Assembly: GCA_041674805.1 (NCBI GenBank)
Contig: JBAYVA010000003.1
Coordinates: forward strand, 91,029-155,028
DNA from: Candidatus Magasanikiibacteriota bacterium
Lineage (GTDB): Bacteria > Patescibacteriota > Patescibacteriia > Magasanikbacterales > UBA922
Length of the DNA: 64,000 nucleotides
Reading direction: 5' to 3'
Part shown: piece by piece, positions 1-64,000 of the stretch
How the letters are laid out: every line of letters begins with the position of its first letter
Numbering within the stretch: position 1 is the stretch's first letter
Notes under the pieces: generated by a model
What the model saw: the letters and a program-made list of their open reading frames with translations, nothing else
What the model was told of the DNA's origin: nothing
Databases searched by the model: none
Translations under genes and position numbers: made by a program

Positions 1-1044
1 CTGATAACTACTACCCACTCTATTTTTATTCAATTCATAACTAGCCAATGTATAATTGCCAGCCCCTACTCCCAAATAACGATGTTCCTCCCAAATATTT
101 AAGGCCTCTCTATAACCAACTAACCTTTCAGAAATTGATTTTACTTCATAACTAGAATTACTTTGTATTCTATTTTGTACTAAAGTAAAAAAAATATTAA
201 ACAAAATAATAAAAAAAACAGAACTAAATATCACTGGCCACAAAATCTTTTTCTTTTTGAATATATAATAAACACTAACAAAAATAATAAAAAGTAACCA
301 CGTAATCCAAGCCGTACGACTAAACGTAAAAAATAAAGACATTGTTTGTAAAAACAAAAGAACATACAAAAATATTTTTTGTTTTTGATTATCTATTTTT
401 TGCCACAAGAAAAAAACAGCAATTATAACTAAAACCAAATAAGCTCCAAAAATATTTGGATGTACAAAAGTACCATAAGATCTAAGCCAACGACCTACTT
501 GTTCACTAGCCACAACAGAAACTCCAGAAATATCGGCTGAATAAAAACTCAAGCCAAGCAATTTGCTAGCAAATGTTTGCTGAGTCAAAAATTGCCAAAT
601 ACCCAAAATACTCGGCAATATACTAGACAAAACTAATGGCCACAAAATACTTTTTATTTGCAAAAAACCACTAGACAAAATAATAAAAAATAAAAAACCC
701 AACATCCACCAACGAGTTAACTGATAAGCTATCTCAAAATTATTTGCTACAAAAAAAGTATTAAAAAATAAATACAACAAAAATAATAAAAATGAAATAG
801 AAAAAATTTTTTCTTTATCCCAAGTTTTTTTTGCCTTTATTTCTTTATGCTTAAAAAGAATAAAAAAATCTATAACAAAAAACATGATAACAATCCACAA
901 GATAATTTCTGTTAAATAAAAAACAATTGTACCATATTGCCATTTTTGTCCATTTAAAAAACCATCTTGCACAATATAGACTGTCTGTATTGGCAAAAGA
1001 AACAAAGACAATTGAAGTAAATACTTTTTTAATTTTGAAAACAT
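1..1044 (-). CDS. Polytopic membrane protein, O-antigen ligase/polymerase-like. Start at about 1044; C-terminus lies beyond the window start.
   Basis: Open minus-strand frame from an ATG (RC at 1042-1044). Translation (MFSKLKKYLLQLSLFLLPIQTVYIVQDGFLNGQ...) shows many hydrophobic helices. Not in the ORF track because no stop falls inside the window. Confidence 0.4.
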   Translation of the reverse strand, partial: MFSKLKKYLLQLSLFLLPIQTVYIVQDGFLNGQKWQYGTIVFYLTEIILWIVIMFFVIDFFILFKHKEIKAKKTWDKEKIFSISFLLFLLYLFFNTFFVANNFEIAYQLTRWWMLGFLFFIILSSGFLQIKSILWPLVLSSILPSILGIWQFLTQQTFASKLLGLSFYSADISGVSVVASEQVGRWLRSYGTFVHPNIFGAYLVLVIIAVFFLWQKIDNQKQKIFLYVLLFLQTMSLFFTFSRTAWITWLLFIIFVSVYYIFKKKKILWPVIFSSVFFIILFNIFFTLVQNRIQSNSSYEVKSISERLVGYREALNIWEEHRYLGVGAGNYTLASYELNKNRVGSSYQ

Positions 1045-1246
1045 AATGTGATAAATTTCTAATTCACCTAATATCTAATTTCTAATAACATACCAAATGT
1101 ATAAATTAAATGATTTACCACTAATTTAAGACAAAAATTTTTAGGTATTATTTATTTGAAATTTTATTAGAAATTAGGTATTAGATATTAGGTGAATTTT
1201 AAACGCTTACGAAAATATAAAAAAAGCCCGTGATTATTATCTGTAA

Positions 1247-2194
1247 TTATAAAACTTCTTGGCACTTATTCAACCACTTATCATAATATTCTTTTCTTCT
1301 ATCATTTTCATGAAATTTCAAAAAATCTTCTGAAATTACAACTTTGCTATCTAACATATCCGCTAAAAAACCATAGTGTTCACGCACTTTTTTCCATTGT
1401 AATTTACGCAAAAAAAATTCCAGAAAATTATTTTTTTTAAGTTTTTCTTCCCAAAATTTTTTGTGTGAATTTGAATTAGTACTAGCTAAATAATCTACCA
1501 AACAATAATGTTTGTCAGAAACATAAACATAATTATCTAGCCATTTATTGGCTTTTCTAATACTCAAATACAAATTGTCAGGATCATAAACTGGCAACAA
1601 ATTCAAAATCCAATAAATCAAATAAATATCTATTACTTTTTCCAATTTTAAATTTTCTAAATTCAACTGACTATCTACTGCAAAAAAACTTAAACATATT
1701 TTGTCTTTATGCTTGTTTTTACTAGTACGTAAACCTGATGCTTTCAAAAAAATAGTAGTAAAAAAACGTACAAACCAAATATAATTTTTCTTGGCAATAA
1801 TAAACAAATCAATATCACTATTATTTTCTGCTACTCCCATAGCTACAGTATTACAAACAAACACAGCTCGCAAAAAAGGTATTTTGGATATTTTAGACAA
1901 AGCCTTTTTCATTATAGCTAATTTTTTTTCTATAACTTTTACTTTTAATTGACGTTTTTTTATATTCTCATTTTTACCTTTCAAAAAATAAAAATTATAA
2001 GCCAACTCTATTTTTTTGTTTTTTACTAAATAATCCAAATTATAAAATAAAGATTCATCTGAAATTTTATAAGGAAAAAATAAAAAATTTAATATTTCGC
2101 TTTTAGTCAAAGGCTGCGAAAAAATATCAAAATAAGCTAATGTTTTCAAAATAGCTTCTTGTACTTTTTGATTGTTGATAAATTCCGAAGACAT
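1247..2194 (-). CDS. Nucleotidyltransferase-domain protein (pol-beta-like NTase fold)
   Basis: GVAENNSDIDLFII matches the G[SG]-x(n)-DxD nucleotidyltransferase motif. Sits inside the glycosyltransferase cluster. Confidence 0.5.
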   Translation of the reverse strand: MSSEFINNQKVQEAILKTLAYFDIFSQPLTKSEILNFLFFPYKISDESLFYNLDYLVKNKKIELAYNFYFLKGKNENIKKRQLKVKVIEKKLAIMKKALSKISKIPFLRAVFVCNTVAMGVAENNSDIDLFIIAKKNYIWFVRFFTTIFLKASGLRTSKNKHKDKICLSFFAVDSQLNLENLKLEKVIDIYLIYWILNLLPVYDPDNLYLSIRKANKWLDNYVYVSDKHYCLVDYLASTNSNSHKKFWEEKLKKNNFLEFFLRKLQWKKVREHYGFLADMLDSKVVISEDFLKFHENDRRKEYYDKWLNKCQEVL

Positions 2195-2199
2195 AAATA

Positions 2200-3318
2200 T
2201 TACAAATTTTTATTATATACTTCCCAAGTTTCTCTCACAAATTTTTCCAAAGAAAAACGTTTCAAATTATTTTTAGCATTATTTCTTAATTCAAATCTAA
2301 TATTTTCATCTGTTAAAATAGTATCTAAAACATCCGCTATTTGTGAAGAATTATTAGGATCAAAATATAAAGCACTATCCAACAAAATTTCTGGCAAACA
2401 ACTAGCAGAAGACACGGCTAAAGGAACATTATACACACTAGCTTCCAAAGGCGGTAAACCAAAACCTTCATACAAACTAGGAAAAACATAAACACTAGCT
2501 GATTTATAAAGCTGAATCAATTCAGTATCAGAAACTACACCTGTAAAAATTACATTCTGAACATAAAAATATTCTTCTTGAAGCTTCTCATAAAAATAAT
2601 TATTTTTACCAACTAAAACTAACTGATAATCATTATTTTTTTCTTCATTAAAAATATGCCAAGCCTCCAATAATTTACCCAAATTTTTGTGCGGATAAGC
2701 TGAACCAACATACATCACAAATTTTTTGTTTATCACAAATTTTTCCAAAACATTTACTATTTTATCCTCTATTTTTTTTACTACTTCAAAAGGTGCTTGA
2801 TACACAACTGAAATTTTTTCTGAAGAAACTTGTAAAGTGTTAATCAAATCTTGAGCTGTAAAGTTACTAGTTGTCAAAATATGCTTACTATTTTTTGCGA
2901 TGTGCTTAATCAAAGTACGATGAGCTTGATCTTTGATCCAAAATTTTACTTTACCAAGTGTGCTAGCTTCAGGACGCGGAAAATGATACATAATAAGGTC
3001 ATGTAAAGTTACTACATAATCACCTTTATAAAAATATGGCACATTCCAATGTGGAAAATGCATAAGATCAACAGGATGTTCTGTCAAAACTTTCAAAAAG
3101 TCTTTTTGTTCTTCCAAAGTATACCAAGGTATATCTGCCAAAACTTTTTCAAAATTAGGATTAACTATTTGTACATCATCAAAATTTTCTTTACGCAAAA
3201 AAATAATATAATGATTTTTAGTATCAATATTTTGCAATTGTTTTACAAGCTGTTCAACATAACGTCCTATACCAAAAGTAGAACTAAGCATGCGAGCATC
3301 TATACCTATTTTTTTCAT
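2200..3318 (-). CDS. Glycosyltransferase family 4
   Basis: C-terminal EGFGLPPLEA motif typical of GT4/GT-B enzymes; about 370 aa. Confidence 0.8.
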   Translation of the reverse strand: MKKIGIDARMLSSTFGIGRYVEQLVKQLQNIDTKNHYIIFLRKENFDDVQIVNPNFEKVLADIPWYTLEEQKDFLKVLTEHPVDLMHFPHWNVPYFYKGDYVVTLHDLIMYHFPRPEASTLGKVKFWIKDQAHRTLIKHIAKNSKHILTTSNFTAQDLINTLQVSSEKISVVYQAPFEVVKKIEDKIVNVLEKFVINKKFVMYVGSAYPHKNLGKLLEAWHIFNEEKNNDYQLVLVGKNNYFYEKLQEEYFYVQNVIFTGVVSDTELIQLYKSASVYVFPSLYEGFGLPPLEASVYNVPLAVSSASCLPEILLDSALYFDPNNSSQIADVLDTILTDENIRFELRNNAKNNLKRFSLEKFVRETWEVYNKNL

Positions 3319-3324
3319 AAAAAT

Positions 3325-4461
3325 TTATAAATTTTGTAAAAATTCTTTTGCAGTTTTGTCCCAATCAAAATTTTCTAGTAAAAAGTTTTTATCATATTTA
3401 TTTTGTCTATGCAAATTTTTTTTCATAGCTTCTTTCAACTCTGCAACATTGTGAGGATTTACCAAAACGACATTATTATCAACAATTTCCAAAAGAGAAG
3501 AACGATTACTAGTCACTACAGAAACTCCACTAATCATAGCTTCCAAAACAGGAAAACCAAAACCTTCATACAAACTAGGATACAAAAATAATTTAGACAA
3601 TTTGTATAAAGCAGGTTTGTCTAGCGCATCAACATAACCAATATAATGAACTCCTCTAGTTTCATCTATGCTCTTAATAATTTTTTCATATTTCCAACCA
3701 CGATTACCAGCAATTACCAAATTAATTTTTTTATTTATCAAATTTGAATTAGAATAAGCTTGAATAATAGATAAAATATTTTTTCTAGGTTCCAAAGTAC
3801 CAAGAAAAAAAATAAAATTTTCCGGTAAATTATATTTGTTTTTTAAATATGAGACATCTATACTTTTGTCTAAATTATCTAAAAAATTTTTACTAATACC
3901 TGGATAAAGAACTTTTACAAAATTAGGATTACAATGATACATTTCTACCAAATCATTTTTAGTATTTAAAGAAGGAGTAAAAATCAAATGAGCTTGATGA
4001 CAATGTCTCTTTGGATTAATAAGTTTGTGCCACAATAACATTTTTTTGCTAAAACAATGTGGCAAAAATTCAAAACTCAAATCATGAATAGTCAAAATAG
4101 TTTTGACATGTTCAGATAAATTCAGAAAATTCAAATTTGGTGAAAACCAATAATCTATTTTTTCTATTTGTTTTTTGTATATTTTGTAAAAATATTTAGC
4201 AACAAACAAATCCAACTTGATAAATTTCAACAAAATAAATAAATTCAATAATTTATTAGGCCAATTTGTTTTTATCAAAAAAACATTATGGTAATTTACA
4301 AAAGAAAAATCAACTTCATTTTTTTTTAAAGAATTAAAAAACAAAATATAATTATTTGCACTATCTTGTGAAAAAATAGCATCCAAAAGTTCATAAGTAT
4401 ATTCCCCCACTCCAGTGCGTTTTTTTTCAGTCAGACTGCGGATGTCTATTACTATATTCAT
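3325..4461 (-). CDS. Glycosyltransferase family 4
   Basis: EGFGFPVLEAM motif; GT-B size. Confidence 0.8.
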   Translation of the reverse strand: MNIVIDIRSLTEKKRTGVGEYTYELLDAIFSQDSANNYILFFNSLKKNEVDFSFVNYHNVFLIKTNWPNKLLNLFILLKFIKLDLFVAKYFYKIYKKQIEKIDYWFSPNLNFLNLSEHVKTILTIHDLSFEFLPHCFSKKMLLWHKLINPKRHCHQAHLIFTPSLNTKNDLVEMYHCNPNFVKVLYPGISKNFLDNLDKSIDVSYLKNKYNLPENFIFFLGTLEPRKNILSIIQAYSNSNLINKKINLVIAGNRGWKYEKIIKSIDETRGVHYIGYVDALDKPALYKLSKLFLYPSLYEGFGFPVLEAMISGVSVVTSNRSSLLEIVDNNVVLVNPHNVAELKEAMKKNLHRQNKYDKNFLLENFDWDKTAKEFLQNL

Positions 4462-4536
4462 ATTTATATAATTTTAAATTTAGAAATTTAGAAATTTTAA
4501 AAAAATTTAAAATTCAAAATTAAAAATTCCTAAATT

Positions 4537-5658
4537 TTAAAGATTACAACTATTTATTTCTGACAAAAATGCGAAATATTTTTTTTCAACATAATTTTTG
4601 ATTTTTTTTTTGAAAATCTTTACATCAAAACTTTTAGCATGTTCTCTTATTTTTTGACTATCCCAATTATACTTTTCGAAATTCAAAACTGTTTCAAACA
4701 AACTTTCCCAATCTTGTTTATAAAAAAATAATCCAGTTGCACCATCTATCACAGTCTCAGTCACTCCACCTACTCCATAAGCGATAACAGGCCTACCAGC
4801 TGACATTGCTTCTATAGGTGTAATACCAAAATCTTCTACTTGAGGATGAATAAAAGCTTTGGCAGAACTCAAAATTTTTATTTTTTCTTCCTCACTAACA
4901 CGTCCCAAAAATTCAATATTACTTTTGGCAATTTTTTTCAAAGATTCCAAAGATGGACCATCACCAAAAATCTTTAATTTATAACCAAGACGATTGAAAG
5001 CCTGCACTACTAAATCAAAACGCTTATAATTGACAATGCGCCCACCTGTCACAAAATAATCACCTACTTTTTCACTCACAAAAAATTTATCAAAATCCAC
5101 TGGAGGAAAAATAACATCGCTATTACGACGATAATATTTTTTTATTCTTTTAAAAACAGTATGCGAATTAGCAATAAAATAATCTACTCTATCAACACTA
5201 TTTTTATCCCAAATACGTAATTTGTGTATAAGACGTGGCAAAAATAATTTAATAAAAAAATTATATTTTAAATCATGAATATATTCATGAGTGTCAGACC
5301 ATAAATAACGAGTTGGTGTGTGACAATATGAAATATGTAAACCATCTTCTTTGGTCAAAATTCCTTTAGCAAAAGCACTGGTAGAAGAAAGAACTACGTC
5401 AAAATCACCTAAATTATGTTTTTCCGTAGCAATGGGCATCAAAGGTAAATACCATTGATATTTTTTTCTTACAAAAGGCAACTTGGACAAAAATGATTCT
5501 TTAATCAAATTTTCTGGAAAATTTTTTATTTTTTTATTGTCATGAAATAAAACAAAAATTGGCGCTTCTGGCCAAATCTCATGAAACGCTTGCAAAACTC
5601 TTTCAGCTCCCCCATCTTGTGAAAGATAATCATGTACTAGTGCTATTCTCATAATCAA
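4537..5658 (-). CDS. Glycosyltransferase family 4
   Basis: EDFGITPIEAMSAGRPVIA motif. Confidence 0.8.
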   Translation of the reverse strand: MIMRIALVHDYLSQDGGAERVLQAFHEIWPEAPIFVLFHDNKKIKNFPENLIKESFLSKLPFVRKKYQWYLPLMPIATEKHNLGDFDVVLSSTSAFAKGILTKEDGLHISYCHTPTRYLWSDTHEYIHDLKYNFFIKLFLPRLIHKLRIWDKNSVDRVDYFIANSHTVFKRIKKYYRRNSDVIFPPVDFDKFFVSEKVGDYFVTGGRIVNYKRFDLVVQAFNRLGYKLKIFGDGPSLESLKKIAKSNIEFLGRVSEEEKIKILSSAKAFIHPQVEDFGITPIEAMSAGRPVIAYGVGGVTETVIDGATGLFFYKQDWESLFETVLNFEKYNWDSQKIREHAKSFDVKIFKKKIKNYVEKKYFAFLSEINSCNL

Positions 5659-5748
5659 ATGCTTGAAAGGCTTAAAATACTAGTTGCTACACAAATATTT
5701 TAAAAAGCCTTTCAAGCTTTTGGAGCTTTTCAGGCCTTTTTAGCCTTT

Positions 5749-7167
5749 TTATAAAACTTTTCTCTTTCTAAATAAAATAAAAGGAGTCTTAACAAAAACA
5801 ATAATATCCAAATACAAACTCCATTTTTCTATATAAAAAATATCCAATTTCATTTCTTCTTCAAATGACAAATCACTTCTACCAGAAATTTGAGACAAAC
5901 CTGTAATACCTGGTTTCAAAACAAAAACATCAGGATATTCATCTGAATATTTTTCTACTTCTCTTGGCTGATGTGGACGTGGACCTACAATGCTCATTTC
6001 ACCTTTCAAAACATTAAAAAATTGTGGTAGTTCATCAATACTAACACGACGAATAAATCTACCAAAAGGTGTAACACGTGGATCATTTTCAATTTTGTAA
6101 ATTGGTCCTTTTTTACTATTATTTTTATTAATCAATTCTTTTTCTTTTTTCTCAGCCTCTTCACCAGATTTAACGAATTGACTGCCTGTACAATCTTGTT
6201 GATACATCGAACGAAATTTCAAAGTAAAAAAATTTTTACCACGAATACCCACACGTTCATTTTTGTAAATAATAGGACGACCAGTTTCTAACAAAATAAT
6301 CAAACTAGCCAAAAGCATAATCGGACTAATAATAATCAAAATCATTACACTCATAATAATATCAAAAATTCTTTTGGAAATTCTACCCCACCCATCGAGA
6401 GGTGTCTTTTTTAATTCTACGATAGGTATACCTGCCAAAGTATAGATACTCATATTAGTAGAATAAGTAGCAAAAATATCAGCTGAATATTTGAAAACAA
6501 TATGATTTTTATCACAAAATTGTTTCAATTGGATAATATTATCTTCATTATTTTTTGGACTAAACAAAATAATTTCATTAATATTCATTTTTTTTAATTC
6601 ATCATTTAAATTTTTATGGTAATTTTCATAAACTTTTATAACAAAATAACCTAAACGAGAATTTTTTTCTAAAGTATTTACAAAATCCAAAACATTTTTT
6701 TCTTCTCCTATCACAACAACACGACGCAAACCAATTCCAAAACGATACAAAATTGCTTTTAGACCTCTAAGCAAAAATCTTCCTATCATTACAAAAAACA
6801 TGGCAAAAAACCAACTAGCCAAAAGTAAAAATCTTGAATCAAACAATTGACCTGAAAATACAATATATAGAGAAACTATAGATAATCCAATAAAACAAGC
6901 AAATATTATTTTCAATAAATCTTTTGCAAAACGACGGTTTTGATCAATAGAATACAAACCCAAAATAGCAAAAATTATAATCCAAATTATAGAAAAAATA
7001 CTAACTGTGTTTATAAATTGAGACAAATTGATCCCAAAAATCACCGGTTTGATAGCTACAACAAAATCACTAAAACGCAGTGAATAGGCCGTAAAACCAG
7101 CCAAAACAAGCATCAAAAAGTCAATTGGTACTTGTAATAACATAAGTAAAATTTCCGAACGTTTCAT
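5749..7167 (-). CDS. Polyprenyl-phosphate sugar phosphotransferase (bacterial sugar transferase, WbaP/WcaJ-like priming enzyme)
   Basis: N-terminal multi-TM region. C-terminal domain has KFRSM and [21 protein letters not shown] signatures. Confidence 0.85.
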
Positions 7168-7295
7168 AGTTTATTTAGATAATAATTACTCTTATGATAG
7201 CCTAATTTTTGCAATTAGTCAAACTATAAAAATTCTAAATCATGAATCCTAAATGCCAAATAAATAGAAAGAAAAAACGGTTTTTAAATAAAAAA

Positions 7296-7330
7296 AGACC
7301 ACCTTGTTTACACAAGCTGGTCTTAATTAT
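7296..7330 (-). terminator. Intrinsic terminator downstream of rnpB
   Basis: On the plus strand an A-run precedes the hairpin agaccaccttgtttacacaagctggtct, which reads as hairpin plus U-run on the minus strand. Confidence 0.45.
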
Positions 7331-7742
7331 TCATTCTACATTTATAAGCCGAATTTTGTTCCCGACTTAGTCGGGAGATGATCATTTATCTAGACCTATA
7401 ATTGCTTATAGGCTCAAACGAGCTAACTTTTCGAAACGATAAATCGCAACGCTGCTCTTTCTTCAGATAGGGTTTACCACGGCATCTCATCACTGAGAGC
7501 CGAAGCTTGTAACCATTTGTCAATTGTGCAAATGATATCAAACTACTTTTCACCTTTTGTCCGCCGAATCGGCGAGTTAGTATTGTCTCTGTGGCACTTT
7601 CCCGCTCAATACCCTTTCAGATAAAGAGGGTGGACGTTATCCACTATCTTTGTCCCAACCCTTCGAGAAGGGTATGGGGAAGTTCGGACTTTCCTATTAG
7701 TCACAATAAAGCAACCAATCGATCATCAAATGTAAAATGCTA
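7330..7742 (-). ncRNA. rnpB: RNase P RNA (bacterial type A)
   Basis: Minus strand carries AGGAAAGUCCGAAC, matching the P4 5' strand AGGAAAGUCCGGGC. It carries GUGCCACAGAGA, matching the universal GUGCAACAGAGAG. Near the 3' end it carries ACAAAAUUCGGCUUAUAA, matching ACAGAACCCGGCUUA. The P4 pairing AAG-U-CCGAA / UUCGGCUU keeps the bulged U with compensatory GG>AA and CC>UU changes. A 12-bp helix pairs the 5' and 3' ends (CAUUUUACAUUU / AAAUGUAGAAUG). The region is locally GC-richer than the flanks. Confidence 0.8.
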
Positions 7743-7822
7743 GCCCGCCTTGGGCGGGAACAGGCTAAATATAGCAGAAAAAGGCTTTTTTGTCAATATA
7801 AACAACACTCAAAAAATCAAAA

Positions 7823-8458
7823 TTATTTTTTGTCATTCATCTTTTCCAAATACTGTGGCAAAATACGTTCTATAGTATCTACAACAATACGTGTAGATTG
7901 ATCTACTTCTACATTGACTTTGTCACCAACAATTTTAAAACCAAAAGTCGTCCTAGCCAATGTCTCTGGTATAAACCAAACTTTAAAAGTGTGATCAGAA
8001 AAATTTGGTTCTACTACAGTCAAACTAGCACCATCAAGAGCAATAAAACCTTTGTTAAACACATATTTAGTTAAATTCTCTGAAATCTGAAAAGTTACAG
8101 CATGATTGTTTTCTAATTTTTCTATATGAACAATTTCAACTACACCGTGCACATGTCCTGAAATATGATGTCCTCCATTTTCATCACCTTCAATAGCTGA
8201 ACGCTCTACATTTACTTTATGACCAGTTTTCAAACTACTCAAAGTAGTCAAACTAAGCGTTTCTTGCATCACATCAAAAAATACTTCATTATCTAAAATT
8301 TTGTTAACTGTCAAACAAACACCATCTACTGACACACTAGCCCCTATTTTCAATCCAGATAACAATTCAACTGGTAACATTAAAGAAAAACTAAGAAGAC
8401 CAGGCAATATTTTTGTCTTAGCTACAGGTAAACAAGCTTGTATTATTCCAGTATACAT
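7823..8458 (-). CDS. ribE: Riboflavin synthase alpha subunit
   Basis: MYTGIIQ N-terminus and two lumazine-binding repeats (GASVSVDGVCLTV, ALDGASLTV); 211 aa. Confidence 0.85.
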   Translation of the reverse strand: MYTGIIQACLPVAKTKILPGLLSFSLMLPVELLSGLKIGASVSVDGVCLTVNKILDNEVFFDVMQETLSLTTLSSLKTGHKVNVERSAIEGDENGGHHISGHVHGVVEIVHIEKLENNHAVTFQISENLTKYVFNKGFIALDGASLTVVEPNFSDHTFKVWFIPETLARTTFGFKIVGDKVNVEVDQSTRIVVDTIERILPQYLEKMNDKK

Positions 8459-8487
8459 AAAAAATAAATTTATTATTTGATTTTTTG

Positions 8488-8569
8488 TATCGAAGGGGGG
8501 ACTCGAACCCCCACGCTCTTACGAGCCTAGCACCTCAAGCTAGTGTGTATACCATTCCACCACTCCGAC
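8488..8569 (-). tRNA. tRNA-Leu (anticodon GAG), class II with long variable arm
   Basis: Minus-strand sequence: GTCGGAG-TG-GTG/GAATGGTATA/CAC-A-CTAGC/TTGAGGT/GCTAG-long variable arm-GGGGG/TTCGAGT/CCCCC-CTTCGAT-A. Acceptor stem has two G-U pairs; discriminator is A73. Coordinates +/-2. Confidence 0.75.
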
Positions 8570-8669
8570 TTTTCACACTGATTACACTACTGCCTGCCGG
8601 CAGAGATTAAAAAAGATTACACTGATTGATATACTTCTGTGTAATCCATAAAAATCAGTGAAATCAATG

Positions 8670-9431
8670 CTAAAATTTTCTATCACGACCAACAATCATT
8701 TCAATTCTACTTTTTGCTAGTTTTATTTTTACTTTTATTTCCTTTGAAATGTTACCATCAGTCTCTACCACAAAAGGCTTTTTACTATAAACAATTATTT
8801 CTTCAAAAGGAAAAATGCTTGGTTCTTCAAACTGCTCTTTTTTGAAAAAACCAGTTTTTACAATCGGACGTAAAAATGCTTCCAACTTACCATCTTGTGG
8901 ATGCACCACAAAATCTTTGCCACCTTTTGTCCACACAAATGGTTTCAAATTACAGACTACTAATTCCATTAATTTGCCTTTACTAGCTACTTTGAAACTT
9001 TCATCATATTCAATTTGAATATCACTAGGTGGAATATGAAGTTGAGAAATAAAATATCTATTATTTAGCCAGCCAACATCTAAATATAATTTTCTTCTCT
9101 TAGCCAAAATATCGCAAGCATCAAGACCAACAGGAATACCCAAAACTTCAGCAATAGTATTTTCAGTACCAACTGGCAAAAAACCATAAGTAACACGACA
9201 AGAAGCAGCACGGGACAAAACATGACCAAATGTCACATCATTACCAACTACTACAATAGTTTTAGCACCTTTTCTTATTTCATCTTCAATCAACATTTCA
9301 CAATTAGTATAACGCTGCAAACGAATTATTTTCCCAGCAATACCATAATCTGTTAATCTAGTTTCCATTGCTTTAACCAAAGAGTCATATCTTTTGTTTT
9401 TTAAAAAATTGTCATAAAGATAGACATACAT
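8670..9431 (-). CDS. Lipid kinase, diacylglycerol-kinase catalytic-domain family (YegS/BmrU-like)
   Basis: IVVVGNDVTFGHV and GFLPVGTENTIAEVLGIP motifs of DAGK_cat. Confidence 0.6.
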   Translation of the reverse strand: MYVYLYDNFLKNKRYDSLVKAMETRLTDYGIAGKIIRLQRYTNCEMLIEDEIRKGAKTIVVVGNDVTFGHVLSRAASCRVTYGFLPVGTENTIAEVLGIPVGLDACDILAKRRKLYLDVGWLNNRYFISQLHIPPSDIQIEYDESFKVASKGKLMELVVCNLKPFVWTKGGKDFVVHPQDGKLEAFLRPIVKTGFFKKEQFEEPSIFPFEEIIVYSKKPFVVETDGNISKEIKVKIKLAKSRIEMIVGRDRKF

Positions 9432-9464
9432 AAAGAAGATTCTTAAAACTTATTTCAACAAAAA

Positions 9465-9941
9465 CTATGCCTCCATTTGAGCATCGATATCCTCTTCAAT
9501 AGTCTTTTTTACACGTTTTGCTACTTTTTTTAATGAAGAATTTTCTATACCATCCATACTTACTTTACCTTGTAACAAAGCTCCAGCTTCAATTACTAAA
9601 GTAGCACAACTAATATCCCCAAGCAAACGAGCAGAAGATGTAAGCTCAAGACGTCCCTCTACTTTGACATTACCTTGTACTTCTCCAGAAACTACAGCAT
9701 CACCTGCTTTGACATTAGCCAAAATTTTGGCACCTTCTTCTACCGTCAAAAGACGTCCAGTTTTTACATTACCAGAAACAGTACCTTTGACCAAAATATT
9801 ACCTTCAGAGACAAAATCACCCTCTACTACCACAGATGGACCCACCACAGTTTCTACTTGATCTTCTTGATTAGAATGATGAGCATGATTAGTACTAGGT
9901 GCTGAAAAATTAGCTAAATCTTCTTGATTTTGTTTGAACAT
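9465..9941 (-). CDS. Bactofilin (polymer-forming cytoskeletal protein)
   Basis: Repetitive beta-helical segment VVVEGDFVSEGNILVKGTVSGNVKTGRLLTVEEGAKILANVKAGDAVVSGEVQGNV typical of the bactofilin domain. Confidence 0.75.
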   Translation of the reverse strand: MFKQNQEDLANFSAPSTNHAHHSNQEDQVETVVGPSVVVEGDFVSEGNILVKGTVSGNVKTGRLLTVEEGAKILANVKAGDAVVSGEVQGNVKVEGRLELTSSARLLGDISCATLVIEAGALLQGKVSMDGIENSSLKKVAKRVKKTIEEDIDAQMEA

Positions 9942-10032
9942 AAATATTTAAGATTAATTTTTAAAATATATGCTATTATAGCATTAAAACAGACAAAAAG
10001 TCAAAAGTCTTCCATTCCATGTTCCACATTCC

Positions 10033-11667
10033 TCATTCCCCTTTTTCCTCTACCTTCACACCTGGTATCCAAAAACCAAACTCACTTCCTTTCCCTAGTC
10101 CCTCACTATGTGCCCAAACATGACCACCATGTTTTTCGATGAATCTCTTACAAACATAAATTCCAAGTCCAGTACCATTTACATTGGTTCCTTGTACATT
10201 TTTACCACGATAAAATTTTTGGAAAAAATTAACTTCATCTTCTTTGTTGAAACCAAAACCTTGATCTTTTATCTTCAAAACATAACCATTATCTTCTTTT
10301 TCAAGAGAAATTTTTATAGTTCCTTTGTCACTATATTTGATAGCATTATCCAAAAAGTTGAAAACTACATGACGAATCTTTTCTTCATCCATAACAATTT
10401 TATCAATATTTTTTTCAGATTTCCAAGATATTTTTAATTTTTTTTCTGCAAACTCAGGTTTCATAGATAGTTCTTTGACAACACTACTAATAGTCTCATT
10501 GAGACTATTTTCAGCAAATACAAATTTAGTACGACCTTGTTCAATACGTGTAATATCCAAGAATTCCTCTACCAAAGTCATAAGCCTATCATTACTCTCA
10601 TCCATATTTCCCAAAGTTTCTTTCAAACCTTTGCTAACTTTACCATAAGCTCCATCGCCAATAAGCTCAATATAACCACGAATAATCGTGAGAGGAGTAC
10701 GAAGTTGATGAGAAGCAATAGACAAAAACTCTGTTTTTTGTTGATCAAGTTCTTGAAGACGAAGATTGGCTTTTTCAAGATTGTGAGCAAGAATAGCTAA
10801 TTCTTCTTTTTGTTGGACTTCTTTTTTGACTGATTTTATTAAAAAAATACCAAAAATAACCACTAAAATAAATAATACTATATTTATAAATAATTCAAAT
10901 ATATTATTATAAAAAAATATAGGAAATATAAAAGACATTGTCAAAAATACTACAAATATTTGTGTAGCAAATACTTTTAATTCAAATAACTTATGTTTTA
11001 CAATAGCAAAAAAAGTAAACAAAACTAAGAAAAAAGAACTTACAGAACCTAACCTTTGTATTGAAAAATTATCATAAATAAAAGGTAAAATTATATTTGT
11101 AAGAGAACCAGTAAACAAAGATAAAAGCAACCCTGTTGAAAAATAAACCAACTGCATTCTTTTTTCATTATTATATTTTAATATTTTCAAAATTAAAATT
11201 ACCAAAGATAAAATAGAAAAAAATAAAAAATGTAAAAAAAATAAAAAATAATAATCACCAAATACAGTGCTTCTACCACTATTTTCAATAGAAAATACTT
11301 CATTAATAACGATATGATTTGAAAATAAAGTTAAACAAATTAAAAATATTAATTCTAAAAAAAATAATATAAAAAATGTTTTTTTTATCTTAAATTGTAT
11401 TTTCGGAAAATAATAAACAAATAAAAAAACAAAAAAAATTAATAATTCCGTAAAAACAAAATTAAATTTACCTATATTTAATAAATAATCTACAAAATGA
11501 TCATTATAATAAAAATACAAAGTAATCAACCAACCGGAGATAGACAAAGACATCAAAAAAAACGTTGTATTTATCTTATCTTTTAAGTTTTTATACAAAA
11601 CAAAAAAACCTAGAGACAAGGTGAATATAATATTTAACGCATAAACTACTAAATAAAAATAGTCCAT
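10033..11667 (-). CDS. Sensor histidine kinase with a large N-terminal multi-TM domain
   Basis: About 270 aa of hydrophobic helices, then a HisKA H-box (SIASHQLRTPLT) and an HATPase_c G-boxes (DQGFGF, GTGLGIY). Confidence 0.85.
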   Translation of the reverse strand: MDYFYLVVYALNIIFTLSLGFFVLYKNLKDKINTTFFLMSLSISGWLITLYFYYNDHFVDYLLNIGKFNFVFTELLIFFVFLFVYYFPKIQFKIKKTFFILFFLELIFLICLTLFSNHIVINEVFSIENSGRSTVFGDYYFLFFLHFLFFSILSLVILILKILKYNNEKRMQLVYFSTGLLLSLFTGSLTNIILPFIYDNFSIQRLGSVSSFFLVLFTFFAIVKHKLFELKVFATQIFVVFLTMSFIFPIFFYNNIFELFINIVLFILVVIFGIFLIKSVKKEVQQKEELAILAHNLEKANLRLQELDQQKTEFLSIASHQLRTPLTIIRGYIELIGDGAYGKVSKGLKETLGNMDESNDRLMTLVEEFLDITRIEQGRTKFVFAENSLNETISSVVKELSMKPEFAEKKLKISWKSEKNIDKIVMDEEKIRHVVFNFLDNAIKYSDKGTIKISLEKEDNGYVLKIKDQGFGFNKEDEVNFFQKFYRGKNVQGTNVNGTGLGIYVCKRFIEKHGGHVWAHSEGLGKGSEFGFWIPGVKVEEKGE

Positions 11668-11679
11668 GTTAATTATAAA

Positions 11680-12402
11680 TTATTTTATAAAAATATTTTT
11701 TGCTAATTTAATATATGGCAATAAAACCAAAGCACATCCTGTTTGTTTTTCTTTTACTTTTGTTTCAGAAAATGCAATAAAAGTTTCTTTATACTCAACA
11801 TTTTGATTTTCAGAAATTTTTTCTATACTCTTTATAACAGACTCAATATACTCTTGTTTATTTTTTAGTAACATTTCTCCAACATTTTCCATCAAAAGAC
11901 AAGCATTATTTTTTCTATCTTTAGGTATTGATATAGAAAAAACAGAAAATATTTTGCCTGGTTTATCTAAATAAAAATATTTAGCAGCACAAGGAACATG
12001 AGAACCTGGTTTAATAGGATATTTTTTTTTATTAACAGTACCTAAAATTTTTTTACTAGCGTTCAAAAAATCTTTACCATCATATAAACTCATTTTACCA
12101 AAGTTACCAATTTTTGTATATCCTTTTTTAGGTTTTAAAAAATCATAACCAGCAATTTTTCCATTAGGTCCACAAAATGAAGATACTGTTATCATATTAA
12201 ATTGTCCTAAATTTATACCATCAACTTCAGCTTTATCAAATGCAACAATATGATCTAAACCACGTACACCTGTTTCATTATTAACAGACACCGTTGATAA
12301 ATGTGTTAATAAAGTATAATAACCTCCGTTAGGCTCATCTAAATAACCCGTACAATAATCATTATAACTAGACGCATACAAATCTTTAGAAAAATCAAAC
12401 AT
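11680..12402 (-). CDS. Pyruvoyl-dependent histidine decarboxylase family protein (HdcA-like proenzyme)
   Basis: GQFNMITVSSFCGPNGKIAGYDFL aligns to the HdcA self-cleavage region GQINMTTASSFTGVQGRVIGYDIL, including the Ser-Ser pair (S74-S75). Further matches: YPIKPGSHVPCAAKY vs YPAPGSFIVCANKG, and FSVFSISIPKD vs WSAIAISFAKD. Confidence 0.6.
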   Translation of the reverse strand: MFDFSKDLYASSYNDYCTGYLDEPNGGYYTLLTHLSTVSVNNETGVRGLDHIVAFDKAEVDGINLGQFNMITVSSFCGPNGKIAGYDFLKPKKGYTKIGNFGKMSLYDGKDFLNASKKILGTVNKKKYPIKPGSHVPCAAKYFYLDKPGKIFSVFSISIPKDRKNNACLLMENVGEMLLKNKQEYIESVIKSIEKISENQNVEYKETFIAFSETKVKEKQTGCALVLLPYIKLAKNIFIK

Positions 12403-12413
12403 AAAAATAATTA

Positions 12414-13112
12414 TTATTTTTGAGAAAGTTCTTTTACTTTTTCAAAAAATTTATCTATACTTGAAACAAAATATAATAAATTTGATGTATTATCTTGTTC
12501 TTTTGAACCAAAATTATAAACCTCAGTAAAACCAAATAATTGAGAAATTTTATATAAATTACTATCTTTACTTGTCCAAAAACAAAAATGATTAACACCA
12601 GAAAGTTTAGCTTTTTTGAACAAAGGGACAACTAAGTTAATCAATTTTTCTAATCCTCCTCTATTATCGGCTCTCATACCAAACTCACGAACAGCTAATA
12701 CAGAATCCACATCAGGAAAAAATCTTAAAGCACTTTCAACAACATCCTTTTTAATATCATCGTCTTTAAAATTTTTAGGTAAATCTGTAATATTACCTAT
12801 ATTATCAACAAAATAAGCATGAGCAAAACCCACAACTTCTTCTTGTTCATTCAAAAACAAATTTAAATATTCATCAGAACCTTGACTGTCTATTTTCATT
12901 AACATATTCAAAACTTTTTCTTCATCCCAAACTTCATCCCACTGTGATTTATCTTCACCAAATTCTTTACTTTTATTAGCATCAAAAACAGAAATATAAC
13001 AATTTATATAACTTTTTAATAAACTATCATTTTTAAGCAATTCTGACAAAGAAACTAATTTTAAATTACCTGTTTTTTTTGGTTCTTTATCCCTTGAGAG
13101 ACCTTCTACCAT
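12414..13112 (-). CDS. Hypothetical protein, possible GNAT-fold acetyltransferase
   Basis: C-terminal segment LAVREFGMRADNRGGLEKLINLV...NHFCFWTSKDSNLYKISQLFGFTEV resembles GNAT motif A/B (R-x-x-G-x-G ... N ... GF). Weak. Confidence 0.3.
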   Translation of the reverse strand: MVEGLSRDKEPKKTGNLKLVSLSELLKNDSLLKSYINCYISVFDANKSKEFGEDKSQWDEVWDEEKVLNMLMKIDSQGSDEYLNLFLNEQEEVVGFAHAYFVDNIGNITDLPKNFKDDDIKKDVVESALRFFPDVDSVLAVREFGMRADNRGGLEKLINLVVPLFKKAKLSGVNHFCFWTSKDSNLYKISQLFGFTEVYNFGSKEQDNTSNLLYFVSSIDKFFEKVKELSQK

Positions 13113-13130
13113 ATTTTTATAAATATTAAA

Positions 13131-14192
13131 TTAATTATTCCCTCCATCCAAAATTTTTAATAAACCTTTATTAATCTTTCTAATAGTCAATGGTCCCCCA
13201 TAAATAAAACCTGTAATCATTTGCAAAGCATCAGCTCCAGCTTGTAACTTTTGATAAGCATCCTCAGCTGTAAAAATACCCCCAACACCAATGATTTTTA
13301 GTTTATCGTGAGCTCGCTCACGAATATGACTAATTATTTTGTTACTTCTATCTTGCAGATGTTTACCAGAAATTCCACCAGGATGATTCAACTGTTCAGC
13401 AGATGATTTAAATTTTTTGACCCAAGATCTATTTTTTATCAGATTAGTTGCCACAATGCCAGTAATCTCATATTTCAAACACAAATCTATCACTTTGTCC
13501 AAATCTTCATAACTCATGTCTGGTCCAATCTTGATGAAAATATCTTTATTAATTTTTCGTTCTTTAACAATATTCATAATTTTCAGCAAAAGTTCTTCTA
13601 TAAAAGAAACTTGAGCAAAGACATCACACTTAGCAACATTTGGACAACTTACATTCAAAGTAATATAATCAGCCAGCTCATACAAATCCAAAAATGAACG
13701 AACATAATCATCTGCCATTTCTTTTCCTTCCAAACCAGTAGTTACCGCAATACTAATACCATAAGGTATATCGCGTTTTTGTAATTTTTCTTTTATTCTT
13801 TTGGCAGCTTCTACACTTCCACAATTAGACAAACCGTAGTAAACAATAAGACCATTATCTTTTGGCAAACGCCATAATCTTGGCTTAGGATTACCAGGTT
13901 GAGCTGAATTAGTGATAGAACCAAGCTCCACAAAACCAAAACCAAGCATAGGATAGGCCAACGGTGCTGTAATATTTTTATCAAAACCGGCTGACAATCC
14001 AACTGGATTTTTCAATTCTAAATTGCCAATTTTTACATGAAGACGTGGATCATCTACAAATAAAAATTTTTTTATTATATTATAAAATGGTGAAAATGAA
14101 CTTACTACTTTCAACATATGTATCACTAAATGATGTATTTTTTCTGGATCAGTTTTGAATAATATTGGTCTGATGATTTTTTTATACAACAT
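13131..14192 (-). CDS. pyrD: Dihydroorotate dehydrogenase (quinone-dependent, class 2-like)
   Basis: MLYKKIIRPILFKTDPEKIHHL N-terminus, NPVGLSAGFDKN, GFGFVELGSIT and the CPN motif. Confidence 0.85.
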   Translation of the reverse strand: MLYKKIIRPILFKTDPEKIHHLVIHMLKVVSSFSPFYNIIKKFLFVDDPRLHVKIGNLELKNPVGLSAGFDKNITAPLAYPMLGFGFVELGSITNSAQPGNPKPRLWRLPKDNGLIVYYGLSNCGSVEAAKRIKEKLQKRDIPYGISIAVTTGLEGKEMADDYVRSFLDLYELADYITLNVSCPNVAKCDVFAQVSFIEELLLKIMNIVKERKINKDIFIKIGPDMSYEDLDKVIDLCLKYEITGIVATNLIKNRSWVKKFKSSAEQLNHPGGISGKHLQDRSNKIISHIRERAHDKLKIIGVGGIFTAEDAYQKLQAGADALQMITGFIYGGPLTIRKINKGLLKILDGGNN

Positions 14193-14284
14193 ATATTATT
14201 AATTCAATGTTTAGTTTTTAATTCTAGTTCTAGAATAGCACGAATATAAAACGAATACCACAAATAAATATTCCCGAAGTTCAC

Positions 14285-14318
14285 ATCCGTATCATCCGGA
14301 TTATCCGTAAATCCGTAT
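14285..14318 (+). repeat. Copy A of the 34-bp ATCCG(T/G)A periodic element
   Basis: Sequence atccgtatc atccggatt atccgtaaa tccgtat: four 9-bp-phased units. Intergenic between the argS stop and the pyrD start. Confidence 0.7.
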
Positions 14319-14322
14319 TGTT

Positions 14323-16026
14323 TTACATTTCTGATACCACATCTATTGTAAGCAATCGAAGAGCCTTTGTCAAAACTTCTGAAACTTTGATACTCAAATA
14401 TAATCTGGATTTTATTAATTCTTCACTTTCAGCATTTAATACACTATGTTTGTTATAAAAATCATTATACATTTTGGCTAAGTCAAAACAATACTTGGCA
14501 ATAACAGATGAATTATAATTTTCTAATGATTTTGTAATAATTTCTGGAAAATCAGATACTTTCATTACTAAATTTTTTACTTCATCTTCTGTAAACAACG
14601 TGAAATCAGTATCATCATTTAATTTACCAGTAAATTTTTTTTGCAAACTATTGATACGAGCAACAGTATAGAGAATATATGGCGCACTAAAACCATCAAA
14701 ACTCACCGCTTCATCAAAATCAAAAGTTACCACTTTGTCAGCTTCGTGCTTTTGCATAGTGAACTTGAGAACTGCCATCGTCAAAACATGAACCGTCTCT
14801 TTTACTTTTTCTTCGCTCCAGTCTTCATGACGAGCTTTTGTTTCTTTTTGTAAATGTTCCAAAACTCTATCACGCAAATCTTCGTAAAGTATCACTCCAC
14901 CGTTACGAGAAGACATTTTCCCCCCATTTGGAGTATTAATTAAGCCATAACCAATATGCGTCATTTTTTTGTCAAAACCATTTAGTTCCAAAACTTTGTA
15001 AAGCTGTTTGAAATAAAAATCTTGTTCACTACCAGTAATATTGATACTTTCTTCTACATCGTAGCGTTTAAACTTCTCCTCTGATAAAGCTAAATCACTA
15101 GTCATATAAACACCGGCTCCAGTACTTTTGCGAAGCAAAGCAATATCCAAATTGTATTTATTTAAATCAGCAATAATAGCACCGCCTTCCCCTACTTCAG
15201 CAATTTTCTTGTCTAATAATTCATCAACCAATTTTTGTCCTGCAGTTTTCACTTCACTTTCGTAAATAATAGAATCATGTTCTACTTTCATTTCTTGCAT
15301 CAAATCAACAAAACCATCAGTACTCCATTTTCTGGTTTCCAAAAATAATTTAGTAATTTCGGCTTCTCCACTTTCCAATTTTTGTTGCATATCATCTAAC
15401 TCAGCCTTATACTCTTCATCATGTTCTTTCAAATAATTACTAGCTTTGACATAAATCTCACCAAGCATCTTTTGTTTATTTTGAGCATTATTAATCTCCG
15501 AACTCTGAACTCCGAACTCTGAACTATGTAAAATTCCCCACAAACATTTCACCACATGACGACCAAAGTCGTTGACGTAATTCATCGGGATAATATCATA
15601 ACCACTCGCACGATAAACTTGCACAATAGTATTGCCAATACAAACATTGCGAAAATGTCCAATATGAAATTCTTTGTGAGTATTTTGAGAAGGATATTCA
15701 ATCAAAACTTTTTTACCTTGACCAATATTATTGTTACCAAAATTTTCATTCACTTCTTCCAAAATTAATTTACTAACTTCAGCAGTATCTAAAAATAAAT
15801 TAACATAAGGACCAAAAGCTTTTATTTCTTTTATAATTGAGTCTGTTGGCACAGAAAAGTTTTCTACAAAATTCTTGGCAAATTCAGCTGGATTTTGTTT
15901 TTCTTTTTTGGCTAAGTCAAAACAAGGTAGAGCAATATCACCCATTTCAGCTTTTGGTGGAGTTGAAAATATAAGATTTTCTAATCCCAAAATTTCTTGG
16001 ATTTTTGTTTGTAAAATTTTATTCAT
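14323..16026 (-). CDS. argS: Arginine--tRNA ligase
   Basis: HIGH motif (HIGHFRNVCIGN), KMSSRNGG (KMSKS-like) and a DALR-type C-terminal domain. Confidence 0.9.
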   Translation of the reverse strand: MNKILQTKIQEILGLENLIFSTPPKAEMGDIALPCFDLAKKEKQNPAEFAKNFVENFSVPTDSIIKEIKAFGPYVNLFLDTAEVSKLILEEVNENFGNNNIGQGKKVLIEYPSQNTHKEFHIGHFRNVCIGNTIVQVYRASGYDIIPMNYVNDFGRHVVKCLWGILHSSEFGVQSSEINNAQNKQKMLGEIYVKASNYLKEHDEEYKAELDDMQQKLESGEAEITKLFLETRKWSTDGFVDLMQEMKVEHDSIIYESEVKTAGQKLVDELLDKKIAEVGEGGAIIADLNKYNLDIALLRKSTGAGVYMTSDLALSEEKFKRYDVEESINITGSEQDFYFKQLYKVLELNGFDKKMTHIGYGLINTPNGGKMSSRNGGVILYEDLRDRVLEHLQKETKARHEDWSEEKVKETVHVLTMAVLKFTMQKHEADKVVTFDFDEAVSFDGFSAPYILYTVARINSLQKKFTGKLNDDTDFTLFTEDEVKNLVMKVSDFPEIITKSLENYNSSVIAKYCFDLAKMYNDFYNKHSVLNAESEELIKSRLYLSIKVSEVLTKALRLLTIDVVSEM

Positions 16027-16031
16027 AAAAT

Positions 16032-17378
16032 TTATTTCACCTTAACAAAAAACCTTTTACCTTTTTGAATCACATCTTCTGGCTTGGTATCATAATCAAA
16101 AGCTTCAATTTTTTCATCATTCACTTTGACTCCACCTTGCTCTATAGCACGACGAGCATCACTCTTACCAGTACTAAGTCCTGATTCTACCAACACTTCA
16201 ATAATATTGTAACTAACCGGTTTTAGTTCTGGGATTTCATCTGGTCTATCTTTACTTTGGATTACTTTTTCAAAATGGGATTGACCAAGCTTGGCAGATT
16301 CTTCTCCAAGAAAAGTCTTAGTAATTTCATAGGCAAGTTTGAACTTAGCATCACGAGGATTAGCACCAGCTTCTAAATCTTTTTTAATTTGTTCAACTTC
16401 TGACATTGGAATACGTGTACAAATTTCAAAACCACTGACAATCATACCATCAGTCCAGTTCATAATTTTGCCAAACATATCTTCTGGAGTGTCTGCAAAA
16501 GCAATCATATTACCTTCACTCTTACCCATTTTTTTACCACTATTGTCTGTCAGAAGTTTACCAGCAAGCACAAATTTTTCTTTGTTTTTTAAAGTTTTCA
16601 TCAAGTCACGTCCAGCCAACATGTTGAAAGTCTGATCATTACCACCAATTTCTCCATCAACATCCATAGCAACTGAATCATAACCTTGCATTACAGGATA
16701 CAAAAATTCATGTAAGTAAATTGGCTGTGAATCAAAGACCAAATCCTCTTTATCCAATCCCGTTGTTTTTTTACAATGTGGACAATTGGTTTTATTACCT
16801 TTCAATGTGACTGTCTCAAAACTTTCTTTACTAAATTGTATAGGAGATATAAATTTGTTTTCACAATGTCTACACACAACCATAGTGGACATTCTCTTTT
16901 CAAACATATCTCGCTCTAGCATTCTTTGCACAGTAAAGTGTGAAGTCAAATCAAGCACATCAGCAAAATTCATTTTGAGAAACCATTCACTATTGTAACG
17001 AACTTCCACAGGATTTTCTCCACCAAAATCTAATACACTACTAACTTGTTGTTGATACATTTTGCAATTTTCCAAAACTTGTTCACGAGTCAATTTTGTT
17101 CTAGCCGCACCTTTGTCTGTTGGATCACCAATCATCGCAGTAAAATCACCAATCAGCATAATAACTCTGTGTCCAAGTTGTTGAAATTCACGAAGTTTAA
17201 GCATAGTAATACCATGACCAATATGAAGAGTAGGTGCTGTTGGATCATAGCCACTATAAATTGTCAATCTTTCACCTGATTTTAATTTACTTTCCAAAAA
17301 ATCACGCTTTGGGTAAATATTTTCTACACCACGTGATAACAGATTTTGGATTTTTTCTTCATCAATAATTACATTCAT
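16032..17378 (-). CDS. tyrS: Tyrosine--tRNA ligase with a CxxC...CxxC insertion and a C-terminal S4 domain
   Basis: PTAPTLHIGHGI (HIGH), KMGKS, and C-terminal S4 (GLSTGKSDARRAIEQGGVKVN). The extra segment is VVCRHCENKF...NCPHCKK. Confidence 0.9.
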   Translation of the reverse strand: MNVIIDEEKIQNLLSRGVENIYPKRDFLESKLKSGERLTIYSGYDPTAPTLHIGHGITMLKLREFQQLGHRVIMLIGDFTAMIGDPTDKGAARTKLTREQVLENCKMYQQQVSSVLDFGGENPVEVRYNSEWFLKMNFADVLDLTSHFTVQRMLERDMFEKRMSTMVVCRHCENKFISPIQFSKESFETVTLKGNKTNCPHCKKTTGLDKEDLVFDSQPIYLHEFLYPVMQGYDSVAMDVDGEIGGNDQTFNMLAGRDLMKTLKNKEKFVLAGKLLTDNSGKKMGKSEGNMIAFADTPEDMFGKIMNWTDGMIVSGFEICTRIPMSEVEQIKKDLEAGANPRDAKFKLAYEITKTFLGEESAKLGQSHFEKVIQSKDRPDEIPELKPVSYNIIEVLVESGLSTGKSDARRAIEQGGVKVNDEKIEAFDYDTKPEDVIQKGKRFFVKVK

Positions 17379-17490
17379 ATATTTATTTTAAAACAAATTA
17401 AGATACTAATAATCAAATCACTTATAACTAACATTATAAAGAAAGGTACTAATTTATGCAAATAATCGTTAATTTTTCTTTCATACATTT

Positions 17491-18603
17491 TTAGGCTGCC
17501 AAAGGTAAATACAATGAAATTACAGTACCATGTCCTTTTTCTTTTACCTTCCTAGCAAAATGATTTTCACCATCTTTATTAAACATTTTTTCTACTTCGT
17601 CATGACTATGAAGAGTTATAGACTTACCAGGAATACCAATACCATTACTATAATATTCAAAGTTGTCTTGACCAACTCTCTTTGAAAGAATTACAATCTC
17701 TACTCCCATTTGTGCTAAACGTATATGTAAATCAGCCAAACCAAGACCACTACTTCCAGTACTTGAACTACCTTTTTTGAAAATACAATCTGCATCCTTT
17801 GGATCCAAATGTCTAAACTCCATTCCTTTTCCTGTATCACTAACTCTAATTACTAAGTCATTATCCTCTACAAAAATATCAACATCAATCTCAGTATTTT
17901 CTCCTGCTACTTCAATATTTTTTTTCAAAGAATTACGTAGTTCATTCAAGATAGTATTTCCTACAACAGCTATATCTCCTTTTATTTGTTTACCTTCTAA
18001 TTGTCTATATAAAACATCCCAATCAACATCTATTTGTAATCTTCTTTTTTCAATGCCCTCATAAGAATTACTACCAGAATTTTTTTGTTTTAATTTTACA
18101 ATTTCTTTTTCTACAAAAAAGTCCAAAACATTTTTTATTACCTCCAAATCAAAGTTATATTTCATTTCATATTCCTGCCCAGACATAAACAACTGCCTAA
18201 GTAATGCGTCCTTTAAAGCCACATAAAATCTAAACCAATCACTACGATATTCACTCAACAATTCTAAATCCTCGCTAACTGCTGAATAATCACCTTTTGC
18301 TAGATCACTTTTTAATAAAGCTAAAAAACCCACAAAACCAGTGCCAATATTATTCAAATCATGCAAACGATGCTTATCCAAATCTTGATTTTTTCTAATT
18401 AAGTCAATCGCACGGAAAATACTATCTATATGTCTAGATAAAGTAAATAGTTCCTCTATTGAAAAAGTAATCTCTTTTTTCAATACAAATTCATTAATAA
18501 CATCCAAAGATTCTATATATTTTTGTGCTAATAAATCTGATTCTTTTTTTTCTTTTTTTTCAACACCTATTGACGTTCCTCTTTTTAATTCTGAAAAAAC
18601 CAT
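17491..18603 (-). CDS. Soluble (no obvious TM) histidine-kinase-like protein
   Basis: H-box-like HRLHDLNN and HATPase_c motifs (DTGKGME, GSSGLGLADLH). Confidence 0.6.
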   Translation of the reverse strand: MVFSELKRGTSIGVEKKEKKESDLLAQKYIESLDVINEFVLKKEITFSIEELFTLSRHIDSIFRAIDLIRKNQDLDKHRLHDLNNIGTGFVGFLALLKSDLAKGDYSAVSEDLELLSEYRSDWFRFYVALKDALLRQLFMSGQEYEMKYNFDLEVIKNVLDFFVEKEIVKLKQKNSGSNSYEGIEKRRLQIDVDWDVLYRQLEGKQIKGDIAVVGNTILNELRNSLKKNIEVAGENTEIDVDIFVEDNDLVIRVSDTGKGMEFRHLDPKDADCIFKKGSSSTGSSGLGLADLHIRLAQMGVEIVILSKRVGQDNFEYYSNGIGIPGKSITLHSHDEVEKMFNKDGENHFARKVKEKGHGTVISLYLPLAA

Positions 18604-18606
18604 ACC

Positions 18607-21339
18607 CTAAATATTATTAAATTGTTTATTTAACTTCTCCAATTTTTCTTTTGCTTCACTCAACTTATTTGTTTCTTGTTCAATTATACTTGCTGGAGCA
18701 CTACTTACAAAACCTGAATTACTTAGTTTACCTTCAAGTCCTGCAATGTATTTAGTCAATTGTTCTATTTCTTTACCTAGTTTTTCTTTTTCTTTGGCGA
18801 AGTCAACCACGCCCGCAAGTTCAACAAAAACTTCTACACCACTTTCGACAAAAGAAACGGACTGATCAGGTTTTGCAATCTTTTCTTCAATATGCAAATT
18901 TTCTAATCTAGCCAATTTACTAATTATTGCAGAATTTTGTGACAACAAATCTTTTTTATCACCTGCTGAAATTGTGACGTTCAGTTTTTTGACTGGATCA
19001 ATTTTGTAATCACCTTTTATTGAGCGAATACCGACTATCACATTTTGAATAATTTCAAAATCTTTTATTTCTAAATTTTGTTCAGTACTTAAAGGAAATT
19101 TTTCAACCATCAAAATATTTTCTTTACCATAAAATTCTTGCCAGATAGCTTCTGTCACAAATGGCATAAAAGGATGCCAAAGTTTGAGTACTGTGCTCAA
19201 AACGTAATTCAATATTTCTGATTTATTACCTTCAATTTTGGCAATCTCTAGATACCAATCTGCCAAATCATTCCAAGTGAAGTCACGAAGTTTTTCACCA
19301 GCGTAAGATAAGTTCATACTATCCAAATTACTAACAACCACATTACTTACTTCACTCAATTTTTGCAAAATCCATTTATCTGAAAGAGTTTTAGCTTCGG
19401 GCAAACTTATATCTTTCACCAATTTCTTTTCTTCAGCTTCCAAAGTCATTTCAATAAATCTTGCCATGTTCCAAAGTTTGTTAGCAAAATTTCTAAAACC
19501 ACCAATTTTTTCTTCAGACAATTTCATATCATTGCCTGGAGTATTACCGAGCAAAAGTGAAAGACGTGTCGCATCAGTGCCATACTTCTCTATCATATCA
19601 AGTGGATTGATAATATTTCCCAAGCTCTTACTCATTTTACGACCTTGTTCATCACGTACCAAACCATGCAAATAAACAGTTTCAAAAGGAACTTGACCAA
19701 GAGTATAAGTAGTCATAAGTATCATACGAGCTACCCAAAAAAATAAAATATCATAACCAGTTTCAAGTACTGAAGTTGGATGAAAATTTTTCAAATCTTG
19801 TGAATCTAAATTTGGATAACCAAGTGTAGAAAACGTCCATAAACCAGAACTAAACCAAGTATCCAAAGTATCAGGATCTTGTGTCCAGCCTTCACCTTCA
19901 GGTGCATCGACTCCAACAAAAATTTCCTCATTCCCCATTCCACTTTCCTCGTTACTCTTCTTATACCAAACCGGGATCTGATGTCCATACCAAATCTGAC
20001 GAGAAATACACCAATCACGAAGATTATCTATCCAGTTGAAATAAACTTTGTCGAATCTTTCTGGCACGATTTTTATTTGTCCAGTAGTTACTACTTTTTG
20101 CATCAATTCTTTGAGAGAATATTCTTGGCCTTCTTCAATACCCTTCAATTCCAATTTTCCTGTGAACTCTGAACTTTGAACTTTGAACTTTTTGTTTACA
20201 TCTACAAACCATTGAGTTTTTGGTAAAGGTTCAACAACATCTTTGAATCTATCAGAAGTACCAACATTTTGAATGATGTCTTCTTCTTTTTCGAGCAGAC
20301 CTTCGGCACGTAAATAGTTTACAAATTTTTCACGAGCTTCTTCTACACCTAAGCCTGTATAATCACTACCAGCATTACCAGTCATTTTGCCATCTTCACC
20401 AATAACTTGAATCAGTCCAATATCATTGCCAAGTGCTTTTTGTTTCAAATACATTTCAAAATCCACAGGACTGTGAGCTGTGGTTACACCAAGGGCTCCT
20501 GTACCAAAACTTTCATCAACATGATCGTCGCCAATAATTTTTATTTTTAGAATATGACCTTTTTGTCCGACATCTTGTACTTCAAATTCTTGACCAATAT
20601 ATTTTTGGTATTTTCCTGTAGGATTTACAGCCACAGCAGTATCACCAAGCTTGGTTTCCGGACGTGTAGTCGCAATAGTAATCGGAAAATCTTTACTATA
20701 TTTGAAATAATACATCTTAGCAGGACGTTCAATATGAACAAGTTCATCATCACTACAAGTAGATTGACCCTTTACTGACCAATTGATTACTCGGTAGCCT
20801 CGATAAATAAGTCCATCATCATACATTTTTTTGAAAACAGTTTTGACAGCCAAATTTCTTTTGTCATCCAATGTAAAAGCTTCTCTACTCCAATCTAAAC
20901 TAGAACCCATTTTTTTGGATTGATTGACAATAGTATCGTGAGATTCTTGAGCAAACTGAGCAACTCTTTTTAAAAAATTTTCTCTACCCAATTCTTCTTT
21001 TGGTTTTTTGAATTCTCCTGATTCAATCAGCATCTTTTCAACTTTGGATTCAGTAGCAACAGCAGCATGATCAGTACCTGGCACCCAGAGCGTTTTATCG
21101 CCTTTCATACGATGATATCTGACCATTACGTCTTCTATTGCGAGCATGGCAGCATGACCCATGTGTAGTGTTCCTGTGACGTTTGGTGGAGGCAAGACGA
21201 TAGTAAAAGGTTTGGAATCTTCTGTTGTTATTTTCTCTCTAATACAAACATCAGGATCAAAAAATCCACTATCTTCCCAAGACTTATAAATATCATCTTC
21301 GTATTTTTTTGGTTCGTAAGATTTTGCTAGACTTTCCAT
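18607..21339 (-). CDS. valS: Valine--tRNA ligase
   Basis: PPPNVTGTLHMGHA (HIGH), KMSKSLGN, and a C-terminal coiled coil; 910 aa. Confidence 0.95.
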   Translation of the reverse strand: MESLAKSYEPKKYEDDIYKSWEDSGFFDPDVCIREKITTEDSKPFTIVLPPPNVTGTLHMGHAAMLAIEDVMVRYHRMKGDKTLWVPGTDHAAVATESKVEKMLIESGEFKKPKEELGRENFLKRVAQFAQESHDTIVNQSKKMGSSLDWSREAFTLDDKRNLAVKTVFKKMYDDGLIYRGYRVINWSVKGQSTCSDDELVHIERPAKMYYFKYSKDFPITIATTRPETKLGDTAVAVNPTGKYQKYIGQEFEVQDVGQKGHILKIKIIGDDHVDESFGTGALGVTTAHSPVDFEMYLKQKALGNDIGLIQVIGEDGKMTGNAGSDYTGLGVEEAREKFVNYLRAEGLLEKEEDIIQNVGTSDRFKDVVEPLPKTQWFVDVNKKFKVQSSEFTGKLELKGIEEGQEYSLKELMQKVVTTGQIKIVPERFDKVYFNWIDNLRDWCISRQIWYGHQIPVWYKKSNEESGMGNEEIFVGVDAPEGEGWTQDPDTLDTWFSSGLWTFSTLGYPNLDSQDLKNFHPTSVLETGYDILFFWVARMILMTTYTLGQVPFETVYLHGLVRDEQGRKMSKSLGNIINPLDMIEKYGTDATRLSLLLGNTPGNDMKLSEEKIGGFRNFANKLWNMARFIEMTLEAEEKKLVKDISLPEAKTLSDKWILQKLSEVSNVVVSNLDSMNLSYAGEKLRDFTWNDLADWYLEIAKIEGNKSEILNYVLSTVLKLWHPFMPFVTEAIWQEFYGKENILMVEKFPLSTEQNLEIKDFEIIQNVIVGIRSIKGDYKIDPVKKLNVTISAGDKKDLLSQNSAIISKLARLENLHIEEKIAKPDQSVSFVESGVEVFVELAGVVDFAKEKEKLGKEIEQLTKYIAGLEGKLSNSGFVSSAPASIIEQETNKLSEAKEKLEKLNKQFNNI

Positions 21340-21360
21340 ATTTTTTATTATCTTAACACT

Positions 21361-21394
21361 CCGGATATACGGATAATCCTAATTTTCCGGATAC
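21361..21394 (-). repeat. Copy B1 (reverse orientation) of the ATCCG(T/G)A periodic element
   Basis: Reverse complement reads gtATCCGGAAAattaggattATCCGTATATCCGG. Upstream of the valS start. Confidence 0.65.
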
Positions 21395-21438
21395 TACTAA
21401 TAAAGTTTTTTAAAATTTGTTGTTTATTCCTTAAAAAT

Positions 21439-21471
21439 ATCCGTATCATCCGTATTATCCGGAAATCCGAA
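21439..21471 (+). repeat. Copy B2 of the ATCCG(T/G)A periodic element
   Basis: Sequence atccgtatc atccgtatt atccggaaa tccgaat. Inverted relative to B1, about 45 bp away. Confidence 0.7.
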
Positions 21472-21572
21472 TTGTTAAAGATAGTAATAGTTTACCTCAA
21501 TATCGATATTTTGGCAAGAAAATGCCTAGAGTTAGCCAAATAATTCAAAAAAACGCATAATATTCGGCTCTA

Positions 21573-21601
21573 TTGACATAAAACCTCATTTAGTATATAA
21601 T
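21573..21601 (+). promoter_or_regulatory. Consensus sigma70-type promoter for the DHH phosphoesterase gene
   Basis: TTGACA, a 17-nt spacer, then TATAAT (ttgacataaaacctcatttagtatataat). The ATG lies about 80 nt downstream. Confidence 0.55.
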
Positions 21602-21684
21602 CTTTTATTCTTCTTTTGAACGTTTCAAAGGATGTTGATACTAGGTATTTAAGGCTTGTAGATACTTGATAGCAACAAAAAAAT

Positions 21685-22827
21685 ATGGCACTTGATAAAA
21701 TAGAACAATTCAACAAAGCTATTGAAGACAAAAAAAATATTTTAATAACTTTCAAAAAACACTTCGATGGCGATGCTATAGGAAGTTCTTTGGCTCTAAA
21801 GCTCTTTTTGGAACAACTAGGCAAACGCGTAGATATTGTCTGTGATTCTTTTGTTTTACCAAGTCAATACCAATTTTTGAAACACTCCAACAAAATAAAA
21901 GATAGTTTTGATGGATTAAATAATTTTGTTATTAGTATTGATGTAGAAAAAAATGGTCTATCTGAATTGAGTTATGACATCAAAGAAAACAAATTGAGAA
22001 TATTTATTACTCCAAAAAATGGTTATATCAACAAAGAAAATATCACTACTAGCCAAAGTGACTTCAAATATGATTTGATAATCACTGTTGATACAACTGA
22101 TTTATCTTCTCTTGGTGACATTTTTACTAATCACGAAAACTTTTTTTATAGCAAACCTCTTATCAATATTGATCACAAAGCCAACAATGAACATTTTGGA
22201 CAAATCAATATTATAGAATTACCTGCTAGTAGCAGTTCTGAAATAGTATTTGAAATTTTGCAACAAGCCAAAGAAGAATTAATCAACAGACAAGTCGCTC
22301 AATCTTTACTAACAGGTATTATTGCTGGTACAAATAGTTTCAAAAAAAATAAAGTCCGTCCACTAACTTTACAAGTTGCTAGTAAATTAGTAGATTTGGG
22401 AGCTGACAGAGCTTTTATTATCAAAAATCTTTATCAAACCAAATCTATTGCTACTTTCAAAATTTGGGGAACTATACTAAGTCATCTAAAAGAAGACAAG
22501 GATTTAAATTTAGTTTGGTCTACTATTACGCGTGACGACTTTGTCAGAAGTGGTGCTAAAAAAGAAGATTTAAACAATATTATAGATGAGTTGATCACGA
22601 CTGCACCTACTGCTCAATTTGTTTTGTTACTCAATGAAGATCCAGAAGAAAAAAACAAAATATCTGGTATATTGAGAATATTACCACAAAATCATGCGAC
22701 AGAAATGATGAAAAAATACAATGCTGATGGTGATGAAAATGAAACAAAATTTGAAATAAATGGCAAAAATTTAAATGATGTGGAAGAAGAAATTGTAGCG
22801 CATATAAAAAATGAGATAAATAAATAA
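21685..22827 (+). CDS. DHH-family phosphoesterase (NrnA-like oligoribonuclease/pAp phosphatase)
   Basis: DHH motif context HFDGDAIGS, IDHKANNEHFG, and a DHHA1-like C-terminal part. Confidence 0.7.
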   Translation: MALDKIEQFNKAIEDKKNILITFKKHFDGDAIGSSLALKLFLEQLGKRVDIVCDSFVLPSQYQFLKHSNKIKDSFDGLNNFVISIDVEKNGLSELSYDIKENKLRIFITPKNGYINKENITTSQSDFKYDLIITVDTTDLSSLGDIFTNHENFFYSKPLINIDHKANNEHFGQINIIELPASSSSEIVFEILQQAKEELINRQVAQSLLTGIIAGTNSFKKNKVRPLTLQVASKLVDLGADRAFIIKNLYQTKSIATFKIWGTILSHLKEDKDLNLVWSTITRDDFVRSGAKKEDLNNIIDELITTAPTAQFVLLLNEDPEEKNKISGILRILPQNHATEMMKKYNADGDENETKFEINGKNLNDVEEEIVAHIKNEINK

Positions 22828-22857
22828 AACACATAACACAATACATATAACAAATAA

Positions 22858-22895
22858 AAAACACGTATAGAAATATTCGTGTTTTATTTTTCTAA
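22858..22895 (+). terminator. Intrinsic terminator after the DHH gene
   Basis: Hairpin aacacgtatagaaatattcgtgtt followed by TTTTATTTTT. Confidence 0.6.
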
Positions 22896-23012
22896 ATTAT
22901 CTATTGTTGACCACAACATTTTGGCAAGTTCTTCTTTTCTATGAAACATATTTATATATTCTTTCGTAGAAAGATAGCCCAAATTACATGCTAAATAAAA
23001 AGTGATAATTGA

Positions 23013-23213
23013 TTATTGCAAAGATCCATAATATATTTTATAAAAATTAGTCATCACTTTTCTCTTCTTTCTAGCAAAACCTTCTACATAATTTAACAAT
23101 ACAGAAACCATAGATCTACGACATTGCGAGGTCAATGTATATCTTTCATCACTTGGAAATTTTCTAGAAATAATGTATCCAGACAATATATAATCTGTAA
23201 TTTTTTTCTTCAA
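23013..23213 (-). pseudogene. Truncated four-helix-bundle protein (23S rRNA intervening-sequence protein / Avd-like family) fragment
   Basis: Carries the family core FPSDERYTLTSQCRRSMVSVLLNYVEGFARK (compare FPxxEkYsLtsQlRRAavSipsNIAEGfgR). No ATG: the frame opens at a stop and only a TTG start is available. About half the expected length. Confidence 0.5.
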
Positions 23214-23280
23214 AATATCATGAAACCACTCCTTAAAACTTTTGATAAATGATATGTGTTATGTGATATGTGGCATGTGC

Positions 23281-24858
23281 TTAAATTAGTGAACGTCCCG
23301 TCATTTCCTCAGGTTTATCTATACCCAAAACTTTGAGAATTGTCGGCGCTACATCACCCAACACACCAGACTTAGGCAAAAGACTCAAATCATCATCAGG
23401 TGAATCTCCTACATTACCAGAAATACCAAATAATTTTTCTTGAATAATAATAAAAGGAACATTGTTGTTACTATTTTGTTTATCAAGAGTACCTGTCTTC
23501 ATACTAAGTACTTCTTCAGCACTACCACTGTCTCCAACAATAAATAAAACTCCGTCTTCAGCCAAAACATATTCAGCAATTTTACCAATATATTTGTCCA
23601 AAATTTCACAAGCTTTTATAGTAGCTTGAAAATCACCAGTTTTAGACACACTTTCAGCATTAGAAAAATTGGCCAAGATAAAATCATACTTTTCTGATTT
23701 TATAGCTTTGACAACATCTTTGACAATTGAATTAGCTGCCATTTCAGGAACTTCTTTATATGACAAAACTTTTTTAGAAGGAACAAGTACAAATTCTTCA
23801 TCACCAAATTTGTCTTCAAACATTCCACTAAAAAAAGAAGTAACACAACTATATTTTTCTGTTTCAGCAATTCTGATTTGTCTCATTTCTGCTTTGGACA
23901 AAACTTCTGCCAAAGAATTATGAATGATATTGCGAGGGTAAGCAACCACAACAGGAATTTCTTTTTCGTAATCAGTCATTGTCACAAAAAATAAATTACG
24001 TAAATAAATACGTTCAAATTTTGGAAAAGCTGGCAAAACAAAAGACTTAGTCAATTGTCTAGCAAGTCTAGCTCCAAAATTAGCAAAAATTACAGCATCA
24101 TTTTTTTGAATAAAATTTAATTTAGTTTTACTACCAATCAAAGTAGGTAAAACATCAGCATCGTAAATTTCTTTGTCATAAGATTTTTGAATAGCTTCAA
24201 AAGATGTCTCTTCAATATTCAAAACTTTTTCACCTGTCATGTGATAATAGGCCAAAGAAATTTTGTCCCAATTACGACCATTGTCCAAAGCATAATTTCT
24301 ACCAGAAATACTAACAATTTTACCTATACCTAATTCAGACATTTTAGCTTCTATTTTTTTTATATGATGAATACCATTGTTATAAATATCATCTTCACCA
24401 TCCAAAATAGCATGCACAAAAACTTCTTTTACCTTGTTTTGTTTTGCCACTTGCAATAAAGCAAAAAAATGTTCATCATTGGCATTGTGAATTTGATTCC
24501 CAAATAAAGTAATAATATGTAAATTAGAATTATTTTTTTCAGTATGTTCTATAGCTGACAAAAAAGCATGATTGGAAAAAAACTTACCACTCGCTATAGC
24601 AGCATTTATTCTTGGTAAAATTTTTTTATAAATTCTACCAGAACCAATATTCAAATGACCAACACGAGAATTACCAGCTTCAAAATCCAAAAGTCCCACA
24701 TCTTTACCAGACGCACCAAGACTCATCACTGGATATTGTTGAATAAATTTATCAAAATTTGGAGTATTAGCTTTAAAAATTGCATTGCCAGGTGTATTTG
24801 GTGCAATTCCCCAACCACTCAAAGTAAGTAAAACAGCAGGTTTTGGACGATTCATCAT
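23281..24858 (-). CDS. iPGM-like paralog (alkaline-phosphatase superfamily) with degenerate metal-binding sites; probable pseudoenzyme or altered function
   Basis: Full-length similarity to cofactor-independent phosphoglycerate mutase, including the catalytic Ser in GNSRVGH. Against the neighbouring paralog: the conserved DGxG aspartate is Ser (LSGWG vs ILDGFG); MVGHTGD is SVSKTGD; ADHGNAE is GDSGSAE; NHVPF is NNVPF. The likely real start is the MMNRP methionine, not the extended track start at 24912. Confidence 0.6.
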   Translation of the reverse strand: MMNRPKPAVLLTLSGWGIAPNTPGNAIFKANTPNFDKFIQQYPVMSLGASGKDVGLLDFEAGNSRVGHLNIGSGRIYKKILPRINAAIASGKFFSNHAFLSAIEHTEKNNSNLHIITLFGNQIHNANDEHFFALLQVAKQNKVKEVFVHAILDGEDDIYNNGIHHIKKIEAKMSELGIGKIVSISGRNYALDNGRNWDKISLAYYHMTGEKVLNIEETSFEAIQKSYDKEIYDADVLPTLIGSKTKLNFIQKNDAVIFANFGARLARQLTKSFVLPAFPKFERIYLRNLFFVTMTDYEKEIPVVVAYPRNIIHNSLAEVLSKAEMRQIRIAETEKYSCVTSFFSGMFEDKFGDEEFVLVPSKKVLSYKEVPEMAANSIVKDVVKAIKSEKYDFILANFSNAESVSKTGDFQATIKACEILDKYIGKIAEYVLAEDGVLFIVGDSGSAEEVLSMKTGTLDKQNSNNNVPFIIIQEKLFGISGNVGDSPDDDLSLLPKSGVLGDVAPTILKVLGIDKPEEMTGRSLI

Positions 24859-24950
24859 AATTTTAAATTTAGCAATTTTAAATTTTAATTTGTCCGCCTT
24901 GGGTGGAAACAATTTAAAAATTTTACAATTTCATCCCGATTTTATCAGGA

Positions 24951-26534
24951 CTAAATTAAAGAATGTCCCGTCATTTCATCTGGTTTTTCAATATTCAACA
25001 CTTTCAAAATAGTCGGAGCAATATCTGAAAGTCTACCTTTTTTCAATTTTGTTTTCTTATCATCACTAATCAAAATAAATGGGACATGATTATCAGTATG
25101 AGACGTCATAATCTCCCCAGTCTTTTCATCAAACATCTTTTCAGCATTACCATGATCAGCCGTAATAAATACTATACCATTTTTTGATAAAACACAATCT
25201 ACTACTCTTTTCACCTGATTATCCATATAATTTACCGCTTTTTTAGCTGCTTCAAAATCACCAGTATGCCCGACCATGTCAGCGTTAGGATAATTTACTG
25301 TAATAAAATTGTAAGTATTATTTTCTAAATAATTTATAATAATATTAGTAATTTCTTGTGCATGCATTTCTGGTTTATCAGCATATGAATAATGTGCACC
25401 AGATTTTATCATAAGTCTTTTTTCACCATTAATAGGTTCTGAATAACCACCATTCATAAAATAAGTAACATGCGCGTATTTTTCAGTTTCAGAAATATAT
25501 AATTGATTATAATTTTCACCAATTGCTTTGGCCAAACAATTTTTAAAATCTGGACTTGGAAAAGCTGTAAAAATTCCTGGTAAATCTGGACCAAAATCTG
25601 TCATAGCCACAAAACGAATATTTTTTGGTAATTTGTTTCTTTTAAACGCACCTGGATTCATCTTTTGAAAATTTTCCTGAACTAAAGACTTGGTAATTTG
25701 TCTAGCTCTATCACTTCTGGCATTGAAAAAATAAATAACATCATTATCTTCAATGTTACCCACAGGTTTTCCACCTTCAACAATAACTGTGGGTAAAATG
25801 TATTCATCAGTTTCATCTCTATTATAAGCTTGAGAAATTGCTTCTTCAGCACTTTCAGCTTGTAAACCAACACCCGAGACCATAGCATCATAAGCTTGTT
25901 TAGTTCTACTCCACATTTTGTTTCTATCCATACCATAAAATCTACCCATAATCGTCGCAATTTTTTCACCATTTTTCATATTCTTACGCAAAAGACGCAA
26001 AAAATTTACAGCACCATGAGTAGAAGAATCACGACCATCTGTAAACAAATGTAAAAAAACTTTTTTATGTCCTTGCTTACGAAAATATTCTAATAAAGAA
26101 TAAATATGTTCTGGATTAGAATGAGCACTTTGACCATCAGTCAAAAGTCCCATCAAATGAACAGAACTATTATATTTTTTGGCATGATAAAGAGCATGAC
26201 GAAATGAGTCATTTTTGAAAAAAGTTCCATCTTTGATAGCATGCGTAATTCGCACCAAATCTTGCTCAACTACTCTACCCGCGCCAATATTCAAATGTCC
26301 TGCTTCAGAATTTCCTTCTTGATTAGGAAAAAGACCAACATCCAAACCACTAGCTATAAGTTGAGTATTAGAATAATCTTTTATATAAGAAAAAATATTT
26401 GGTGCTGTCTCTGGTGTAATTGCATTACCAACATTTTTGAAATCAGCCAAACCAAAACCATCGAGGATCATGAAGACAACTGGCTTGTTTTTTTTATTGA
26501 TTTCTTCGTTTTGTAGGTTTAATTCTTTTGACAT
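24951..26534 (-). CDS. gpmI: 2,3-bisphosphoglycerate-independent phosphoglycerate mutase
   Basis: ILDGFG, GNSEAGH (catalytic Ser), NADMVGHTGD, TADHGNAE and NHVPF are all intact. Confidence 0.85.
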   Translation of the reverse strand: MSKELNLQNEEINKKNKPVVFMILDGFGLADFKNVGNAITPETAPNIFSYIKDYSNTQLIASGLDVGLFPNQEGNSEAGHLNIGAGRVVEQDLVRITHAIKDGTFFKNDSFRHALYHAKKYNSSVHLMGLLTDGQSAHSNPEHIYSLLEYFRKQGHKKVFLHLFTDGRDSSTHGAVNFLRLLRKNMKNGEKIATIMGRFYGMDRNKMWSRTKQAYDAMVSGVGLQAESAEEAISQAYNRDETDEYILPTVIVEGGKPVGNIEDNDVIYFFNARSDRARQITKSLVQENFQKMNPGAFKRNKLPKNIRFVAMTDFGPDLPGIFTAFPSPDFKNCLAKAIGENYNQLYISETEKYAHVTYFMNGGYSEPINGEKRLMIKSGAHYSYADKPEMHAQEITNIIINYLENNTYNFITVNYPNADMVGHTGDFEAAKKAVNYMDNQVKRVVDCVLSKNGIVFITADHGNAEKMFDEKTGEIMTSHTDNHVPFILISDDKKTKLKKGRLSDIAPTILKVLNIEKPDEMTGHSLI

Positions 26535-26596
26535 ATTTAAAAATTTCCAATACTAAATAAACAAATTCCAAATAATATACAAATAACAAATTAAAA

Positions 26597-26947
26597 TTAT
26601 GTAGATTTGTCTATTATAGTGGATAATATTTTTCTTAACTCAATTGATTCGTTTAGTAAGGATTTTATTCTATTTGCTAAATTTAAATTATTATCAATAA
26701 TCAGTTCTATCCAATATGTAGTTTCTTTACATTCTTTTCTCGAGATTTTGATTCTGTGTAAAAAATCTTTTTTACTCAATTTTTCATTTGCCTCTCTATA
26801 ATTTGCTCCAACTGAAGTGGAAGAACGTATTATTTGTTTTATATATACATTATTTATTTCACTTTTTTCTAAAGCTTTGCACATTTTTGCAATTCTTTTC
26901 GCAAACTCCAAAGTTCTTGTTTCCAAGTTGTAAATTTTCCCCTCCAT
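26597..26947 (-). CDS. Four-helix-bundle protein (23S rRNA-IVS / Avd-like family), full length
   Basis: 116 aa. IIRSSTSVGANYREANEKLSKKDFLHRIKISRKECKETTYWIELI fits the family pattern. Confidence 0.6.
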   Translation of the reverse strand: MEGKIYNLETRTLEFAKRIAKMCKALEKSEINNVYIKQIIRSSTSVGANYREANEKLSKKDFLHRIKISRKECKETTYWIELIIDNNLNLANRIKSLLNESIELRKILSTIIDKST

Positions 26948-27005
26948 AAATTTTTTTGTATATTGTAATTTTGATATTATTTGGAATTTGTTTATTTAAT
27001 ATTGT

Positions 27006-28262
27006 TTATTTTTCAGTTTCTTCTTCAATCTCCATCAATCTATTATACTTCTCCACTCTTTCCGATCTACTCATAGAACCTGTTTTGATAAACTCAGAAT
27101 TTACAGCGACAGCTAGGTCAGCAATGAAAGTATCAGCAGTCTCACCTGAACGATGTGACACAGAAACTTTGTAACCATTTTTCTTAGCTAAATAAATCGC
27201 ATCAATTGTTTCAGTCAAAGTTCCAATTTGATTAAGCTTGATAAGTACAGCATTAGCTACTTTTTCATCAATTCCTTTTTGTATACGTTTGACGTTGGTC
27301 ACAAACAAATCATCTCCTACAATAGTCACTTTCTTACCAAATTTTTTGGTAAGAAGAGCCCAATTTTCCCAATCATCTTCAGCCAATGGATCTTCAATAG
27401 AAAGTATAGGATATTTTCTAATCCAAGTTTCTAAAATTCTAATCATTTTGTCTGCACTAGAAGCTTGTGAAGGGCTAGAAAAATAATATTTACCCTTACG
27501 ATAAAATTCTGAAGCAGCAATATCAAAACCAAGAAAAACATTTTTGCCAGGTTCAAAACCTGATGATTGTATTGCTTTTATTACCAATTGAATTGCTCTT
27601 TCATTGTTGAGTAAGTCCGGCGCAAAACCACCTTCATCTCCTACCGAAGTAGTATAACCTTTATCATTCAAAATTGCTTTGAGAGAATGAAAAATTTGAG
27701 AACCCATTCTAACACGCTCGGCAAATTTTTTGTGAATTGGAATAATCATGAATTCCTGACAACTCAAATTGTTGTCAGCGTGTCGTCCACCATTTAAAAT
27801 GTTCATAGTCGCTACTGGCATCCTCCAAGTCTTTTCTGGCAAATTATAAGCACTGCGAATATATTTATATAAAGGCATTTTACTTGCTTTGGCACCAGCA
27901 CGAGCACAGGCAAGAGACACTGACAAAATAGCATTTGCCCCAAGTTTTTTCTTGTTTTCAGTACCATCTAAATCTAACATTAATTTATCAATATTCCTTT
28001 GGTCCAAAACATCTTTACCTATTAAAGCTTTATTAATCAGAGTATTAACATTTTTTACAGCTTTGAGAACTCCTTTACCGCCAAAACGTTGAGCATTGTC
28101 ACGAAGTTCAAGTGCTTCATGAGTACCTGTAGAAGCTCCCGATGGGACAGCAGCCTTACCAATAGCACCACCTTCCAAATAAACTTTTGTTTCTAGAGTT
28201 GGATTACCACGTGAATCCAAAATTTCTCTAGAAACAATTTTTTTTATTTCAGTGTTTTTCAT
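27006..28262 (-). CDS. eno: Enolase
   Basis: MKNTEIKKIVSREILDSRGNPTLETKV N-terminus and conserved enolase core; 418 aa. Confidence 0.95.
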   Translation of the reverse strand: MKNTEIKKIVSREILDSRGNPTLETKVYLEGGAIGKAAVPSGASTGTHEALELRDNAQRFGGKGVLKAVKNVNTLINKALIGKDVLDQRNIDKLMLDLDGTENKKKLGANAILSVSLACARAGAKASKMPLYKYIRSAYNLPEKTWRMPVATMNILNGGRHADNNLSCQEFMIIPIHKKFAERVRMGSQIFHSLKAILNDKGYTTSVGDEGGFAPDLLNNERAIQLVIKAIQSSGFEPGKNVFLGFDIAASEFYRKGKYYFSSPSQASSADKMIRILETWIRKYPILSIEDPLAEDDWENWALLTKKFGKKVTIVGDDLFVTNVKRIQKGIDEKVANAVLIKLNQIGTLTETIDAIYLAKKNGYKVSVSHRSGETADTFIADLAVAVNSEFIKTGSMSRSERVEKYNRLMEIEEETEK

Positions 28263-28330
28263 ATATATTAGTTAATTAGGTATTAGGTATTAGGTTTACT
28301 TAAATTTATAAACGTGAATTTAAAAACAAA

Positions 28331-28380
28331 AAGCCTTTCCGGCCTTTTAAGCTTTTCAAGCCTTTCCCAGCCTTTCTATA
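28331..28380. repeat. Tandem AGCCTTTY array, copy 2 (paralogous to 5704-5750)
   Basis: aagcctttccggccttttaagcttttcaagcctttcccagcctttct. About 75% identical to the array upstream of the third GT4 gene. Confidence 0.6.
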
Positions 28381-28397
28381 TTATACCAAAAAAAACA

Positions 28398-28432
28398 GCC
28401 TTTTGGAAAGGCTGTCTTTAATTCTAGCTAAT
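28398..28432 (-). terminator. Intrinsic terminator after the SIMPL gene
   Basis: aaaaaaaacagccttttggaaaggctgtc on the plus strand reads as hairpin plus U-run on the minus strand. Confidence 0.55.
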
Positions 28433-29343
28433 TATTTTATTTTGTAATTGATAGTTATATTCAATTTTACTGTCTCAGTACCAGTTTCAATAGTAGGACC
28501 AGCACCAACAGATGATTCTAACATTGCCTTATCATAATACATACCTTCATATTCACCAGGAACATATTCACTATAACTCAAGATTGTTTCTAAGTTTATA
28601 CCCAACATTTGAGACAATTGAGCTGCTTTTACTTTGGCATCCTTGATAGCTTTTTGTCTAGCTTCTGCAATATATACTTCTTTATCATCAATACTTTGAG
28701 TTACACCACCAATAGTATTTAGACCCACTTCAGAAGATAAAGCTACAACTTTACTAGCCAAACTAACATTATTACGAACTTTGACAGTTACACTTTGATT
28801 TATACTATAACCTGACAAACTACTTGTACCATCAGTAGCATAGTTATATTCAGGATACATACTTTGAGATTCTGTCTTAATATCTGCTTCTGGGATACCC
28901 AAAGCTTTTACTTTTGTTACAAAGTCAGCTATTAATTTATCATTTTTTTCCATAGCTTCTTGTGAAGTTGCTGCTTTGATAGCAGTACCCACTACTACAG
29001 TACTCACATTTGGTTTTACTTCTACACTACCTTCACCTGTAACTGAAATTTGTTTATCATACAGTTGTCTATCTGCTACACCAATATAATCATATTTTTT
29101 TATTTCATTGCGAATGAGAGTTCCAATGAAAATAATCAAATACACAATTAAAATACCAACGAAAGTCATAATCAACTTTCTACCAAAATGACAACTATGC
29201 TCTTTGCAATGTTTCATCATACCAAAATGACCACCACGACAACAATCGTGTTTTTCTGTTGGCATAGAATCCATAGCAGGCATGTCAGTCATCGAACTTA
29301 AAGTTTTACTACCAGAAGTAGTTTCTGTTTTCTTGACAGGCAT
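28432..29343 (-). CDS. SIMPL-domain (DUF541) membrane-anchored protein with a Cys/His-rich N-terminus
   Basis: N-terminal HDCCRGGHFGMMKHCKEHSCHFG, one TM helix, then a SIMPL-like domain ending TIETGTETVKLNITINYKI. Confidence 0.55.
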   Translation of the reverse strand: MPVKKTETTSGSKTLSSMTDMPAMDSMPTEKHDCCRGGHFGMMKHCKEHSCHFGRKLIMTFVGILIVYLIIFIGTLIRNEIKKYDYIGVADRQLYDKQISVTGEGSVEVKPNVSTVVVGTAIKAATSQEAMEKNDKLIADFVTKVKALGIPEADIKTESQSMYPEYNYATDGTSSLSGYSINQSVTVKVRNNVSLASKVVALSSEVGLNTIGGVTQSIDDKEVYIAEARQKAIKDAKVKAAQLSQMLGINLETILSYSEYVPGEYEGMYYDKAMLESSVGAGPTIETGTETVKLNITINYKIK

Positions 29344-29510
29344 AAATTTTAAATTAAATTATTTATATGAATTTATTATAACACAAATTTATATTTTGCA
29401 CAAAATGTAAATTGATAATTGTGTATATTTTTTTATAAACAAAAAAATAAAATAATAAACTATACATAATTACTTGCAACAAACAATCTTTTTTGTATAT
29501 AATGTAAATA

Positions 29511-30128
29511 TTGTACATAGTAAATCTAAAACTCTTTAATTTTATGCAATTTAAACATGACTTAGTCGATAAAACAGATGCTTTTGTAAAAAAAGCTTTT
29601 CAAGATAACCCTCACTACAGTTTTAATCACTGGTCAGTAATGTATAACCATAGTGTTAATGTTCAAAATTTATCTATGAAAATAGCTAATGATATTAAGT
29701 GCAATGAACTAGTAACCTCAATTGCTGCATTACTTCATGATATCGGCAAAATATATCATGCTGATCAAAAGACACTTCACAAAACCCACGAAAGTTTTAA
29801 CTTAATAGTCACTAAAGATTTTTTAGATAATCTTGGATTAACAAGTACTGAATTGAAACAAGTTCGTGATTTAATTTCATATAATAGCGATTCTACTGAA
29901 ATGAAAATAATAAAAGATGCAGATGCTTTGGCTATGTGCTTTGATAAAAAACTATATATGTTATGGATAGAGTGGGCTATCAAAAACGGATTTACTAGTG
30001 ATATACAACGTAAACTAAATAAATATAATAACTTATATTTTGATATCAGCCGACGTTTAGCAGAACCAAATTTAATCAAAATGAAAAACGATTGGGATAA
30101 ATACCAACAAAAAATAAAAAAAACTTAA
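29511..30128 (+). CDS. HD-domain phosphohydrolase
   Basis: HD motif AALLHDIGKIYH and a downstream D. Confidence 0.6.
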   Translation: MYIVNLKLFNFMQFKHDLVDKTDAFVKKAFQDNPHYSFNHWSVMYNHSVNVQNLSMKIANDIKCNELVTSIAALLHDIGKIYHADQKTLHKTHESFNLIVTKDFLDNLGLTSTELKQVRDLISYNSDSTEMKIIKDADALAMCFDKKLYMLWIEWAIKNGFTSDIQRKLNKYNNLYFDISRRLAEPNLIKMKNDWDKYQQKIKKT

Positions 30129-30175
30129 TATTTATCACAAATAATATATTTATAAGCGGTTAAATAACTTCCTAT

Positions 30176-30709
30176 ATGAAATACATTGCTCTCCTCCGTG
30201 GCATCAATGTCGGCGGTAACCACAAAGTAGAAATGAAAAAACTCAAAATCTTATTTGAATTATTAAGCTACACAAACATTTACACTTATATCAATTCTGG
30301 AAATATTATATTTGAAACAACAGACAAAAAAAATGATGTACTAAAAAAAATAGAAAAATGTCTAAAAAAAGAATTTACTTTTGAAATACCCCTTATTATC
30401 AAAACCGAAAAAGAAATAAAAAAAATAGCGCAGACAATACCAGAAAATTGGCAAAATGATAGTACCCAAAAAACTGATGTTGCTTATTTATTTCCAGAAT
30501 CTGACAACAAAAAAATAATTGATGAATTACCAATCAAAAAAGAATTCCTAGACATTCGTTATGTAAAAGGTGCTATCTTTTGGAATGTAAAGAGAGCTAA
30601 TTATAACAAAAGCCAGCTAAACAAAATAATCAACCACAAATCTTATAAGCTCATGACTATAAGAAATGTTAATACTGCTAGATATTTAGCAGGTATTAAT
30701 AAAAAATGA
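30176..30709 (+). CDS. DUF1697-family protein
   Basis: MKYIALLRGINVGGNHKV N-terminal signature. Confidence 0.6.
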   Translation: MKYIALLRGINVGGNHKVEMKKLKILFELLSYTNIYTYINSGNIIFETTDKKNDVLKKIEKCLKKEFTFEIPLIIKTEKEIKKIAQTIPENWQNDSTQKTDVAYLFPESDNKKIIDELPIKKEFLDIRYVKGAIFWNVKRANYNKSQLNKIINHKSYKLMTIRNVNTARYLAGINKK

Positions 30710-30865
30710 AAAAGTTTTACAAAATTTAGTTGTAATTTTAATTCATAAACTTAATTTATCGAAAAAATAATAAAATAATTTAACAATTATTTTAAGGAGT
30801 TCTTTATTAACAAACATTAGAAGTAATACAAAATATTTTGCAAGAACAAAAATAAAGTTAATAAA

Positions 30866-30900
30866 TAAAAAAATCGTCTTCTAGAAGACGATTTTTTATT
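30866..30900. terminator. Bidirectional intrinsic terminator between convergent genes
   Basis: Perfect palindrome aatcgtcttctagaagacgatt flanked by A-run and T-run. Confidence 0.7.
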
Positions 30901-30922
30901 TTCAAATTACTTATTCTGCTGT

Positions 30923-32797
30923 TTACACTTCAATAATCACTGGCAAAATCATTGGACGTTTTTCAGTCTTACTCAAAACAAATTGTCCTATTTTATCTCT
31001 GATATCGTTTCTAATTTGATTGGTATCAGCCCAAGTTTTTGGATCTGATTTGATAACCAATAGTTTTACTTTTGATCTAATATCTTCTATCAAATCTTTG
31101 TTATTTTTTAGGAAAACAAAACCACGAGAAATAATATCTGGATTTTGAATCAAAGTGCCTGTCTTAGAATCAATAGTAGCTATGACTACCAACATGCCGT
31201 CAGCGGCCAAAACTTGTCTGTCACGCAATACTATATGTTGACTATCACTTACTTCTAGACCATCCACAAAAACATAATCACTTGGCGCTTTTTCTTCCAA
31301 TACTACAGCTTTTTCTTTGTTTACTTCTATGATACTACCGTTGTCTGGCACAAAAACATTTTCTTTTTTGAAACCATTTTTGACAGCCAATTGTTCAGCT
31401 TCACGCAAAAAATAATAATTGGCATAAACTGGAATAAAATAAGTTGGTTTGATTTGATCAAGCATCGTCAAAATATCTTCACGTGTAGCATGACCACTAA
31501 CATGAACATCCATGATTTCACCATGAATAACATTATCACATTGACGATAAATATTATCTTTCAATTGTTGGATACTCCTTTCATTTCCAGGGATGATAGA
31601 TGAAGAAAAAACAACTGTATCATTTTTCTTTAATTGTATAAAACGATGTTGTTTGCTGACAATACGCATCAGGACAGCATTCTTTTCACCTTGAGCACCC
31701 GTACAAATAACTACGACTTTATTTTCTGGATATCTATCCACGTCTTTGACATCTATCAAAACACTTTGGGCAGATTTGATATAACCAAGTTCTTGAGCGA
31801 CTTTGACGTTCATTTTCATACTATAACCATCTAGTGCTACTTTTTTACCAAGTTTTTCAGCTGATTCAATTACCCATTTGATACGTTCTAATTGAGAAGA
31901 AAAAGTACCAATAATTACTCTACCCGGAGCTTTATCCAAAATATTTAATAAATTTTTGTATATTTCTTCATAAATACCATGTCTTTTGTCATTCAAGGCA
32001 CCCAAACTTTCTAACATCAAAACTGTAGGTTTTGGTAAGTTACTCAAATGATCATAATTGATGTGTGTAATACCATTTATATCTCTAGCCAAAGTCCAAT
32101 CACCTGGATGAATCACTGTGCCATTTGGTGTTTCAATGATTACACCAACAGCATCCATAATAGAATGTTCTACTTGAAAAAATTTGATAGTAAATTTACC
32201 AAGTTTTACAACATCTGTCAGATTGTTGATTCTAATTGTACGCAATTTATTAGCAGTACCTTTTTTGTAATCATCTTGCTTATGTTTGATAAGTGCCAAA
32301 GTCAAATCTTTGCCAACTATCACAGGATTACCCAATTGTTCCAAAAGGATTGGAGCAGCGCCAATATGATCCAAATGACCATGAGAAAATACTACACCAC
32401 GAATATTTTTTATTTTTTTCTCTAAATATCTAGCATTAGGAATAATATAATCAATACCAGGCATATCTTCTTCTGGAAATTGGATACCCATATCCAAAAT
32501 CACAATATCATCTTCATATTCAAAAATTGTCATATTACGACCTACTTCTTCACAACCACCAATAGGTATAATACGTAAATTTTTTGAATTATTTTTCAAA
32601 GCCACAATAGGACTTGGTCTTGAAGAAGGACGTCTTTGCAAATTTTTTTGTTTACTATTACTACCACTATTGAGAGAAACTGATTGTGTTTTTCCATTTT
32701 TATGAAAAAATCTTTTTGGTTTAAGTGTTTTTTGGTTACCTGTCACTTCCTCAGGAGTATTTTTTCTGTTTACAACAGAAACATTTTTTCTTATCAT
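30923..32797 (-). CDS. rnj: Ribonuclease J (metallo-beta-lactamase / beta-CASP) with a low-complexity N-terminal extension
   Basis: HGHLDHIGA motif and beta-CASP region. About 70 aa of S/N/K/P-rich N-terminus. Confidence 0.85.
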   Translation of the reverse strand: MIRKNVSVVNRKNTPEEVTGNQKTLKPKRFFHKNGKTQSVSLNSGSNSKQKNLQRRPSSRPSPIVALKNNSKNLRIIPIGGCEEVGRNMTIFEYEDDIVILDMGIQFPEEDMPGIDYIIPNARYLEKKIKNIRGVVFSHGHLDHIGAAPILLEQLGNPVIVGKDLTLALIKHKQDDYKKGTANKLRTIRINNLTDVVKLGKFTIKFFQVEHSIMDAVGVIIETPNGTVIHPGDWTLARDINGITHINYDHLSNLPKPTVLMLESLGALNDKRHGIYEEIYKNLLNILDKAPGRVIIGTFSSQLERIKWVIESAEKLGKKVALDGYSMKMNVKVAQELGYIKSAQSVLIDVKDVDRYPENKVVVICTGAQGEKNAVLMRIVSKQHRFIQLKKNDTVVFSSSIIPGNERSIQQLKDNIYRQCDNVIHGEIMDVHVSGHATREDILTMLDQIKPTYFIPVYANYYFLREAEQLAVKNGFKKENVFVPDNGSIIEVNKEKAVVLEEKAPSDYVFVDGLEVSDSQHIVLRDRQVLAADGMLVVIATIDSKTGTLIQNPDIISRGFVFLKNNKDLIEDIRSKVKLLVIKSDPKTWADTNQIRNDIRDKIGQFVLSKTEKRPMILPVIIEV

Positions 32798-33213
32798 AAC
32801 TATAATTTAATTCGCCCCCATCCAATAGACAGGTTGACGAGAGAAAATAATTTCATTCCAACTAAGTTTGAATTTATTCTCACATCCGATTTCCCAATAA
32901 ATAGGGAAAACAAGATTGTTGATTTAATAAATATATATTTCAAAATTTTGAAATATACTTAATCCACATTTTAATATAATTATTAATGTGGATTTTTTGT
33001 TGATAAAAATATCAACCCATACACTCTAAAAAACATCAATTAATTTTGTTACGTTAATATGAAGAAGACTAAAAACGTAAAATAAAAATCAATTAATAAA
33101 TTTATTTTTTAAAGAAAAAATAAATTGTTGAAACAAATTATTGTTTCAAAATAGAATACATATAAAACGAAACAAATTATTGTTTTACGTCAAATCTGTA
33201 TTCTATCAAAAAA

Positions 33214-35256
33214 TTATTTATTGAAATTCCAATTTTTTTTGGTTTTAATATACCACTCATTTACATTTGAAAATCTATCAGCTGGATGAGAAATATTACT
33301 CACATCAAAACCTTTTACAAAATTAGATAAAGCATAAGTATATGTTGGCAAAAATAAAAATGTAGCAGGAGTATCTTCCAAAATTATTTTTTGTAAATCA
33401 CTATACAAAGTATTCAATTCAGAATCTTCTTTGGTTGTTCTAATTTTTTCAAGCAATTCATCTACACTTCTTTTTTCATAATAAGACAAATTCAAACCAG
33501 GATAATCTACTTGTTTTGAATGCCAAAAAGGATATTGATCAGGATCATTGCCCACAATCACACCATACAACAAAATGTCATAATTATGTGTTTTCAAAAC
33601 AGAACGAACAAACTCTTTTGAATCTACCAAACTAACTTTTGTTTTTATACCAATATCTTGATAATAACCAGCAATAAGTTCGGCAATTTTAGTATATTCA
33701 GGAGTTGAAGCTGTGACCAAATTCAATTCCAAAATTTTTGTTTTGTCATTTTTGTCAATTGTTCTATAAAATAATTGAGCTTCATCTAAAGTATTTTCTA
33801 CTTCAATTTTTATATTATTTTTTATTTCTTCAATATTAAGAGTAGTAGTTGTACTAGTAGAAATACCATTATCAGTACTAGAAGTAGTTTCATTTTCTTT
33901 TTTTACTTGTTCTTCATACTCTTTTACTTTTTTTTCTATCAACAAATTTTTGAAATCTTCAGCTGATATCCTTTCATAATTTTTATCCAATAATTTGTTT
34001 GCTTCTTCAAAAGAAAATTTTGTGCCTTCTAAATTTGCATCAAATCCAGGGAAACCCTCTAATATCGGACCATTGATCAATTCAGCTTCATTTTGCAAAA
34101 TATCATTAACAATTCTATTTCTATCTACCGCTTGAGCCAAAGCAAAACGAAAATCTTTTTCATCCAAAAAGTCTCTTTGCATGTTATAAAAAAGAGCTGT
34201 ATATTGTGGAAGTTTCAAAGTATGCAAATCAATATTTTTACGTTTTACTTTTTCCAAATATTCAAATGGTACAAAATTTATACCATCAATTTTTTTTTCA
34301 CGTAATGCTGTGACTAGACCTTCAGGGCCATCATAATCATTGTAAAAAATAAAAGAAAATGTTTTGATATAAGCTGATTGTCCATAAAATTCTTCAAATC
34401 TTTCCAAAACTATTTTGTTGATAGTACCTGTTGAATCTTTCATTATTTTTTTGAAAACAAAAGGACCTGTACCTATTGGTTGCAAATTTTTTTGAGCAAG
34501 TTTTATTTTATCAGAGGAAATTTCTGACCAAAAATGTTTTGGCAAAATACCAACAGTTAAAGTAGACAAAAAAGAAGGAAAAGCTTCATTCAAAGTAAAT
34601 TTGAGAGTATTTTCATCTATTTTTTCTATTTTAACATTTTCAAAACTAACTTTTAGGGGTGAGTTTACCAAACTATCTTGAATAGATTCAAAAGTAAAGA
34701 TAACATCATCTATAGTGAATGGGGTTTTATCATGCCAAAAAACTCCTTGCCTAATCTTAAAAGTATAAACTTTTTTATCTTCACTCACTTCAAAACTACT
34801 AGCCAAATCAGTCACCAAATTACGATTTTTGTCATAACGCATCAGACCAGTATAAACCATACTTACCAAATCTTGATCTACTTCATTCAATCCTGAAAAC
34901 AAAGGATTGATCAATTGTGGTGAGCCTAAGACACCTTCAACATAATCTCCACCAACAGCTGATACTTCTACACGATATTTATCAAAAACTACATTTAATG
35001 ACCAAACAGAACTAAAAATAAAAACTGAAATTGCTGAAAAAAATAATATTTTTTCAAAAACAGACAAAACTTTAGTTATATTAAAAAACTGACGTAAAGA
35101 AGGAAAACTACTTTTACGCATTTTCTTCATAAGTAATATATCGTTTTGTTGTAAACGATCTGAATTTTTGCGAAACTTCAATATTTTTTTAAAAAAATTT
35201 GAAGTTTTTTGTAATAATGAAGACACAATAATAAAGATAACAAATTTAAGTGACAA
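33214..35256 (-). CDS. ABC-type substrate-binding protein, family 5 (peptide/nickel type), orphan
   Basis: ALAQAVDRNRIVNDILQNEAELINGP and overall SBP_bac_5 architecture. N-terminal hydrophobic anchor. No permease or ATPase adjacent. Confidence 0.65.
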   Translation of the reverse strand: MSLKFVIFIIVSSLLQKTSNFFKKILKFRKNSDRLQQNDILLMKKMRKSSFPSLRQFFNITKVLSVFEKILFFSAISVFIFSSVWSLNVVFDKYRVEVSAVGGDYVEGVLGSPQLINPLFSGLNEVDQDLVSMVYTGLMRYDKNRNLVTDLASSFEVSEDKKVYTFKIRQGVFWHDKTPFTIDDVIFTFESIQDSLVNSPLKVSFENVKIEKIDENTLKFTLNEAFPSFLSTLTVGILPKHFWSEISSDKIKLAQKNLQPIGTGPFVFKKIMKDSTGTINKIVLERFEEFYGQSAYIKTFSFIFYNDYDGPEGLVTALREKKIDGINFVPFEYLEKVKRKNIDLHTLKLPQYTALFYNMQRDFLDEKDFRFALAQAVDRNRIVNDILQNEAELINGPILEGFPGFDANLEGTKFSFEEANKLLDKNYERISAEDFKNLLIEKKVKEYEEQVKKENETTSSTDNGISTSTTTTLNIEEIKNNIKIEVENTLDEAQLFYRTIDKNDKTKILELNLVTASTPEYTKIAELIAGYYQDIGIKTKVSLVDSKEFVRSVLKTHNYDILLYGVIVGNDPDQYPFWHSKQVDYPGLNLSYYEKRSVDELLEKIRTTKEDSELNTLYSDLQKIILEDTPATFLFLPTYTYALSNFVKGFDVSNISHPADRFSNVNEWYIKTKKNWNFNK

Positions 35257-35297
35257 ATAATTTTGACACCACCAAACTTGAAGATAAGTATTTACCT

Positions 35298-35519
35298 TTA
35301 AACTACTATAAGATTAGCAATAGCTAAGATAAAAAACAAAATAGAGATGACAATTGTAGCTTGATATAATACTTTATCCAAACCACGTCTGGTAGTATAT
35401 ACTGTTCCAGAACCACCAAAAGCTGAACCCAAACCAGATCCTTTTTGTTGTAATAAAATGACTAGAATAAGCAATACAGCTAAAACAATTTGTACTATAT
35501 TTAGAATTTGGTTAATCAT
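35298..35519 (-). CDS. secG: Preprotein translocase subunit SecG
   Basis: 73 aa. LLQQKGSGLGSAFGGSG signature between two TM helices. Confidence 0.8.
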   Translation of the reverse strand: MINQILNIVQIVLAVLLILVILLQQKGSGLGSAFGGSGTVYTTRRGLDKVLYQATIVISILFFILAIANLIVV

Positions 35520-35678
35520 ACATTTTCTTAGATATTTTAATTATACAATAAATTTAATTAAAAGCAAGTTTAGTAGACTAAGTCTAACAAAATAAGACCT
35601 TTTTGTCAATGACCGCCAATCTACACTAATTATATAAAAAAAATTGCCGTTTGTTAGTATCAAGATTAGTTTTCTCTG

Positions 35679-35705
35679 TTGACAAAACGAAAAATATGTT
35701 ATAAT
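35679..35705 (+). promoter_or_regulatory. Promoter for the DsbA-like gene
   Basis: TTGACA, a 15-nt spacer, then TGtTATAAT (extended -10). About 28 nt upstream of the ATG. Confidence 0.45.
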
Positions 35706-35733
35706 ATGAGCACCATTTATTTAAAATTATTTT

Positions 35734-36459
35734 ATGCTACAAAAATCTAGGTTTTGGAAATACTTATTTGTTTCCATTTCAGTTTTGTTAGGTGCTATTT
35801 TGCTAATTATTTTAATATTTTTTATCTACTATTCCATCAAATTGAAATATGGTGATAATGAAGATATTCAAAATATAGCCAAACAATACGAAAATAATTT
35901 TAGTTCCGCTGTTGACAAAAATGCTCCTCAAGATATAAAAGATTACAATAAACTAATACAAGACTACAACCCAAGCGAAGGAGAAAAAAATGCCAAAGTA
36001 ACTATTTTGGCTTTTATAGATTTTGAATGCCCTTATTGTCAACAAAATTACGAAACTTTCAAATATATCAAAGAAAAATACAAACCAGTTTTAAGGGTTG
36101 TTTTCAAACATTTACCTTTGACTGACTTACACCCAAACGCAGTTTCTTCTGCTTTGGCAAGTACTTGTGCACAAGAACAAGACAAATTTTGGGAATACTA
36201 CACAGCTCTTTTTGAAAACAAAAAATTTGACAATGAATCACTATATCTTTATGCTCAAAATATTGGCTTAAATACAACAAAATTTGACGTTTGTTTCAAA
36301 TCTGAAAAATATTTAATTAATATAGAAAAAGATATAGCTGATGCTGTAAATATAGGACTAAGAGGAACTCCATCTTACGTACTAAACGGACAAATTTTAG
36401 AAGGTAGTATTGAACAAACAGATTGGGACAAATATATTATTCAACATTTAAACAAATAA
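35734..36459 (+). CDS. DsbA-family thiol:disulfide oxidoreductase
   Basis: N-terminal TM anchor. Thioredoxin-fold CPYC active site (FIDFECPYCQQ). Confidence 0.8.
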   Translation: MLQKSRFWKYLFVSISVLLGAILLIILIFFIYYSIKLKYGDNEDIQNIAKQYENNFSSAVDKNAPQDIKDYNKLIQDYNPSEGEKNAKVTILAFIDFECPYCQQNYETFKYIKEKYKPVLRVVFKHLPLTDLHPNAVSSALASTCAQEQDKFWEYYTALFENKKFDNESLYLYAQNIGLNTTKFDVCFKSEKYLINIEKDIADAVNIGLRGTPSYVLNGQILEGSIEQTDWDKYIIQHLNK

Positions 36460-36463
36460 AAAT

Positions 36464-37918
36464 ATGAAAAAACTATTTTTACTTTTAATGTTTGGTTTTT
36501 TATTTTTTCCAAACACCTCCCAAGCTTTTGACCAAAGATGTTGGGTAAAAGAAGACTGTGACAATTACCGTGCTTCTTTTGGTAACGTAGAAGCAGAAGA
36601 AGGTTTTTATAGTGCTGCCAAAAATTCTGATGCCAAAAGTATTTGTAAAACTAATGAAAATGGTAAAGATGTCTTAGGTAGAGACATTGGATTATGTCTA
36701 CCTGTTGGCAAAAGTGTTACCAATATAAGTTTTGGAGGCAGAAATGAATTCACTAATATTGGTGATTTTTTAAAATTCTTTTATCAATATGGTTTTGTAG
36801 TAGCCTCTGTCGTAGCTGTAATAATCATCATCGTATCTGGCATCATGTACATTTATTCTGGTGGCAATTCAGATACAGTCGGACAAGCTAAGAAAAAAAT
36901 TTTTGGAGCGGTCATCGGACTAGTTTTATTGGCTTTTGCCTATACTCTCTTAAATAATATCAATCCTTATTTAGTAAACTTACGTATGCCTGGTATTTGG
37001 GCTATAAATACTATGGGTATAGCTCCAGCAAGATGTGAACAATTGGACAAAAATTTAAAAGTTGGTTTAGCAACAACACCCACAACAGCTGTTCCTTATG
37101 ATCAAACAACATGGTTTTTACCAAGTAACACAACGCCTACAATTTGTGGTAATGACTACTATGTAGATAAAACAAATGGACAATTTTGTGAAGGAAATGC
37201 TTGTACACAAAAAAATTACTTATGTTTTAAAGGAATTAATGATCAATTAAGTTCATGCCAAACTGGTAAAATACTAGGACAAGTTTATTCTACTAGTATT
37301 CTAGATAATGCTTTTGGTCAAAAAGGAGGTTTAAATAGTTTAGCTATAGATGTTTTTTTTGATTATTGGGGTTGGATATGGTCAGATGATGTTGAAGTAT
37401 GGATAATGTGTGGGGAAAAACAAACTAATGGATCTGTGACAGGTGAAAAAAATGTAGAAAGAAATGGTATTGATGATGACGATGGTATTGAGATAAATAT
37501 AGATGAAGTAAAAAAAAGACAACAATTTATTTTAAACTATAACGAAACTCAATTAAATGATTTAATTAATGAATGTGACGATCAAAAATATTTAGGATTT
37601 GCTATAGGATTTAATTTAAATACAGCAGCAAATGGAACAGATGTACAACACCTAATAGGATTAGACGAAAACAAAAATCCTATTGATTTATGTGATATGC
37701 CAGATAAAGGAGTTGGTGGAAATTGGGATGAAACTTTTTGTGAAAATCTAGCACATACAATCAAACCTGGTATACCAAAAGAATACTGGATTACAAAAGA
37801 ACAAATGATGGAAGGATTTGTAATGAATCTAGATGTATCAAAAATACCTTCAATATCTACAGATGAAACAAAAAGAGAAAGAGCTTATGCTAAATGGGGA
37901 TACAAAGCACCAAAATAA
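36464..37918 (+). CDS. Secreted/membrane Cys-rich hypothetical protein with a pilin-like double-TM hairpin
   Basis: Signal peptide ([21 protein letters not shown]). Two adjacent hydrophobic helices separated by [13 protein letters not shown], which is VirB2/TrbC-like topology. Then about 300 aa with more than 15 Cys and acidic patches. Confidence 0.35.
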
Positions 37919-37932
37919 AAATTAAAACAAAT

Positions 37933-40761
37933 ATGCAAGATAAAATAAAAGTAATAAACGCTCGAGTACACAATTTAAAAAATGTCTCAGTCGAAATACC
38001 AAAAAATAAATTAACAATTATCACTGGTTTATCTGGTTCTGGTAAATCATCACTCGCTTTTGACACTATTTATGCAGAAGGTCAAAGACGCTATGCTGAA
38101 AGTCTAAATGCTTATGCCAGACAATTCATGGATATGCAAGACAAACCAGATGTAGACGAAATCCAAGGTCTCTCCCCTACTATTGCTATCAACCAAAGAA
38201 ATTTTGCCAAAAATCCCCGCTCTACTGTTGGCACAACTACCGAAATTTATGATTACTTGCGTCTGCTTTTTGCTCGCATCGGCAAGCAATGGTGTCCAAC
38301 TTGTAATATCCCTGTAGAATTTTTTAACTCAGGAAAAATCATTGAAGAAATTAGAAAATTAAAGAAAAAAAATTCTGAACTTTTTTTGTTGTCACCAATT
38401 TTACGCCAACAAAAAGTAAATCTAAAAAATTTAAAAATAAAAATAGAAAAAACTGGTTATAGTAATTTTCTGATCAATAGCGTCAACGTCTCTATCGCCA
38501 ATCTAAAAAATTTCAAATTCAATTCAGATTATTTGTACGATATAGATATTGTCATCGAAAGATTGAGTCAAATTTCTCTTAGTGATCTTACCAAACATGT
38601 AGAAAAAGCATTAGACTATTCCAATGGCTTTGTCAAAATTTATGATGAAGACAAAGATGAAACAATTACCTACTCCCAAGTACCAATGTGTAGTCAATGT
38701 TCTCGTGTATTTGAACCAGTTGAACCTCGCACTTTTAGTTTCAATAGTCCTTATGGAGCTTGTCCTCGTTGTACAGGTCTTGGCAGAACTCTAGAAGTAG
38801 ATACCGAACTTGTCATACCAAATCCAAAACTAACAATTGAAGAAGGCGCTATCCAACCTTGGACCAGACTTGTTGGTAACCAAATTTACTATCAAGAACT
38901 TATTGCCAAAGTAGCCGAAGCTCACAATTTTTCAGTAGACATACCAGTAGAACAATTACCAAAAAAAGTAATTGATATAATTTTTTATGGTACGGAAAAA
39001 CAAGAATACGAAATAAATGGTAAAAAAACAATTTATGAAGGTGTCGTACCTCATTTAACCAACAAATATCTTACTAGTAAATCAGAATACATCAAAAAAG
39101 AAATAGAAAGTTACATGCACGAAAAAGCTTGTTCTATTTGTGATAAAAAAAGATTGAAAAAAGAAAGTTTATATGTAAAAATTTCAGATTTTAGTATTGC
39201 CGATATTGTAGAAATGAGTATTGGCGAAGCTCTAACTTTTTTCAAAGATATAGAAAAAGGTAAATCAGAACTCACCAAAAAATTAGAAGAAAAACAAATA
39301 GAAGTAGCGGTATCTATTTCCAAAGAAATACGTCGTCGTCTTGATCATATAGAAAAAGTAGGTTTGTCTTATTTAACATTGGATAGATCTGTTAGTACTC
39401 TTTCTGGTGGTGAATCACAAAGAGTAAGATTGTCAACTCAATTGTCTGCAGGCTTATCTGGAATTATCTATATCTTGGACGAACCATCTATTGGTTTACA
39501 TCCAAAAGACAATGCCAAACTAATAGAAACTTTGAAATCTCTAAGAGACTCTGGTAATACTGTCATCGTCGTAGAACACGATCAAGCTATTATGGAAGCC
39601 GCTGACTATCTTATTGACATTGGTCCTGGCGCCGGTGAATACGGCGGTCAAATCATGGCTTCTGGCACAGCTGAACAAGTCAAAAAAGACAACAAATCCA
39701 TGACCGGACGTTATTTAAGTAAAAAAGAAAAAATAGATATTCCCAAAAAACCTCGCAAAGGCAATGGCAAAGATATACGTATAGAAGGTGCAACTGCCAA
39801 CAACTTAAAAAATATTGACGTGAGTATTCCACTAGGTAAATTGGTGAGTATTACTGGTGTTTCTGGTTCTGGAAAATCTACTCTTATCTTAGATATTTTG
39901 AGCAAAGAATTAGCCAAAAAATTCTACCGTGCCAAAGATGAACCAGGTGATCACAAGACTATCAAAGGATTGAATAATATAGACAAAGTCATTACTATTG
40001 ACCAAACTCCTATCGGACGTACCCCTCGCAGTAATCCTGCTACATACACTGGGATATTTACTCTCATTCGTGATTTGTTTGCTGAATTACCAGAATCAAA
40101 AATGTTAAGTTATAGTGCTGGTACTTTTAGTTTCAATGTCAAAGGTGATGGACGTTGTGAAGCTTGTGGAGGTGAAGGTTATGTAACTATTCCAATGCAT
40201 TTTTTGAATGATGTTTATGTAGAATGTAGTGAATGTCATGGTACTCGCTATACTCGTGACGTTCTTGAAATCCATCACAAAGACAAAAATATTGCTGAAA
40301 TATTAAATATGACTGTAGAAGAAAGTTACAAATTTTTTATGCATGACAAAAATATTGCTGAAAAATTACAAGTCTTACGCAATGTAGGCTTAGGTTACTT
40401 ACAACTTGGTCAACCAGCTACCACTCTCTCTGGTGGTGAGGCGCAACGTATCAAACTAGCGACTGAATTGTCTCGTCGTTCAACTGGCAAAACTCTTTAC
40501 ATTCTTGATGAACCAAGTACTGGTTTGCACTTTGAAGACATCAAAAAACTTTTACACGTTTTAAATCAACTGGTAGACAAAGGCAATACTGTGCTTATCA
40601 TCGAACACAATTTGGATATTATCAAATCAAGTGACTGGATAATAGATTTAGGTCCTGAAGGTGGCAAAGCTGGCGGTGAAGTAGTTGCTGAAGGTACAGT
40701 AGAAGACGTCATCAAAGTAAAAAAGAGTTGGACTGGAAAGTATTTGAAGGGAGTGGTGTAA
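37933..40761 (+). CDS. uvrA: Excinuclease ABC subunit A
   Basis: Two ABC ATPase modules ([22 protein letters not shown]) and zinc-finger CxxC motifs. Start reassigned to [17 protein letters not shown]. Confidence 0.95.
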
Positions 40762-40879
40762 AACTAATAAAATTAAATGAAAACAGAGTTGAAAGGCTCT
40801 GTTTTTTGTGGTTGCAAGAAAATTCCAATAATGATAGACTTAAAATACAATAAATTAAAATTGTTAAATATAAAAATTT

Positions 40880-41719
40880 ATGCCAGAAGAAAGTTTACTT
40901 AAAAAAAATGATGCAATAACCTTTTTAAATATTAATGAGGGAGAGTTCAAAAACTATAGTACTTTTAGCAATGAAATAGAAGGAGTAAAAATTAAAGGGC
41001 GATGGTATTTTGATAAGGAAAAACTTAATATATGGAAACAATTAAAAAAAGAAAGGACAATAAATTTATCAATAAAAGAATACGAAACTTGTTTTGAGTT
41101 TGCTATAAAAATGGTTTATGGCGGACTTTCTTTAAATGGAATAAGAGGACAAAGAACAGAAGTTCAAGCTGCTGATGATATAATACTTGGAATATTAGCC
41201 GAACATGCAATCAAAAAATTTCTATACAATAAGTTTTCAATTGATATAAAATTAGACGAATCTGTACATCCAAAAGAAATCACACCTCAAGATTTTGACA
41301 TGATTAAAGATGGTAAAGAATTTAGAATACCAAATCTTGGAGTAGGTATAAAAGCAAGTAAAATAAAAAATGCTTTTTTAGTTTTAGGTTCAAATGAAGT
41401 GGAATTACCTGAAAGAAAAAGTGATGTATATATATTTGCAAGAGTTGGTTTACCAAGTGATCATTTATTTAGAATATTAAGAGATCATTCATTCTTTGGA
41501 AAAGTTAGAAAATTTCTTGATGAAAATATAAATTTTAAAAAAATACTAGAATTAAACACAATTCCAGTTTGGATCTGTGGTTTTGCTTATGTAAATGAAC
41601 TTGAACGAGTAACAGAAATACCAAATCAAAAATTCACTAAGGGCCATAGATATGTAAAAGCTGTTGGTAAACTTCATAACTCTGATACAGAATGGCAAAA
41701 TTTTCTTCAAAAATTATAA
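40880..41719 (+). CDS. Hypothetical protein; candidate restriction endonuclease partner of the adjacent C5-MTase
   Basis: No recognisable family. Call rests only on convergent position immediately next to the methyltransferase gene. Confidence 0.2.
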   Translation: MPEESLLKKNDAITFLNINEGEFKNYSTFSNEIEGVKIKGRWYFDKEKLNIWKQLKKERTINLSIKEYETCFEFAIKMVYGGLSLNGIRGQRTEVQAADDIILGILAEHAIKKFLYNKFSIDIKLDESVHPKEITPQDFDMIKDGKEFRIPNLGVGIKASKIKNAFLVLGSNEVELPERKSDVYIFARVGLPSDHLFRILRDHSFFGKVRKFLDENINFKKILELNTIPVWICGFAYVNELERVTEIPNQKFTKGHRYVKAVGKLHNSDTEWQNFLQKL

Positions 41720-41721
41720 AA

Positions 41722-43290
41722 TTACTCAATCGCTCTTCTAATCTGTTTTGCGACAGCTTTGACAACAGGAACACTCACAGAATTACCAAATTGTTTATAA
41801 AGAGCTGAATCAGACATACCTTTTGGAAGTTTAAAATCCATTGGAAAACCTTGTATTCTAGCACATTCAAGAGGAGTCAGTTTTCTGATTCCTTTTTTAT
41901 CTTTAATAATTGGTACATTATGTCCACCCATTCCCATATTTGCTGTCAAAGTAGGACAAACACCTTTTTTATTTTCACGAACGTATTTTCTACGCCATTG
42001 ATATACAGTATTTGAATTTGTAACATCACCTTTTATCTTTTCATAAAGAGGTTTACCATCATAATAATATTTTTCATCCACATTATCTTCTAACAAATCT
42101 TTTATACTTTTTTTCAATTTTATTGTGGGTGGAAAATTAAATTTTTCATAATGTTTTTTGTCTCTAAAACCAACAATATAAATTCTTTCTCTATTTTGTG
42201 GCACATTACCATATTCCATACTATTCAAAACTTTTGATTTTACATGATAGCCAAGAGATTCCAAAGTATCCAATATAATTCTAAAAGTTTTTCCATTATC
42301 ATGATTTTTCAAATTTTTTACATTTTCAAGCATGAAACCCATTGGTTTTTTTTCTTTTATAATTCTTGCAACATCAAAAAATAAGTTTCCCCTACCTTTC
42401 TTATCATCAAACCCTTCTCTATATCCTGCAATAGAAAACGCCTGGCAAGGAAACCCTCCAAGCAAAAAATCAAAATCTGGTAGTTTTTTTTCATTTACTT
42501 TTTGAATGTCTTCTACAAAAAGTTGAATTCCATCAAAATTTAAGTCATAAGTGTCTTTACACTTTGGTTCAAAATCATTTGCAAACACAGTTTCAAACCC
42601 AGCTTCTTCAAAACCAAGTCTTATTCCACCAACACCTGCAAACAAATCAATAGTTTTGAAGTTTTTTGTTTTTTGTTGTAATTGACTATTGAAATCCCTA
42701 ATTATTTTTACAACAACACCACGAACTTCTACTTCTGTACGATAAAATGGAAGCAAATTTTGATTTGCTGGTTGTAATTTGAATCTATTTTTCTCTTTGT
42801 ATAACTTTTTTAAAGTTGCTTCATTTTCATCTACGATAGCAACTACTGTTTGTCCATTATCTGCATAATCTTGTTTCTTTATTACCACAATATCACCATC
42901 GAAAATACCATCTTCAATCATACTGTCACCAGAAACTTTCAAAGCATACAATTGTTCAGGATCAAAATAAGTATCTCTCGCAATAGTGATAGTATCTCCT
43001 CTAGTTTCTAATGCTTCAATTGGTTGACCAGCAGTAATTGTGCCAACAAGTGGAATTTCTAAAGTATCAATTTTACCAAGTTCTCTAATACTAAGGCCTC
43101 TTGTAGCATTTTCATCCCGCATAATATAACCTTTATCAATAAGTGCGTCTACATGTTGATATACACCAGACAGAGCATTAAGTTTAAAATTTTTTTTCAA
43201 CTCTTCAAAAGTAGGAGAATAACCTTTTTTTTCTATAAAAGATTTTATGTAATCAAAAATTTGTTTTTGTCTCTTAGTTAAACTAGGCAT
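41722..43290 (-). CDS. LexA-like repressor (wHTH + S24 peptidase) fused to a DNA (cytosine-5)-methyltransferase
   Basis: Residues 1-200 align to LexA along its length. LTKRQKQIFDYI matches LTARQQEVFDLI. IPLVGTITAGQPI carries the Ala-Gly self-cleavage site. LKVSGDSMIEDGIFDGDIVVIKK carries the catalytic Ser. VVAIVDENEATLKKL carries the catalytic Lys. The C-terminus has C5-MTase motifs: I DLFAGVGGIRLGF, IV GGFPCQAFSIAG, VI ENV, X QFGNSVSVPV. Confidence 0.8.
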   Translation of the reverse strand: MPSLTKRQKQIFDYIKSFIEKKGYSPTFEELKKNFKLNALSGVYQHVDALIDKGYIMRDENATRGLSIRELGKIDTLEIPLVGTITAGQPIEALETRGDTITIARDTYFDPEQLYALKVSGDSMIEDGIFDGDIVVIKKQDYADNGQTVVAIVDENEATLKKLYKEKNRFKLQPANQNLLPFYRTEVEVRGVVVKIIRDFNSQLQQKTKNFKTIDLFAGVGGIRLGFEEAGFETVFANDFEPKCKDTYDLNFDGIQLFVEDIQKVNEKKLPDFDFLLGGFPCQAFSIAGYREGFDDKKGRGNLFFDVARIIKEKKPMGFMLENVKNLKNHDNGKTFRIILDTLESLGYHVKSKVLNSMEYGNVPQNRERIYIVGFRDKKHYEKFNFPPTIKLKKSIKDLLEDNVDEKYYYDGKPLYEKIKGDVTNSNTVYQWRRKYVRENKKGVCPTLTANMGMGGHNVPIIKDKKGIRKLTPLECARIQGFPMDFKLPKGMSDSALYKQFGNSVSVPVVKAVAKQIRRAIE

Positions 43291-43401
43291 AAGACTATTG
43301 ACTATTTAATTAATTTAGGTATATAATATCATTATACCGAAAATTAACAGAATTTAAAAGCTATCTTTATCCACAGTTTAAATTAACAAAAGAATAGACA
43401 T

Positions 43402-44808
43402 ATGATTAAAAAAGAGGAGATAGATTTAAAAGTCAAAGAATTTAAAATTCACAGATCAAATGTAGAACGTGACTATATCTTTGGATGGTTTCTTTTTGGA
43501 TTATTCACAATAAGTGATCTAAAAGAAAATATTTTTTTAAAAGGAGGTAATGCATTACGTAAGTGCTACTTTGAAAACACACGTTTTTCTTCGGATATAG
43601 ACTTAGGAATACCTGGGGACATTAATCAAGAAATATTAATGACAGAAATAAACAAAGTATGTGACTTTATACAAAATAAAACAAAGATACTATTTTCAAA
43701 AGAAGAAAATCGTATTGATGAAAAATTTTCAGCAACTGATGCCCCAATACCTGATCTAAAAGTCTACGAAGTAAGAATATATTTCAAAGACTTTTATGGA
43801 GATGCAGATCATTTAAAAATAAAAATATCAATGGACATAACTAGATTTGACAAAGTCTTACTACCAATTCAAAACTTAGATTTAATACACCCATATTCTG
43901 ATAAAAATCAGTTAAACTGTAAAATCAGATGCATGAAGCTGGAAGAAATAATAGCAACAAAACTTAAATGTATTCTACAAAGGCAACATGCCCCTGATTT
44001 ATTTGACTATGTCTATTCAATAAAACTACCTGAGAGTACTCTCAATAGAAAAGAACTAATTCAAACTTTTATCAAAAAAACAATATTTTCTAAAAACCCA
44101 CACGTAGTTAAAGAAATACTAATTAAAACACAATTCAAATATTTTAAAGAAATGTGGACTAAAACTATTATCTGTGCAAAATCTATTATGTTTGATGTAG
44201 AAGGAGCAATAGAAACTTTTATTTCTGATATGGAAGAAATATTTAAAATTTATCCCAATAGTGGATTACGAAATTTTACTTTTTTCGAAGCTACTTTAAG
44301 ATTACCGATAATGGAAGCCGGAAGAGCACAAACTCTGTTGAAAGTAACTTACAAAAATGAAGAACGAATATTAGAACCATACTCATTAAAGTATAAAGAA
44401 AGAAAAGATGGTACAGAATGGGAATATTTATACGCTTATAAATTAAACGGTGGAAAAAGTGAACCAGGCATAAGAAGTTTTCTTGCAAAAGACTTTCAGT
44501 CCATAGAGAATACAGAAAAAAAATTTACACCACAATATCAAATTGAACTATGTAAAGCTGGTGAAATACCAGAAAAAAAATACCTTTTTGACCAAAATAA
44601 ACCAGCCAAAAGACCAAAATTAAAAAACATTTTTAATTCTTATCTAGGTAAAATCAAAAATGAAATCCGATACATTTATGAATGTAATTATTGTGGAAAA
44701 AAATTTACAAAAAATAAAAATACCCCCATTATTAGAAAGCATAAAACAAAAGGTGGATATCTTTGCAATAGTGTTTATGGATATTATATAGATACAAAAT
44801 ATTATTAA
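43402..44808 (+). CDS. AbiEii/AbiGii-family nucleotidyltransferase (type IV toxin-like) with a C-terminal Cys-cluster extension
   Basis: N-terminal VERDYIFGWFLFGLF...FLKGGNALRKCYFENTRFSSDIDL matches the DUF1814/AbiEii signature. 468 aa, versus roughly 300 typical. C-terminal CNYCGKKF...LCN. Confidence 0.65.
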   Translation: MIKKEEIDLKVKEFKIHRSNVERDYIFGWFLFGLFTISDLKENIFLKGGNALRKCYFENTRFSSDIDLGIPGDINQEILMTEINKVCDFIQNKTKILFSKEENRIDEKFSATDAPIPDLKVYEVRIYFKDFYGDADHLKIKISMDITRFDKVLLPIQNLDLIHPYSDKNQLNCKIRCMKLEEIIATKLKCILQRQHAPDLFDYVYSIKLPESTLNRKELIQTFIKKTIFSKNPHVVKEILIKTQFKYFKEMWTKTIICAKSIMFDVEGAIETFISDMEEIFKIYPNSGLRNFTFFEATLRLPIMEAGRAQTLLKVTYKNEERILEPYSLKYKERKDGTEWEYLYAYKLNGGKSEPGIRSFLAKDFQSIENTEKKFTPQYQIELCKAGEIPEKKYLFDQNKPAKRPKLKNIFNSYLGKIKNEIRYIYECNYCGKKFTKNKNTPIIRKHKTKGGYLCNSVYGYYIDTKYY

Positions 44809-44809
44809 A

Positions 44810-44838
44810 AAACCACTTTCCCAAGTGGTTTTTAATTT
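44810..44838 (+). terminator. Intrinsic terminator (left copy of a near-identical pair)
   Basis: aaaaaccactttcccaagtggtttttaattt, directly after the AbiEii stop. Confidence 0.65.
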
Positions 44839-44895
44839 GCTAGAAAATACCGATAATGCTAAACTTAGGCTATAATTTATATATCATATTTTGCT

Positions 44896-45513
44896 ATGGA
44901 AAAAAATTATTTAGAAAAAAATATAAAACATTTTAGTCGACGTGAATTTTTTTATCAATTTTTACTTGCTTTAGTTCCCTACTATTTGGGAGTAAAAATT
45001 GGAGTAAAGCAGAGTTGGGGTAATCTTATGATTGGCATTCTACTAGGTTTTATTGTGGTTATTTTTTTATATCTACGTGATCATAGTGTCAAAAATCTTA
45101 AAAATTATACAAAAGGATTGAAACTAGAAAAACAACTACAGAAAAAATTAGACACAATGAATATCACCTATGAAAAAAATCTTAAGACAAACAATGGTGA
45201 TTTAGATTTATTAATCCAAAAAAATAATAATTATTATGGTATAGAAATCAAAAATTGGTCTGGTACTGTCGAATGGAAAAATAACCTTCTTATGTCTGGG
45301 ATATATGACAAGACAGACATATTGAAAAAATTGTTGGGCAGTTGTCTTTTTATAAAAAATAGTAAATTTGGTGAAAATCCAAAAATATTTGTAAAACCTG
45401 TCCTTGTCTTTGGCTACGAAACCAACTTAAAAATACCAAACAACAAAATCATATTCCACAATATAGAAATACTCATATTTAGCATACAAGATTTACCACA
45501 AAATTTAAATTAA
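44896..45513 (+). CDS. Membrane-anchored NERD-like / PD-(D/E)xK nuclease-fold protein
   Basis: Two N-terminal TM helices. GDLDLLIQKNNNYYGIEIKNW gives D...E-I-K spacing typical of NERD/PD-(D/E)xK. Confidence 0.45.
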   Translation: MEKNYLEKNIKHFSRREFFYQFLLALVPYYLGVKIGVKQSWGNLMIGILLGFIVVIFLYLRDHSVKNLKNYTKGLKLEKQLQKKLDTMNITYEKNLKTNNGDLDLLIQKNNNYYGIEIKNWSGTVEWKNNLLMSGIYDKTDILKKLLGSCLFIKNSKFGENPKIFVKPVLVFGYETNLKIPNNKIIFHNIEILIFSIQDLPQNLN

Positions 45514-45568
45514 ATTACTAAACAAAACATGTCTAATGCTAAAATTATTATATAAATAATATTTATCT

Positions 45569-45853
45569 ATGAAAAAATCATTACCCTTTATTTTAGTCCT
45601 CCTCGTCATTATCCTCTCCGCTGCCTACTTACTCTGGCCAAAATACGTTTCTCACGATAAACAAGCCAACAACGTAGAGAAACCTGCCATCGTAGATTTC
45701 TTCGCCTGCGGGGATTATTGTCCCGGCGCACCAGAACAGTACACTGTAAAAGTATATCAAAACGTCACCGATGAAACACAGTGTAAAGATCTTGGTGGCA
45801 CACCAGCTAGCTTCCAAGGTTGGACAGAAGTACATTATTGTCTAGCAGAATAA
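45569..45853 (+). CDS. Small secreted Cys-containing hypothetical protein in a locally GC-rich segment
   Basis: Signal peptide MKKSLPFILVLLVIILSAAYL and 5 Cys. Codon usage is far more GC-rich (about 45%) than the flanks. Confidence 0.5.
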   Translation: MKKSLPFILVLLVIILSAAYLLWPKYVSHDKQANNVEKPAIVDFFACGDYCPGAPEQYTVKVYQNVTDETQCKDLGGTPASFQGWTEVHYCLAE

Positions 45854-45867
45854 AAAATAAATCAACA

Positions 45868-45903
45868 AAAAAACCACTTTCTCAAGTGGTTTTTCTATTT
45901 TTT
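45868..45903. terminator. Bidirectional intrinsic terminator (right copy of the near-identical pair)
   Basis: aaaaaaccactttctcaagtggtttttctatttttt. One loop mismatch relative to 44810-44838. Confidence 0.65.
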
Positions 45904-45909
45904 GAAATA

Positions 45910-46290
45910 TTATTTTACTTCCTCAGCTTTTACTTCTTCAACTACTTTTTCTGTTTTTTCTTCTTTTACTTCTCTCAATTTTTTCTTGTGTGTTCTCAAG
46001 TAATATGGACGAGCTTGAGAAACTTTCATTTGTCTTACTAATTCAATTTTGTCTACTACTGGGGAATGTAAAGGGAAAATTTTCTCTACACCTACGCCTT
46101 CAGAAATTTTACGAACTGTAAATGTTGCTCCAGCTTCTTGACCATGTTTTACAGCGATTACAATTCCTTCATAAAGCTGAATACGTTCTTTTTCTTCTCC
46201 TTTAGCATTGGTTTCTTTTACTTTTTGGTGAACTTTGACAATCATACCTGCCTTAATTTCACCACGAATATCTTTGATTTCTTTTGACAT
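45910..46290 (-). CDS. rplS: 50S ribosomal protein L19 with a K/E-rich C-terminal tail
   Basis: MSKEIKDIRGEIKAGMIVKVHQKV...QLYEGIVIAVKHGQEAGATFTVRKIS core. Track start at 46407 is over-extended; start reassigned to MSKE. Confidence 0.85.
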   Translation of the reverse strand: MSKEIKDIRGEIKAGMIVKVHQKVKETNAKGEEKERIQLYEGIVIAVKHGQEAGATFTVRKISEGVGVEKIFPLHSPVVDKIELVRQMKVSQARPYYLRTHKKKLREVKEEKTEKVVEEVKAEEVK

Positions 46291-46366
46291 ATATTTTTTA
46301 TTTACGAGAGGTTGGCAGTGATTACCCCAACATACAAGATTTTTAATTAAAGTTAGTGCAGACATT

Positions 46367-46957
46367 TTACACAATATTTCCCTTTTTGTCAAGAGCAAAT
46401 AATCCACGTATAATAGCCTCTGCTTGGTCTACTGATTCGTCCAACTTACCCTCTACATTCTCTATTTTATAGTCGTAAATATGACTATATTTTAGCCATT
46501 TTCTAGCATATTCCATTCTATCTTGGACATATTCTTCACTCCTACCATCCCTATTTCTCACCCTCTTTTCCAGTTGTTCTATAGGAGCAAACACAAATAT
46601 ACTAACGAAGCCCTTGTCCCCCCTCTTTTGTAAAGTTTGAATACCTTGAAGATCCAACTTCAAAACACCTACTTTTCCACTATTTCTTACTCTCTCTATC
46701 TCCTGTTTAGTCACACCGTAATAATTTTCATACTGGATAGCATGTTCAAACATTTTGTCCTCTGCTAGCAAATCTTCAAATTTTTCTTTAGTCAAAAAAT
46801 AATAAGGATGACCTTCACTCTCTTCAGGTCTTTTTTCTCTAGTGGTAGTCGTGATTACTCTCTCTATATCAAGTCTCTTCTCCAACGCACTCATGATACT
46901 ATCTTCCCCTGCTCCCGAAGGACCAGAGATAATAATAATAGGGTAAGGTTTTTCCAT
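46367..46957 (-). CDS. gmk: Guanylate kinase
   Basis: P-loop ISGPSGAGEDS and a guanylate-kinase-like fold. Confidence 0.8.
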   Translation of the reverse strand: MEKPYPIIIISGPSGAGEDSIMSALEKRLDIERVITTTTREKRPEESEGHPYYFLTKEKFEDLLAEDKMFEHAIQYENYYGVTKQEIERVRNSGKVGVLKLDLQGIQTLQKRGDKGFVSIFVFAPIEQLEKRVRNRDGRSEEYVQDRMEYARKWLKYSHIYDYKIENVEGKLDESVDQAEAIIRGLFALDKKGNIV

Positions 46958-46961
46958 AAAA

Positions 46962-47996
46962 TTATACCAAACTATCCAAATAATCTTTCAAATTTTTTGG
47001 AATATTTTTTTCAAATGAAACTCTATTTTTTTGTAAATCAGTAAATTCCAAATGTTTGGCATGCAAAAACAATCTATCTAAAACTTGATCACCTTTTTTG
47101 ACCAATTTTTTGTTTACATACAATTTGTCACCAACGACAGGGTGACCAAGAGCAAACATATGTACACGAATTTGATGAGTTCTGCCAGTATGAATCTTGA
47201 TTTTCAACAAACTAAATCTTTTGTATCTTTTTTCTACCCAATATTCAGTCAAAGCATTTTTTCCTTCTTGAATTTTGTTGACATTTTTCAATTTCATTTT
47301 ATCAATTTTTGGACGAGATACCATACGACCATTTTCTCCTCTATCTATATCAAAATCTATTATGCCATAATCTTTGACCAAATTACCATAAACTAAAACA
47401 CTATAAATTTTTTCTACTTTTCTTTGTTTGAATTGTTTTTTTATTTTTTCAAAACTATTTTGATTACGAGCAATTACCAAAAGACCTGAAGCTTCTTTGT
47501 CCAATCTATGAACAATACCAGGACGACGTTCACTATCTCCTACTTTGGCAATTTCTGGATATTTGGCAAGCAAACTAGCTACCAAGGTATTTTTTTCCAT
47601 AGCTTGAGTAGGATGTACCAAAATACCAGCCGGCTTATTTATCACAAGATAATCATCTGTTTCAGCCAATACTTCCAATTTTGCCAATTTTTTCTTTGAC
47701 AAGGCTTTGGTAGTGACAGAATTTGCATCACCTTCTACAAGAAGCTTTTCTGACAATACTTCTATAGTTTTAGCAGAAATAAGCTTTTCTCCTGTCTTTT
47801 TTGGAATCTTGTTGTCCAAGAGTACCAAACCAGCATTAATCATTTTTTGTACTTGAGAACGACTAATCCCTATAACTTTGGATAAAAAAACATCAAGACG
47901 TTCTACACGTCCTTCTTCTGTAATATTAAAAATTTGACTATTTTTAGGATTTTTCATAAGTAGAATGATTATACAGCTAAAGACTTGAAAAATCAA
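46962..47996 (-). CDS. rluD: 23S rRNA pseudouridine synthase, RluA/RluD family, with an N-terminal S4 domain
   Basis: Catalytic HRLDKEASGLLVIARN motif. Confidence 0.85.
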   Translation of the reverse strand: MIFQVFSCIIILLMKNPKNSQIFNITEEGRVERLDVFLSKVIGISRSQVQKMINAGLVLLDNKIPKKTGEKLISAKTIEVLSEKLLVEGDANSVTTKALSKKKLAKLEVLAETDDYLVINKPAGILVHPTQAMEKNTLVASLLAKYPEIAKVGDSERRPGIVHRLDKEASGLLVIARNQNSFEKIKKQFKQRKVEKIYSVLVYGNLVKDYGIIDFDIDRGENGRMVSRPKIDKMKLKNVNKIQEGKNALTEYWVEKRYKRFSLLKIKIHTGRTHQIRVHMFALGHPVVGDKLYVNKKLVKKGDQVLDRLFLHAKHLEFTDLQKNRVSFEKNIPKNLKDYLDSLV

Positions 47997-48036
47997 GAGC
48001 TATCTGCTATAATCTATTTGTTAAAAGTTTGCATTA

Positions 48037-48100
48037 GGGCCAATAGCTCAGTTGGTTAGTCCCGATAACATCGGGATATAACGTTGGGTTGATAGTTCAA
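48037..48100 (+). repeat. tRNA-like pseudo-element, copy 1
   Basis: GGGCCAATAGCTCAGTTGGTTAG + hairpin TCCCGAT-AAC-ATCGGGA + TATAACGTTGGGTTGATAGTTCAA. The tRNA 5' half and a T-arm-like 3' part are present, but D-stem closure and the anticodon stem are replaced by the hairpin. Confidence 0.55.
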
Positions 48101-48120
48101 AAGTTAGTTTTATTTTATTA

Positions 48121-48194
48121 GGGCTAGTAGCTCAGTTGGTTAGAGCACAACGCTTATAACGTTGGGGTCGATGGTTCAAGTCCATCCTAGCCTA
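48121..48194 (+). tRNA. tRNA with anticodon UAU (Ile, AUA-reading) - canonical cloverleaf
   Basis: GGGCTAG-TA-GCTC/AGTTGGTTA/GAGC-A-CAACG/CTTATAA/CGTTG-GGGTC-GATGG/TTCAAGT/CCATC-CTAGCCT-A. Anticodon-loop positions 34-36 are TAT. Confidence 0.7.
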
Positions 48195-48195
48195 C

Positions 48196-48259
48196 AACGT
48201 AGCTCAGTTAGTTATCCCCGATTAAAATCGGAATATAACGTTGGGATTGATAATTCAAT
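48196..48259 (+). repeat. tRNA-like pseudo-element, copy 2
   Basis: GTAGCTCAGTTAGTTA + TCCCCGATTAAAATCGGAA + TATAACGTTGGGATTGATAATTCAA. Abuts the 3' end of the intact tRNA. Confidence 0.5.
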
Positions 48260-48307
48260 TTCATCCTGTGTTACAAAATGTAGAAATAAAAAAATTCAAT
48301 CAATTTT

Positions 48308-48580
48308 ATGCATTATATATATTTCTTGTGGAGTGAAAAACTTCAAAAAATATATATAGGTGAAACAACAGACGTTTTGGCAAGAATTGACTACCATAAT
48401 AATGGTAGACAAAGATACACTTCTCGAGGTGTACCTTGGACACCCATTGCTTATATAGAATGTGAAAACAGAAATGAAGCACTTGCCGAAGAAAAGAGAC
48501 TGAAAAAATGTAAAAACAGAAAATACTACAAAAAGTATTTATTGGAAAAAGGAAAGAAGATAAAAAATTATAGAAAATAA
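48308..48580 (+). CDS. Small GIY-YIG nuclease-superfamily protein (YhbQ/UPF0213-like)
   Basis: IYFLWSEKLQKIYIGETTDVLARIDYHNNG...R...EALAEEKRLKK matches the GIY-YIG pattern with catalytic Arg and Glu. 90 aa. Confidence 0.65.
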   Translation: MHYIYFLWSEKLQKIYIGETTDVLARIDYHNNGRQRYTSRGVPWTPIAYIECENRNEALAEEKRLKKCKNRKYYKKYLLEKGKKIKNYRK

Positions 48581-48605
48581 TAACTAAATTACTATTTATA
48601 TTAAG

Positions 48606-48657
48606 GCCAATAGCTCAAGCAGGTTAGTCCCGATCAAAATCAGAATATAACATACCA
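48606..48657 (+). repeat. tRNA-like pseudo-element, copy 3 (more degenerate)
   Basis: GGCCAATAGCTCAAGCAGGTTAG + TCCCGATCAAAATCAGAA + TATAACATACC. Confidence 0.45.
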
Positions 48658-48725
48658 AACATCTTCATCTTCTGTTATACTAACAGTAACTAATAATAAA
48701 TCTAAAAAGATTTATTAATCACATT

Positions 48726-49466
48726 ATGCTTTTTAATAAAAGTATCAAATCACTTATTATTGAAGCTCAACAACAAATGAGTCATTCTTTTGATCCTTTA
48801 CATGATTTGCGTCATGTCGAGAGAGTTGTAAAAAATGTCAAAAAAATTTCTGCTCCAATCAAACTCACTCAAATAGAAAGAGATGCTCTTGAATTGGCAG
48901 CTTGGTGGCATGACATTAGTCGTGCTATCAACAACAAGCCATCTATGATTTGGATGGCTATGTTTGATGACAACTTATCAGCTTTGGCTTTACTTTTTTA
49001 TACCATCAAATATCGTATAAAAAACAAAGTTGCTTTGAAAACTTTTGGACTACTTATGTGCAATGGCATGATTACTGGAAAAATAATGACAAAAATTTTT
49101 GCTAACAAAAAAACAAGATTACTTTTGAACTTATTGAAAGATGCTGACATGATGGATCTGATGAATATCAATAGATTTTATGAAGCAACTCAACTAGCAC
49201 AAATGTCAAAAAAAAATTTACGAAAATTTCGTATGCTCATTTGGTACAATTTGAATAGTAATATTTTAGAAATGAAAACATTTGAAGCAAGAATATATAT
49301 TGAAGAAATAATTATAAATTTTTTAGAATGGATATCAAACAAAGAAAATTATTTGTGGCATGAAGAAAATTTTGGTAAAGATTGGATAGACAAAACTATA
49401 AATAAATTACAAGAAACACTAGGAGAAATTACAAAATTAAATAATTTGCAACAAAAGTCAACATAA
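48726..49466 (+). CDS. HD-domain hydrolase
   Basis: HDLRHVERV ... AAWWHDISR ... DADMMD is consistent with the H-HD-D metal site. Confidence 0.5.
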   Translation: MLFNKSIKSLIIEAQQQMSHSFDPLHDLRHVERVVKNVKKISAPIKLTQIERDALELAAWWHDISRAINNKPSMIWMAMFDDNLSALALLFYTIKYRIKNKVALKTFGLLMCNGMITGKIMTKIFANKKTRLLLNLLKDADMMDLMNINRFYEATQLAQMSKKNLRKFRMLIWYNLNSNILEMKTFEARIYIEEIIINFLEWISNKENYLWHEENFGKDWIDKTINKLQETLGEITKLNNLQQKST

Positions 49467-49505
49467 AAAATATTTTTAAAAAAAACTTACAAAAAAAATT
49501 TGTAA
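49466..49505 (+). terminator. Intrinsic terminator after the HD gene
   Basis: acttacaaaaaaaatttgtaagt hairpin plus T-run. Confidence 0.5.
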
Positions 49506-49783
49506 GTTTTTTATTTTCTAAATTTTTTTTTAGAAAAAATATTTTTTACAAAAGTTATACACAGCTTTTTACAAAAATCTATTTTAAAAAAAGTGAAAAG
49601 GAATTATACTTATAATAATAAAAGGTCGAAAAGATTTTTTACAAAAAAATTTTTAAGAAACTTTTACATCGATGCTTGTCATGTAAAAAATTTCTAATGA
49701 TGTCACACAAATTTTCATTTGGTGTGCACCATGGTCACGTCAAAGTGAACATCAAAAATTTAATATATTGAGGAGGTGAATTT

Positions 49784-49927
49784 ATGCCTACAAAAAAACC
49801 TGCTACTAAGAAAAAAGTAGCTAAGAAACCAGCTAAAAAAACAGTAAAAAAAGCTGTAAAAAAAGTAGCTAAGAAAAAACCAGCTGCTAAAAAGAAAGTA
49901 GCTAAAAAAACTGCTAAGAAAAAATAA
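49784..49927 (+). CDS. 48-aa lysine/alanine-rich histone H1-like DNA-binding protein
   Basis: Strong SD AGGAGGTGA sits 5 nt before the ATG. Translation is MPTKKPATKKKVAKKPAKKTVKKAVKK...AKKTAKKKK. A terminator follows. Absent from the supplied track (under 60 aa). Minus-strand track ORFs 49735..49941 and 49760..50005 are mirror artefacts. Confidence 0.6.
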   Translation: MPTKKPATKKKVAKKPAKKTVKKAVKKVAKKKPAAKKKVAKKTAKKK

Positions 49928-49949
49928 TATTTTTTCTTCACAAAAAAAA

Positions 49950-49980
49950 CACTCTCGTCTAGAGAGTGTTTTTGTTTTTT
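49950..49980 (+). terminator. Intrinsic terminator after the histone-like gene
   Basis: acactctcgtctagagagtgt hairpin followed by TTTTGTTTTTT. Confidence 0.65.
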
Positions 49981-49988
49981 TAAAAATA

Positions 49989-51284
49989 TTATTTTTTATC
50001 TGCAAAAATTTTTACAGTACCAAACACACCATCATATCCTGGTTTCACAAAAATATTCCCACTACGCACACGTGAAATTGCTTCAGCAATTTTTTCTCCA
50101 GGTACTTTTGCAATCTGCGAAAGATCAGCTTCAAGTAAAATAAAAAATTCATTATGAAAATTCTGTAATAATTTTTCGTAAGTTTCACTAACTTTTTTGG
50201 TATTTACACCGCAAGCAAAAACATCTGCCAAAATTTCTGCCAAAGGTACAATACTTTGGTAAGGAATTTTTCTTTTACCAGCATCACGGGCTTCTTCAAT
50301 ACTTCTATCCGCCAATTCATGTACTCTATTCTCTACTCCGATAATTAATTTTTTACCACACTTCGGACAAAGTCCTTTCAATTTTTTTGTTTCTTCTGGA
50401 GCACAAGAAAAATTGCAAGACATATGTCCATCATAATGATACTTTCCTTCTTCTGGAAAAAATTCTATCGTCGAAATAAATTTTTTTCTATCTTGTTCAT
50501 CAATAATTCTTTTTATTTCTGTATAAGTAATATCTTTTTCTGATTTAAAATAAAAAACATTAGCTTCCCTACCTAGTTTGGCATTACTATGCGCATCAGA
50601 ATTTGATATGAGCGTGATATTATCCAAACTTGACAACCTCCAGTTCATGAGTGGATCGCTCGACAGACCCGTCTCTATGGCCCGTACATAAGGTGTCAAT
50701 TCTTCAAACGCGTCTTGCAAAGAATCATAACCACCTTTGCTACCAAAAATACCAAACCACGGTGTCCAAGCATGCGCCGGAATCATCATCATGCGTTCAT
50801 CGGTCTCAAGCATGAGTTCCAAAATCTGTTTTGAAGTCAAACCCAAAATAGGACGACCATCAGATTTCAAATTGAAACCCATTTTATTCAATTTATTATT
50901 AAATTTTTCAGCCACTTCAATACTTGGTGCAAAAATAAGCAAATGAATTCTACGTGTTTTACCTTTGTGTTTTTTTATAGAAGCAATTTCCGTCCCAACT
51001 ATAAAGCGCGTCTTAGAGTCAACGTCATCACCTCTCCTATTAGGAGAGGTCGACTGGGACGACGCAGTCCCAGCGGGTGAGGTCTTTAATTTATAAACTC
51101 CTTCCGTATCCTCAACCAAACAATCTTTCATATGTTGGAACCACTTCGGATGCGTAAAATCTGAAGTAGATATAATATCTATTCCTTTGGTTTCACAAGT
51201 CTTTGCAATCAAAGGCAATTCTAAACTCTTCGAGCAAGCACGAGAATATTTTGAATGGATGTGCAAGTCAAGCACTTTTTTCAT
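49989..51284 (-). CDS. PHP-domain nuclease with a C-terminal zinc ribbon, endonuclease Q-like
   Basis: N-terminal [9 protein letters not shown] PHP motif. Further His/Asp motifs ([15 protein letters not shown]). CNFSCAPE...CPKCGKK zinc ribbon. About 430 aa, like EndoQ. Contains an in-frame GC-rich palindromic insertion. Confidence 0.5.
   Translation of the reverse strand: [431 protein letters not shown]
51021..51085. repeat. GC-rich palindromic element inserted in-frame in the EndoQ-like gene
   Basis: acctctcctattaggagaggt is a perfect 21-nt palindrome; tgggacgacgcagtccca is a second hairpin. Encodes a low-complexity loop [23 protein letters not shown]. Confidence 0.6.
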
Positions 51285-51303
51285 AGCAAGTTATTAATAA
51301 AAC

Positions 51304-51338
51304 AATCCTGATTTTCGGATAATACGGATGATACGGAT
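51304..51338 (-). repeat. Copy C (reverse orientation) of the ATCCG(T/G)A periodic element
   Basis: Reverse complement reads ATCCGTATC ATCCGTATT ATCCGAAAA TCAGGATT. About 25-55 nt upstream of the EndoQ-like start. Confidence 0.65.
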
Positions 51339-51415
51339 TATAAACTAAGTTAAAAAATATTTGTGAATATTCGTTTTACATTTGTGTTATCCATAACAGT
51401 GTAGTCCCAAATAAC

Positions 51416-52138
51416 TTACAAATATTCTATTTCTTCATCTGAAAGTCGCTTTATTCCGGTGTCATTTTCCACTTCTTCCAAAACCTGAGCCACAAGACCT
51501 GGTACACGAGCGATGATAAATATACCGTTTCCAATATTACTTGCCATTCCCATATCACAAAGTATAGCAGCAATAGCACCATCTGCATTGAGTGGTAATT
51601 TTTTGGATGAAATTTCATTCAAGTTTTTTTCAACCACCAAAGCCAATTCACAATGTTGACCAAAAATATCATTTTGTTTTGCTATTTCAAACAATTTCAC
51701 AGTGCGTGGATCAGCATCTTCGAAAAATTTGTGACCATATCCCAAAACATATTGTTTGTTTTCTTTCATTTGTTTTAGCAAAGTCAACCAATCTTTTTCA
51801 TCTTCATGATTATAAAAAAATTCCATAGCTTGTGAAATGACTACACCATGCCTTTCACCAAGACCAAGTAGTCCTGCTGCTACTGACGCATGAAGAGGAT
51901 TTTTAGCAGAAGCTGAAATACGAGCAGTCAGAGCAGAAGCCGTTGCAGGACCATGATCAATGACTGAACTCAAAATTGCTTCAAACATTTTTGTTTGTTT
52001 TTTGTCTGGAATTTTTCCGGTCAACAAGAAAAAAATATTTTGTGCAAAAGTATTTTCTGTCATCAATTTTTCTAATTTTTCACCACGAATTATTTCTTCT
52101 CCTTTTTCTACTTTGGTTAGTTTGGTTTGGAATTTCAT
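51416..52138 (-). CDS. Short citrate-synthase-family protein (citryl-CoA lyase-like, about 240 aa)
   Basis: Citrate-synthase signature GYGHKFFEDADPR. Only the C-terminal catalytic region of a full citrate synthase is present. Confidence 0.5.
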   Translation of the reverse strand: MKFQTKLTKVEKGEEIIRGEKLEKLMTENTFAQNIFFLLTGKIPDKKQTKMFEAILSSVIDHGPATASALTARISASAKNPLHASVAAGLLGLGERHGVVISQAMEFFYNHEDEKDWLTLLKQMKENKQYVLGYGHKFFEDADPRTVKLFEIAKQNDIFGQHCELALVVEKNLNEISSKKLPLNADGAIAAILCDMGMASNIGNGIFIIARVPGLVAQVLEEVENDTGIKRLSDEEIEYL

Positions 52139-52185
52139 ATATATCCTGAAGCGCAGCGAGGGATCTGTAGACCCTGAGCACGCTA
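52139..52185 (-). promoter_or_regulatory. Conserved GC-rich 5'-leader element (copy 1), directly abutting the start codon
   Basis: Plus strand atcctgaagcgcagcgagggatctgtagaccctgagcacgc; about 85% identical to 59147-59190. The mRNA-sense strand ends ...CGCUUCAGGAUAUAU-AUG, supplying the only SD-like AGGA. Confidence 0.5.
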
Positions 52186-52241
52186 ATTAAAATTAAAATT
52201 TTACCGAAGTTTTCTAAATATTCTGCGTAAATCCGCGTCTC

Positions 52242-53138
52242 TCAAGCAAAAGGTTTTATCAATGTAACAAGATCTTCATATCTATCCGCAATCATCACAC
52301 CCACTTCGGACAAAGCTTTGGATTTTTCTAGAGCTCCTTTGCCACGCTCCACAATCGCACCAGCATGACCAATATTCATACCTTCTGGCAAAGTGCTAGC
52401 AAATTTTCCACCGATATAAATCGCGAGCGGTTTGGAATATTCCTTATTTTTGATAAGATCTACTATTTCAAATTCATAACTACCACCATGCTCACCAAAA
52501 ATTATCACGGCTTTTGTTTCCTCATCTTTTTCAAATAATTTCAACAAATCTGCATAAGTCGTGCCCATAAGTAAGTCCCCTCCCACATGCACAGCAGTAC
52601 TTTGTCCCAATCCTGCTTTTCGCACTTGCCAAGAAACTTCATTTGTCATACCACCCGAACGAGAAATAATACCAATACTACCAGGAGTAAATATTTCGTC
52701 AGCTTGTACTTTTGGTCCACCGACTACACCAATACGTCCAAGACCTGGGGCAATATAGCCAAGCGAACTTGGTCCGATGATTTGAATATTTTTTTCTTTG
52801 GCAGCAGCTAGACAATAAGCTGTATCACGAATTGGCACACGCTCTACAATCGTATTGATTTGTGAAATACCAGACTCAATCGCTTCCAAGATTGCCGCTT
52901 TGGCCGCAAATGGTGGTACATAAATAGCAGTCGTCGTAATATCTGGAAACTGCGCCACAGCTTCAGCTACAGTATTGAAAACTGGTTTACCAAGCACTTC
53001 TTCTCCGCCTTTGCCAGGACGCACTCCACCAATAACGTTGGTACCATAATCCAGCATAGCTTTGGCAGCTTTTTCACCTTCGTTACCAGTGATACCTTGA
53101 ACGAGGACTTTAGTATTTTTGTTTATTAAGATTGACAT
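52242..53138 (-). CDS. sucD: Succinate--CoA ligase alpha subunit (or citryl-CoA synthetase small subunit)
   Basis: MSILINKNTKVLVQGITGNEG N-terminus, SRSGGMTNE, and phosphohistidine loop MNIGHAGAI. Confidence 0.85.
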   Translation of the reverse strand: MSILINKNTKVLVQGITGNEGEKAAKAMLDYGTNVIGGVRPGKGGEEVLGKPVFNTVAEAVAQFPDITTTAIYVPPFAAKAAILEAIESGISQINTIVERVPIRDTAYCLAAAKEKNIQIIGPSSLGYIAPGLGRIGVVGGPKVQADEIFTPGSIGIISRSGGMTNEVSWQVRKAGLGQSTAVHVGGDLLMGTTYADLLKLFEKDEETKAVIIFGEHGGSYEFEIVDLIKNKEYSKPLAIYIGGKFASTLPEGMNIGHAGAIVERGKGALEKSKALSEVGVMIADRYEDLVTLIKPFA

Positions 53139-53152
53139 AAATAAAATAAATT

Positions 53153-53557
53153 TTAAAGTGTCATATCAGCTAAAACTAAATTAAAAAGTATAATAAAAGA
53201 ACAAATTAACGCAAGTAAAAACCAAACTAAAAAAATTCTACTAATAATTATAAATTTTTTTGAAGAAGTATCTTTTGCTTTGAAAAGCATGAAAAAAAAT
53301 AATATATAATATACAGCACCAAACAAAAATACAATTTCATCCATGAAAAAATTTGGATTTATAAAAGAAGAAATCATTGTTATTGGTAATACAGGAAATA
53401 AATAAGCAAATAAAGGCAAAATCCTAAAATTACTAAATTCCCAAGAAGGTGTTTGAAACCCAATAAAAGCAACCATCAAGAAAAATAAATGCACAGCAAA
53501 CCAAGTCCAACCAATTCTCTTAGGTGAATTTTTGTAATATTCTTTTATTCTATTCAT
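53153..53557 (-). CDS. Hypothetical membrane protein (4 TM)
   Basis: Hydrophobic helices throughout; no recognised domain. Confidence 0.35.
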   Translation of the reverse strand: MNRIKEYYKNSPKRIGWTWFAVHLFFLMVAFIGFQTPSWEFSNFRILPLFAYLFPVLPITMISSFINPNFFMDEIVFLFGAVYYILFFFMLFKAKDTSSKKFIIISRIFLVWFLLALICSFIILFNLVLADMTL

Positions 53558-53571
53558 ATAGTTTTTGATAA

Positions 53572-54114
53572 TTATAATTTTAAATATTCTTTAGCACGTA
53601 AAATAACGGCAATAGCTGGTCCATGTACAATTGTACCATCTACAGCCCAATCTATTGCTTGTTGCATTGATACTTTTTCCAAAGATAATGTTTCTTCATC
53701 TGAATCAAGTGATATTTCTGGTATTGAATCAAGTTCTGCGAGAAAAAGATATTCTGTATGATGAATATTACTGGTAAGTCCAGAAATAGTACCAAGTGGA
53801 ATTAACTTTTTTGGTAGAACACCTATTTCCTCTTCTGTCTCACGACGAGCCGCTTGTTCGGGTGTTTCACCTTCATCTAGCTTTCCCCCAGGTGTTTCTA
53901 TTGTTATTTCTCCATAGCCATGACGATATTGTTTTATCAAATAAACATTTCCTTCCTTGTCAATTGGCAAAACAGAAGAACCAAATGGTAATTCTAAAAC
54001 TACAAAATTTAATTCTCTATTAAGCTCATCTATCACAATATCCTCGCGCAACCTTGCCCAAGGATTTTTGAAAATTTCCTTTGTAGATTCTACTTTCCAT
54101 TTTTTTGGTTCCAT
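53572..54114 (-). CDS. NUDIX hydrolase
   Basis: Nudix box GGKLDEGETPEQAARRETEEEIG. Confidence 0.8.
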   Translation of the reverse strand: MEPKKWKVESTKEIFKNPWARLREDIVIDELNRELNFVVLELPFGSSVLPIDKEGNVYLIKQYRHGYGEITIETPGGKLDEGETPEQAARRETEEEIGVLPKKLIPLGTISGLTSNIHHTEYLFLAELDSIPEISLDSDEETLSLEKVSMQQAIDWAVDGTIVHGPAIAVILRAKEYLKL

Positions 54115-54118
54115 ATTA

Positions 54119-54433
54119 TTATTTTCTATTAAACAACTTTTTAAAATTCAACAAAATCATTGGCAATAAAAAACCAATAAAACCAAATTGTATAACACCT
54201 AAAACAAAATAAAAGGATTCTGACAAATTATATACATCAAATTTGAAAATTTTGCTTAAAAAATCTACCAAAATATAAACTGGTAATTCTAAATATAAAA
54301 CTGACATCATAGCTTCACAATCACGACCATACATTTCACAAGGTGCCCAAGCAACTAAATAATAAAGAACAAATAAACCCATCAACAAAACAGACACAAA
54401 TGTATATAAATATAAATTCTTTTTTTCAAACAT
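54119..54433 (-). CDS. Small hypothetical membrane protein
   Basis: 104 aa, three hydrophobic helices. Confidence 0.3.
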   Translation of the reverse strand: MFEKKNLYLYTFVSVLLMGLFVLYYLVAWAPCEMYGRDCEAMMSVLYLELPVYILVDFLSKIFKFDVYNLSESFYFVLGVIQFGFIGFLLPMILLNFKKLFNRK

Positions 54434-54445
54434 AAAATTATTAAA

Positions 54446-55726
54446 TTATTTAATCAAATCCGCCAAAACCTGAGCAGTGTCGCTCATACTTGTTTCTTTG
54501 CCAAATAATTTCATATTAAGGTTATTTCTCTTAGCACACTCTTCCATCACACGCATACCTTCTTTGTCATCAGGCCCAGCCCGACGGACAACTATTGGAA
54601 AGGCCGGCTTGATTTCGTCGAGAGCATCCACTATTCCTTTGAAAGTTTCAGCCACATTAGTAAAGTTAGCTACTACACCACACATCCACAAGCCTTTTAG
54701 CCCTGGTTTGGACAAAACTATTTTGGTTAGCTCATAGACTTTTTCCCGAGGAGGATTGCCTGAATATTCCGTATAATTGGCAGGATCTAAGCCAACTTTT
54801 TTTAAAGCATCCATATTAGCAATACTTGCTCCTCCACCATTTAAGATAAGAGCAATGTCGCCATCTAGCTCAATGTATTTGCCAGCTGTACCTTGGTAAT
54901 ACTTTTCACCTTTATCAATTTCTTGTACATCAATTTCTCGTTCAGTCGCCGGACGACCAAGCATAGTACGAGATTCAAACAAATCCCAATCTGTAATAGT
55001 TGACTGTTCTATTCCTTTTTCTTTAGCACGCTCTTGTGCTTCTTTATTATGACGGAAAAAAGCATCATCATCAAGTGCTACTTTGGCATCGAGAGCTACT
55101 ATTTCTCCAGAAGTTGTTTTGACAAGCGGATTTATTTCTACAACTCTAGTATCCTCAGCGAGAAAACATTGCCAAAGTCTTTGAGCAACTTCTAGATACT
55201 CCTCCCCTATTAGGGGAGGTTGGGAGGGGTTAGATAACTCTGACAAACTTGCTTTTGTGTAACCCCCTCTAACTCCCCCTACAAGGGGGAGAACACTATC
55301 TCGTATATCCAAGGGAACACGTAAAATCTTTTCATCAGAGACATCCTCAATATCCATGCCACCTTCAGTACTAAAAATCAAAACAGGTTGTTTTTTGTTG
55401 GTATCATAAGTGATAGATAAATAATTTTCACTCTCAATATTTATTTTTTCAGTGAGTAAAATTGCTGAAACATATTGTCCACGAATAGACATGGCAAAAA
55501 TTTCTGTAACGGCTTTTTCGACTTCTTCTAAATTATTACAAAATTTTATACCATTATTTTTTCCACGCTTACCAGACAATACTTGAGCTTTGACCACAAC
55601 ACTAACCAAACCTAATTTTTTATAAGCCTCAGCCACATTATCACCACGATGAATAATAACTCCAACAGGAATTTTTATGTTATGTTTTTGAAATAAAGTT
55701 CTACCTTCGAACTCGTATAAGTTCAT
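54446..55726 (-). CDS. sucC: Succinate--CoA ligase beta subunit (ATP-grasp) carrying an in-frame palindromic-element insertion
   Basis: Colinear with SucC. [20 protein letters not shown] matches [44 protein letters not shown] and [20 protein letters not shown] also match. About 36 extra residues ([32 protein letters not shown]) are encoded by a GC-rich palindromic insert. Confidence 0.85.
   Translation of the reverse strand: [426 protein letters not shown]
55198..55300. repeat. GC-rich palindromic element inserted in-frame in sucC
   Basis: cctcccctattaggggagg (perfect 19-nt palindrome, ATTA loop); ctccccctacaagggggag (perfect hairpin); long-range gaggggttag...ctaacccc pairing. Shares the CCYCYCCTATTAGGRGRGG core with the EndoQ insert. 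Confidence 0.6.
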
Positions 55727-55868
55727 AAATTATTTTATTGATTTATTAGTTTATTTTTTATTGGTATCAGTTCAAATCTGTTAAATTTGTTCAATATGTG
55801 TTCTATCTAAATTTTGTAGTTTAGATAGAACACTGATCCAACTGATTAAACTGATAAAAACAGATATT

Positions 55869-56276
55869 TTAATTTATAAATTCAACTTGTGCTCGACAAC
55901 CAGCACAGCCTGCCCCGTGTGAACCTTCTTTAGCTTTTGAGGCTTTCAAATTCAAACGAAAATTCTTACCATGATCATGAAATCCTAGTTTTTCATAAAA
56001 ATGATGCATATCATCCCTACCGTATCTACTTTGCATCAAAATTTTATAACAACCTATTTCTCTAGCTTTTTCAATCATGGTTTTCAAAAGTTTGGTACCA
56101 ACACCTTGTCCACGATATTCTTCATCCACTGCAAAATATTCAAAAAGAGCATAAGGCTCATCATGAAAATCATTTTTAATAATGAATATATAACCATGAG
56201 CAATTTCTTTTTTGTCTTCATTGTTTATAAAAAAACGTATACCTTCTGATTGAAATTCTTTTGTTTGTATTTCCAT
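55869..56276 (-). CDS. GNAT-family N-acetyltransferase
   Basis: Acetyl-CoA motif EYRGQGVGTKLL. Confidence 0.75.
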   Translation of the reverse strand: MEIQTKEFQSEGIRFFINNEDKKEIAHGYIFIIKNDFHDEPYALFEYFAVDEEYRGQGVGTKLLKTMIEKAREIGCYKILMQSRYGRDDMHHFYEKLGFHDHGKNFRLNLKASKAKEGSHGAGCAGCRAQVEFIN

Positions 56277-56280
56277 AAAT

Positions 56281-57246
56281 TTATAAACCCATTATTTCTT
56301 TTAATGAATTAGCCAATTTGTCTGGACAAAGTCCACCACCAATTCTTTCATAATCACATTCAAGCACATTGTGATCTAATAAGTTTTCTTTATCATATCC
56401 TATCAGCTCCCAACCACGTTCTTTATATTTTTCTTTTTCTTCTTTATTCAAAATATGATTATTATAAATAATATAATCAAGTTTCCTACCAATATATTTT
56501 TCCAAAGTCAACACAGCTTCACTAAATTCTGTAGGTCCAGTTTCTCCAGTCAAGTGATAAGCATTACCAAAAACATAAATCAATTTTGCTTTTGATTTTT
56601 GTAAAGCCTCTTTAAATCCTTTTGGTAAAATAGTTGCGATAACACTAGTATAGAGATCTCCAGGTCCAAGAAAAATATAATCTGCTTTTCCCAAAACTTT
56701 TTTTGTATCTACATAAATAGCAGGGCTTTCTTTTTCGTTTTCTTTTTCTAACCAAACTTTTTTTATTTTGATATTATTATCATATTTTGGTTCATCAATA
56801 TCTGCCTCACCAAAAATAATATCTCCATTTTGCAATTCAGCCAACAAATTACTTTTTTCAAGAGTTGTAGGATAAACAGTCGCTACAGATTCCAAAGCTT
56901 GTTCAAAAGCTCTCACAGCTGTCATAAAATCACTATACTGTGCGGCAAAAGTTAAAAATATATTTCCAATATTATGATTAGTCAAATTGCCAGAATCAGA
57001 AAATCTGTTTTTATAAAAAATTTGTTTCAAAAAATGATAATCATACTTTGAAACAGACAAAATAGCTCTCATAATATCTCCAGGAGGCAAAACACCTAAT
57101 TCTTTTCTAAGTTTACCGGTTGAAGAACCACCTGAATCACTCATACCCACAACAACCGACAAATTTATATTATCAATAAATTTTTTTAAAGCGACGACAG
57201 TCGTTGGCATACCATTCCCTCCACCAATTGTAACAACATTTTTCAT
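56281..57246 (-). CDS. YvcK/CofD-like (UPF0052) gluconeogenesis-factor family protein
   Basis: VVTIGGGNGMPTTVVALKKF and VVGMSDSGGSSTGKLR signatures. Confidence 0.7.
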   Translation of the reverse strand: MKNVVTIGGGNGMPTTVVALKKFIDNINLSVVVGMSDSGGSSTGKLRKELGVLPPGDIMRAILSVSKYDYHFLKQIFYKNRFSDSGNLTNHNIGNIFLTFAAQYSDFMTAVRAFEQALESVATVYPTTLEKSNLLAELQNGDIIFGEADIDEPKYDNNIKIKKVWLEKENEKESPAIYVDTKKVLGKADYIFLGPGDLYTSVIATILPKGFKEALQKSKAKLIYVFGNAYHLTGETGPTEFSEAVLTLEKYIGRKLDYIIYNNHILNKEEKEKYKERGWELIGYDKENLLDHNVLECDYERIGGGLCPDKLANSLKEIMGL

Positions 57247-57298
57247 ATTTAAAATATTTTGTTTTAATGTTTTTATGTTTTCATATTTTAATGAAAAA

Positions 57299-59134
57299 CT
57301 ATTCTACTGTAACAGATTTTGCTAAGTTACGTGGTCTATCCACATCACGACCTAAAGTCACAGCAGTATGATAAGCAAACAATTGCAAAGCCACACTATT
57401 CAAAAGTGGTTCTAGCAACTCCATAGTTTCTGACACATAGATAATATCTTCAGACAAATCTTTGGCACCAACATCACCTTCAGTAGCTATCAAAATAACC
57501 GGCGCTTTACGAGCTTTTATTTCTTCCACGTTGCTTCTCATTTTATCATAAAGTTGATTTTTGGTCATAATAGCAAAAATAGGAAAGTCCGTACTAAGCA
57601 AAGCAATATGTCCATGCTTTAGTTCTCCACCAGGAAAAGCATCTGCATGCACATAAGAAATTTCTTTGAGTTTGAGAGCACCTTCCAAAGCTACTGGATA
57701 ATTGACACCACGCCCAATAAACATCATATTTTTGGTATTTTTGTATTTTTCCGCAATAACTTTTATATTATCACTTTGCTCCAAAATTTTAGTCATTTTT
57801 TCTGGTATTTCAAGCATTGCTTTCAAAATTCTTTCTCCTGTAGCTAGACTAGTTCTCTTGAGACGACCGAATTGTAAAGCATACAAGAGCAAGACTGCTA
57901 CTGTATTAGTATAAGCTTTGGTAGAAGCTACAGCTAGCTCTGGACCAGCATGAATATAAGTTCCTCCATCAGTTTCTCTGGCAATTGTAGAACCAACAAC
58001 ATTTACTACACCACGCACAAAAGCACCTTTACGTTTGGCTTCACGCAAGGCTGCCAAAGTATCGGCAGTTTCGCCAGATTGAGACAACACAAAAACCAAA
58101 GTTTTTTCGTCAACAATTGGATCACTATAACGAAATTCACTAGAAACTTCTACCGTAGTAGGAATTCCTGCCAAACGCTCAAAAGCATATTTGCCAACCA
58201 TACCAGCATACGAAGCTGTGCCACAAGCAATCAAAATTATTTTGTTGACACTATGCATTTCTTCTTCTGTCATGTTAATTCCTCCCAAAAAAGAAATACC
58301 ATTTTTCAAATCATAGCGCCCACGAATAGCATCTACAAAAACTCTTGGTTGATCAAAAATTTCTTTGAGCATGAAATGTGGAAAACCTTGTTTCTGTGCT
58401 TCAGCTTCATCCCATTCTATTTCTTCAATATTTTTTTGTACAATTTCATCTTTGATATTGAAAGTATTCATCTTACCTCCACTAATTTCCAAGACTTCAT
58501 TGTCATCCAAGAAAATTACTTTTTTGGTATAAGACAAAATTGGTGAAGCATCACTCGCAATAAAATATTCTTCCTGTCCATTGTCAGTATTTACTCCCAC
58601 AACAAGAGGACTTCCCAGACGAGCAGCTACAATAGTATCTGGATGATCACTATGCATGGCTACCAATGCGTAAGTACCACGCACCATAGTCAAAGATTTT
58701 TCTACAGCCAAACGCAAGTCTCCAGTATAATTATTTTCAATTAAGTGCGCCAAAATTTCAGTATCAGTTTCTGTTTTGAAAGTATGTTTACTTCCCAACA
58801 TTTCTTTTATTTCTCGATAGTTTTCTATAATACCATTATGAACAATGACCAGTTTTTCATCACAACCAAAATGAGGATGAGCATTTTCCTCTGTCACTCC
58901 GCCATGTGTAGCCCAACGAGTATGAGCAATTCCCACATGCCCTGTGAATTTTTCATTTTTTATTTTGTCAGCCAAATTATCTATGCGACCAACTGATCTA
59001 ATTCTTTTGATACTAGAATCTTCAATGATAGCCACACCCGCACTATCATAACCACGATATTCAAGACGTCGCAAACCTTTTATTAAAATTGGTAATGCTT
59101 CTTTATTCCCGATGTATCCAATTATTCCGCACAT
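57299..59134 (-). CDS. glmS: Glutamine--fructose-6-phosphate aminotransferase (isomerising)
   Basis: MCGIIGYIG N-terminal nucleophile and two SIS domains; 611 aa. Confidence 0.95.
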   Translation of the reverse strand: MCGIIGYIGNKEALPILIKGLRRLEYRGYDSAGVAIIEDSSIKRIRSVGRIDNLADKIKNEKFTGHVGIAHTRWATHGGVTEENAHPHFGCDEKLVIVHNGIIENYREIKEMLGSKHTFKTETDTEILAHLIENNYTGDLRLAVEKSLTMVRGTYALVAMHSDHPDTIVAARLGSPLVVGVNTDNGQEEYFIASDASPILSYTKKVIFLDDNEVLEISGGKMNTFNIKDEIVQKNIEEIEWDEAEAQKQGFPHFMLKEIFDQPRVFVDAIRGRYDLKNGISFLGGINMTEEEMHSVNKIILIACGTASYAGMVGKYAFERLAGIPTTVEVSSEFRYSDPIVDEKTLVFVLSQSGETADTLAALREAKRKGAFVRGVVNVVGSTIARETDGGTYIHAGPELAVASTKAYTNTVAVLLLYALQFGRLKRTSLATGERILKAMLEIPEKMTKILEQSDNIKVIAEKYKNTKNMMFIGRGVNYPVALEGALKLKEISYVHADAFPGGELKHGHIALLSTDFPIFAIMTKNQLYDKMRSNVEEIKARKAPVILIATEGDVGAKDLSEDIIYVSETMELLEPLLNSVALQLFAYHTAVTLGRDVDRPRNLAKSVTVE

Positions 59135-59146
59135 ATGATTTTTATT

Positions 59147-59190
59147 ATCCTGAAGCGTAGCGAAGGATCTGTAGAGTCTGAGAACTTTTG
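59147..59190 (-). promoter_or_regulatory. Conserved GC-rich 5'-leader element (copy 2), about 12 nt upstream of the glmS start
   Basis: Plus strand atcctgaagcgtagcgaaggatctgtagagtctgagaac. mRNA-sense strand ends ...CGCUUCAGGAUAAUAAAAAUCAU-AUG. Confidence 0.5.
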
Positions 59191-59232
59191 TTTTAGCTAC
59201 GTTCTTTGTTGATGAGTTAAATACTTTATTTG

Positions 59233-59856
59233 TTAATTATTTTTGAAGAAATTTACTAAATCAGAAAAATTTGCAAAAGAAATACAATCTTTTTCTGGTT
59301 TACCAAATCCATATGAAACATGTATAAACTTTGTATTAGACAAATCTGCAGCCTGTTCATCCCAAACAGTATCACCAACATATACAGTATCTTCCAGAGA
59401 ATATTTCTTTTTCATATTCTGTATCATTTCACTTTTAGGTACTTGTGACATACCATGACAATCATAATCTACCAAAACATTTTCTAATTTAGAAAATTTC
59501 AAAAATAATTTAAGGTACCAATCTTGACAATTACTTACAACAAATACAGAATAATCTTTTGATAATTCTTTTATACCTTCCAGAACCCCCTCATAAAAAT
59601 CACCACCATATTGTTTTACAGATTCTGTTTCATGAAAATTAAAAGTCTCTAACAAATCAGGATATTTATCAGACAAATTTGGCAATAAAGACGTAATACA
59701 TTCTTGATATGGTTTGCCAGCAACACTCTCTAAATCTACAGCTGTTACGCGTGCTTCCTCACCCAAAGCTTCCAAGGCTTTGTTCCAGCCTTTAGCACTA
59801 GCAGAGCTAGCTTTCCACAGAGTGCCATCCATATCAAATATTATTGATTTTTTCAT
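59233..59856 (-). CDS. HAD-superfamily hydrolase
   Basis: Motif I IIFDMDGTLW. Confidence 0.75.
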   Translation of the reverse strand: MKKSIIFDMDGTLWKASSASAKGWNKALEALGEEARVTAVDLESVAGKPYQECITSLLPNLSDKYPDLLETFNFHETESVKQYGGDFYEGVLEGIKELSKDYSVFVVSNCQDWYLKLFLKFSKLENVLVDYDCHGMSQVPKSEMIQNMKKKYSLEDTVYVGDTVWDEQAADLSNTKFIHVSYGFGKPEKDCISFANFSDLVNFFKNN

Positions 59857-59874
59857 ATATAATTTTAATTTATT

Positions 59875-60360
59875 TTATATTAAAAAACCCATCTCAAAAA
59901 CTTGTTTATTTTCTTCCCAATTTTTTTTACTAGCAAGTTTTTTTTCAAAAATCACAAAAATATCATCTTTGCTAATCAGATTTTTTTCTGACAAAAATTT
60001 GGCGATTACTCCCAAGAAAAAAATATTAAGACTACTACGTGATATTTTGTTTTGTAAAATTATTTCTTGATAATTTTTGAAATCAATAATTTCAGTATCA
60101 GCCGAAACATGTTCAGAAGTTCTCTCTCTTGCCTGCTCTGACATAAGTAACAAAAAATCTGCTTTGGCAAATTTTGGATAAAATATTTGTTTATCAGAAA
60201 CTTGGATGAAACTCAAAGAAACTCCACCGCGTTGTTCCAAACCATAATTTGGGATAGAGCTTACTTCAAAATTTTTGGCAAAAAAACATTCAGACACTAT
60301 TTTGGCAATTGTCTGCACACCTTGTCCTCCGTCTCCTGCAAGTAAAATTTTAAACTTCAT
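59875..60360 (-). CDS. 2-oxoacid:ferredoxin oxidoreductase gamma subunit
   Basis: MKFKILLAGDGGQGVQTIAKIV ... NYGLEQRGGVS. Confidence 0.75.
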   Translation of the reverse strand: MKFKILLAGDGGQGVQTIAKIVSECFFAKNFEVSSIPNYGLEQRGGVSLSFIQVSDKQIFYPKFAKADFLLLMSEQARERTSEHVSADTEIIDFKNYQEIILQNKISRSSLNIFFLGVIAKFLSEKNLISKDDIFVIFEKKLASKKNWEENKQVFEMGFLI

Positions 60361-60371
60361 ATTTTTAGAAA

Positions 60372-61037
60372 TTAATATTCACCCATTACAAAAACATTTT
60401 TCAAACCTTCCAAAAAGTTATTTGTTTCTATACCAAAAGTTTTCCATGAGGTCGGGCAATAAGACAAAACTTCGACAATAGCAAAGTTTCCTTCTTTTTG
60501 AGACTCAATAGCTTTTTGTAAATATTCTTGCAATTGTTTTGGATTGTTGACCGCTGTGCGAGCGACAAAAGCTTTTTTGTTGACGGCTCTAACCAAAGCC
60601 AAACCATCGATAGGCTCTTCACTATTACCTACTGGGGAAGTCAAAGTTATTTGATTTTTCATAGTTGTGGGTGCAGTTTGCCCACCAGTCATAGCATAGA
60701 CAGAATTATTGACCACAATCACCGTGACAGGATCATTACGTTTGGCAGACCACAACAAACTTTGCAAACCAATAGAATAAGCTCCACCATCTCCAGTGTA
60801 AGCAAAAGTCAGAGCTTCTGGTTTGGCACGTTTGAAACCAACCATTGTAGGAGTTACACGCCCATGATGTGTTTGGAAAGTATTAACTTGCAAAAAATCC
60901 CAAGCCAAAAGTGAACAGCCAATGTCCAAGCCTAAAACACTTTTTTGATCTTCCTTATTATTTTTCAAAATTTTGTATAAATTCTGTAAGATAATTGGAT
61001 GACCACAACCCATACAAAATTTGGCATCTTTGGACAT
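60372..61037 (-). CDS. 2-oxoacid:ferredoxin oxidoreductase beta subunit (TPP-binding)
   Basis: CMGCGHP cysteine motif and TPP-binding GDGGAYSIG. Confidence 0.75.
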   Translation of the reverse strand: MSKDAKFCMGCGHPIILQNLYKILKNNKEDQKSVLGLDIGCSLLAWDFLQVNTFQTHHGRVTPTMVGFKRAKPEALTFAYTGDGGAYSIGLQSLLWSAKRNDPVTVIVVNNSVYAMTGGQTAPTTMKNQITLTSPVGNSEEPIDGLALVRAVNKKAFVARTAVNNPKQLQEYLQKAIESQKEGNFAIVEVLSYCPTSWKTFGIETNNFLEGLKNVFVMGEY

Positions 61038-61038
61038 A

Positions 61039-62085
61039 TTATTTGTTACTTAAAACTAAATCAACAATTTCTTCCGCTTCAACACCAACCGCTGGTTTGA
61101 AAATTCCTGAAATTTTCACTTCATATTCCAAATTTTGTTTTACCAAATCTCGCAACTGACCAAGGCTAGATTCACAAACAAAAATATTTTTTATTTTTTT
61201 GGCAAGTTTGTTCAATTCATCTTTTGGAAAAGGGCTAAGTGAAATAGGGCGAAACAAAGCAACTTTTTTATTTTGTTTATTCAGCTCATCAACGGCTTCT
61301 TTGGCAACAGCTCCCACAATACCATGGGCAATAACTAAATTTTCCACATCATCTATAGCAACATCACCTGAATATATTTCAAACTCTACAATTTCTTTAC
61401 TCATTTCATCAAAATCTTGTTTATTTTTTTCAAGTTCAGACATCAATTCTTTTTCCAAAGTATAAATATTTCTAATATTTTTTTGACTAGTTTCATCTAC
61501 AAGCGCTAGCAATTTTTGGTTTTCAATTTTTGTTTCTGGCAAAGAAAAACTTTGTCTAGTTTTCAGCAAATAACCATCAGTCAAAAGAATACTAGGAAAA
61601 CGATATTTATAAGCATAATTAAAAACTTTGCGAGTCAGACTATACAATTCTTCAAGATTAGACGGAGATAAGACAATACGCATTCCCTCTCCATTGCCAC
61701 CATGAATACTCAAATTTACTTCTTGTTGCGAATAGATGACAGTACCTGAACTTGGTCCACCACGTTGCCCTATCAGAGCCACAAAAGGCAATCTCATACC
61801 TTCGGCCATACTAAGGGCATCTTGCATAAGTACTGTCCCCGGACCAGCTGTCGCTGTAAAAGCTTTGGCTCCCGCCATAACAGCACCACAAACAGCAAAA
61901 CCAGCCGCGACTTCATCTTCGGTTTGTAAACAATGCAAATTTTTATTTTGTAAAGATTTGTTTATCCAGCCAGACAATATTTCAGTAGTCGGTGTAATTG
62001 GGTAACCAAACATTTGGGTAGCTTCCGCATCTTCACAGGCTTCTAATACCACATCATAACCATTCAAAAATCTTTTTTCAGACAT
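61039..62085 (-). CDS. 2-oxoacid:ferredoxin oxidoreductase alpha subunit
   Basis: GYPITPTTEI pyrimidine-binding-domain motif. Track start 62145 overlaps the upstream gene, so the start was moved to MSEKRFLNGYD. Confidence 0.7.
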   Translation of the reverse strand: MSEKRFLNGYDVVLEACEDAEATQMFGYPITPTTEILSGWINKSLQNKNLHCLQTEDEVAAGFAVCGAVMAGAKAFTATAGPGTVLMQDALSMAEGMRLPFVALIGQRGGPSSGTVIYSQQEVNLSIHGGNGEGMRIVLSPSNLEELYSLTRKVFNYAYKYRFPSILLTDGYLLKTRQSFSLPETKIENQKLLALVDETSQKNIRNIYTLEKELMSELEKNKQDFDEMSKEIVEFEIYSGDVAIDDVENLVIAHGIVGAVAKEAVDELNKQNKKVALFRPISLSPFPKDELNKLAKKIKNIFVCESSLGQLRDLVKQNLEYEVKISGIFKPAVGVEAEEIVDLVLSNK

Positions 62086-62092
62086 AATATTT

Positions 62093-62860
62093 TTAAGATA
62101 ATTTTTTCTTAGCTTGTTCCAATTGTTCCAAGGTATTGATACCAACAGTTTCTTCAGCTGGAATTATTACACTCTCTACTTTTTCATTTTGTGAAATAGC
62201 AATATCTACCAAATCAGTCAAATAGTATTCATTTTGAACATTATTAGTTTTCAAACTATTTATATTTTCCCAAAGCCACTTACTTTCAAAACAATAATAC
62301 GCTGCATTTCCTTCCGATATTTTTAATTCTTCTTCTGTACAGTCTTTTTTCTCGGTAATATTTATAACCTTTCCATTTTCATCACGCACTACCCGACCAA
62401 AATCAAAAAATCTGGCGTTATCTCCTTCTAAATTTGGCCAGCTAACCGAAGCCATAGTAACTTTTGTCTTTTCTTTGATATTATTTTGTATAATATCTTC
62501 CATAGTTTTTTGACTTATAAAAGGAGAATCACCTGGCAATACAATAATTTGTTCAAACTTATTTTTCATCACACCTTCAGCCATCATAACTGCATGCCCA
62601 GTACCCAGCTGTTCTTCTTGCAAAGCATAAATGACTTTGTCTCCAAAATAATTTTCTACCACTTCATGTTTAAAACCAACCACAAGACAAATTTGCTTAT
62701 CAGAAAAACCCATCTTACGCAAAGTATCTACCACATATTCTACAATAGGCTTACCATTCAAATCCAACATTACTTTTGGTCTGTCTGTGCAATTGAGACG
62801 AGTACCTTTGCCACCCGCCAAAATTACCACGCCGATTTTATTTAAATTAGTTTGTGACAT
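62093..62860 (-). CDS. Sugar-phosphate nucleotidyltransferase (NTP_transferase family)
   Basis: VILAGGKGTRL N-terminal signature. Confidence 0.75.
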   Translation of the reverse strand: MSQTNLNKIGVVILAGGKGTRLNCTDRPKVMLDLNGKPIVEYVVDTLRKMGFSDKQICLVVGFKHEVVENYFGDKVIYALQEEQLGTGHAVMMAEGVMKNKFEQIIVLPGDSPFISQKTMEDIIQNNIKEKTKVTMASVSWPNLEGDNARFFDFGRVVRDENGKVINITEKKDCTEEELKISEGNAAYYCFESKWLWENINSLKTNNVQNEYYLTDLVDIAISQNEKVESVIIPAEETVGINTLEQLEQAKKKLS

Positions 62861-63482
62861 ATTCTTTTATTTCTGTTAAAGTTTTGAAATATTTTAAACC
62901 ACTTTTTTTATATTCTTCTTCTGTAAGAGTAACAGCTTGTTTCAAAATTACTTTTACTTCTGGAAAATCATTTTTTATTTTTTGACTTTCTTCAATTTTA
63001 TCGTTTATAAAAAATACATTACTATCTTTACTATCTTTATTTTCAGCTAAGATTTCTTTCACAACCAATTCTTTATCTTTACCACGAAAAAAAGCTTGCT
63101 TAAAATATTTAGAAATACGACACTCTTCAACTTTTAATTTCTGAAAGTTTTCATCACCCAAACTAAGTAAATACAAATCTTGCTTAGATTCTTTCAAACT
63201 TTCCAAAAAATAAATAGCATCTTCAAACAAAAAATTATTTATCTTTTCTTTAACTTTATTTAAATTATCCAAAACTTGTTTGTAATCAAATCCTTCTCTA
63301 TCCAAAATACTAGCATGCCTTTCAAAAGAATAAGAAAAATTTCCATCTGACAAAATTCTCGCCTCAGCATAAGTCTGCCAAAACAATTTTTCACCAATTC
63401 CCAAACTCAGCAAACTACTAGCTAATTCTTGTTTGAATTTTTGAGTATCAAATAGTGTGTCGTCAAAGTCGATGATGAACAT
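62847..63482 (-). CDS. HAD-superfamily hydrolase
   Basis: MFIIDFDDTLFDT motif I. Confidence 0.65.
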   Translation of the reverse strand: MFIIDFDDTLFDTQKFKQELASSLLSLGIGEKLFWQTYAEARILSDGNFSYSFERHASILDREGFDYKQVLDNLNKVKEKINNFLFEDAIYFLESLKESKQDLYLLSLGDENFQKLKVEECRISKYFKQAFFRGKDKELVVKEILAENKDSKDSNVFFINDKIEESQKIKNDFPEVKVILKQAVTLTEEEYKKSGLKYFKTLTEIKEYVTN

Positions 63483-63536
63483 AAAGTTTTTTCTACAATA
63501 TTCTGTTTAAAAAAATATTTTGCTATTTTTATATAA

Positions 63537-63603
63537 GAGATAAATAGAGATAAAATAGAGATAATAACAAAAAAATTTTATCTCTATTTTATCTCTTTAT
63601 CTC
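63537..63603. repeat. 28-bp near-perfect inverted repeat built from tandem AGAGATAAA(A)T units, with a 13-nt A-rich spacer
   Basis: Left arm gagataaatagagataaaatagagataa. Right arm reverse complement gagataaagagataaaatagagataa (26/28 match). Confidence 0.6.
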
Positions 63604-63661
63604 AGTTTATTAACGATAACAACTAATAAAACTTTTACTATACCGCGGACTTCTTAAGCTG

Positions 63662-63979
63662 TTACAACGTCCCCCAAACCTGGTCAAATATCATTTTCTG
63701 TGTTTCACAAATTCCAACATTTTCAATAATCACGCCAACTAAATTATCTTTACTATCAAAAGAAATATAAGCGGTCTTGCCTGGATAAATAAAAATATAA
63801 GTTGGTGTTTTACTATTTTGCTTGAGCCACTTGCGTTCGTCGAGTCCTCGCAACTCGCCACCAGTACCTGTAGCAATCACTTTGACTTCAATATTCTTGG
63901 CAATACGCGCGTCGCTAAAGGATGGAAAATTTTCGTACAAATGCTCTGTCACTTTCTCAGCTGAATACACCCGATACAA
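63662..63979 (-). CDS. Hypothetical protein
   Basis: 105-aa ORF with no recognised motif. Confidence 0.3.
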   Translation of the reverse strand: MYRVYSAEKVTEHLYENFPSFSDARIAKNIEVKVIATGTGGELRGLDERKWLKQNSKTPTYIFIYPGKTAYISFDSKDNLVGVIIENVGICETQKMIFDQVWGTL

Positions 63980-64000
63980 CTTTTCTTCTGAATTTTCACA

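What the first reader, a model, noticed from the sequence alone, without database searches (positions are those of the whole stretch)
41722..43290. Complete LexA repressor fused in-frame to a C5 cytosine DNA methyltransferase
Residues 1 to about 200 are a full LexA, not just an HTH. They include the winged HTH, the Ala-Gly autocleavage site (ITAGQP), and the Ser/Lys dyad of the S24 peptidase (VSGDSM...ATLKKL). The C-terminal half carries canonical Dcm-type motifs I, IV (PCQ), VI (ENV) and X. Known regulatory MTases (SsoII-type) carry only a short HTH. A self-cleaving SOS sensor attached to a modification enzyme would couple methylation, or control of the putative convergent restriction endonuclease at 40880..41719, to DNA-damage signalling. 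On RecA*-stimulated cleavage the DNA-binding domain would detach from a peptidase-MTase body. The gene sits immediately after uvrA, a classic SOS-regulon member.
Basis: partly seen in the sequence, partly recalled or inferred. Interest (0 to 1): 0.85.

Follow-up and report, generated by a model that had tools for sequence, protein, structure and literature searches.

The report
Self-cleaving LexA repressor fused to restriction-modification methylase
A candidate-phylum bacterium makes one protein that joins a complete DNA-damage sensor/repressor (LexA) to the protective methylase of a restriction-modification system, and related bacteria attach the same module to every class of DNA methylase, which suggests an undescribed link between DNA damage and self-protection against one's own restriction enzyme.

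Summary
Window 41722..43290 (-) is one 522-aa ORF. Residues 1-200 score as full-length LexA above NCBI's equivalog cut-off, and 211-518 as a complete HhaI-like C5 methylase. It is not an assembly artefact: at least 120 protein clusters from independent assemblies share the architecture, with Ala-Gly, Ser and Lys invariant.

The convergent 279-aa neighbour has a PD-(D/E)XK nuclease fold and matches a Type II REase model. All 36 related fused loci with downstream sequence carry a convergent gene there, from seven unrelated families including Bsp6I-like and NgoFVII-like.

The promoter carries a direct-repeat LexA box (TTCNG-N6-TTCGG) between -35 and -10. The same box type sits in two standalone lexA promoters, one from Shapirobacteria. 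The window's only exact DnaA box lies just upstream.

The closest LexA relatives are mostly fusions to C5, N4/N6, Dam-like or gamma-class DNA methylases.

Best reading: an SsoII-like self-repressing methylase whose repressor is SOS-cleavable. Cleavage and its effect are inferred. uvrA adjacency is coincidental. I found no paper describing this. Untested: whether the genome also has a standalone lexA.

The parts
41722..43290 (-). LexA-C5 methylase fusion gene, 522 aa, stop codon included
   Evidence: One ORF. Three Pfam domains. Exact protein P0001 lies on a 743,922-bp contig.
43096..43290 (-). LexA winged-HTH DNA-binding domain (residues 1-65)
   Evidence: PF01726, 1.2e-16. The recognition helix covaries with the operator class.
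43027..43032 (-). Codons for Ala87-Gly88, the LexA-type autocleavage site
   Evidence: 119 of 120 (one gap); 41 of 41 in distant fusions. Low pLDDT at 88-97 in the model, as expected for a loop.
42709..43053 (-). Peptidase S24 domain (residues 80-194). Ser123 codon at 42922..42924 and Lys161 codon at 42808..42810.
   Evidence: PF00717, 1.2e-28. S123 and K161 in 120 of 120.
42661..42708 (-). Variable inter-domain linker (residues 195-210)
   Evidence: 33% mean identity and 12-22 residues long in relatives; pLDDT below 50 at 200-208.
41737..42660 (-). C5 cytosine DNA methylase domain (residues 211-518). Catalytic Cys282 codon at 42445..42447.
   Evidence: PF00145 3.8e-98, TIGR00675 359.7 bits, M.HhaI is the closest solved structure.
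43337..43352 (-). LexA box, a direct repeat TTCTG-N6-TTCGG with period 11, filling the promoter spacer and abutting the -10
   Evidence: TTCGG-N6-TTCGG, exact or with one mismatch, lies at -8 to -65 (mostly -52 to -65) of 32 fused loci, and is never near unfused orthologues. The same box type is in two standalone lexA promoters, L171 (Shapirobacteria) and L172.
43331..43358 (-). Putative promoter of the fusion gene: TTTAAA-16-TATAAT
   Evidence: 10 of 12 matches. The position is conserved in relatives.
43367..43375 (+). Exact DnaA-box consensus TTATCCACA, just upstream of the -35
   Evidence: the only exact copy in 64 kb; exact in 20 of 38 cassettes against 0.0047 expected per 160 nt; 0 of 45 unfused methylase promoters and 0 of 5 standalone lexA promoter regions.
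43298..43327 (+). Opposite-strand promoter TTGACT-18-TATAAT. It overlaps the 5' leader of the fusion gene and points across the LexA box towards the AbiEii-like gene.
   Evidence: 11 of 12 matches; at least 10 of 12 matches in 10 of 38 cassettes, against 1.45% of control windows.
40880..41719 (+). Convergent 279-aa putative Type II restriction endonuclease: N-terminal excisionase-like wHTH plus a PD-(D/E)XK core. Its stop lies 2 nt from the methylase stop.

Best explanation
The gene encodes the methylase of a Type II restriction-modification module. The module sits in a small defence island of a Candidatus Magasanikbacteria genome.

Its N-terminal 200 residues are a working LexA. As a dimer, LexA would bind the direct-repeat LexA box between the -35 and -10 of the gene's own promoter. 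That keeps methylase synthesis low and proportional to methylase already present. This is the logic of SsoII/Ecl18kI/EcoRII-type 'methylase-repressor' fusions.

The repressor here keeps an intact LexA autocleavage site and Ser/Lys dyad. Activated RecA filament, formed on single-stranded DNA after damage, would therefore cut it at Ala87-Gly88. Such damage includes breaks made by the module's own endonuclease at under-methylated sites.

Cleavage would release the DNA-binding domain and derepress the promoter, so methylase output rises. The endonuclease gene is convergent, with stops 2 nt apart and no terminator for methylase transcripts. Stronger methylase transcription would therefore also run antisense into the endonuclease gene.

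The net effect would be a damage-induced shift towards modification. This would be a Type II counterpart of restriction alleviation, and a safe-establishment device after transfer.

A conserved DnaA box next to the promoter suggests a second input from the replication initiator.

Shown computationally: the domains, the conserved catalytic residues, the restriction-modification context and the operator architecture. Inferred: DNA binding, RecA-dependent cleavage, derepression, antisense interference, the DnaA input and the protective role.
For: 1. Full LexA plus full C5 methylase in one ORF.

2. All three domains are under constraint across at least 120 clusters: mean identity to the query is 0.58 (wHTH), 0.71 (S24) and 0.78 (MTase). 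Ala-Gly, Ser and Lys are invariant.

3. Restriction-modification context:
- 36 of 36 fused loci with downstream sequence have a convergent ORF starting -22 to +66 nt from the stop.
- These ORFs fall into seven families, including RE_Bsp6I, RE_NgoFVII_C and PDDEXK_5.
- PADLOC REase_II scores are 9e-29 and 4e-110 for two of them.

4. Operator:
- TTCGG-N6-TTCGG, exact or with one mismatch, lies in the promoter spacer of 32 fused loci. Most other fused loci carry variant repeats (TTCTA, TTCGA, TTCGT).
- It is absent near unfused orthologues.
- Variant repeats track changes in the recognition helix.
- The same box in the same promoter position occurs at two standalone lexA genes, L171 and L172.
- LexA direct-repeat motifs are established, and the literature cites Patescibacteria among the lineages that have them.

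5. Generality:
- Of 58 longer-than-standalone representatives among the 150 closest LexA relatives, all keep the wHTH and S24 domains.
- Their C-terminal parts include N6_N4_Mtase (30), Eco57I-type or N6_Mtase (7 and 5), D12 class (5) and C5 (3). No non-methylase enzyme domain was seen.
- The N6_N4 family has the same promoter cassette and a convergent partner gene.

6. Variants with the wHTH but no S24 domain exist. The protease domain can therefore be lost, so its retention with intact catalytic residues argues that cleavage is used.

7. No terminator for methylase transcripts was found between the convergent genes.
Against: - No experiment shows DNA binding, cleavage or methylation.
- Only 64 kb of a roughly 744-kb contig is visible, so I cannot say whether a standalone lexA or recA exists in this genome.
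- The first half-site of the window's own box is degenerate (TTCTG).
- After cleavage the methylase stays attached to the S24 domain. In E. coli the LexA fragments are degraded by ClpXP and Lon (my own knowledge), so methylase activity could fall rather than rise.
- The fused protein shares its box type with standalone LexA, so the host LexA alone could be the real regulator.
- The antisense-interference step rests only on gene geometry.
- Counts across loci are not phylogenetically independent.
Confidence: 0.6

Rival explanations
1. The fusion is the organism's one and only LexA, the master SOS repressor. The methylase is an appendage that the SOS regulator carries, so the main function is global SOS control rather than restriction-modification control.
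For: It scores as the lexA equivalog over its full length. NCBI names relatives 'transcriptional repressor LexA'. Its box type is the same as at standalone lexA promoters. No second lexA is present in the 64-kb window or in any fetched locus.
Against: - The distribution is patchy: about 36 species genomes in the one scan of 185,579 species genomes.
- The neighbourhoods are variable and defence-island-like.
- Endonuclease partners are swapped between close relatives.
- The LexA module is fused to four methylase classes.
- Operator specificity has diversified, which is hard for a regulator with many targets.
- No box precedes uvrA, and the window holds no boxes beyond chance.
- Standalone LexA exists in Patescibacteria.
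Confidence: 0.2
2. The LexA module serves only as a DNA-binding and dimerising autorepressor, exactly like the SsoII N-terminal domain. Self-cleavage plays no physiological part.
For: Dual-function methylase repressors without any protease are well known. Relatives with a LexA wHTH but no S24 domain exist and presumably work. No cleavage data exist.
Against: The cleavage-site Ala-Gly and the Ser/Lys dyad are invariant in 120 of 120 close fusions and 41 of 41 distant ones. Dimerisation alone would not require them. The S24 domain is conserved at 71% mean identity.
Confidence: 0.12
3. Cleavage destabilises the methylase. DNA damage or phage-induced RecA activation then lowers modification while the endonuclease persists, and the cell is killed. 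This would be an SOS-triggered suicide or abortive-infection switch.
For: In E. coli both LexA cleavage fragments become protease substrates (my own knowledge). The sequence just before the cut (ITA here, IAA in most relatives) resembles the VAA end that marks the E. coli fragment. The module lies in defence islands beside abortive-infection genes: AbiEii in the window and CBASS in L003.
Against: Derepression of the promoter would at the same time raise synthesis. A positive feedback loop (breaks, then RecA activation, then less methylase, then more breaks) would make any transient damage lethal, which is costly for a chromosomal module in a minimal genome. Nothing in the sequence marks the S24-methylase fragment as unstable.
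Confidence: 0.08

Closest known systems
Dual-function methylase repressors of Type II restriction-modification systems (M.SsoII, M.Ecl18kI, M.EcoRII, M.MspI, M.ScrFIA)
   Same: A C5 methylase with an N-terminal DNA-binding domain that binds an operator in its own promoter, so that expression is tied to the amount of methylase (review PMC12707154). An overlapping opposite-strand promoter is present here too.
   Different: - Those carry a short HTH region only. This one carries a complete LexA with a self-cleaving S24 protease domain.
- In SsoII and Ecl18kI the R gene is divergent and shares the regulatory region. Here R is convergent at the far end and has no LexA box.
- The operator here is a direct repeat of LexA type, and a DnaA box is part of the cassette.
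LexA, the SOS repressor (TIGR00498; peptidase family S24)
   Same: The whole protein is present: wHTH, hinge with Ala-Gly, and Ser/Lys dyad. It has an autoregulatory box in its own promoter, of the same direct-repeat type as at standalone lexA promoters, one of them from Patescibacteria.
   Different: It carries a roughly 310-residue DNA methylase at the C-terminus. It sits in a mobile restriction-modification module. No evidence was found of a regulon beyond its own promoter.
M.HhaI-like C5 methylases, including the unfused orthologues next to Bsp6I-like and NgoFVII-like endonucleases
   Same: All catalytic motifs are present, and M.HhaI is the closest solved structure. Unfused orthologues at 64-74% identity occur in other Patescibacteria and in DPANN archaea, and at 51-58% in Firmicutes and in viral contigs.
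   Different: The unfused orthologues lack the LexA module, the LexA box and the DnaA box. Their endonuclease gene is often co-directional.
C-protein (controller) regulated restriction-modification systems
   Same: A dedicated transcription factor times R against M expression. Several relatives also have an HTH_3 C-protein gene in front of the endonuclease.
   Different: The window's module has no C gene. The regulator here is fused to M and is predicted to respond to DNA damage.
Restriction alleviation of Type I systems after DNA damage (ClpXP degradation of HsdR)
   Same: The proposed outcome is the same: less self-restriction when unmodified sites arise during repair or after transfer (PMC12707154).
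   Different: The known mechanism is proteolysis of the restriction subunit of Type I enzymes. Here the mechanism would be transcriptional, through a cleavable repressor fused to a Type II methylase.

Membership tests
LexA (TIGR00498 / peptidase S24) | N-terminal LexA-type winged HTH domain | tested here: met
   PF01726 over residues 1-65, 1.2e-16.
LexA (TIGR00498 / peptidase S24) | Full-length match above the curated equivalog cut-off | tested here: met
   183.5 bits against 110.95, model positions 1-202 of 203.
LexA (TIGR00498 / peptidase S24) | Ala-Gly cleavage site and Ser/Lys catalytic dyad | tested here: met
   A87-G88, S123 and K161 are invariant in 120 relatives and in 41 of 41 distant fusions.
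LexA (TIGR00498 / peptidase S24) | Autoregulatory LexA box in its own promoter | tested here: met
   A direct repeat lies in the spacer and abuts the -10. It is conserved across fused loci and shared with two standalone lexA promoters. Binding itself was not tested.
LexA (TIGR00498 / peptidase S24) | Controls an SOS regulon (boxes at recA, uvr or polymerase genes) | tested here: inconclusive
   No box at uvrA, and no excess of boxes in the 64-kb window. The rest of the genome is not visible.
LexA (TIGR00498 / peptidase S24) | RecA-filament-stimulated autocleavage | not testable with these tools
   Needs biochemistry.
C5 cytosine DNA methylase (PF00145 / TIGR00675) | Conserved motifs I (FxGxG), IV (PCQ), VI (ENV), VIII (QxRxR) and X (GNS) in canonical order | tested here: met
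   All are invariant in the family.
C5 cytosine DNA methylase (PF00145 / TIGR00675) | Defined target sequence and methyl transfer | not testable with these tools
   GCNGC or GCSGC is only inferred, from Bsp6I-like and NgoFVII-like partners in relatives. Counts of these sites in the window are uninformative.
Type II restriction-modification system | Methylase gene adjacent to a restriction endonuclease gene | tested here: met
Type II restriction-modification system | Canonical PD-(D/E)XK catalytic residues in the endonuclease | tested here: inconclusive
   The fold matches. Invariant D138 and K158 are present, but the acidic residue of the (D/E)XK triad is Gly156 in the alignment. The acid may come from elsewhere.
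Type II restriction-modification system | R and M act on the same DNA sequence | not testable with these tools
   Needs enzymology or a methylome.
SsoII/Ecl18kI-type dual-function methylase repressor | DNA-binding domain fused N-terminally to the methylase, with an operator in its own promoter | tested here: met
SsoII/Ecl18kI-type dual-function methylase repressor | Short HTH region homologous to the SsoII N-terminal domain | tested here: not met
   The N-terminal part is a complete LexA with an S24 protease domain.
SsoII/Ecl18kI-type dual-function methylase repressor | Divergent R gene sharing the regulatory region | tested here: not met
   R is convergent in all 36 fused loci with downstream sequence.

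The most novel reading that the evidence does not exclude
LexA-methylase fusions define a portable control cassette: a DnaA box, a direct-repeat LexA box and a cleavable LexA. Patescibacteria have attached this cassette to every chemical class of DNA methylase. It would give Type II restriction-modification systems a RecA-sensed feedback, so that self-inflicted or external DNA damage raises modification and lowers restriction. It would also time methylase synthesis to replication through DnaA. Because the box is the same as the host's SOS box, these mobile modules would both listen to and interfere with the host SOS regulon. In genomes without a standalone lexA they may have replaced it.
Probability: 0.35. 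Interest if true: 0.9.

Novelty: new variant of a known kind. Interest (0 to 1): 0.78.

Why it matters
How Type II restriction-modification systems avoid killing their host is an open question. It arises whenever repair, recombination or transfer creates unmodified sites. Damage-induced restriction alleviation is known only for Type I enzymes.

A methylase whose own repressor is cut by the cell's DNA-damage signal would be a simple, testable answer. It would also be the first case I could find of regulated proteolysis built into a methylase-repressor.

The pattern is broad: hundreds of protein clusters, four methylase classes and a conserved promoter cassette. It occurs in Patescibacteria, which are reported to depend largely on restriction-modification rather than CRISPR for defence (my own knowledge). 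The conserved DnaA box adds a possible link between replication initiation and methylase supply.

Practically, these proteins are now annotated either as 'LexA' or as 'methyltransferase'. That can mislead both SOS-regulon reconstructions and restriction-modification censuses in candidate phyla.

Tried and rejected
- **Frameshift or misassembly joining two genes.** Rejected. The same architecture occurs in at least 120 clusters from independent assemblies and about 36 species genomes.
- **Functional link to uvrA.** Rejected. Neighbours are not conserved. uvrA follows directly on an upstream gene, with no box. Its real start is probably 37934.
- **Inferring the methylase target from site avoidance.** GCNGC, GCGC and similar sites are not depleted in the 64 kb. 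Uninformative at 30.6% GC.
- **A second lexA.** None in the window or in any locus. The rest of the contig cannot be read with these tools.
- **Extra LexA boxes in the window.** Counts are at or below chance. The exact TTCGT-N6-TTCGT at 14240..14255, upstream of a dihydroorotate dehydrogenase gene, is not distinguishable from chance.
- **Phage origin.** The best 80 viral-contig matches are unfused methylases only.
- **A LexA box at endonuclease promoters.** None seen.
- **Structure prediction of the endonuclease from locus-derived homologues.** Repeated with database homologues.
- **Literature.** Nine searches and a 2025 review gave no description of a LexA-methylase fusion. The 2017 Patescibacteria SOS paper (Sanchez-Osuna, Barbe, Erill, Environ Microbiol) is not held, so I cannot exclude that it mentions such proteins.
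Full report
**1. The observation**

Window 41722..43290 on the minus strand is one uninterrupted ATG-initiated ORF of 522 codons. Pfam places three domains on it:
- LexA_DNA_bind on residues 1-65 (1.2e-16)
- Peptidase_S24 on 80-194 (1.2e-28)
- DNA_methylase on 211-518 (3.8e-98)

NCBIfam's lexA equivalog model matches residues 1-200 end to end, at 183.5 bits against a cut-off of 110.95. The dcm model scores 359.7 bits. Against solved structures, the C-terminal half is closest to M.HhaI (2e-65) and the N-terminal half to Thermotoga LexA (8e-34). No solved chain covers both halves.

- The N-terminus is LexA, not a generic HTH.
- Ser and Lys are present.
- The junction is not an assembly accident.

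On the last point, the exact protein and at least 120 clusters at 65-95% identity, from JGI, ENA, NCBI and Logan assemblies, share the three-domain architecture over 100% of the length. About 36 species-representative genomes encode it full length. Named sources are Parcubacteria, Moranii-, Giovannoni-, Nomura-, Uhr-, Staskawicz- and Paceibacteria. The window's own neighbour gene is annotated in a Candidatus Magasanikbacteria MAG.

**2. Selection on each part**

In the 120 relatives A87, G88, S123 and K161 are invariant (A87 and G88 in 119 of 120, the remaining sequence having a gap there). So are FAGxGG, PCQ, ENV, QNRER and GNS.

Mean identity to the query by region:

| Region | Mean identity |
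|---|---|
| wHTH | 0.58 |
| S24 domain | 0.71 |
| Methylase | 0.78 |
| Hinge | 0.27 |
| Inter-domain linker | 0.33 |

The linker varies from 12 to 22 residues. The AlphaFold model (pLDDT 79.5) gives three folded domains, with low confidence exactly at the cleavage loop (88-97) and the linker (200-208).

**3. It is the methylase of a restriction-modification module**

The convergent ORF 40880..41719 ends 2 nt from the methylase stop. It has no Pfam match, but several lines point to an endonuclease:
- It hits a PADLOC Type II REase model at 2.1e-10.
- It belongs to a family of 344 'hypothetical' proteins.
- It folds with pLDDT 87.7 into an N-terminal excisionase-like wHTH plus a PD-(D/E)XK core.

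In all 36 related fused loci with downstream sequence, a convergent ORF starts -22 to +66 nt from the methylase stop. These ORFs fall into seven unrelated families:
- Bsp6I-like (14 loci)
- a 354-417-aa family (7 loci)
- PDDEXK_5 (5 loci)
- the 277-279-aa family of the window (4 loci plus the window)
- a 349-aa family (2 loci)
- a 271-277-aa family (2 loci)
- NgoFVII-like (2 loci)

Pfam and PADLOC confirm the named ones.

A neighbour-joining tree of the methylase domains puts the fused proteins in essentially one clade. Endonuclease types are intermixed within it, even between sister taxa. The window's closest relative, at 81% identity, has a Bsp6I-like partner. The LexA-methylase is therefore the stable unit and the endonuclease is exchanged.

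Bsp6I cuts GCNGC and NgoFVII cuts GCSGC (my own knowledge of these enzymes). Because the target-recognition region is about 76% conserved, GC(N/S)GC is the likely target. This is inference only, and site counts in the window say nothing.

The neighbourhoods are variable defence islands:
- AbiEii-like and NERD genes in the window
- CBASS, MazE and Fic in L003
- a SocA/Panacea toxin-antitoxin pair in L005

The uvrA adjacency is therefore coincidental.

**4. The promoter cassette**

Upstream of the fused genes the intergenic DNA is conserved across species whose proteins are only about 65% identical. The order of elements is:
- a DnaA-box consensus (TGTGGATAA on the coding strand)
- a -35 (TTGnnn)
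- a direct repeat (T)TTCGGT-N4-(G/T)TTCGGT with period 11, filling the spacer
- a TATAAT

In the window these are at 43367..43375 (DnaA box), 43353..43358 (-35), 43337..43352 (repeat TTCTG-N6-TTCGG) and 43331..43336 (-10).

TTCGG-N6-TTCGG, exact or with one mismatch, lies at -8 to -65 (mostly -52 to -65) of 32 fused loci. It is never near the unfused orthologues.

Some lineages carry TTCTA, TTCGA or TTCGT repeats instead. The recognition helix changes with them: A[VL]S[TG][VI][HY][QE]H in the TTCGG class against SVS[TS]AH[HY]Y in the TTCTA class.

Two standalone lexA genes close to the module have the same repeat in the same promoter position:
- Shapirobacteria: TTGAC-TTCGGGTATTGTTCGCG-TATCAT
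- a second, of unknown taxon: TTTTCGGCTGATTTACGG-TATAAT

Direct-repeat LexA boxes are established (GTTC-N7-GTTC in Alphaproteobacteria). The Erill group cites its Patescibacteria study among the lineages where LexA evolved a direct-repeat motif.

So the repeat is a LexA box of the host type, placed where a bound dimer would exclude RNA polymerase. Binding itself is inferred.

**5. The DnaA box**

TTATCCACA occurs exactly once in the 64-kb window, at this promoter.

| Set of upstream regions (160 nt) | Exact box | Box with at most 1 mismatch |
|---|---|---|
| 38 non-redundant LexA-methylase cassettes | 20 | 28 |
| Background expectation per 160 nt | 0.0047 | 0.063 |
| 45 unfused methylase promoters | 0 | 1 |
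| 5 standalone lexA promoter regions | 0 | 0 |

The box stays constant while the LexA box varies, and it sometimes changes position or orientation. That points to a host factor with universal specificity, most simply DnaA. Its effect, activation or repression, is unknown.

**6. A second, opposite-strand promoter**

TTGACT-18-TATAAT at 43298..43327 lies in the leader of the fusion gene, back to back with its promoter. It points across the LexA box towards the AbiEii-like gene at 43402.

Promoters with at least 10 of 12 matches occupy this position in 10 of 38 cassettes, against 1.45% of control windows. Many more read TTGnnn-17-TACAAT.

This recalls the mutually exclusive overlapping promoters of Ecl18kI and AhdI. 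Here, however, it does not drive the endonuclease, and what it drives differs between loci.

**7. Generality**

I searched the LexA half against 1.84 billion cluster representatives. Most of the roughly 60 closest relatives are not standalone LexA but LexA with a C-terminal extension, 270-890 aa in total. Standalone LexA of about 200 aa appears from roughly 44-48% identity, in Shapirobacteria and Clostridiales.

All 58 longer-than-standalone representatives keep the wHTH and S24 domains. Their other domains are:
- N6_N4_Mtase in 30
- Eco57I-type in 7 and N6_Mtase in 5
- D12 (Dam-like) in 5
- C5 in 3
- no non-methylase enzyme domain in any

Ala-Gly, Ser and Lys are intact in 41 of 41 representatives of at least 380 aa.

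The LexA-N6_N4 family has more than 100 clusters, again in Patescibacteria. Its gene order is LexA-M1, M2, then a convergent 393-435-aa gene, which a C-protein gene precedes in two of the four loci. It carries the same DnaA-box, direct-repeat and -10 cassette.

Some relatives have lost the S24 domain and keep only the LexA wHTH on the methylase (P0512, P0515, P0517).

**8. Mechanism**

The best-supported reading is a dual-function methylase repressor of the SsoII/Ecl18kI/EcoRII kind, in which the repressor is a complete, cleavable LexA. The strict conservation of the cleavage machinery argues that cleavage is used, especially because lineages exist that dropped the domain.

Cleavage would free the promoter. 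The endonuclease gene is convergent and no terminator stops methylase transcripts. More methylase transcription should therefore also oppose endonuclease expression.

The signal, RecA filament, is produced by exactly the lesions that an unbalanced restriction-modification system makes. Restriction-modification imbalance is known to induce SOS (PMC3874152). This closes a negative feedback loop and mimics the damage-induced restriction alleviation known for Type I systems.

My rough confidence by step:
- about 0.85 that the protein autorepresses through the repeat
- about 0.6 that RecA-dependent cleavage derepresses it
- about 0.4 that the net role is protective

Rivals:
- It is the sole, global LexA (0.2).
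- Cleavage is not used (0.12).
- Cleavage destabilises the methylase and makes the module an SOS-triggered suicide switch (0.08).

**9. Novelty**

The proteins are in public databases, auto-named 'transcriptional repressor LexA', 'SOS regulatory protein LexA' or 'DNA (cytosine-5)-methyltransferase 1'. Nine full-text searches found no paper describing a LexA-methylase fusion.

A 270,000-character 2025 review of restriction-modification biology does not contain the word LexA. The one paper that might mention it, the 2017 Patescibacteria SOS study, is not in the library.

I file it as a new variant of a known kind. The parts and the 'methylase-repressor' idea are known. New are the following:
- the cleavable LexA as the repressor
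- the DnaA-box and LexA-box cassette
- the spread of the module over all methylase classes

**10. Limits**

Everything is computational. Only 64 kb of the genome is visible. Counts over loci share ancestry. The methylase target and the endonuclease activity are inferred.

Noticed in passing
window 43367..43375; also L001-L036 and L167-L170 upstream regions: An exact DnaA-box consensus (TTATCCACA) is part of the LexA-methylase promoter cassette. It is exact in 20 of 38 cassettes, 0 of 45 unfused methylase promoters and 0 of 5 standalone lexA promoter regions. It is the only exact copy in the 64-kb window.
   Followed up: yes
window 43298..43327 (+): A strong opposite-strand promoter (TTGACT-18-TATAAT) lies in the leader of the fusion gene, back to back with its promoter. 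It reads across the LexA box towards the AbiEii-like gene. A promoter in this position is enriched across relatives (10 of 38 against 1.45% of controls), but its downstream target differs between loci.
   Followed up: partly
window 43402..44808 and 44896..45513: A 468-aa AbiEii-like nucleotidyltransferase (PADLOC 5.6e-47) has a long C-terminal extension and no AbiEi partner gene beside it. A NERD-domain protein follows. Together with the restriction-modification pair they form a small defence island with slightly lower GC (26-29%). The LexA box lies at about +2 to +19 of the predicted AbiEii transcript.
   Followed up: partly
L044 5260..6975 and L045 5260..6975: In Gribaldobacteria-type MAGs the same methylase family is fused to a RadC-like JAB domain plus UPF0758_N (571 aa) instead of LexA. 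This is another repair-associated N-terminal module on the same enzyme.
   Followed up: partly
L028 3347..4114 (-) and 4169..4184: A DpnI-family methyl-directed endonuclease gene (PF06044, 1.2e-78) lies divergent from a LexA-methylase gene. Its own promoter has a LexA-type direct repeat (TTCGT-N6-TTCGT abutting TATAAT) of a different specificity class from the neighbouring fusion's box (TTCTA).
   Followed up: partly
L001-L036, downstream of the fused genes: Endonuclease genes from seven unrelated families replace one another next to a conserved LexA-methylase, even between sister taxa. Several loci add an HTH_3 C-protein gene in front of the endonuclease (L005, L014, L015, L018, L020, L031, L032).
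   Followed up: partly
proteins P0512, P0515, P0517: Relatives of the LexA-N6_N4 methylases keep the LexA winged HTH but lack the S24 protease domain. One example is a 363-aa Daviesbacteria 'adenine-specific DNA methylase'. These could be intermediates between LexA fusions and SsoII-like short-HTH methylases.
   Followed up: no
window 14240..14255 (-): An exact TTCGT-N6-TTCGT direct repeat lies in the intergenic region upstream of a dihydroorotate dehydrogenase gene (13131..14192). The overall count of such patterns in the window is at chance level, so it may mean nothing.
   Followed up: partly
window 37894..37960: The longest uvrA ORF starts at 37894 and overlaps the upstream gene by 25 nt. 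The conserved UvrA N-terminus ([10 protein letters not shown]...) starts at the ATG at 37934, which is probably the real start.
   Followed up: no
window 23281..24912 and 24951..26534 (-): Two adjacent paralogous genes for cofactor-independent phosphoglycerate mutase (iPGM_N plus Metalloenzyme) lie in tandem, next to enolase.
   Followed up: no
window 36464..37918 (+): A 484-aa protein with a type IV secretion pilin-like segment (PF18895, 5e-7) and a Cys-rich extracellular part lies directly upstream of uvrA.
   Followed up: no

Follow-up and report, generated by a model that had tools for sequence, protein, structure and literature searches.

How can a short, GC-rich repeat that folds into a hairpin lie inside each of two apparently essential genes of a tiny, AT-rich genome and leave the reading frame intact? 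This question is raised by a locus of Candidatus Magasanikbacteria, in which the window (the whole stretch of 64,000 nucleotides that was analysed) has a G+C content of 30.6% and its two elements reach 57–70% in 40-nt windows.

Two hairpin-forming inserts in the window

An initial sequence-only reading had proposed two GC-rich palindromic in-frame inserts in AT-rich genes, and both indeed lie, stop-free, in long minus-strand ORFs. Their extents, given there as 51021–51085 and 55198–55300, are better drawn as 51020–51085 (66 nt) and 55199–55291 (93 nt). The features are as follows.

49989–51284, minus strand: host gene 1, endonuclease Q family protein, 431 aa (long ORF, database match, Pfam, structure match)
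51020–51085, minus strand: element 1, 66-nt GC-rich palindromic insert, 22 codons (in frame, stop-free, folds, absent from relatives)
51031–51049, no strand assigned: core hairpin of element 1, CCTCTCCT-ATT-AGGAGAGG, common to element 2 (exact match search and folding)
51054–51073, no strand assigned: second hairpin of element 1, CTGGGAC-GACGCA-GTCCCAG (hairpin scan)
54446–55726, minus strand: host gene 2, citryl-CoA synthetase/ATP-citrate-lyase-type large subunit, 426 aa (ATP-grasp_2 and Citrate_bind domains)
55199–55291, minus strand: element 2, 93-nt insert, 31 codons (146–176), inverted doublet of two ~35-nt modules, 91-nt subfamily
55201–55233, plus strand: module A, hairpin CCTCCCCT-ATT-AGGGGAGG (55201–55219) and tail TTGGGAGGGGTTAG (55220–55233)
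55234–55259, no strand assigned: central loop of the element 2 doublet, variable (44–56% identity between the window and loci L006/L007)
55260–55291, plus strand: module B, tail TAACCCCCTCTAA (55260–55272) and hairpin CTCCCCCT-ACA-AGGGGGAG (55273–55291)

Two elements were counted in the 64-kb window, and the scan for GC-rich perfect hairpins returned only these, a hairpin in the RNase P RNA gene and another just upstream of that gene. The core CCYCYCCTATTAGGRGRGG has exactly two matches in the window, at 51031–51049 and 55201–55219, with a chance expectation of about 0.01; this count was reached in none of 100 shuffles. The shared hairpin core that had been proposed is thus present, although the two 19-nt copies differ by one compensatory pair (CCTCTCC/GGAGAGG versus CCTCCCC/GGGGAGG), not by two. 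Both segments form hairpins, as had been expected, the z-scores against shuffled sequences on the two strands being −4.2 and −5.0 for element 1 and −2.9 and −3.5 for element 2. Over 50900–55400, the Rfam covariance models gave no credible match even with E allowed up to 10; across the whole window and 12 loci that carry elements, no match to the elements reached the gathering score.

The product of host gene 1 matches exactly the database entry P0121, named 'endonuclease Q family protein' (Pfam PF27218), and is related to PfuEndoQ 5ZB8 with an E of 1e-56. Host gene 2, the CcsA-like gene, had been taken for sucC, with both loops placed in SucC. Its product is SucC-like, but sucC proper was rejected on account of the two domains listed and of the best solved relative, the citryl-CoA synthetase large subunit 6HXQ_B; only one insert lies in this protein, the other being in EndoQ. 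A CoA-binding small subunit gene (52242–53138) and a citrate-synthase-C-terminal (citryl-CoA-lyase-like) gene (51416–52138) are located downstream on the minus strand. The supposition that SucC homologues are continuous at the insert point failed as well: SucC/CCS enzymes have about 37 unrelated residues there, and short Patescibacteria forms 14–21.

Element 1, which is related to element 2, consists of two hairpins within short, imperfect inverted arms. Its core hairpin, with flanking TCGACC...T, also occurs in the EndoQ gene of locus L130 (host 69% identical), and different hairpins occupy the position of the second one in relatives. Each element 2 module is a pyrimidine-rich hairpin of 7–8 bp with a TTAGRGGGG tail, and the tails pair with each other, which makes three hairpins in total. 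Three of the six frames of element 1 are open. In element 2 of the window the frame used is the only open one of six; in 21 of 39 doublets, all frames are closed. The AF2 models place both inserts, as had been expected, in putatively disordered, low-confidence loops, predicted as coil between regular secondary-structure elements: in EndoQ, pLDDT is below 50 at residues 70–87, between strands E63–66 and E93–106, and in host gene 2 the coil spans 139–174, with pLDDT below 50 at 150–170.

Empty sites and conservation at the DNA level

Orthologue alignments bore out the expectation that the inserts are not conserved as protein in distant homologues and that close relatives have empty sites. The EndoQ insert is carried only by the window and its 94% identical relative, and is missing in relatives at 77–86% identity; among 28 aligned sequences, some insert is present at this site in 16 and none in 11. 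The CcsA-like site is empty in P0016–20 (73–79% identical), in which the ancestral EKELxxxLELPxEF is kept, and also in L005.

In the neighbour-joining tree of host gene 2, which is a sketch only, the insert occurs in two separate clades. The occupation of the same codon position in two distant clades requires either site preference or conversion. For this gene alone, a single ancient insertion could, in place of repeated insertion at one site, have been inherited vertically and lost several times. Such a history is possible but rather doubtful. The two clades agree in the codon at which the insert lies and in its length of 91 nt, and L003 and L004, which carry decayed in-frame copies, illustrate decay and partial loss. 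Against it, an ancestral-looking short motif (EK-L-x-LD-x-EIPFA) is kept in the intervening lineages, and the L006 copy resembles copies that its genome has at sites other than this gene (L103, 81/91) more than it resembles that of the window (74/91). The module DNA is also far too conserved for the implied age, barring conversion or constraint. Nesting, which favours the reading as dispersed repeats given below, is seen in L004, where a 21-nt CCTGCCGGCAGG palindrome is inserted in frame inside the decayed element; a further repeat also contains this palindrome.

Conservation of the modules is at the DNA level, synonymous sites included, and exceeds that of the host gene. Between the window and L006, identity is 68% over the host gene and 44–55% at its third codon positions; in the modules it is 94–97%, all 22 of 22 third positions being kept, and in the doublet centre it falls to 44%. 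The comparison with L007 gave 91–97% and 21 of 22, so that 43 of 44 third positions are conserved overall, the host genes being 64–70% identical.

Dispersal of the element 2 module

Both elements are members of dispersed repeat families. The module B 19-mer CCCCCTCTAACTCCCCCTA (55263–55281) was found in at least 120 stretches among species-representative genomes, and the exact complementary arm lay within 16 nt of it in 104 of 147 matches. The fetched loci contain 251 modules of about 35 nt and 40 A–B doublets of 72–125 nt, in alternating orientation, with clusters in L009, L018, L047, L060, L069 and L111. The module ends are TTC...GAA, with the TTAGRGGGG tail, and GTAG occurs in some hairpin loops only. 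Copies are mostly intergenic, in an inconsistent gene context. The 91-nt subfamily seen in the window stands outside the host gene in L103 and L116, with no spanning ORF of at least 150 aa, and other Magasanikbacteria (L005, L022, L025, L077, L015) have a 94-nt subfamily between genes. In related genomes, UvrB (L140, L142) and a TatD-like gene (L043) contain in-frame doublets, and the in-frame hosts of either element are, overall, EndoQ, CcsA-like, UvrB, UvrC, RecG and TatD-like.

These copies bear directly on the idea that the inserts are protein-level adaptations, i.e. lineage-specific flexible loops selected for their peptide, with incidental hairpin potential. The loops are hydrophilic, rich in Ser, Thr, Pro and Gly and at predicted surfaces in both inserts; the frame is held in all relatives, decayed copies included, and every host uses the same frame. 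This explanation is nevertheless very improbable and is largely refuted by the occurrence of the same DNA in intergenic positions. Moreover, third codon positions are conserved where the peptide centre has diverged, an identical peptide appears in unrelated proteins, and relatives that lack the insert fall among those that carry it.

The possibility that the segments are assembly or binning artefacts (chimeric joins, foreign GC-rich reads) is practically negligible. The window does come from a metagenome-assembled genome, and some labels of such genomes are clearly wrong, as in CAYFPJ01, a 'Gammaproteobacteria' entry that encodes Magasanikbacteria-like proteins. However, the same inserts are present in independent NCBI, JGI, ENA and Logan assemblies with diverged surrounding host genes, and modules occur in isolate genomes (Xylanibacter ruminicola KHT3, Leptolyngbya PCC 7375 and Ca. 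Lucifugimonas marina JH545).

The ~35-nt module recurs in many phyla. Among mobile-element records, it was found in one viral contig, in no phage record and in one weak partial plasmid match; therefore, no vector explains its spread over phyla.

Element 1 in DNA-repair genes

A metagenome scan with the DNA pattern GTCGACCTCTCCTN{3,5}AGGAGAGGT recovered the ~66-nt element 1, almost base for base, in UvrB, UvrC and RecG genes (hosts confirmed by Pfam) on related AT-rich contigs of 32–34% G+C. These copies share the core hairpin with its flanks, and the RecG copy has a compensatory variant of the second hairpin, CTGTGAC/GTCACAG. The four distinct hosts (EndoQ, UvrB, UvrC, RecG) are all DNA-repair genes, occupied in one orientation and one frame, and the flanks of the four copies show no consistent target-site duplication. 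Since one frame is used where three are open, and all four hosts are repair genes, this pattern is not predicted by purely random insertion followed by filtering.

It may be asked whether the hairpins are functional cis-acting nucleic-acid signals, of mobile origin or not, in which a structure of mRNA or single-stranded DNA is read by a trans-acting protein or RNA, for example to co-regulate or mark a gene set such as these four. This is unlikely. In its favour, element 1 was found by DNA pattern alone, yet all its hosts belong to DNA repair; the hairpin is preserved by the compensatory change in RecG; the synonymous positions of the module are almost fully conserved, and the module is conserved across phyla; Shine-Dalgarno-like purine arms (AGGAGAGGTGAT) are seen in the sequence; and Di Nocera et al. 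(2013, PMC3733652) also described intragenic REPs in genes of replication and repair. On the other hand, close relatives have the same genes without inserts, decayed in-frame copies persist (L003, L004), most module copies are intergenic without consistent gene context, a central-metabolism gene is among the hosts of element 2, there is no Rfam family, and four hosts are a small sample.

In its most specific form, in which element 1 is a signal particular to EndoQ, UvrB, UvrC and RecG and the ~35-nt module a cross-phylum hairpin element with undescribed machinery, the proposal is likewise improbable. If true, element 1 would be a repair 'regulon tag' inside coding sequence, and a trans-acting factor that recognises it would account for its synonymous-site conservation and for its constant orientation and frame. 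The module, kept from Patescibacteria to Bacteroidota, would then possess mobilisation or recognition machinery so far undescribed.

Proposed origin and spread

At a probability of about 0.78, both segments derive from a dispersed repeat of REP/REPIN- or MITE-like type, small, non-autonomous and able to form hairpins, copies of which landed in protein-coding genes. The repeats are dispersed to unrelated loci, vary in presence at orthologous sites, preserve the frame, sit in predicted loops and exceed the host gene in nucleotide conservation. The in-gene copies would have survived because they are in frame, stop-free and placed in a structurally tolerant surface loop, and the inserted peptides may be translated and roughly neutral. 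The spread could proceed via a single-stranded DNA hairpin intermediate with a transposase acting in trans, an HUH/Y1 enzyme of the RAYT type being the leading candidate, and the uniform module ends may result from recent insertion, conversion between copies, or both.

A candidate enzyme class does exist in the lineage: in one Magasanikbacteria genome (L015), a GTAG REP both adjoins and interrupts a Y1_Tnp/RAYT-like gene, but this palindrome differs in sequence from the element 2 module. Y1_Tnp-like genes were detected in 3 of about 140 loci (phmmer and Pfam), none flanked by the module, and no Y1 transposase match was obtained in the window. The search for exact filled/empty intergenic pairs of the element families recovered none and revealed no target-site duplication. 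REPs are usually species-specific, and the near-identity of the 35-nt module across phyla is unusual for them.

Comparison with known systems

The behaviour of both inserts supports their reading as Rickettsia-palindromic-element-like, which had been suggested at the outset: extra copies, empty sites, folding, DNA-level conservation and predicted disordered loops all agree with it, and the outcomes named there as refuting it did not occur. The expected further copies exist, those of the element 2 module and doublets both in intergenic positions and in other genes, and those of element 1 in the three additional repair genes. The lineage is unrelated and the sequence probably distinct, as claimed; the module, being common to several phyla, is not lineage-specific.

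With RPE-1 to RPE-10 (Ogata et al. 2000, summarised in PMC2229807 and PMC10969869) the elements have several traits in common: a reduced genome, small and AT-rich, over which palindromic, hairpin-forming repeats are dispersed; copies both intergenic and in frame within conserved protein genes; an extra peptide where structure tolerates it; and relatives without the insert. Here, too, the elements fold into stem-loops with inverted ends, have in-frame and intergenic copies, and take a fold-compatible loop position in the AF2 predictions. However, the present elements come from the phylum Patescibacteria and, at 66 and 93 nt, are shorter than RPEs (105–146 bp as given in PMC2229807, or ~150 bp); they are strongly GC-rich on a 31% G+C background and built of ~35-nt modules that also occur singly or clustered, and the module is found in many phyla, whereas RPEs are genus-specific. 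The host, Ca. Magasanikbacteria, and the sizes of 66/93 nt against 105–146 bp are the reasons why the elements are not filed as RPE.

With REP/BIME/REPIN sequences (PMC3733652; Bertels and Rainey 2011, PMC3116915) they share a multicopy, imperfectly palindromic unit of 20–40 nt, inverted dimers that form a longer hairpin, clusters in alternating orientation, and mainly extragenic copies, often just past stop codons. Intragenic REPs occasionally form in-frame dimers that encode 20–30 residues, reported notably in uvrA/uvrB and further repair genes (PMC3733652), and the present families likewise have in-frame dimers inside genes, repair genes included. The module differs in having no conserved unpaired GTAG or CGTC tag and, among the ~140 loci, no RAYT linked to it; it is also atypical in being nearly identical from phylum to phylum. 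Bacterial MITEs with in-frame fusions (ERIC, the 107-bp form of Correia/NEMIS, YPAL; PMC2229807) are similarly small, with quasi-terminal inverted repeats, stable stem-loop transcripts and ORFs fused in frame to host genes. Inverted ends are found here also, the element 2 modules being mutually inverted and element 1 having its imperfect arms, but the elements are smaller and modular, without an identified target-site duplication or TA termini, and no parent insertion sequence whose ends match theirs has come to light.

AT-rich mitochondrial genomes (sponges, PMC2800124) contain GC clusters, double-hairpin elements and repetitive hairpin-forming elements, which are likewise GC-rich hairpins invading a compact AT-rich genome, sometimes within coding or RNA genes without destroying them and with nested insertions. 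They are organellar, eukaryotic and unrelated in sequence, and serve as an analogy only. Cases are also known from yeast and Allomyces.

In-frame intragenic palindromic repeats are already on record beyond Rickettsia (PMC3733652, PMC2229807). The comparison supports the view that the elements of the window, though of a kind already known (RPE, intragenic REP or MITE-like), form a new family, set apart from RPE by host and size.

Palindromic insertions and their host genes

The window has a G+C content of 30.6%, and a scan of its whole length for perfect GC-rich hairpins returned only the regions of two insertions, element 1 and element 2, a hairpin in the RNase P RNA and another one just upstream of the RNase P RNA gene. 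The sequence-only reading had described a 19-nt palindromic core shared by the two insertions, and this core was recovered at exactly two places in the window (51031-51049 and 55201-55219; about 0.01 occurrences expected by chance), the copies differing by one compensatory pair. The palindromic folding proposed with it was borne out as well, since both regions folded better than shuffled controls (z -2.9 to -5.0). Both elements are located in frame within minus-strand ORFs:

49989-51284, minus strand: host 1, endonuclease Q (EndoQ) family protein
51020-51085: element 1, 66 nt; with the hairpin common to both elements, a further hairpin (CTGGGAC-GACGCA-GTCCCAG) and short inverted arms that match imperfectly
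54446-55726, minus strand: host 2 (CcsA-like), protein with ATP-grasp_2 and Citrate_bind domains
55199-55291: element 2, 93 nt, 31 codons, composed of the next three parts
Module A: hairpin CCTCCCCT-ATT-AGGGGAGG, then tail TTGGGAGGGGTTAG
Centre: 26 nt, variable, between module A and module B
Module B: tail TAACCCCCTCTAA, then hairpin CTCCCCCT-ACA-AGGGGGAG

In design, module B mirrors module A as its reverse complement, and the tails of both pair, so element 2 folds into three hairpins or into a single long imperfect palindrome. The hairpin arms at 51020-51050 and 55199-55219, ATCACCTCTCCT on the plus strand and AGGAGAGGTGAT on the coding strand, mimic a Shine-Dalgarno/anti-Shine-Dalgarno duplex, the plus-strand arm resembling the 3' end of 16S rRNA. 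Host 2 had been taken for sucC, an assignment that needs correction, as its best match among solved structures is the large subunit of citryl-CoA synthetase (6HXQ_B); its gene is followed on the 3' side by a CoA-binding small subunit gene and a citrate-synthase-C-terminal gene. The interval 51416-55726 thus holds a gene set of the citryl-CoA synthetase/citryl-CoA lyase type in a CPR genome, with large and small subunits and a citrate-synthase C-terminal domain. Three extra genes, encoding membrane-like ORFs of 104 and 134 aa and a NUDIX hydrolase, lie between the synthetase subunits in the window; the subunit genes adjoin each other in two fetched loci, L002 and L004. The window also carries tRNA-Ile (anticodon UAU, 48121-48195) and tRNA-Leu(GAG) (8487-8569).

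Reading frame and position in the protein

The elements are filtered for reading frame. Only one of the six frames of the window's element 2 is open, and it is the frame in use, while 21 of 39 doublets, the inverted module pairs found in the fetched loci, have no open frame at all. The inserts are multiples of three, and the frame is kept despite decay or a nested 21-nt palindrome. An intein, an intron or translational bypass would be difficult to reconcile with inserts that are 54-93 nt long, multiples of three, stop-free and in frame even when decayed, and these candidates were set aside.

In AlphaFold models, both inserts fall in loops, as had been anticipated. Residues 139-174 of the CcsA-like protein are coil, with pLDDT below 50 at 150-170, flanked by a strand (134-138) and a helix (175-190); in EndoQ, residues 67-92 are coil between two β-strands, with pLDDT below 50 at 70-87. 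The accompanying claim that SucC homologues are continuous at this site did not stand. In structures of SucC and of citryl-CoA synthetase, about 37 unrelated residues fill the corresponding region, which the short Patescibacteria forms have cut down to 14-21; this comparison argues that the CcsA-like site is a tolerant, length-variable segment.

Presence, absence and conservation among orthologues

The insertion sites are polymorphic, and empty sites, as expected from the sequence-only reading, were found in orthologues of both hosts. The CcsA-like insert is present in relatives at 83-100% identity, half-decayed yet in frame in L003 and L004 (relatives at 76-82%), and absent from database proteins P0016-20 (73-79%), where an ancestral-looking motif, EKELxxxLELPxEF, is kept. 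Proteins P0021/22/26, at 65-68% identity, have it again. The carriers are not monophyletic in a neighbour-joining tree built after masking of the insert region; they fall in two distant clades, in which the same codon is filled; other lineages have unrelated inserts at the same point. In EndoQ, element 1 is confined to the window and the relative at 94% identity. Relatives at 77-86% identity read YKLKD-xSSKT without the insert, and more distant proteins have inserts, some related and others not, at the same β-turn. In the alignment of 28 EndoQ proteins, 16 have some insert at the site and 11 have none.

The constraint on the inserts acts at the nucleotide level, and what is conserved is the DNA rather than the protein. 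The modules, including their third codon positions, are far more similar between relatives than the genes that carry them:

Identity between the window and two relatives carrying the CcsA-like insert
Window vs L006: host gene outside the element 68%; gene third codon positions 44-55%; modules 94-97%; module third positions 22/22 identical; centre 44%
Window vs L007: host gene outside the element 68%; gene third codon positions 42-45%; modules 91-97%; module third positions 21/22 identical; centre 56%

Moreover, the L006 copy is nearer to L103, a copy outside the CcsA-like gene in its own genome (81/91), than to the orthologous window copy (74/91), which points to either repeated insertion at this one CcsA-like site or conversion between copies.

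Dispersal of the two elements

Both elements are dispersed, with further copies, intergenic and in other genes, beyond the two hosts originally noted. The module-B 19-mer CCCCCTCTAACTCCCCCTA matched at least 120 stretches in one-genome-per-species contigs, and in 104 of 147 occurrences an exact complementary arm lay within 16 nt. Among the matches listed, the carriers include Magasanikbacteria, Peribacteria, Saccharibacteria, Gracilibacteria, Prevotellaceae, Chitinophagaceae, Cloacimonadota, Armatimonadota, cyanobacteria and a Chloroflexota isolate. Several of these carriers are strains in culture, and the labels of some MAGs cannot be relied on. The fetched loci contain 251 modules, single, paired or clustered, and 40 inverted doublets, and a perfect hairpin stands directly upstream of 52% of the tail motifs, compared with 1.4% at random positions. 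Most matches (118 of 145) are not within any ORF of at least 150 aa. Outside the host gene, the window's 91-nt subfamily is present at two sites (L103 and L116); several Magasanikbacteria have a 94-nt subfamily between genes, and in-frame copies of the element 2 type are found in a TatD-like gene (L043), in UvrB and in a gene with LeuRS-looking local sequence (L065). The module of about 35 nt is almost identical between distant phyla, with no vector in sight: searches of mobile DNA gave no phage carrier, one weak partial plasmid match and one IMG/VR contig.

The 19-mer also sits in other, longer conserved repeats, such as ...GTGTGAAAACAGATGAAAAGCACGATTTTTT...CCCCCTCTAACTCCCCCTA... and ...GGCTACGGTGTACACACAAGT...CCCCCTCTAACTCCCCCTAAAGCCC...GGGCATGCGC, in Armatimonadota/Cloacimonadota (L037, L054, L057, L098, L109, L114) and in cyanobacteria (L040, L049, L087, L105, L127). 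The 19-mer copy in L114 has a Y1_Tnp gene at a distance of about 1.1 kb.

For element 1, a metagenome scan with the pattern GTCGACCTCTCCTN{3,5}AGGAGAGGT gave 13 matches. The same element of about 66 nt is in frame in three further genes, on contigs of 32-34% G+C, namely those of UvrB (L140, L142), UvrC (L133, L141, L144) and RecG (L143), all Pfam-confirmed. The second hairpin of the RecG copy has a compensatory change, the UvrB gene of L140 contains both element types, and that of L142 has three inserts, one of them nested. All the element 1 hosts found are DNA-repair genes, and orientation and frame are the same each time, though three frames are open. An exhaustive phmmer search with a 30-aa peptide window found no further host at E up to 0.001, so the DNA-repair bias rests on the 13 metagenome matches. 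A functional role of the elements as nucleic acids is regarded as improbable. The apparent restriction of element 1 to DNA repair, together with the cross-phylum identity of the module, provides concrete, testable leads on the spread or use of such repeats.

The UvrB and UvrC genes of related AT-rich contigs (L140 1-2178, L142 2987-5440, and UvrC of L141 and L144) have several independent in-frame GC-rich inserts (...TSPTRGG, SSSTRGSLTSTSLRSGSLRTN, GGSASGG, SAKATEGKP), in which close relatives differ. The RecG of L143 (2630-5299), the element 1 carrier, holds a whole PDDEXK_3 (PF13366) nuclease domain within its helicase core at residues 473-586; in L002 and L131, PDDEXK_3 is encoded by genes that stand alone.

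Other small palindromes and the RNase P RNA

A third small GC-rich element (CTCAGGGTCTACAGATCCCTC...TTCAG, minus strand) lies at 52142-52187, between the CoA-binding subunit and citryl-CoA-lyase-like genes. The same element occupies the equivalent place in L004 (4916-4930), where an inverted second copy (5740-5754), with a nested CCTGCCGGCAGGCAGG palindrome inside, stands downstream of the citryl-CoA-lyase-like gene. A palindrome of about 20 nt, CCTGCC(TGCC)GGCAGGCAGG, is nested in frame (AMPAGRQ) in the decayed element 2 of the L004 CcsA-like gene (2036-2056) and is also intergenic in L004 (5721-5741, 5832-5851) and L005 (12742-12757); it seems to represent a family of its own, made up of mobile palindromes of very small size. 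L005 has, at 17560-17860, a tRNA gene and, after it, two partial tRNA-like repeats whose middle part has given way to GC-rich hairpins (TCCCGACTTTGTCGGGA, CCCCGCCCTTCGCGAAGGGCGGGG).

The TCCCGACTTAGTCGGGA hairpin at 7360-7376 was rejected as a further element, since it aligns within the model of the class A RNase P RNA (7329-7738, minus strand; 155 bits; 410 nt compared with 367 nt in the model). The same RNA has, at about 7655-7680, a GC-rich palindromic segment of about 20 nt (CCCAACCCTTCGAGAAGGGTATGGGG) that falls in insert state when aligned to the model and may be a lineage-specific helix or an invading palindrome. An invading palindrome has been reported in Rickettsia RNase P RNA.

Comparison with known repeats

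The way in which the elements may spread is suggested by their likeness to REP, BIME and REPIN elements, seen in the unit-plus-inverted-dimer organisation, the clusters and the location just after stop codons. The enzymes credited with moving those elements are RAYT (Y1/HUH) transposases, with single-stranded hairpins as their substrate (PMC3733652, PMC3116915). There is no RAYT-like Y1_Tnp gene in the window. One such gene, in a Magasanikbacteria MAG (L015, 708-1322), has a GTAG-type REP, GTAGGGACAGGTCGCGACCTGTCCCTAC, in front (647-683) and within it, in frame (1038-1068); this is a different palindrome, found neither in the window nor in any other fetched locus, and the gene therefore does not link RAYT with the present module. 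No target-site duplication was found in empty/filled intergenic comparisons, which met too-diverged spacers or a different gene order, and Rfam gave no credible match for element 1, element 2 or 12 element-bearing loci.

Some of the puzzling differences in length between CPR proteins, and some of their low-complexity loops, are explained by palindromic inserts of this kind. Such inserts are a possible source of error in alignment, annotation and structure prediction, and they are natural experiments on the origin of new protein segments. No more than a few known genomes are as small and streamlined as those of the CPR, yet selfish hairpin repeats are tolerated here within conserved enzymes, a parallel to Rickettsia, another reduced lineage to which the CPR is unrelated. 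The literature searched, of incomplete coverage, contained no description of such in-frame palindromic repeats in Patescibacteria. In-frame palindromic repeats are established in dozens of Rickettsia genes (RPEs, 105-146 bp; PMC2229807, PMC10969869), and dimers of intragenic REPs are a second established case, known from several bacteria, with uvrA/uvrB and further repair genes as notable hosts (PMC3733652). In behaviour, the present elements resemble both. However, they belong to a different family in a different phylum, are shorter and modular, lack the GTAG/CGTC tag and, unlike the known RPEs and intragenic REPs, have a module common to several phyla.
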